Assembly (NCBI GenBank): GCA_964373695.1
Contig: CAYJVT010000027.1
Span: forward strand, 1 to 10,316
DNA length: 10,316 nt
Direction: 5' to 3'
DNA from: an uncultured archaeon
Lineage (GTDB): Archaea; Aenigmatarchaeota; Aenigmatarchaeia; GW2011-AR5
Shown: piece by piece, positions 1-10,316 of the stretch
Position numbering within the stretch: position 1 is the first letter of the stretch
How the letters are laid out: every line of letters starts with the position of its first letter
Made by a program: the position numbers and the translations under genes
The notes under the pieces: model-generated
The model's input: only the letters and a program-made list of their open reading frames with translations
Told to the model about the DNA's origin: nothing
Databases searched by the model: none

Positions 1-95
1 TACACGCGGCCTACAATGCGTAGGACAATGGGATGCAACACCGTAAGGTGAAGCCAATCTCCTAAACCTGCGCCCAGTTCGGATCGAGGGCTGCA

Positions 96-146
96 AGATT
101 GCTAACGAACAACTATGATTATAGCAAAGCGATAGTAATCCAGCAA
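96..146 (+). other. 51-nt BHB intron in 16S rRNA (after ~A1318, h42 loop)
   Basis: Central helix GCTG 90-93/CAGC 141-144; bulges CAA 94-96 and AAA 145-147; inner stem GATTGCTA/TAGTAATC. Cutting after the 2nd nt of each bulge restores GGGCTGCA|ACTCGCCC. Confidence 0.93.
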
Positions 147-191
147 ACTCGCCCTCGTGAAGCCGGAATCCCTAGTAAGCGAAGGTCATCA

Positions 192-438
192 ATGCTGCGA
201 ATTCTTAGATGACTATCTGCAGAAAACGAAGTTTTCTGAGATTCTCAAAAACCTTCGGTTTTTTGCAGAATTTGGCGTCATGAAAAACAGAAACAGATGA
301 TTGAAGAGTATGGGCGGCTAGCGAAATAAGCAAAAACGCTCTGCGTTTGGTTTGTTTCATATGCTAGCAACGGTTTGACTCTGATGTTTCGAAATTTCAT
401 GCAAGCAGCACGATGATTTGTTTTCGCAGCACGTGAAA
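192..438 (+). other. 247-nt ORF-less BHB-type intron in 16S rRNA (after ~1363, h43 loop)
   Basis: Inner stem TGCTGCGA 193-200/TCGCAGCA 424-431; central helix TCAT 186-189/GTGA 433-436 with one extra C432 (relaxed BHB); bulges CAA and AAT; h43 stem as outer helix. Splicing gives GCGAAGGTCATCA|TCTTTCGCTGAAT. Confidence 0.9.
216..269 (+). repeat. Hairpin family A, inverted doublet inside the 16S intron
   Basis: TCTGCAGAAAAC-GAA-GTTTTCTGAGA (216-241), then T, then the reverse complement of TCTGCAAAAAACC-GAA-GGTTTTTGAGA (243-269). Confidence 0.8.
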
Positions 439-446
439 TCTTTCGC

Positions 447-484
<38 letters not shown>

Positions 485-555
485 GCCATCCGAATGAGGT
501 TTTGGTGAGGTCTGTGATGAGCAGCTCGAACCAAATCTTTGTAAGGAGGGCTAAG

Positions 556-586
556 AGATTAACGGCTGCGGCCGTTTTTCGAGCAA
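556..586 (+). other. 31-nt BHB intron in the 16S decoding region (between ~G1494 and U1495)
   Basis: Interrupts CTAAG|TCGTAACAAGG. Central helix GCTA 550-553/GAGC 581-584 (one A.G mismatch); bulges AGA and AAT; inner hairpin GATTAACGGC-TGCG-GCCGTTTTTC. Confidence 0.9.
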
Positions 587-651
587 TCGTAACAAGGTAG
601 CCGTACGGGAACGTGCGGCTGGATCACCTCCTATATTTTTTCAACTCAAAG

Positions 652-679
652 GATTGGCGCATTTCATGCGCCGGTCTGC
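652..679 (+). repeat. Hairpin family B copy, just downstream of 16S
   Basis: GATT-GGCGCAT-TTC-ATGCGCC-GGTCTGC; aligns to 8523-8550 with compensatory stem changes. Confidence 0.7.
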
Positions 680-804
680 AAGGTTGGAAAAATCATCGAC
701 TTCGTGTGCCGTCAGTTACCTTACTGACGTCCTGATAGGTGCCAAATTGCGGAAGCCGAGGCTTCCGTCCGCTCAAGCGGCTCGCGCTTTCCATTCTGAT
801 ATTT

Positions 805-1980
805 ATGGATTTCAACAAGGCGTCTTTAGACGCCCACAGGGAAAAGAAGGGCAAGATAGAAATAGTGCCGAAGATGCGCGCCACCGACAGGGAATCTCTT
901 TCTATTGCCTACACTCCAGGAGTTGCCGCGGTCAGCAGGGCGATAGCGGCCGACAGGAAGGCTGTCTGGGACTATACGATAAAGCAGAACACGATAGCGG
1001 TCGTCACCGACGGCTCTGCAGTGCTCGGCTTAGGAAACGTAGGAGCAGAGGCCGCGCTGCCTGTGATGGAAGGAAAATGCATGATTTTCAAGGAAATGGC
1101 GGGCGTGGACGCGTTTCCAATATGCCTGGCGACGCAGGACGCCGGCGAGATAATATCCATCGTCAGGAACATGGCGCCGACATTCGGAGGCATAAACCTG
1201 GAGGACATAGCGGCGCCGAAGTGCTTCGAGATAGAGGCGGCCCTGCAGGACCTTGGCATACCAGTGATGCATGACGACCAGCACGCCACCTCAATAGTGA
1301 TACAGGCCGCGCTGCAGAACGCTGCCGGCATTGTCGGAAAGAGGATAGAGGAGCTGAAAGTCGTCATAAACGGCGCCGGAGCGGCCGGCATATCGACTGC
1401 ACGCATGCTCAAATGCATAAACATTGACAACAGCGTCTGCACATCGGTTGCGGACATAATAGTTTGCGACAGCAAAGGCACACTCCACAAAGGCAGGAAT
1501 GGCATGAACGTATACAAGCAGGATATCGCCAGGTATACGAACAGGAATATAGTGAAGGGCGGTCTAGCCGAAGCAGTGAAGGATGCAGACGTCTTCATAG
1601 GACTTTCGGCCGCCGGAGCGCTTACCAAGGAGATGGTGAAGAGTATGGCGGACGGGCCGATAATATTCGCGATGGCCAACCCCGTGCCGGAGATAATGCC
1701 ACAGGATGCGCTGGACGCCGGAGCTGCCATAGTCGGTACAGGCCGGAGCGACTTCCCGAACCAGATAAACAATGTGCTCGCTTTTCCCGGTATCTTCAGA
1801 GGGGCGCTCGACGCCAAGGCGACCAGGATAACGGAAGAAATGAAGATAGCGGCGGCTCACGCTCTTGCGAGAGCCGTGAAGCCTGCCAAAGACAAGATAC
1901 TGCCGCATGCGACCGACAAAGGGTATGTGAAGGATATAGCGGATGCGGTCATGAAGGCCGCGACAGATGTAAGAGATTAA
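805..1980 (+). CDS. mae: NAD(P)-dependent malic enzyme (short, unfused type), 391 aa
   Basis: Motifs AYTPGVA, VVTDGSAVLGLG, MEGK, INLEDI, HDDQH, INGAGAAG (Rossmann), FAMANP, TGRSDFPNQINN. Start placed at ATG 805 rather than GTG 739 because the 22-aa extension lies in hairpin-rich spacer. Confidence 0.96.
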   Translation: MDFNKASLDAHREKKGKIEIVPKMRATDRESLSIAYTPGVAAVSRAIAADRKAVWDYTIKQNTIAVVTDGSAVLGLGNVGAEAALPVMEGKCMIFKEMAGVDAFPICLATQDAGEIISIVRNMAPTFGGINLEDIAAPKCFEIEAALQDLGIPVMHDDQHATSIVIQAALQNAAGIVGKRIEELKVVINGAGAAGISTARMLKCINIDNSVCTSVADIIVCDSKGTLHKGRNGMNVYKQDIARYTNRNIVKGGLAEAVKDADVFIGLSAAGALTKEMVKSMADGPIIFAMANPVPEIMPQDALDAGAAIVGTGRSDFPNQINNVLAFPGIFRGALDAKATRITEEMKIAAAHALARAVKPAKDKILPHATDKGYVKDIADAVMKAATDVRD

Positions 1981-2051
1981 AATATTCAACCAAAATAATT
2001 ACAGTGATTTGAATGAATAGGGGTTCGAGAGATTTTTTTGAGGTGGTCAAA

Positions 2052-2438
2052 ATGAAAACATTGAGACAGACAGTGATTTTCAAGGCAAGTCCAAAGATCG
2101 TATACAATATGCTGATGGACTCCAAGAAGCACTCGGCATTCACCGGCGCGCCGGCGAAGATAAGCAAAAGAGTTGGCGGCAAAATCATCGCCTATGACGG
2201 CTACGTAGAAGGCAAGAATCTGGAGCTGAAAGATGGCAAGAAAATAGTCCAGAAATGGCGCGGCTCCGAATGGCCAAAGGGGCATTTCTCAACCGCGACC
2301 TTTGTTCTCGAGAAATCCGGCAGCGGAACAAAACTTATCTTTATCCAAGAAGGCGTTCCGGAAGACAGCTATGCCATGATAAGCAAAGGCTGGAAGGAAC
2401 ATTACTGGGACAAGATGAAGAAAATTCTTGAGAAATGA
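2052..2438 (+). CDS. SRPBCC/AHSA1 (activator of Hsp90 ATPase homolog 1-like) domain protein, 128 aa
   Basis: Pattern ASPKIVYNML.D...HSAFTG...VGG...YDG..G..LEL..GKKIVQKWR..EW...ST.TF.LE..G.GTKL...QEGVP......GW..HYW. SD GAGGTGG at 2040-2046 supports ATG 2052. Confidence 0.9.
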   Translation: MKTLRQTVIFKASPKIVYNMLMDSKKHSAFTGAPAKISKRVGGKIIAYDGYVEGKNLELKDGKKIVQKWRGSEWPKGHFSTATFVLEKSGSGTKLIFIQEGVPEDSYAMISKGWKEHYWDKMKKILEK

Positions 2439-2452
2439 CGATTTTTGACGAA

Positions 2453-2459
2453 TTTAAAT
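2453..2459 (+). promoter_or_regulatory. Putative TATA box for tRNA-Ala
   Basis: TTTAAAT 25-31 nt upstream of the tRNA 5' end, in AT-rich context. Confidence 0.5.
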
Positions 2460-2520
2460 CATTAAAAAATAATTTCTCACTACGGGCCGATAGATCAATT
2501 GGAAGATCGCTTGCTTTGCA

Positions 2521-2615
2521 CGAACTTTTTGGAAAAATCTGCAAAGAACGAAAGTTCTTTGAGATATTGAAGGAACTGGTTCCTTCAAAGAAGTTCGACC
2601 AAAAATTTCCGAACT
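2521..2615 (+). other. 95-nt BHB intron of tRNA-Ala, canonical position 37/38
   Basis: Central helix TTTG 2515-2518/CGAA 2610-2613; bulges CAC 2519-2521 and CTA 2614-2616; inner stem GAA.TTTTTGG/CCAAAAA.TTC. Confidence 0.95.
2538..2591 (+). repeat. Hairpin family A copy plus degenerate inverted partner in the tRNA intron
   Basis: TCTGCAAAGAAC-GAAA-GTTCTTTGAGA (2538-2564), then the hairpin TTGAAGGAAC-TG-GTTCCTTCAA (2567-2588) with a similar AAGGAAC/GTTCCTT stem. Confidence 0.7.
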
Positions 2616-2658
2616 AGCAAGAGGCTGGGGGTTCGAGTCCCCCTCGGTCCACCTAACC

Positions 2659-2666
2659 TTTATAAG
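2659..2666 (+). promoter_or_regulatory. Putative TATA box driving 23S pre-rRNA
   Basis: TTTATAAG immediately after the tRNA, followed by an AT-rich proximal element; implies a start near 2690. Confidence 0.6.
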
Positions 2667-2811
2667 CTTTTTTGTATCTATTCTATAATAGCTGTTCGTG
2701 GGGTCAGAAATCCCGCAGGTTCTTTACTCAGCATGAAAGTGCTGTTAGGCAGGAATTACAGGCTGTTCAGAGTCGGCAATGTATCGTGAGAGAATGCGTT
2801 GCTTGTGGCAA

Positions 2812-2838
2812 TCTGCAAAAAACGAAGCTTTTTGCAGA
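2812..2838 (+). repeat. Hairpin family A copy in the 23S leader
   Basis: TCTGCAAAAAAC-GAA-GCTTTTTGCAGA. Confidence 0.75.
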
Positions 2839-3000
2839 AATGTAGTTCGGTCATTATATGTTGCTGGTTCTGTTTAGCTTGGTGAAACAACCCATTCGTG
2901 CCGTCCTTGAGGAAGCACGGCTTCCTTGAGCAAGTCGCACCCAGGCAGCGAACGCTGTTCTGGCGAAGTGCTAAGAAAGGGCGCTTGCCTAATCACGCCC

Positions 3001-3018
3001 AGTATTCTGATGATGCAA
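3001..3018 (+). other. 5' arm of probable 23S processing stem (pairs with 9097-9115)
   Basis: AGTATTC/GAATACT and TGATGCAA/TTGCATTG long-range complementarity flanking the 23S. No clean BHB could be drawn. Confidence 0.5.
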
Positions 3019-3089
3019 TTACAGGTCCGGAACAAAGATAGTTAGCTCCCATGCTATCTGGCGGATGGCTTGGCTCGATTGGCGACGAA

Positions 3090-3152
3090 AAAGAATTAAC
3101 CCAAGACTGAAATTGTTGAATTTCTGAGGAATATGGGCTAATTCTTCGTCAT
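3090..3152 (+). other. 63-nt BHB intron in 23S (after ~A53)
   Basis: Central helix GACG 3084-3087/CGTC 3147-3150; bulges AAA and ATG; inner stem AAGAATTA/TAATTCTT. Splicing restores GGCGACGAA|GGTCGTGG. Confidence 0.94.
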
Positions 3153-3830
3153 GGTCGTGGCAAGCTGCGAAAAGCCCCGGGAAGACGCATGCAGTCTTCG
3201 AACCGGGGATTGCCGAATGGGACATCCCATTAATTCGCGACGCAAGTTGCGAAGGCGAACGCCCAGAATCAAAGCATTCTAGTAAGGGCAGGAAAAGAAA
3301 GCAAAAGCGATTCCCTTAGTAACGGCGAGTAAAAAGGGAACAGAACAAACCGAAGCTCCGCAGAAATGCGGCAGCAATGTGGTGTTTGGACCCGGGCTTG
3401 GCTTAACCCGCGCATCCGAAGTCTTCTGGAAAGAAGCGCATTACAGAGTGACAGCCTCGTAGGAGAAGGCGGGAAAGTTGATACCGGGTATCCAGAGTAT
3501 GGTTCCTTGGATTTGGAGCCAGAATACGGGTCGCATCTAGACCTAATTCTAAATACTGAATCGAGTCCGATAGCGTATTAGTAAGGCGACTGAACGTTGA
3601 AAAGTAGCCGTAAAAGGCGTTGAAAAGAGTCTGAACCCAGGTAGCTATAGTTAGTCGGGTAAGGCCGCCGCAAGGCGGAAGAATCCGACGTACGTTTTGA
3701 AAAACGTGGCAGGGAGTTTTTTCTCGTGGCAAGGCTAACCCTTCTGGGGGCAGCCGTAGCGAAAGCGATTGCGCGCAGGCAACAAGGCGCACCGTGCGAA
3801 AACGCGGAAGTCACGGGATAAAGACCCGAA

Positions 3831-4655
3831 AACTTGGGAGTGAGTAGAGGTTTGTTGAAAATAACCACTTTTCACGCGCTCTTGGCAAAGAGGTATTAAA
3901 GTGAAAAGCAAATGTTCCTATGCAAAACAGAGAAATTCTTTTGTCAAGATTGATAGGATTGCTCCTAACAGATGGCAGCCTGTATCAGAATAAAAAAATA
4001 AAAGGCTGGAGAATTTCCTTTATTTCCAGTTCAGAAGAACTTGTTTTCGAATTTGAAAGATTGGCTTTTGATTTGTTCAACATCAAATTCAAGAAAAGTT
4101 TTTATAAAGGTGCATTTGAAGTAAAGCATTCTATAAAAAAAGAATTTGTAGAAGAACTGGTAAGATATTCTCCAACATACAGAACACTTTCCAAAGAAGG
4201 CAAGGAAACAGAAGCACGAATACCAGAATTTATATGGCATCAACCGGTTCTTTCAAGAGAATTTCTCAAATATGCATTCACAGGAGATGGAACAATAATC
4301 CTCAATATAGGAAAAGCAAAATACGGCTTTAGGTTTGACAGGTGTGTAAAATTATATTGCAAACATACAAGTCTTCGAAAGCAATATTTTGAGCTTCTGA
4401 AAAAACTGAATTTTGAGCCTGTTATGCTAAAAGATTCAGTCTTATTGAGAAAACAAGAAAATATGACAAAATTTTCACAAGAAATAGGTTTTGTAGAAGG
4501 CGTTGAGATTTCAGGAAATGGCTTATGGAAAGGAATAATGAAATCAAATCTCCTGAAATTCACATCAAACTCGTATAGTCTGAAGCCTAAAATGCTAGGA
4601 AAAACAAAAGATGATATTCATACAAACCTTGTAAACCTCATTCCCAAGTCGGGCG
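3831..4655 (+). mobile_element. 825-nt BHB intron in 23S (after ~A676) encoding a homing endonuclease
   Basis: Central helix CCCG 3825-3828/CGGG 4650-4653; bulges AAA and CGA; 13-bp inner stem 3832-3844/4637-4649. Splicing restores GACCCGAA|ACCAGATGATCTAG. Confidence 0.95.
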
Positions 4656-4669
4656 ACCAGATGATCTAG
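3920..4669 (+). CDS. Double-motif LAGLIDADG homing endonuclease (intron-encoded)
   Basis: Motif 1 LIGLLLTDGSL; motif 2 FLKYAFTGDGTI, preceded by the typical IPEFI linker; AT-rich and Lys-rich. The ORF runs past the 3' splice site. Confidence 0.92.
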   Translation: MQNREILLSRLIGLLLTDGSLYQNKKIKGWRISFISSSEELVFEFERLAFDLFNIKFKKSFYKGAFEVKHSIKKEFVEELVRYSPTYRTLSKEGKETEARIPEFIWHQPVLSREFLKYAFTGDGTIILNIGKAKYGFRFDRCVKLYCKHTSLRKQYFELLKKLNFEPVMLKDSVLLRKQENMTKFSQEIGFVEGVEISGNGLWKGIMKSNLLKFTSNSYSLKPKMLGKTKDDIHTNLVNLIPKSGDQMI

Positions 4670-4730
4670 TCCTTGGCAGAGTGAAGCTTTGCGAAAGCAG
4701 AGTGGAGGCTCGATACCGGTTATGGTACAA

Positions 4731-4825
4731 TTTTAGTAAGAGCCATATTAGCGTCAACTAGTGAATCTCAAATAGCAATCTACATTTACTGGACGAGGTC
4801 ACAGATGTTTTTACTAGAAGTACAA
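4731..4825 (+). other. 95-nt BHB-type intron in the 23S H35 loop (~752-754)
   Basis: Central helix GTAC 4725-4728/GTAC 4820-4823; inner stem TTTTAGTAA/TTACTAGAA; 3' bulge AAA; the 5' bulge is relaxed. Removal restores GGTT-ATGGTACA-AACC. GTACAA flanks both ends, so the junction is sequence-ambiguous. Confidence 0.85.
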
Positions 4826-5687
4826 ACCTTTCGGGTGACCTAGGACTAGGGGTGAAAAGCCAATCGAATCTGGTAATAGCTGGTTCCTCTCGAGATGCAT
4901 CTAAGTGCAGCCTCGGCGAGTTCGGCTGGTGGGGTAGAGCACTGATTAAACAGCCAAGGGGAGAGATCCCCAACTGTTTTGTCAAACTCCGAATCCATTA
5001 GCATAATCGCCGGGAGTGAGGGTATCTGGAGTAATTTTGATATCCGAAAGGGAAAGAACCCAGACTGCAGTTAAGGTCCCTTAGTGCTGATTAAGTGTAT
5101 CGAAAGCGGTCTAAAACTTTAGACAGTGGGAAGGTTGGCTTAGAAGCAGCCATCCTTTAAACAACGCGTAATAGCGGACCCACCGAAGTTTTGGGCGCTA
5201 AAAATGGACGGGGCTAAATCAGCCACCGATACTGCGGACGTACTGCTTGCAGTGCGTGATAGAGAGGCGTCCTGCGTGGGCAGAAGCGTCCCCGTAAGGG
5301 GGCGTGGACCGCGCAGAAATGAAGATCCTGCCGGGAGTAGCATACGAGTCAGGCGAAAATCCTGACCGCCTGAGGGGCAAGGGTTCCCCAGTAAAGCTTA
5401 TCTGCTGGGGGTAAGTCGATCCTAACCGATGTCTTAGGAAGAGCATCGGGAATCAGGGAATGGAGTTAATATTCTCCAACCTGACAATGCGTTCTGTATC
5501 TTGGACGCTTCGGGATAACTCAAGCACGATTGTCTTCGTGTCTAAGTACTTAATCCGAGGGAGTGCTGTAATGGCGAGAACTTGGAGAATGTACGAATGG
5601 CCTGGTGTATGCCGGGTTTGGGCGATTCCTGGAGCCCGTGAAAACTTAATGCAGGCATAGCATTGTCTGATCGTACTCAGAACCGAC

Positions 5688-6095
5688 AAAGGCGAGGCTT
5701 CAACACAGAAATCTATGAATATCGAGGCGTACCTAGAGTCGACTACGAAACTGTCGATTTTTGAATATGCTGATGAGATAGACAAGGATTTTAGAGAACA
5801 AACAAGAGCAACAGGAATTTTGTTACCACAAAAATTCAATGAGAATTTGTTGAAAATAATAAAGATGAATGAGACAAATTTTCAAGAATTCTCGAAATCT
5901 TTTGGGTATACAGACAAACAATTTAGAATATGGAGAGAAGGCAAAGCTGCAATACCGCTTAAAGTATTGACAGAAATTTGGAAGAAAGCTGAAATAAATA
6001 TAGAAGACTTAGAAAAATATATTGAAAATTATTTTAGAGTTTTTGGCGTGGTCATTGACATAAAAAATATAGTTTGAAGTTCTCGTCTTCGGGAA
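5688..6095 (+). mobile_element. 408-nt BHB intron in 23S (after ~C1615) with an HTH-protein ORF
   Basis: Inner stem 5689-5703/6074-6089; central helix ACCG/CGGG (one A.G mismatch); bulges ACA and AAA. Splicing restores AACCGAC|ACAGGTGCCCC. Confidence 0.92.
5715..6077 (+). CDS. Intron-encoded 120-aa protein with an XRE/Cro-like helix-turn-helix; no LAGLIDADG motif
   Basis: NFQEFSKSFGYTDKQFRIWREGKAAIPLKVLTEIWKKAEINIEDL fits the HTH_XRE pattern. The uninterrupted ORF fills 363 of the 408 intron nt, with composition like the other intron ORFs. Confidence 0.75.
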   Translation: MNIEAYLESTTKLSIFEYADEIDKDFREQTRATGILLPQKFNENLLKIIKMNETNFQEFSKSFGYTDKQFRIWREGKAAIPLKVLTEIWKKAEINIEDLEKYIENYFRVFGVVIDIKNIV

Positions 6096-6114
6096 ACAGG
6101 TGCCCCTCGCTGAG

Positions 6115-6159
6115 ATTCGAAGAGCGGATGCTCTTGATTTTCCGTTCTTCGAACAGAAA
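6115..6159 (+). other. 45-nt BHB intron in 23S (after ~G1633)
   Basis: 13-bp inner stem 6116-6128/6141-6153; central helix GCTG/CAGA (one G.A mismatch); bulges AGA and AAA. Splicing restores CGCTGAG|AAGGCG. Confidence 0.92.
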
Positions 6160-6287
6160 AAGGCGAAGGTGTTCTGGAGAATCCACTTTAGGGAACTCGG
6201 CAAAATAGCCCGGTATCTTCGGTAGAACGGGTGCCTGCTTAGTGATAAGCAGGTCGCAGTGACAAGTTCCATCGGACTGTTTAACAA

Positions 6288-6375
6288 ACAGGAAGAGGTG
6301 TTGAAGAAAAACTGCTATAGCTACCGCTCGAAAGAGCCAGTCCGTAGCAGCATGTATCATCTCTCTCTGGTTGAT
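6288..6375 (+). other. 88-nt BHB intron in 23S (after ~A1784)
   Basis: Central helix TAAC 6282-6285/GTTG 6370-6373; bulges AAA and ATA; inner stem 6289-6300/6358-6369. Splicing restores CTGTTTAACAA|AAACGTAG. Confidence 0.93.
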
Positions 6376-6629
6376 AAACGTAGCCGGCTGCTAAATCGAA
6401 AGGTCTTGTATAGCCGGTGAGTCGTGGCCACTAGCGGTGTGTTAAAACTGGTTTCAACCGGTCTAAGCCCCGCTGTAGGCCGGCCCTAACTCTGAGGGTC
6501 TTAAGGTGAAATTTGTTGCCTTAGTAAAATTTGGCTGTATGCTGGAACGTCCAAAATTTTCAGGTCCTGAGAAAGGAACAACCCTGAAAGGATGTGGACA
6601 ATCAGCAGGAAACCGTGAGGTGAGAAACC

Positions 6630-7124
6630 ATGAAAATGCCGAAAATAAAATATAGAAATTATTACCTTCTTGGATTCACAGATGCAGAAGGCTGTTTCAG
6701 TATTTCTCTGAAAAGGGAAGATACAGCAAGATTTGGATGGGCTTTGGATCCCCTATTTCAAATAACACAGCATAAAACAAATAGAGAAATTCTAGAGATC
6801 TTTCAAAACGAACTAAATTGCGGCAGAATAATAGAAAAATCTGGACAACCAGATTTGTTATTATATCTTGTCGACAATCGAAGACAACTTGTTGAAAAAA
6901 TAATACCTTTTTTTGAGAGGAACAGACTGATGGCAAAATATAACGACTTTGATAAATTCAAGGGAGTTGTAGAAGGCCTTGAAAACAAACTGCATCACAA
7001 AAAAGACACTTTTATCAACTTAATCAGAAAGTGTTATGAAATGAATCTTGAAGGCAAACAAAGAAGATACAAGCTAGAAGAAGTCATTGAGGATATCAAA
7101 AAACGGAATCCCCAGAGACTATAA
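6630..7124 (+). CDS. Single-motif LAGLIDADG homing endonuclease (I-CreI/I-CpaI-like), 164 aa
   Basis: YLLGFTDAEGCFSISL, F.ITQH...EIL..F...LNCGRI, IIPFF; SD GAGGTGA at 6617-6623. The C-terminus overlaps the ribozyme R element. Confidence 0.96.
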   Translation: MKMPKIKYRNYYLLGFTDAEGCFSISLKREDTARFGWALDPLFQITQHKTNREILEIFQNELNCGRIIEKSGQPDLLLYLVDNRRQLVEKIIPFFERNRLMAKYNDFDKFKGVVEGLENKLHHKKDTFINLIRKCYEMNLEGKQRRYKLEEVIEDIKKRNPQRL

Positions 7125-7234
7125 GCCAAACACGAAGCAGAGCGATAGCATCACTGCTTTTGTGAAGATATAGTCCGAACCTTGCAGTAATGCAAGGAGA
7201 TTTACAGAAATGTAAATCCGCTTCAAAATAGTTC

Positions 7235-7258
7235 AACGCACTTATGTGCGTTGGTCTG
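7235..7258 (+). repeat. Hairpin family B copy in the P9 extension of the group I intron
   Basis: AACGCAC-TTAT-GTGCGTT-GGTCTG. Confidence 0.8.
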
Positions 7259-7792
7259 TTAAGGAGTCCTAAAGTAACAGCTTGAGCGTAATCCCTTGCC
7301 ATTTAAATGATGGCCTGCATGATGGATTAACCAGATGGAAACTGTCCCGAAGTGGACCCAGGCGAAACCATTGTTCTGGTGATTAGGCCAGAGACCTCCA
7401 GTGGGAAGAGTAGACCCCGTGGAGCTTTACTGCAGTTTGTTGTTGTAGTATGGAAGGGACTGTAGAGCGTAGGTAGGAGGTGTCGAAGCTTTCTCGCAAG
7501 AGAGAGTGGAGCCAACAATGTAACACTACCCTTTTTCATCTATACTGCTTATACCGAAAGGTAGACATCAACAGATAGGCAGTTTGACTGGGGCGGTACG
7601 CCTTTGAAAAGATATCAAAGGCCCTCTAAGCTCGACTCATTCCGGTCAGAAATCGGAAGGAAGAGTGCAAACGCAAAAGTCGGGTTGATTGGACTCTTAA
7701 CATAATAGTGTCCAACCGCGAAAGCGTGAGTTAGCGAGACGCAGTTCGGCCTAGATGGCTGTCTGTGGTATGAGAAAAGCTACCCCGGGGAT

Positions 7793-8390
7793 AGATCTAT
7801 AAGCGTCTGTTAATAAATCAAGTTGATGCTGGAGAAAGGATTTGTCTTTGGAGCAAGCTATGACGGAATTGTCTATCACCGTGAAGAGAAAAATGAATAT
7901 GGCTTAGAAATAGACCAGAAATCTCTTTTATGGTTGAAGATAGTTCAAAAATACTTGCAGAAAGCTTATCGTAAAAACTCTAAGATTAGAAAAACAAAAA
8001 GAGGTTACTTTAGATTGAATGTATATTCTAAAGATCTTTATAACGAACTAAAAAAACTTCACGAAAATCCGCATTTAATCTTAGAGCAAAACGAAAAATT
8101 TCAGATAGGTTTTCTTCAAGGGATCTTTGATGCTCAAGGTAGTATTCGTTTCGAAAGAAGGCATATTACCGTGAGTTCAAATGAACCGAAAACAGCAGAG
8201 ATTGTCATTAGATTGCTTGAAAAGAATTGTATAAAAACTGGAAAACCATTCAAAGACAAAAATAACGTTATAAGTATCCCTTTCTACGGAAAAAACAATA
8301 TGTTAAAATTTAGTCGAATTATAAATTTTCGTCATCCAGAAAAGAAAGAGAGACTTGATTTGTTATTAAAATCGCTTGTAAATCCCCTAT
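7793..8390 (+). mobile_element. 598-nt BHB intron in 23S (after ~U2449) encoding a homing endonuclease
   Basis: Central helix GGGG 7787-7790/CCCT 8385-8388; bulges ATA and ATA; inner stem 7794-7805/8373-8384. Splicing gives CCGGGGAT|AATGGTGTCGT. No group I core elements are present. Confidence 0.94.
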
Positions 8391-8392
8391 AA
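7826..8392 (+). CDS. Double-motif LAGLIDADG homing endonuclease; second motif has Q in place of the acidic residue
   Basis: Motif 1 FVFGASYDGIV; motif 2 FLQGIFDAQGSI; C-terminal I.FRHPEK..RL typical of the family. Start is ATG 7826 or TTG 7823. Confidence 0.9.
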   Translation: MLEKGFVFGASYDGIVYHREEKNEYGLEIDQKSLLWLKIVQKYLQKAYRKNSKIRKTKRGYFRLNVYSKDLYNELKKLHENPHLILEQNEKFQIGFLQGIFDAQGSIRFERRHITVSSNEPKTAEIVIRLLEKNCIKTGKPFKDKNNVISIPFYGKNNMLKFSRIINFRHPEKKERLDLLLKSLVNPL

Positions 8393-8418
8393 TGGTGTCG
8401 TAGCGGGCGAGAGTTCTT

Positions 8419-8626
8419 GTCCGTATTCTTCGACATTACGGGGTTTGTAAAATATTAACCTCGGTGTCTACAAAGTACCACCAACATCGTATTACCCTCA
8501 ACTGTTAGAGTGAGCAACGAATGATTAACGCACTTCGTGCGTTGGTCTGCTTTTCCGTGAAAAACAGCGTTAGTAATACGATAAAGGTCTTTGCAGACAT
8601 AGACAAACGAAGAATCCGGAGGACAA
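8419..8626 (+). other. 208-nt ORF-less BHB intron in 23S H89 (after ~U2477)
   Basis: Central helix GTTC 8413-8416/GGAC 8621-8624; bulges TTG and AAA; inner stem 8420-8432/8608-8620; outer GA/TC. Splicing restores GAGAGTTCTT|ATCGACCCC. Confidence 0.93.
8523..8550 (+). repeat. Hairpin family B copy inside a BHB intron
   Basis: GATT-AACGCAC-TTC-GTGCGTT-GGTCTGC. Confidence 0.8.
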
Positions 8627-9066
8627 ATCGACCCCGCGTGTTGCGGCGTCGCTGTCGGCTGGCCCTCTCCTGGCTGTGCAGCAGCAGCCAAGGGTGCTGG
8701 AGTTCACAGATTAAAAGGGCACCTTAGCTGGGTTCAGAACGGTGTGAGCCAGTTTGGTCTATATCTGCTGGAGGTGTCATTGCCTGAGGGAAAAGAAGGA
8801 TAAGTACGAAAGGAACATCCTTCTGCGGCCTCTTGTGTACCAGTTGTCCGACAGGGCAGCGCTGGGTAGCTACGCCGTACGCCGATTAGAGCTGAAGGCA
8901 TCTAAGCTCGAAGCGGCTCTCGAAAATAGGCAATCGGTGCTGGCAAGACGACCAGTCATGGAACAGGGGTGTAATTACCAAGCTTCGGCGAGGTATTCAG
9001 CCCATTGTCTCCTAAACCAATGCTAACCTTTAACGTTGGGAAGCAAAGAGGATTGATGCAAAAGCT

Positions 9067-9093
9067 GATAGACGCACAAAGTGCGTCAGTTTG
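9067..9093 (+). repeat. Degenerate hairpin family B copy downstream of 23S
   Basis: GATA-GACGCAC-AAA-GTGCGTC-AGTTTG. Confidence 0.55.
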
Positions 9094-9220
9094 TTTTTGC
9101 ATTGTTCTGAATACTTCCCTCGAGAAATCGACCGGACCTGAAAATTGCATTTTCATAAGTAAAATGGCTATAGTGCTCCAAGAAAACAATCATAATTATT
9201 AGTTTTCTTTGGCACTATAT

Positions 9221-9262
9221 GTGAACCAAATAAGTTATATCCTGTTTATTTATTTGGTTCAC
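9221..9262. repeat. Perfect 13-bp inverted repeat with a 16-nt spacer
   Basis: GTGAACCAAATAA (9221-9233) / TTATTTGGTTCAC (9250-9262). Confidence 0.85.
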
Positions 9263-9350
9263 CATAGATGAACCTATGCAGAATTAACTATCTACTGGTC
9301 ATAAACATCCCACTAAAAACCCACTTTTCTATATTATATTCCAACCCATA

Positions 9351-9364
9351 GAAAAGTTTATATA
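9351..9364 (+). promoter_or_regulatory. Putative archaeal BRE + TATA promoter
   Basis: GAAAAG-TTTATATA, upstream of the small ORF at 9453; overlapped by a 10-bp inverted repeat (9323-9332/9348-9357). Confidence 0.6.
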
Positions 9365-9452
9365 TAGTCCAGAACATATAAGGAATCTGATTTGATGGCC
9401 TTTTACTGCAAATTTTTATTGGTCAACTTTAGCGTCTTGGGGTGTGTGTCGA

Positions 9453-9551
9453 ATGAAGAAAAAGCTACACAACTGCGGTAACGGCTTCAGGGGCTATGTA
9501 ATCAGAGCCAGGGGCATATCGTTCTGCGGTTTCTGCGGCAAAGAAGCATAG
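9453..9551 (+). CDS. Putative 32-aa Cys/His micro-protein (Zn-finger-like)
   Basis: MKKKLHNCGNGFRGYVIRARGISFCGFCGKEA*; HxC...CxxC pattern; SD GGGGTG at 9439-9444. Below the ORF-track cutoff. Confidence 0.5.
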   Translation: MKKKLHNCGNGFRGYVIRARGISFCGFCGKEA

Positions 9552-9553
9552 AT

Positions 9554-9853
9554 ATGACGGATACAGCCGGCAGAGAAGGCTATGACGCCGGGTATCTTGA
9601 GCAAGATTTATTAGCTTGTTCTCCAATACTTTCTTGTGACCTGCCACTTGACCGCCCCTGGCGGACTCTGCAGGAAGGCCGGATGCCCTCTAGCAGGGAC
9701 ATCCTGACGAACTTCGGAACTACCGGGGAGGAAGCTCTGCCCACCCTTCCGCAAGGAGATGTGCGCGCACGGGCGCCTGGCAGGAATGCCAGACATCGGA
9801 AACAGAAACGACACCGGCTGCATACCGAGAACGGCTCATGCCGTTATAGATGA
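9554..9853 (+). CDS. Hypothetical protein (doubtful)
   Basis: ATG 2 nt after the previous stop, as expected in an operon. No recognisable domain, and the C-terminal half looks like off-frame sequence. Confidence 0.25.
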   Translation: MTDTAGREGYDAGYLEQDLLACSPILSCDLPLDRPWRTLQEGRMPSSRDILTNFGTTGEEALPTLPQGDVRARAPGRNARHRKQKRHRLHTENGSCRYR

Positions 9854-10023
9854 GGAATGCCTATCAGGCGAAAGCCTGAGGCCGGATTAAACGGTCCATG
9901 TGCACAGGGTGCAAGGCTACAAGCCGCATAGACGAATGTCAAGAAGCCTGTTCGTGACGTGCTGACATGAGAAGTATAGCTTCCTATGCTTACAGCACCG
10001 AGTGAAGGCTAACAGAAGGCAGG

Positions 10024-10316
10024 CTATGGCAGGTCACCATCATGTTCAAGGAAGGTGATTCCACCTTCTTTTATTATTTCTCCCAGCTCGTGCTCCAAAA
10101 AGTCACGGACGCTAGGCCTTTCCATGAGCTTGTCCATCACGCTGTCTGTCAGCCTTCTTTTCTCCTCGATTTCCATGACTGTTTTCAGATCAAGAGGCAT
10201 CCAGCATTTCTGGCAGACCTTGAAAGTAGCCGGGTTCACTTTTCCGCAGCGCGGGCAGTCTTTTGGCCTGAGCGTGCCGTTGTCTTTAGGCTCGGCGCAT
10301 TCATGCAACAGCCTCT
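10024..10316 (-). CDS. C-terminal Zn-ribbon region of a probable archaeal tyrosine recombinase/integrase (5' part outside window)
   Basis: PKDCPRCGKVNPATFKVCQKCWMPLD followed by a helical tail MEIEEKRR..D..MDKLME.P.VR..L, the tail I recall from archaeal XerC/D-like integrases. The frame is open to the window edge (..RLLHEC). The catalytic domain is not visible. Confidence 0.65.
   Translation of the reverse strand, partial: RLLHECAEPKDNGTLRPKDCPRCGKVNPATFKVCQKCWMPLDLKTVMEIEEKRRLTDSVMDKLMERPSVRDFLEHELGEIIKEGGITFLEHDGDLP

Follow-up and report, generated by a model that had tools for sequence, protein, structure and literature searches.

What is a 31-nt insert doing in the decoding centre of a 16S rRNA gene, and does it reach the mature ribosome? 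The insert occupies positions 556-586 of a 10,316-nt stretch of archaeal DNA (the whole stretch is referred to as the window), and an initial annotation had proposed that it is a BHB intron that must be removed exactly and that hides its host from 16S PCR. Our analysis leads us to consider it very probable that the insert is an archaeal BHB mini-intron, spliced by the endonuclease EndA and the ligase RtcB, and that it interrupts the only 16S gene of its DPANN host, the nearest named relative of which carries the label Ca. Aenigmatarchaeota. Features are collected in Table 1.

The window belongs to a 1.02 Mb assembly of 60 contigs (91% complete). It contains the 3' end of the 16S gene, the 5' part of which lies at the end of another contig of the same assembly (C12, 16799-22842, where the contig stops); the gene is thus split across two contigs. 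A second 16S copy was not found in this 91%-complete assembly. Within the Rfam match to SSU rRNA, helix 44 (h44) falls in a stretch of 101 nt, against 84 in the model. Positions 541-600 read ...GGGCTAAG, followed by the 31 nt of the insert and then by TCGTAACAAGGTAGCC... Aligned with the intronless relative G013 (alignment A1), the insert appears as one clean gap of 31 columns between ...GCTAAG and TCGTAAC.... With the E. coli 16S gene (L084, 207-1748) as numbering reference, the first base past the insert is U1495, so that the three bases before it are A1492, A1493 and G1494. Alignment to E. coli as well as to intronless relatives hence places the insert exactly between G1494 (555) and U1495 (587), in agreement with the position given in the initial annotation, and excision of 556-586 restores the universal 1492R target.

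Table 1. Coordinates in the window of the features relevant to the insert, with the basis for each
Feature	Position	Strand	Basis
SSU rRNA 3' end	1-634	+	Rfam match
Helix 44, short form, 69 nt	484-552	+	MFE folds; equal length in intronless relatives
Central helix H, exon strand GCUA, with A1492	550-553	+	Pairs with 581-584; 4/4 in 26/29 related introns
A1492, A1493 and G1494 equivalents, final 3 bases of 5' exon	553-555	+	E. coli 16S alignment
Bulge 1 (AG/A), predicted 5' cut 555/556	554-556	+	BHB rule
31-nt insert, very probably an intron	556-586	+	31-column gap in G013; 10 related genomes intronless
Inner helix h' and hairpin	557-580	+	Fold; compensatory changes against congener; covariation across 29 introns
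Central helix H, intron strand GAGC	581-584	+	Complement of exon GCU in all introns, including pattern-free finds
Best 1492R site, unspliced gene	584-602	+	Primer scan; mismatches C584, A586
Bulge 2 (AA/U), predicted 3' cut 586/587	585-587	+	BHB rule; AAU in 28/29
3' exon, U1495 to 16S 3' end, with h45 and anti-Shine-Dalgarno	587-634	+	Rfam match, alignment A1
Intron-containing tRNA (tRNA-Ala(UGC))	2484-2651		Rfam match
Archaeal LSU rRNA	3037-9031		Rfam match; 5995 nt against 2987-position model

The insert does not carry the ribozyme core of a self-splicing group I or II intron: it is only 31 nt long, and no Rfam family besides SSU rRNA is matched in positions 1-700 (E <= 0.01). Nor is it a dispersed repeat or miniature mobile element with further genomic copies, as a blastn-short search of the assembly with the insert and its flanks returns the window copy only.

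Some observations concern the surroundings of the insert. The h44 of this gene (69 nt, against about 83 nt in E. coli) has the short form that is also present in intronless relatives of the order, and in nine relatives extra hairpins are inserted at the h44 tip. The spacer between 16S and 23S measures 2.4 kb and is coding, since 16S is separated from tRNA-Ala/23S by two protein genes on the rRNA strand, one for a malic enzyme (PF00390 and PF03949) at 739-1980 (+) and one for an AHSA1/SRPBCC-type protein (PF08327) at 2013-2438 (+). No tRNA was detected in the window by ARAGORN, though Rfam finds the intron-containing tRNA-Ala.

To describe the geometry of the insert we used a rule for BHB motifs in which each strand contributes a 4-nt helix strand followed by a 3-nt bulge and is cut past the second bulge base. 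The rule recovers two other introns of the window: that of tRNA-Ala(UGC) at 2521-2615, at the canonical 37/38 site (H 4/4, h' 3, h 5), and an SSU intron at 96-146 (H 4/4, h' 8, h 2), excision of which leaves the conserved CUGCAACUCG loop. Applied to the insert, it yields two 3-nt bulges on opposite strands around a 4-position central helix H, made of three Watson-Crick pairs (G550-C584, C551-G583, U552-A582) and the mismatch A553.G581. The inner helix h' starts with two pairs (G557-C580, A558-U579) and continues, after a UU/UU internal loop, with a 6-bp stem (561-566/571-576) capped by a UGCG loop (567-570). The outer helix h has a single pair (G549-C588), followed by an invariant G.G, R-U and G.A. 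On the exon side the motif is therefore a relaxed BHB, since a strict hBHBh' motif has an outer helix of at least 2 bp, as is seen in the other two introns checked in the window (2 and 5 bp). The 'near-canonical' BHB of the initial annotation consequently needs qualification for the A.G pair (26 of the 29 related introns described below have A-U here, the other three A.G) and for the outer helix.

Cutting at 555/556 and 586/587 joins AAG to UCGUAACAAGG, the same product that is present in the intronless relatives, and none of the other BHB-like registers nearby gives this conserved product. A plain BHB scan of positions 1-700 returns between 105 and 1742 matches depending on the stringency; such a scan is unspecific and was not used as evidence by itself, so that only the coincidence with junctions defined by the alignment counts. 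At fixed junctions the probability of a chance BHB match is approximately 0.6% per junction pair at the stringency of this intron, and approximately 0.1% at the 4/4 stringency reached by most relatives.

The same junction was then inspected in related genomes. Our same-order set comprises 61 genomes, with the 16S 3' end assembled in 30 (the host genome counted). In 10 same-order relatives the junction is uninterrupted, while a similarity search located a 31-nt insert at the same junction in three others: one of the same genus, one of the same family and one of another family. The hairpin sequences of these three inserts are unrelated, yet in all three AGC faces the exon GCU. Presence and absence are thus polymorphic within the order with precise boundaries (10 intronless against four intron-bearing genomes, the host included).

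The initial annotation had also suggested a search of metagenomic 16S genes for inserts at 1494/1495, and this search was productive. In a pattern scan that took a single genome from each GTDB species, 14 matches were real 16S, 12 of them labelled Micrarchaeota (Micrarchaeia, Micrarchaeales, Bilamarchaeaceae) and two Aenigmatarchaeota, and seven were chance matches outside rRNA genes; the bacterial matches (L038, L041, L044, L046, L052, L055 and L056) were discarded, not being rRNA genes. Metagenomes, for which the pattern was altered slightly, contributed 26 loci. In total we count 29 distinct inserts at G1494/U1495, all of them ORF-less and between 31 and 57 nt long: five have 31-32 nt and Aenigmatarchaeota-like exons, and 24 have 42-57 nt and Micrarchaeota-like exons. 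The junction therefore recurs in two DPANN phyla. As both scan patterns fix TAAG and (A)GC, lineages with another exon sequence, or with a second intron close behind, are missed by them. Micrarchaeota-type introns at this junction (seven of them and others) also share an internal conserved AAUUUGCCAGC, which pairs with an upstream GCUGGC; this motif exceeds what a BHB needs.

The search patterns that recovered most of the 29 introns fix part of the intron 3' end, the conservation of which is therefore partly built in. The patterns leave h' free, as well as position -6 (the intron base of the fourth H pair) in both scans and the base opposite U552 in the first scan only. It is in h' that the covariation is found: for the first six pairs, 150 of the 174 cells are paired in the BHB register, and sliding one strand or the other by 1-3 nt lowers this to 54-86 of 174. 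Every h' position is occupied by several pair types (mostly four to six). An alternative register, in which h' starts from G555 and leaves a 2-nt bulge, is favoured by RNAfold for the window and for L021, the intron-bearing relative of another family; it was rejected, as it pairs 74 of the 174 cells across the 29 introns (against 150).

Comparison with the congener shows how the insert evolves. The congener has its 31-nt insert at the same place with seven substitutions (23% of positions), whereas the surrounding rRNA exons are identical in 312 of 313 positions. Two of the changes are compensatory pairs in the stem (A-U to G-C and G-C to A-U). A neighbouring ORF differs by 15.5% between the two genomes, and the insert has changed at a rate at least as high. 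Given these double compensations next to almost invariant exons, the insert appears to be constrained in structure only, unlike the decoding centre around it. The congener differs elsewhere as well: it lacks the 51-nt BHB intron at 96-146 (in the loop around 1318 of 16S), with flanking exons that are the same bar two alignment-gap columns in 1-96, which points to a recent gain or loss of that intron within the genus.

Introns at a neighbouring site provide a natural control. In three relatives an intron of 31-37 nt is located 2 nt upstream, at A1492/A1493; among the sequence-equivalent boundaries that one alone yields a BHB (H 4/4, h' 8-10), in which the exon bases complementary to the intron strand also lie 2 nt further upstream. 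The complementary strand thus shifts along with the junction, which supports the BHB reading. A further site is found at about 1500/1501 (TCGTAA/.../ACAAGG) in 14 relatives, but not in the window itself. Its introns split the same 1492R target in the same archaeal group; they differ from those at 1494/1495 (31-57 nt, ORF-less) in lying approximately 6 nt downstream, in their length of 30-900 nt and in the presence of a conserved core and of some ORFs (long in three relatives). Many of them share in this core GGGCGATTTGAT and GATGA and CTGA motifs, which resemble C/D boxes.

The genes for the splicing machinery are present in the host genome. A single EndA was detected (contig C2, 46162-46746; 194 aa, with N-terminal and catalytic domains, PF02778 and PF01974). 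Among solved structures it is closest to the M. jannaschii alpha4 enzyme (1A79, E 2e-35) and is therefore alpha4-like. RtcB is encoded on contig C31 (6291-9113) as a single open frame of 989 aa; the family match falls into two pieces (positions 1-51 and 48-426) that are approximately 1.45 kb apart, and judging from this arrangement the gene is probably interrupted by an intein. The proposal that the insert is a BHB intron in need of exact removal is accordingly backed by the junction, the covariation, the relatives and the EndA and RtcB genes, from which we infer splicing itself.

From these features we also infer how cleavage and ligation may be ordered relative to the folding of h44. In the pre-rRNA, GCUA at the h44 end (including A1492) would pair with GAGC of the intron rather than with the h44 5' strand. 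This would create the 4-position central helix and its two 3-nt bulges, closed on one side by the intron hairpin and on the other by G549-C588. EndA would capture this alternative fold and make both cuts, after which RtcB would join the exons to AAG/UCG, the universal decoding-centre sequence. The freed 31-nt intron would probably be circular, and the base of h44 would close after splicing. In the minimum-energy fold, as in mature rRNA, 549-552 (G549 together with 1489-1491, i.e. G550-U552) pair with 484-487; because the central helix takes 1489-1492 of the h44 3' strand, the BHB and the h44 base are mutually exclusive. A nearest-neighbour model places the BHB conformer 7-10 kcal/mol above the h44-closed fold, and the h44 5' strand is transcribed first, which also speaks against the BHB conformer. 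The single outer pair, the A.G that this genus has within its central helix and the alpha4-like EndA likewise argue against an easy reaction; EndA of the alpha4 type is regarded as strict for canonical BHBs (PMC5829648). The locus offers a clean natural substrate for studying the action of an alpha4-like EndA on a BHB whose outer helix is nearly absent and which must compete with a native rRNA helix.

Could the 31 nt instead remain in the mature 16S, as a small expansion hairpin protruding at the base of h44? The insert does fold stably on its own, the minimum-energy structure is precisely h44 closed with the hairpin protruding, and Sakai et al. describe the splicing of a Micrarchaeota 16S insertion as uncertain (PMC8784108). 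A retained hairpin is nevertheless difficult to reconcile with the divergence of the insert between congeners next to near-identical exons, with the 10 relatives that do without it, and with selection that keeps the exon-complementary strand in the exact BHB register and moves it along with the junction. Positions 1494-1495, moreover, are part of bridge B2a, next to A1492/A1493. All in all we judge retention to be very unlikely.

Even less probable, in our opinion, is that the insert is cut out while the ends are not rejoined, resulting in a 16S rRNA in two fragments (1-1494 and a 3' piece of 48 nt) in the manner of bacterial intervening sequences. In favour of it, fragmented rRNAs occur in other organisms, and the RtcB gene contains an apparent intein. 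The RtcB open frame is intact, however, and is needed by the many tRNA and rRNA introns of the genome. Moreover, a nick by colicin E3 at A1493/G1494, just one bond away, inactivates ribosomes, for which reason sealing by RtcB seems necessary. We give least credit of all, close to none, to an assembly or sequencing artefact or a dead gene copy. The 60-contig metagenome-assembled genome with its 16S gene split over two contigs might raise such a suspicion, but the homologous insert of the congener, with its seven substitutions and compensatory changes, and the 29 inserts from independent genomes and metagenomes show that it is no quirk of one assembly; a dead copy is furthermore at odds with the conserved exons and with the failure to find a second 16S gene in the 91%-complete assembly.

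It might be argued that introns at G1494/U1495 and A1492/A1493 are not merely tolerated selfish relics and form a built-in late checkpoint, for which the junction has been kept or repeatedly re-acquired in two DPANN phyla. We regard this as an unlikely though conceivable reading. If true, the BHB would sequester 1489-1492 and exclude the h44 base, and there would be no working A site before EndA and RtcB have acted.

The consequences for PCR were evaluated with a primer scan. As the initial annotation had stated, the 1492R target is split, with C584 and A586 opposing the 3'-terminal and third-last bases of the primer; genomic DNA of intron-bearing lineages therefore presents 1492R with a 3'-terminal mismatch. 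The accompanying claim that full-length 16S PCR on DNA misses the organism is correct as well, but this is not due to the present intron alone. The Arch21F site is located at C12:16800, which gives a span of at least 6.6 kb to the 1492R site in the window. No 515F site was found with up to 4 mismatches in the 5' part of the 16S gene (C12:16800-22842, more than 6 kb), and those of 806R and Arch915R show 3 mismatches apiece, in both cases with one end of the target disrupted, a pattern that fits introns around 781 and 908. Primer 1391R has an unbroken target, and 1525R is mismatched at a single position, its last base. With a gene of this length and other primer sites broken, the outcome is over-determined: whether or not this intron were present, standard amplicon surveys would overlook the organism. 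The other half of the claim, that cDNA would be amplified, stands, since splicing would leave perfect targets for Arch21F and 1492R in the rRNA. It has been stated before that DPANN escape primers through introns in their 16S genes (PMC7906910); pipelines that strip inserts of 10 bp and longer, as was done in that study, in turn hide introns such as the one described here.

Several known systems resemble this insert in part. The canonical pre-tRNA BHB intron, represented in the window by that of tRNA-Ala (37/38), has the same 3-4-3 geometry, the same cut rule and the same enzymes; it differs in its outer helix of 5 bp, which comes from the anticodon stem, whereas the 16S insert has 1 bp and an rRNA host. 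In eukaryotes, SSU rDNA has nuclear group I introns close to its 3' end, at sites around 1506-1516. They share with the present introns a concentration at the conserved, functionally central 3' end of the SSU, but they are self-splicing ribozymes of hundreds of nt, unlike the 31-nt insert, which lacks an Rfam match of its own and is predicted to depend on protein enzymes.

Small BHB introns in 16S genes are in themselves a known kind. Jay & Inskeep (2015) described hairpin BHB introns shorter than 50 nt in 16S genes of Thermoproteales, Desulfurococcales and Aigarchaeota, and catalogued 13 loci: 374, 548, 722, 781, 803, 901, 908, 919, 978, 1093, 1205, 1213 and 1391 (PMC4496867). According to a paper from 2022, 16S insertions were known only in Crenarchaeota, Aigarchaeota and ARMAN-type Micrarchaeota (PMC8784108). 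In the literature searched, the coverage of which is incomplete so that novelty is not proven, we found no description of an intron at 1494/1495, at 1492/1493 or in h44. What is added here is thus the site G1494/U1495, which we did not find catalogued, and its recurrence in at least two DPANN phyla indicates that the list of 13 published archaeal 16S loci is incomplete. The site places an intron that is predicted to be spliced by proteins one bond away from A1492/A1493, the pair by which the codon-anticodon helix is read; in some relatives it separates these two bases.

The 31-nt insert is considerably like the introns of Jay & Inskeep (PMC4496867): both are ORF-less hairpins of less than 50 nt that lie in highly conserved stretches of 16S and interrupt 'universal' primer sites, and both form a BHB where they are inserted, with EndA and RtcB as the enzymes of removal (as predicted here). 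The differences concern location, hosts and structure. None of the 13 catalogued loci is situated in h44 or at 1492-1495, and the hosts of the present introns are mesophilic DPANN (Aenigmatarchaeota-like and Micrarchaeota-like). Finally, the central helix of the present introns is built from a strand of h44, so that formation of the BHB excludes the native fold.

Follow-up and report, generated by a model that had tools for sequence, protein, structure and literature searches.

A tiny palindromic module in the rRNA locus of an aenigmatarchaeon is probably a selfish mobile hairpin rather than a pre-rRNA processing signal

A module made of a hairpin and a GGTCTG tail, here called family B, was found at four sites of the window (the whole 10,316-nt stretch of DNA analysed) and at a fifth site elsewhere in the 1.02-Mb source genome (G000). 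We consider it probable, at roughly 70%, that family B is a tiny non-coding selfish mobile palindromic module (~36 nt), whose copies are passengers of the pre-rRNA rather than processing signals. The observations behind this reading are the membership of the copies in one family, its taxonomic restriction, the variation in copy number, filled and empty sites, the location at hairpin tips, stem covariation and tail conservation. Copies are labelled c1-c5; genomes G001 and G002 belong to the same genus as G000 and G014 to another genus. Copies and hosts were as follows.

1..634, + strand: 16S rRNA gene, 3' part; gene end near 631-634, which places c1 in the trailer
652-679, + strand: c1 hairpin, GATT-GGCGCAT-TTC-ATGCGCC-GGTCTGC, 16S trailer; conserved core 651-681, whole hairpin 635..693 (+); covariance model 40.3 bits
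3037..9031, + strand: 23S rRNA gene with introns; 3' end at 9031
about 6508-7284: group I intron; Rfam Intron_gpI at 6903-7197, with a score under the gathering cutoff (43 bits, E 2e-8)
7235-7258, + strand: c3 hairpin, AACGCAC-TTAT-GTGCGTT-GGTCTG, group I intron; segment 7230..7261 (+); covariance model 38.4 bits
8523-8550, + strand: c2 hairpin, GATT-AACGCAC-TTC-GTGCGTT-GGTCTGC, short 23S intron; core 8522-8552, segment 8516..8557 (+); covariance model 42.8 bits
9067-9093, + strand: c4 hairpin, GATA-GACGCAC-AAA-GTGCGTC-AGTTTG, 23S trailer; core 9066-9096, insert 9045..9113 (+); covariance model 39.5 bits
G000:C5:40729-40759: c5, fifth copy, upstream of rpl3; pattern scan and covariance model
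328-357, + strand: possible degenerate sixth copy (tentative), AAGC-AAAA-ACGC-TCT-GCGT-TT-GGTTTG-TTT, 16S intron

The stem pairs of c1 and c2 differed at three positions, all of them compensatory, and the loop and both flanks were shared; c3 had a loop of 4 nt and GTTC, not GATT, as its 5' flank, its stem and tail being the same sequence as those of c2. The first-pass annotation had described four sense-strand hairpins with these relations between c1 and c2, and the sequences of c1-c4 bore out both their positions and their hosts (16S trailer, group I intron, short 23S intron and 23S trailer). In a genome-wide motif scan, as it had proposed, the pattern CGCAY-N3-4-RTGCG-NN-GGTCTG gave 4 matches in the 1.02-Mb genome vs. 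~0.004 expected by our own analytic estimate, and a chance origin of the copies in G000 is excluded. A covariance model built from the copies scored these same copies at 38-43 bits, the next best site in the genome reaching 15.6 bits, and only five copies (c1-c4 and c5) scored with it in G000. The copy at 328-357, missed by the model, was recovered solely by a relaxed flank-plus-hairpin-plus-tail scan and its predicted fold was weak (-8.5 kcal/mol, z -1.8); the corresponding values were -29.2 kcal/mol (z -7.2) for c1 and -34.1 kcal/mol (z -6.5) for the c4 insert. Of the 5 or 6 copies of G000, 4 or 5 lay within one 10-kb locus, every one of them sense. This clustering and the uniform sense strand in G000 are real and only partly explained.

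In the rRNA locus (the 5' part of the 16S gene lies on contig C12), c1 capped a longer 16S-trailer hairpin whose T-rich and A-rich arms begin directly after the 16S 3' end, and c3 formed the tip of a hairpin in the periphery of the group I intron, whose 3' end follows 26 nt later. The host of c2 was a short 23S intron at about 8419-8626. Copy c4 lay 36 nt past the 23S 3' end; its 69-nt insert folds on itself and occupies the loop of the 23S-trailer hairpin GGGAAG/CTTCCC (9038-9119). RNAduplex on long 23S leader and trailer segments was uninformative, and the 23S leader-trailer helix was located by direct motif search, positions 3013-3030 pairing with 9132-9152; its extension ATGCAATT/AATTGCAT was read by eye. 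Therefore, c4 stands between the mature 23S 3' end and the trailer strand of this helix. ARAGORN, which misses intron-bearing archaeal tRNAs, for this reason reported none either in the window or at the relatives' loci, and the Rfam tRNA model was substituted.

Comparison with orthologous loci revealed filled and empty sites. Copies c2, c4 and c5 were missing at the orthologous sites of G001 and/or G002, same-genus genomes whose rRNA locus was otherwise 84-100% identical in aligned blocks; as G002 is the outgroup by rRNA identity, the three copies are gains in G000. The empty site of c4 in G001 was a plain hairpin without insert (GGGAAGC-TGCGC-GCTTCCC), and that of c5 a small plain hairpin (AAAGAC-ATA-GTCTTT). 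At c2, a 42-nt segment found in G000 only stood in for 12 nt of the orthologous intron of G001 and G002, its boundaries being realigned by eye from the alignment of the three introns, and the empty site AGC-TATT-GCT appears to be a small plain hairpin too. Neither duplicated target bases nor sharp boundaries were seen at the c2, c4 and c5 sites, where inserts of 31-69 nt replaced 6-12 nt of target, so these sites do not establish ordinary transposition. The other copies were shared more widely: c1 was also present in the 16S trailers of G001 and G014, the trailer hairpin of other genera being without the module, and the orthologous group I intron of G002 carried AATT-GATGC-TAAA-GCATC-GGTTTG at the c3 position. 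At 35 nt from the c5 site, in the same spacer, G001 carried its own variant, ATT-GACGCC-TCC-GGCGCC-GGTCTG.

Prokaryotic MITEs, such as Correia/NEMIS, RUP and the Sulfolobus SM elements, are small non-coding hairpin-forming repeats, and at least two unrelated MITE families carried the module. The carriers in G014 were classical MITEs: their terminal inverted repeat measured 17 bp and their target duplications 9 bp. An 89-bp form had a plain 4-nt loop, which read GATA in one copy, and in a coexisting 120-bp form the module occupied that loop. Within otherwise identical outer hairpins the module was found in either orientation. Much of the high count of G014 reflects hitch-hiking in conventional MITEs, and independent insertions of the module are far fewer than its copies. 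The module itself was rejected as a MITE: it is far smaller, has no terminal repeats beyond its own stem and left no duplication at the three filled/empty sites, where target bases were replaced instead.

Family B was nearly confined to Candidatus Aenigmatarchaeota, which are small DPANN archaea. Among 185,579 species genomes the exact pattern occurred in 37 stretches, 33 of them from Aenigmatarchaeota or unclassified archaeal MAGs and 4 bacterial; the same scan of IMG/VR viral contigs gave no match, and no Rfam family overlapped any window copy or c5 at E up to 1. Searches of the literature turned up no earlier account of such repeats in Aenigmatarchaeota. Of 61 related genomes, 34 had matches; the distinct copies per genome (60-61 related genomes) numbered from 0 to about 40 and lay on both strands and many contigs; within genus g10 the match counts per genome were 0, 0, 0, 20, and 16. 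Most copies in relatives were intergenic and adjoined unrelated housekeeping genes, no transposase was found among their neighbours, and their orientation with respect to flanking ORFs was mixed. The mobile hairpin that the first-pass annotation had offered as its second choice is backed by this variable copy number, by the occurrence on both strands, by the filled and empty sites and by the nesting in MITEs.

New copies would arise at the tips of pre-existing hairpins, giving a longer hairpin capped by the module. Trailers and intron peripheries would give the rRNA locus of G000 many dispensable, strongly structured stretches in which the module has probably accumulated, c1 being presumably old, c3 at least as old as the genus, and c2, c4 and c5 probably recent. 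The near-invariant tail may be the recognition site of a trans-acting factor. Since no transposase goes with the module, we infer its mechanism of spread, which could be insertion into hairpins extruded as single strands, such as those on the sense strand displaced during heavy transcription; alternatively, one hairpin could be copied to another by template switching or by short-patch conversion. Under either route, targets would not be duplicated, loop bases would be replaced, and copies would cluster locally and share one strand in the rRNA locus. More tentatively, family B might represent a class of ultra-small elements (~36 nt) that homes to the apical loops of DNA hairpins, with a GTYTG tail read by a putative Aenigmatarchaeota protein or with template-switch copying that needs no transposase; such a class would build hairpins within hairpins and prefer heavily transcribed structured-RNA genes. 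Against mobility, the clustering and strand uniformity in G000 exceed what random landing predicts, and c1 is kept at one position of the 16S trailer across two genera.

In the module, an A-rich 5' flank, roughly AAAGC-NGAWW, precedes a G+C-rich stem of 7 bp (consensus GACGCAC/GTGCGTC) with a loop of 3-4 nt; the 3' tail, RGTYTG, hardly varies, and T-rich bases come after it. Column counts over 53 distinct copies indicated that the loop is free in sequence and that tail positions G, T, Y, T, and G are each held in 50-53 copies; the stem was paired in 99.2% of cells, with double changes at 5 of 7 pairs. Copy c4, previously called degenerate, was the nearest of the copies to the family consensus in relatives. 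A kinship with another hairpin family (A) had been suggested from GAA in the loop of the reverse strand and from a shared TCTGC. The first feature carries no weight with an unconstrained loop, and the base after the tail was T in 36 of the 53 copies, so TCTGC is not a family feature; the proposed kinship is not supported. The predicted folds of all copies were near-continuous helices with small symmetric internal loops, and the sense strand folded slightly better than the antisense one (mean -15.8 vs. -13.5 kcal/mol, better in 62 of 80 copies, RNA parameters). It is conceivable, though unlikely, that the module spread and was then kept because it is useful in RNA or DNA at whatever site it reaches, for instance by halting 3'-5' exonucleases, stabilising transcripts or binding a lineage-specific protein, the rRNA copies being exapted; bacterial REP sequences act in such ways. 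In several families of the order, tail and stem sequence showed more conservation than pairing demands, which could reflect a host function, and the carriage by unrelated MITE families, the retention of c1 across genera and the strand-specific G-U pairs point the same way. However, a range from 0 to ~40 copies among close relatives is unlike a housekeeping signal, orientation relative to genes is mixed, and orthologous sites function without the module.

The reading favoured by the first-pass annotation, an RNA-level tag through whose hairpin and GGTCTG tail a binding or cleaving factor would mark or process discarded pre-rRNA, is already largely refuted by the distribution and we regard it as very improbable. 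It would fit the sense copies in ribosomal transcripts of G000, two of them shortly after the 16S and 23S 3' ends, as well as the better sense fold and the conservation of c1 in G001 and G014. The position after both rRNA 3' ends was, however, not conserved: the 23S trailer of G001 had no copy, nor did a search of 23S 3' loci from about 18 further relatives find one, and ~17 of ~20 distinct 16S trailers had a plain hairpin without the module, only G000, G001 and G014 having a copy there. With c2 and c4 also absent in congeners, a conserved pre-rRNA processing element was rejected. The uniform orientation, taken as a sign of the tag, stood throughout G000 and did not extend to relatives, where copies were common genome-wide in both orientations next to unrelated neighbours, the outcome that the first-pass annotation had itself named as refuting the tag; the G012 genome carried one in antisense within a tRNA intron, which also ruled out that copies in stable-RNA transcripts are always sense. 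Moreover, 27 of the 61 genomes had no match, and c5, like c2 and c4, was lacking at orthologous sites within the genus.

Also very improbable was a REP-type element moved by a RAYT or an IS200-like Y1 (HUH) transposase acting on single-stranded hairpins. The REP-like form (a short G+C-rich palindrome flanked by conserved single-stranded sequence), the lack of terminal inverted repeats and target duplications as in the IS200/IS605 family, and a Y1 transposase encoded by G000 (C52:1390-1746, 98.9 bits) agree with it; nevertheless, five of the seven module-richest genomes had no Y1_Tnp match (G014, at 97% completeness, G003, G016, G034, and G036), the other two having a 16.7-bit fragment broken by a stop codon (G005) and one match (G031), whereas G010, G025, G030, G038, and G040 had Y1 genes but no module. 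The Y1 genes of G000, G026 and G031 were on contigs without the module among the matches listed, the GTAG tag was absent, and a search for TnpB-type domains gave no link to the module.

Known RNA motifs were also considered. A bulge-helix-bulge consists of two 3-nt bulges on opposite strands with a 4-bp helix between them, and no such arrangement could be drawn by inspection of the predicted folds. A kink-turn has tandem sheared G-A pairs (GA on both strands) beside a 3-nt bulge; the 3' strand RGTYTG has no GA, and by sequence inspection only a kink-turn/L7Ae site or C/D box was discarded. A loop-E-like internal loop was dropped as its defining bases were missing in folds and column counts, and a helix between 5' flank and tail because these pair partly at most and without covariation.

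Among known systems, bacterial REP/REPIN sequences, including the "CGTC-tagged" REPs, resemble the module as 20-40-nt G+C-rich palindromes with a short conserved flank, dispersed in non-coding DNA, very variable in copy number between relatives and often transcribed as RNA hairpins (PMC3733652; PMC3116915). CGTC REPs have no dedicated transposase either (PMC3733652; PMC3116915). The module stem ends in CGTC in 48 of the 53 distinct copies, owing to its GACG...CGTC pairing; the other features of CGTC REPs differ (PMC3733652). In contrast to REPs, the module has an archaeal (DPANN) host, a stem of 7 bp instead of 8-9 bp with A-T at the base, a tail RGTYTG and not CCA, no GTAG and no RAYT link, and it enters other hairpins at their tips and nests in MITEs. 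Yeast mitochondrial palindromic GC clusters, such as GC42, are likewise ~40 nt long, spread in a compact genome with no known enzyme, turn over fast between close relatives, merge or nest with other clusters and are located in spacers and introns (PMC4478555); they are organellar and unrelated in sequence, and a putative target-site duplication has been reported for them (PMC4478555) whereas none was seen for the module. Rickettsia palindromic elements are also small non-coding hairpin-forming repeats (PMC3733652), and, as for prokaryotic MITEs and the module, their insertion into transcribed, structured RNA regions is tolerated.

The hairpins that trailers and introns share in this rRNA locus, which is unusually rich in introns, are thus probably not a processing code. 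In a 1-Mb DPANN genome, the non-mature parts of the pre-rRNA, including the periphery of a group I intron, would be landing sites for selfish mini-hairpins, which can lengthen spacers and introns and mislead the search for structured RNA motifs. Tiny palindromic repeats are very abundant in Aenigmatarchaeota and, to our knowledge, no enzyme is yet known for their spread. Filled and empty sites, which consistently put the module at hairpin tips, provide a concrete handle on how these repeats spread.

The family-B hairpins were present in the window sequence exactly where the first-pass annotation had placed them and in the hosts that it had named; the three stem pairs that differ between copies c1 and c2 are all compensatory changes. 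The window is the entire contig C27 (10.3 kb) of the source genome G000 (1.02 Mb, 60 contigs), and a fifth copy lies on another contig, C5. The genes and the copies, all of them sense, are as follows.

1-634: 16S gene, 3' part
652-679: c1, GATT-GGCGCAT-TTC-ATGCGCC-GGTCTGC, 16S trailer
2484-2651: intron-bearing tRNA
3037-9031: archaeal 23S gene, heavily interrupted
7235-7258: c3, loop TTAT, stem and tail those of c2, in a group I intron, 26 nt before the intron end
8523-8550: c2, GATT-AACGCAC-TTC-GTGCGTT-GGTCTGC, short intron at about 8419-8626
9067-9093: c4, GATA-GACGCAC-AAA-GTGCGTC-AGTTTG, 23S trailer
G000:C5:40729-40759: c5, sense, about 270 nt upstream of rpl3
328-357: plausible degenerate sixth copy, 16S intron, found in the relaxed scan only

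The limits of the group I intron hosting c3 (about 6508-7284) were read from exon sequence, and its Rfam Intron_gpI match covers 6903-7197 (E 2e-8, score below gathering). Two protein-coding ORFs occupy the interval between the 16S and 23S genes (830-2440), which therefore do not form a simple 16S-spacer-23S unit. An archaeal RNase P RNA match (9696-10038; 71.5 bits, E 1e-18, below the gathering score of 84) was located 0.7 kb downstream of the 23S gene. Directly after the 23S trailer, a double-hairpin repeat with a TATAG...CTATA signature was found (9167-9260), whose initial 28-34 nt recur with 93-100% identity at about 12 further sites on 11 other contigs of the genome. A second 23S 3' region (G000:C42:1275-1711), only 84% identical to that of the window, comes from a second, divergent rRNA operon or else from a contaminant contig of the bin.

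The family-B module, a unit of about 36 nt, behaves as selfish DNA landing at hairpin tips. Its sites were compared with those of two genomes of the same genus, G001 being the closest to G000 and G002 the outgroup, as judged by identity of aligned rRNA blocks. At the c4 site G001 carries a plain 23S-trailer hairpin (GGGAAGC-TGCGC-GCTTCCC), whose loop is occupied in G000 by 69 nt (9045-9113) between otherwise near-identical flanks. At the c2 site, after realignment of the segment boundaries by eye, the orthologous intron of G001 and G002 presented 12 nt, either TATTGCTGGAAA or a closely similar sequence, that belong to a very small hairpin (AGC-TATT-GCT), whereas G000 presented 42 nt including the module. 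The c5 site corresponds to a hairpin in G002 (AAAGAC-ATA-GTCTTT) and to a near variant of it in G001, the tip being 38 nt longer in G000; 35 nt further along this spacer, G001 has a variant of its own (ATT-GACGCC-TCC-GGCGCC-GGTCTG), missing from G000 and G002. The orthologous group I intron of G002 contains, at the c3 site, AATT-GATGC-TAAA-GCATC-GGTTTG, with a shorter stem and the same flanks. Copy c1 is common to G000, G001 and G014, a member of a different genus, and caps a T-rich/A-rich hairpin beginning directly after the 16S 3' end, which lacks the module in most other relatives. In most relatives this hairpin begins only a few bases from the 16S 3' end (window 621-700 and loci L073-L092); the conserved feature of the 16S trailer is the T-rich/A-rich hairpin and not its family-B cap.

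A core-plus-tail regular expression matched four sites in the entire G000 genome, three in the window and one on C5 (chance expectation about 0.004, our analytic estimate), and a relaxed scan (A/T-rich flank, any 5-bp stem, RGTYTG tail) gave eight matches vs. 0-2 in shuffled genomes. The five copies scored 38-43 bits with a covariance model built from them, the rest of the genome reaching at most 15.6 bits. Matches to the same model, which overlooks variants whose stems differ (e.g., those of G001 and G002), appeared in 34 of 61 related genomes. Raw counts, which include reverse-strand echoes, were highest in G014 (59), followed by G003 (29), G016 (27), G034 (20) and G036 (16), with none in many others and a span of 0 to 20 within the single genus g10; about 40 distinct copies, on both strands and many contigs, were distinguished in G014. 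The exact pattern, sought in 185,579 species (one genome each), occurred in 37 stretches, of which 4 are bacterial and the other 33 come from Candidatus Aenigmatarchaeota or unclassified archaeal MAGs; a scan of viral contigs gave no match. The taxonomic spread of these matches identifies the source as an Aenigmatarchaeota (DPANN) archaeon and the motif as a lineage-specific dispersed repeat.

The first-pass annotation had favoured an RNA tag on discarded pre-rRNA segments, citing the uniform orientation of the copies and their position just after both rRNA 3' ends. Uniform sense orientation holds for all copies of G000, but relatives carry both orientations, and the random orientation and genome-wide occurrence of their copies, the outcome that the annotation had named as refuting the RNA tag, make that reading very unlikely. 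Copies in relatives are mostly intergenic, all four arrangements with respect to flanking ORFs are common, and the few that seem to lie in ORFs are in upstream extensions of stop-to-stop frames, except for one weak match within a TatD-like gene. Their neighbours are unrelated housekeeping genes (L10e, Cbf5, FBPase, TYW2, L3, epimerase, secretion ATPase, ScpA, PFOR-beta), with no transposase among the neighbouring genes. Long tRNA introns contain the module in sense in one relative (G009, L021:1408-1568) and in antisense in another (G012, L017:1456-1607). Nor are the copies after the 16S and 23S 3' ends conserved in the rRNA locus: among the 23S 3' loci searched in relatives and the complete rRNA loci of G001, G002 and G005, the sole full-strength match was the 16S-trailer copy of G001, and the only other match (22 bits; G016, L112) lies 1.3 kb upstream of the aligned 23S 3' region, hence outside the trailer.

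Anatomy was examined across 53 distinct copies. Pairing is intact in 99.2% of the cells of the 7-bp stem, with double (compensatory) changes at five of seven pairs, values attained by no shuffle, although these statistics lean towards structure because the alignment was fitted to the model. The loop is unconstrained, whereas each position of the tail G-T-Y-T-G is kept in 50-53 of the 53 copies. The four bases flanking the stem on each side show no covariation and are paired in no more than 34-75% of copies; pairing therefore does not account for the conserved tail. An outer stem extends nearly every copy, its sequence varying from copy to copy, and, owing to G-U pairs, the fold of the sense strand is somewhat more stable than that of its complement.

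In G014 two larger repeat families carry the module core in their second hairpin. One of them (loci L173-L179) has 17-bp terminal inverted repeats (GGCACTGTCAACTTAAG) and 9-bp target duplications, and is thus a conventional MITE. Its ends are 89 bp apart at no fewer than five places (at least 5) and 120 bp apart at others; longer versions also occur, and all these forms differ by whole hairpin modules. The second hairpin of the 89-bp form is plain, with a 4-nt loop (e.g., GGCTGTTGCC-GATA-GGCAACAGCC), and in the 120-bp form this loop, with the two 3'-arm bases that follow it, gives way to about 37 nt (AAAGC-AGATA-stem-loop-stem-AGTTTG-TTT). For the other family, an empty version is visible beside one locus (right flank of L064). 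Identical outer hairpins enclose the module in either orientation, which indicates that the mobile or invertible unit is the module of about 36 nt itself. Hitch-hiking in larger repeats accounts for much of the G014 copy number.

A Y1 (IS200/RAYT-type) transposase was rejected as mobiliser, since its presence does not track the module: among the seven module-richest genomes, five gave no Y1 match, G031 gave one, and G005 yielded just a broken fragment; several Y1-bearing genomes lack the module, and in G000, G026 and G031 the Y1 genes are on contigs without a listed module match. G000 has an intact Y1 (IS200-type) ORF of 138 aa (C52:1390-1746) and a fragment on C17, neither contig carrying a family-B copy.

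Kinship with family A, proposed from a shared GAA loop and TCTGC, loses both likenesses, as the loop is unconstrained and T usually follows the tail. Family-A two-hairpin modules (...TCTGC-hairpin-GAGAT-hairpin-GCAGA...) were seen at L004:4800-4990 (G000:C5) and around 19790-19850 of G001:C9; among the three congeneric genomes, the spacer upstream of rpl3 has two that are private to G000, and the short 23S intron has one that G001 and G002 share and G000 lacks. Family A is likewise insertion/deletion-polymorphic among these genomes, so that both families belong to the same general phenomenon. The nearest described elements are bacterial REP elements, above all the transposase-less CGTC-tagged class (PMC3733652), and yeast mitochondrial GC clusters such as GC42 (PMC4478555); our literature search found no description of such repeats for Aenigmatarchaeota.

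No target duplication accompanies the insertions, and loop bases are replaced; both features are suggestive of a single-strand mechanism or of template switching from hairpin to hairpin. Of the five or six G000 copies, all sense, four or five are within one 10-kb locus. This clustering and bias could partly reflect local copying (c2 and c3, identical in stem and tail, are 1.3 kb apart), the many hairpin tips that the rRNA locus offers as targets, or insertion into hairpins that the displaced sense strand extrudes where DNA is heavily transcribed. Insertion at the tip of an RNA helix does no more than lengthen that helix, which accounts for the tolerance of trailers and intron peripheries to the module.

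Follow-up and report, generated by a model that had tools for sequence, protein, structure and literature searches.

A helix-turn-helix ORF in an archaeal 23S rRNA intron, probably the relic of an HTH-LAGLIDADG homing endonuclease gene

The 23S rRNA locus and its 408-nt intron

The window, that is, the whole stretch of 10,316 nt that was analysed, is contig C27 of an archaeal genome of 1.02 Mb that was 91% complete; a genome this small suggests an organism of the DPANN type. Its 23S rRNA gene, located at 3037-9031 with the Rfam archaeal LSU model, was about twice the normal length and contained four large A+T-rich inserts with a G+C content of 30-33%, compared with about 50% in the exons. Each of these inserts held one ORF, of 249, 120, 164 and 189 aa, respectively. 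Pfam analysis of the three ORFs other than the 120-aa one assigned the 249-aa and 189-aa proteins to LAGLIDADG_3 and the 164-aa protein to LAGLIDADG_1. Elsewhere in the same genome (G000), a free-standing gene for a 239-aa double-motif LAGLIDADG_3 protein was found between unrelated genes on contig C12 (about 12125-12844; L023 1480-2199), and LAGLIDADG-like segments at C2 40659-41150 and C4 32780-33232, which lay inside open frames of 1054 and 965 aa, were probably inteins. A malic enzyme gene (Pfam malic and Malic_M; 739-1980) and an AHSA1-like gene (2013-2438) were located between the 3' end of the 16S rRNA (about 634) and the intron-bearing tRNA at 2484-2651 that precedes the 23S gene, so the rRNA genes are separated by protein-coding genes.

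The second insert appeared in the Rfam local alignment as 410 nt, with CCGACA up to 5688 on one side and GGUGCC from 6099 on the other. In the Rfam archaeal LSU model, the insertion point was at about position 1756, within a small hairpin loop; this model numbering is used because a blastn comparison of an intron-less archaeal 23S segment with E. coli genomes returned no match. Both genomes of the same genus, G001 and G002, were devoid of the insert, their junction reading AACCGACACAGGTGCCCC without interruption, and CCGACACAGGTGCC was uninterrupted in G001, G002 and L016. The intron-less site has the sequence CGTACCNAGAACCGACACAGGTGCC. The junctions in G001 and G002 fixed the insert at 408 nt with an ambiguity of one A. 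The initial annotation had recognized an intron at 5688-6095, which these junctions bore out, 5689-6096 being equally possible. The features of this intron and its flank are as follows.

5672-5687, plus strand: 5' exon flank CGTACTCAGAACCGAC, presumed left half of the ancestral homing site (Rfam alignment; intron-less alleles in G001 and G002)
5682-5703, plus strand: 5' half of the predicted splice motif, with the central strand (A)CCG(A), a 3-nt bulge (ACA/CAA) and, as its 5' strand, 14 nt of the long terminal stem (same folding in five family members)
5688-6095 or equally 5689-6096, plus strand: intron of 408 nt, probably of the splicing-endonuclease (bulge-helix-bulge-like) type (Rfam alignment, intron-less alleles, no group I match)
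5715-6077, plus strand: 120-aa ORF, P0001, the HTH domain of an ancestral HTH-LAGLIDADG endonuclease with a short out-of-frame tail (ORF translation, homology search, alignment)
5728-5743, plus strand: degraded internal copy of the 5' exon flank, 12/16 identical to 5672-5687 and 56 nt downstream of it (counted by eye)
5737-5759, plus strand: predicted hairpin with the former start codon (now ACG, 5745-5747) in its loop (folds, alignment)
5823-6014, plus strand: predicted XRE/Cro-type HTH domain, residues ~37-100, with the family motif DKQxRxWRxGxxxIPL (AlphaFold2, Foldseek, invariant residues)
6045-6053, plus strand: approximate junction of the internal deletion of ~560 nt (ends of the N-domain homology and of the 3' homology)
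6053-6096, plus strand: what is left of the 3' end of the ancestral intron and its ORF (~44 nt), in a shifted frame (82% identity to L020 1052-1094)
6074-6096, plus strand: 3' half of the predicted splice motif, with the 3' strand of the terminal stem, (U)CGG and GAAA, which is single-stranded and contains the 3' splice site (folds of five family members)

The folds of five family members shared a common architecture with unrelated stem sequences. In the window, 6074-6088 paired with 5690-5703 as the terminal stem, leaving U6080 bulged, and the inner stem measured 10-14 bp across the five members. The last bases of the 5' exon flank formed the central helix of the motif, in which the exon CCG(A) paired with (U)CGG near the 3' end of the intron; the end of the window intron, UCUUCGGGAAACAGGUG, was identical in L014 and L020. 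Cleavage 3' of the second base in ACA and in AAA would regenerate the intron-less sequence, and the 3' bulge had no closing outer helix. These predicted structures fit a relaxed bulge-helix-bulge substrate. The non-coding part of the window intron comprised only 27 + 18 nt, i.e. 45 nt, and that of the L014 intron 67 nt. A group I intron, a type that occurs in archaeal 23S genes at other sites (PMC6125680), was considered and rejected, there being no Intron_gpI match at the gathering threshold and the 45 non-coding nt being too few for a ribozyme.

Two small inserts were observed near the same site. In G001 (L003 1783-1813) and at the equivalent place in G002 (L004), 31 nt of sequence TGTTTTAGAGTTACGGCTCTAAACAGAGTAT were inserted between CTCAGA and AACCGACA; this position is 8 nt upstream of the intron site and within the presumed left half of the homing site, and the window lacked the insert. 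This insert may represent a mini-intron, which would disrupt the endonuclease target. The 47-nt insert at 6117-6163 of the window, described in the initial annotation as a 45-nt intron after a 19-nt micro-exon, was also present in G001 and G002 with a changed sequence; this insert predates the 408-nt intron and is common to the genus.

The HTH domain of P0001 and its full-length relatives

The ORF of P0001 was intact and filled nearly the whole intron, and its TGA stop codon at 6075-6077 was located in the 3' strand of the terminal stem. No match to LAGLIDADG, HNH or GIY-YIG was obtained for P0001 in Pfam. Its sole Pfam match was a sub-threshold one to HTH_26 over residues 44-103 (E = 0.054; score 14.2 bits, cut-off 22), and for the XRE/Cro-C1 HTH families PF01381, PF13443 and PF12844 both P0001 and its relatives scored below the Pfam gathering score. 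Sequence searches of PHROGs, NCBIfam and the PDB gave weak matches, mainly to XRE-type regulators and to a homeodomain. The AlphaFold2 model, built from a 10-sequence alignment, reached a pLDDT above 90 at residues ~30-100, which formed a five-helix bundle (37-52, 56-62, 67-74, 82-91 and 96-100) as in XRE/Cro-C1 domains, with helices 2 and 3 making up the HTH; the tail was modelled at low confidence. All top matches of the model in the Foldseek PDB search were XRE/Cro/C1 HTH proteins (DdrO, ClgR, C.BclI, HipB and the 434 repressor), with probabilities of 0.9-0.98, TM scores by target of about 0.6 and E values that were weak (0.07-0.3) for so short a domain. Residues ~37-100 of P0001 were thus confidently predicted to be an XRE/Cro-type HTH domain. 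The initial annotation, which had described an intact 120-aa ORF filling the intron, free of LAGLIDADG, HNH and GIY-YIG motifs, carrying an XRE/Cro-like HTH and stopping within the terminal stem, was confirmed in the sequence features and agreed with the predicted fold.

An exhaustive phmmer search of 1.84 billion protein representatives returned eight matches, including the query itself. The strongest homologues were at E = 5e-25 and 5e-24, the latter being P0003 with 52% identity to P0001 over residues 12-110; with homologues at E = 5e-25, the ORF is not a chance frame. Four of the matches were proteins with both HTH and LAGLIDADG regions, namely P0003 (299 aa), P0008 (315 aa), P0007 (282 aa) and P0005 (460 aa), and all four ran on past the HTH into the two LAGLIDADG motifs GRxCGDGS and GLIDTEGS, as shown by Pfam and the alignment. 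The other three were P0002, a short form of 118 aa, P0004 and P0006. P0004 was rejected as a low-complexity repeat protein. P0006 (127 aa) was rejected as a third short form because its contig, L017, was 100% identical to L021 over the first 568 nt and then continued into unrelated, G+C-richer sequence; L017 is probably a chimeric metagenome assembly and the source of the misleading P0006. A metagenome scan added two further full-length members, L020 (299 aa, 54% identity) and L021 (301 aa, 53%). In sequence, the closest relatives of P0001 are therefore the N-terminal domains of HTH plus double-LAGLIDADG proteins of 299-315 aa, with 52-54% identity over residues 12-110, and every genuine homologue except the 118-aa P0002 was the N-terminus of a longer LAGLIDADG protein. 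The long forms are unlikely to be assembly fusions because several independent contigs agree. The family alignment retrieved no relative from 185,579 scanned species genomes, the 70 genomes searched in the same order contained only two weak matches, both to longer proteins, and a word-index search for near neighbours returned nothing besides the query.

In L014, L020, L021 and L015, the gene was carried by an intron at exactly the 23S site of the window, with CCGA(C/T)A before the 5' junction, GGGAAA at the 3' end of the intron and CAGGT after it; this held for 4/4 intron-borne relatives with readable DNA. L015 also had both downstream introns of the window, those with LAGLIDADG_1 and LAGLIDADG_3. 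P0003 and P0008 represent a small and apparently undescribed group of archaeal endonucleases encoded in introns at a single 23S site (CCGACA joined to CAGGUG), in which an XRE-type HTH is joined to a double-LAGLIDADG core. P0001 shares with this group the HTH including its motif KQxRxWRxGxxxIPL, the rRNA position and the terminal structure, and is without the nuclease domain. It stops before GRxCGDGS and lacks GLIDTEGS in the alignment, so that the LAGLIDADG helices (PF14528, PF00961, PF03161) are absent, and the alpha-beta-beta-alpha-beta-beta-alpha core fold was found only in the model of P0003, not in that of P0001. P0001 is a derivative of the group and not a functional member.

The model of P0003 (pLDDT 91, pTM 0.88) placed its C-terminal 190 residues with I-DmoI, I-Tsp061I and intein endonucleases in Foldseek. 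The similarity of the P0003-type core to I-DmoI and I-Tsp061I (E = 2e-8 to 6e-8, TM by target 0.67-0.70) indicates a single-chain double-LAGLIDADG fold, and like these enzymes of 23S/16S rRNA introns, the P0003-type genes reside in rRNA introns with a bulge-helix-bulge-like excision motif. I-DmoI and I-Tsp061I are not known to have an N-terminal HTH domain. The window ORF differs from both in having lost the core, and is therefore not a LAGLIDADG protein. The top Foldseek matches of P0003 were 7qsu and 2cw7, the intein endonucleases TliVMA and PI-TkoII, which likewise combine a LAGLIDADG nuclease with an extra HTH-type DNA-contacting domain (PMC8966425). In these inteins the domains lie inside a protein-splicing scaffold, whereas in the P0003 type an intron ORF encodes the HTH as an XRE-type domain at its N-terminus.

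Relatives of the HTH were also observed outside such introns. The 460-aa HTH-LAGLIDADG protein P0005, with a long N-terminal extension, was encoded by a free-standing gene (L016 6001-7383) about 600 nt downstream of an intron-less 23S rRNA gene (L016 2210-5393) in which the target site CCGACACAGGTGCCCC was intact. Another free-standing gene (L018 682-1785, minus strand; G006) encoded a 367-aa protein with the HTH, LAGLIDADG_3 and a weak, sub-threshold HTH_20-like C-terminus. In L019 1375-2361 (G060), the HTH motif, there SxxxLRxWRxxxxxIPL, was fused to a non-LAGLIDADG C-terminal domain with no match in Pfam or the PDB, and the ORF abutted or overlapped the 5' end of the 23S rRNA. Since it occurs in free-standing and non-LAGLIDADG-fused contexts as well, the HTH behaves as a modular nuclease-associated DNA-binding domain.

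Internal deletion, exon-like copy and start-codon hairpin

The window intron was 408 nt long, compared with 955-1016 nt in the relatives. DNA alignment matched its nt 1-268 to the first 268 nt of the L020 intron with 70% identity and its nt 365-408 to the last 43 nt of the L020 intron with 82% identity. At the protein level, the homology to the N-domain ran to about 6044, and the homology to the 3' end of the long ORFs began at about 6053. The missing part of ~560 nt corresponded to about residues 100-288 of the 299-aa relatives, that is, the whole LAGLIDADG core. Retained from the ancestral intron were ~330 nt at the 5' end and ~44 nt at the 3' end. Of the two readings that the initial annotation had offered for the ORF, a cleanly truncated HTH-LAGLIDADG gene or a new class of cargo, the former was upheld by homologues that were N-termini of long proteins at the same site and by the retention of both intron ends. 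Behind the junction, the last eight codons of P0001 were read in a shifted frame up to a new TGA stop; the position of the ancestral TAG was now TCG, and the pairing of the stem was preserved. At the other end, the ATG of L014, L020 and L021 aligned to ACG at 5745-5747 of the window. The frame now opened at an ATG located 30 nt upstream of this ACG, inside an A/T-rich box conserved in the relatives, and the leader across the lost start codon was free of stops over 10 codons. There was no Shine-Dalgarno sequence for P0001 at working distance, whereas the ORF of the group I intron in the window had one.

In each of the three P0003-type introns with an intact gene, the 5' exon flank (CGTACCAAGAACCGA) recurred as a copy of 15-16 nt, located 55-56 nt downstream of the genuine flank. 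The direct repeats were L014 39-53/94-108 (15/15 identical), L020 113-131/169-187 (16/19) and L021 364-379/420-435 (14/16). The exon-like copy was located between the conserved A/T-rich box and the start codon of the endonuclease, and its 3' half was part of a predicted hairpin of 9-10 bp, in which it supplied the 5' arm and the start codon occupied the loop. The hairpin was 86% paired across the members and included one compensatory pair; with n = 4 sequences, the covariation was not significant, as shuffles reached the observed score in 189/500 trials. By analogy, the exon-like copy may act like an operator that mimics the homing site. In I-TevI of the phage T4 td intron, a GIY-YIG nuclease whose HTH DNA-binding domain doubles as an autorepressor, the operator mimics the homing site and a hairpin covers the translation start (PMC2988022). 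The P0003-type introns resemble it in the modular combination of nuclease and HTH and in having an exon-like copy and a start-codon hairpin, but the nuclease family, the intron type and the domain of life are different, and the likeness is one of layout alone.

Origin and significance of the HTH-only ORF

The most probable explanation is that P0001 is a neutral relic of a homing endonuclease gene from which the nuclease core was deleted. The element would be an intron of the bulge-helix-bulge type, dependent on the splicing endonuclease and inserted in a hairpin loop of the 23S rRNA, with an ancestral cargo of a ~300-aa homing endonuclease that joined an N-terminal XRE-type HTH to a single-chain double-LAGLIDADG nuclease. 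In the lineage of the window, an internal deletion of ~560 nt took out the entire nuclease core; the HTH domain remained, together with the final ~44 nt of the gene and the RNA structure needed for excision by the host. Such an intron could presumably no longer home alone and would persist because its excision costs the host little, which would correspond to the degeneration stage of the homing cycle. Should P0001 be translated at all, it would bind DNA at the flank of the former homing site, with no nuclease attached and without a function under selection. The intact appearance of its sequence would be explained by the deletion being recent, given that the sister species are without the intron altogether.

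The cycle of gain, degeneration and loss and the large-deletion derivatives of endonuclease genes in rRNA insertions have been documented (PMC11270868; PMC8966425). In CPR bacteria, a single rRNA insertion site was found with full ORFs, with ORFs carrying large deletions and with no ORF, as the gain-degeneration-loss cycle predicts (PMC11270868), and the intron of the window similarly represents an rRNA insertion with a deleted endonuclease ORF. The CPR cases differ in their bacterial hosts and, in PMC11270868, in being without a clean deletion that leaves a complete accessory DNA-binding domain. The homing cycle and the loss of the nuclease domain have also been described for inteins (PMC8966425); unlike inteins, the nuclease-less remnant in the window retained the accessory domain and not a splicing element.

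Several observations counted against a neutral relic and could instead point to an exapted stand-alone DNA-binding protein with an HTH maintained by selection; it might repress the promoter-like region of the intron, for example, or bind the rDNA site. P0001 kept 11/11 of the HTH residues invariant in six full-length members, for which the leave-one-out values were 11/11 to 11/12. Its nonsynonymous distance to outgroups (0.70-0.76) was not raised in comparison with that of the full-length relatives (0.70-0.89). The frame was kept open past the lost start codon by the upstream ATG, the parent family has the exon-like copy between the A/T-rich box and the start codon in a layout like that of the I-TevI operator, and the second short form, P0002, stopped at almost the same domain boundary, so that HTH-only forms could recur. 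On the other side, a clade of stand-alone HTH proteins was absent: a profile search for proteins of 60-210 aa among 5.8 billion clusters returned only P0001 and P0002, both of them singletons, the protein cluster of P0001 having one member. The exon-like copy of the window was degraded to 12/16, the ancestral start codon was gone and a Shine-Dalgarno sequence at working distance was missing, and because the intron is missing from the sister species, a young deletion explains the intact HTH equally well. We therefore consider the exapted protein unlikely. The idea of a regulator expressed at rRNA-level abundance, raised in the initial annotation, found no support, given the lost ancestral start and the missing Shine-Dalgarno sequence. 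The same annotation had named homologues that are N-termini of longer LAGLIDADG proteins, together with a dN/dS near 1, as the mark of a decaying remnant; the homologues were as foreseen, but the HTH was without decay, and in the Nei-Gojobori comparison of the window ORF with L014, L020, L021, L015 and L016, pS was 0.56-0.86 and dS was saturated or undefined. A more elaborate proposal takes WhiA, which was among the Foldseek matches of P0003 (8dy7) and whose Pfam family LAGLIDADG_WhiA weakly matched the relatives, as its precedent. WhiA shares the pairing of LAGLIDADG and HTH and illustrates a turn into a pure DNA-binding regulator; it is an inactivated LAGLIDADG scaffold with a C-terminal HTH found throughout a phylum, whereas P0001 is an N-terminal HTH only and a singleton. 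That the family HTH binds the left homing-site flank and autorepresses via the exon-like copy in the manner of I-TevI, and that P0001 is a selected binder of rDNA or intron DNA at an early step towards a WhiA-like host regulator, would be conceivable, and we regard it as distinctly unlikely.

Two further explanations were less compatible with the data. P0001 could be a targeting subunit acting in trans that provides DNA recognition to a separate LAGLIDADG nuclease, encoded by any of the other three intron ORFs of the window or by the 239-aa gene on C12, amounting to a split endonuclease, and the presence of several HTH-less LAGLIDADG genes in the genome and the varied partners of the HTH module in relatives would agree with this. 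However, the neighbouring ORFs of the window showed no specific similarity to P0001, and resemblance to the deleted core was low both for the free-standing C12 protein (32% identity) and for the 189-aa ORF next to P0001 (weak similarity). These proteins are therefore different endonucleases with separate sites. Moreover, the HTH of the full-length proteins was covalently linked, with no sign of an interface. A split endonuclease is thus very improbable, and the suggestion in the initial annotation of a partner for the neighbouring endonucleases failed, P0001 being unrelated to the neighbouring LAGLIDADG ORFs. A new class of intron cargo, that is, an HTH regulator that was never part of a nuclease gene, had only the absence of nuclease motifs in P0001 in its favour. 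It was contradicted by the 52-54% identity to the N-domains of HTH-LAGLIDADG genes at the same site and by the retention of both ends of the long intron, and we give it almost no credence; the corresponding reading of the initial annotation was left without a conserved stand-alone lineage to back it.

Read as a neutral relic of a homing endonuclease gene, the rRNA intron that seems to carry a regulator would represent a known stage in the life cycle of homing endonucleases, caught just after the deletion of the core. For annotation, this means that such ORFs should be labelled endonuclease remnants and not transcription factors. P0001 would also be a natural experiment on modularity, in which an accessory DNA-binding domain survives alone. 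The parent family, with its exon-like copy and start-codon hairpin, is a more interesting by-product than P0001 itself: if these two elements work as they do in I-TevI, autoregulation through mimicry of the homing site would have arisen independently in archaea.
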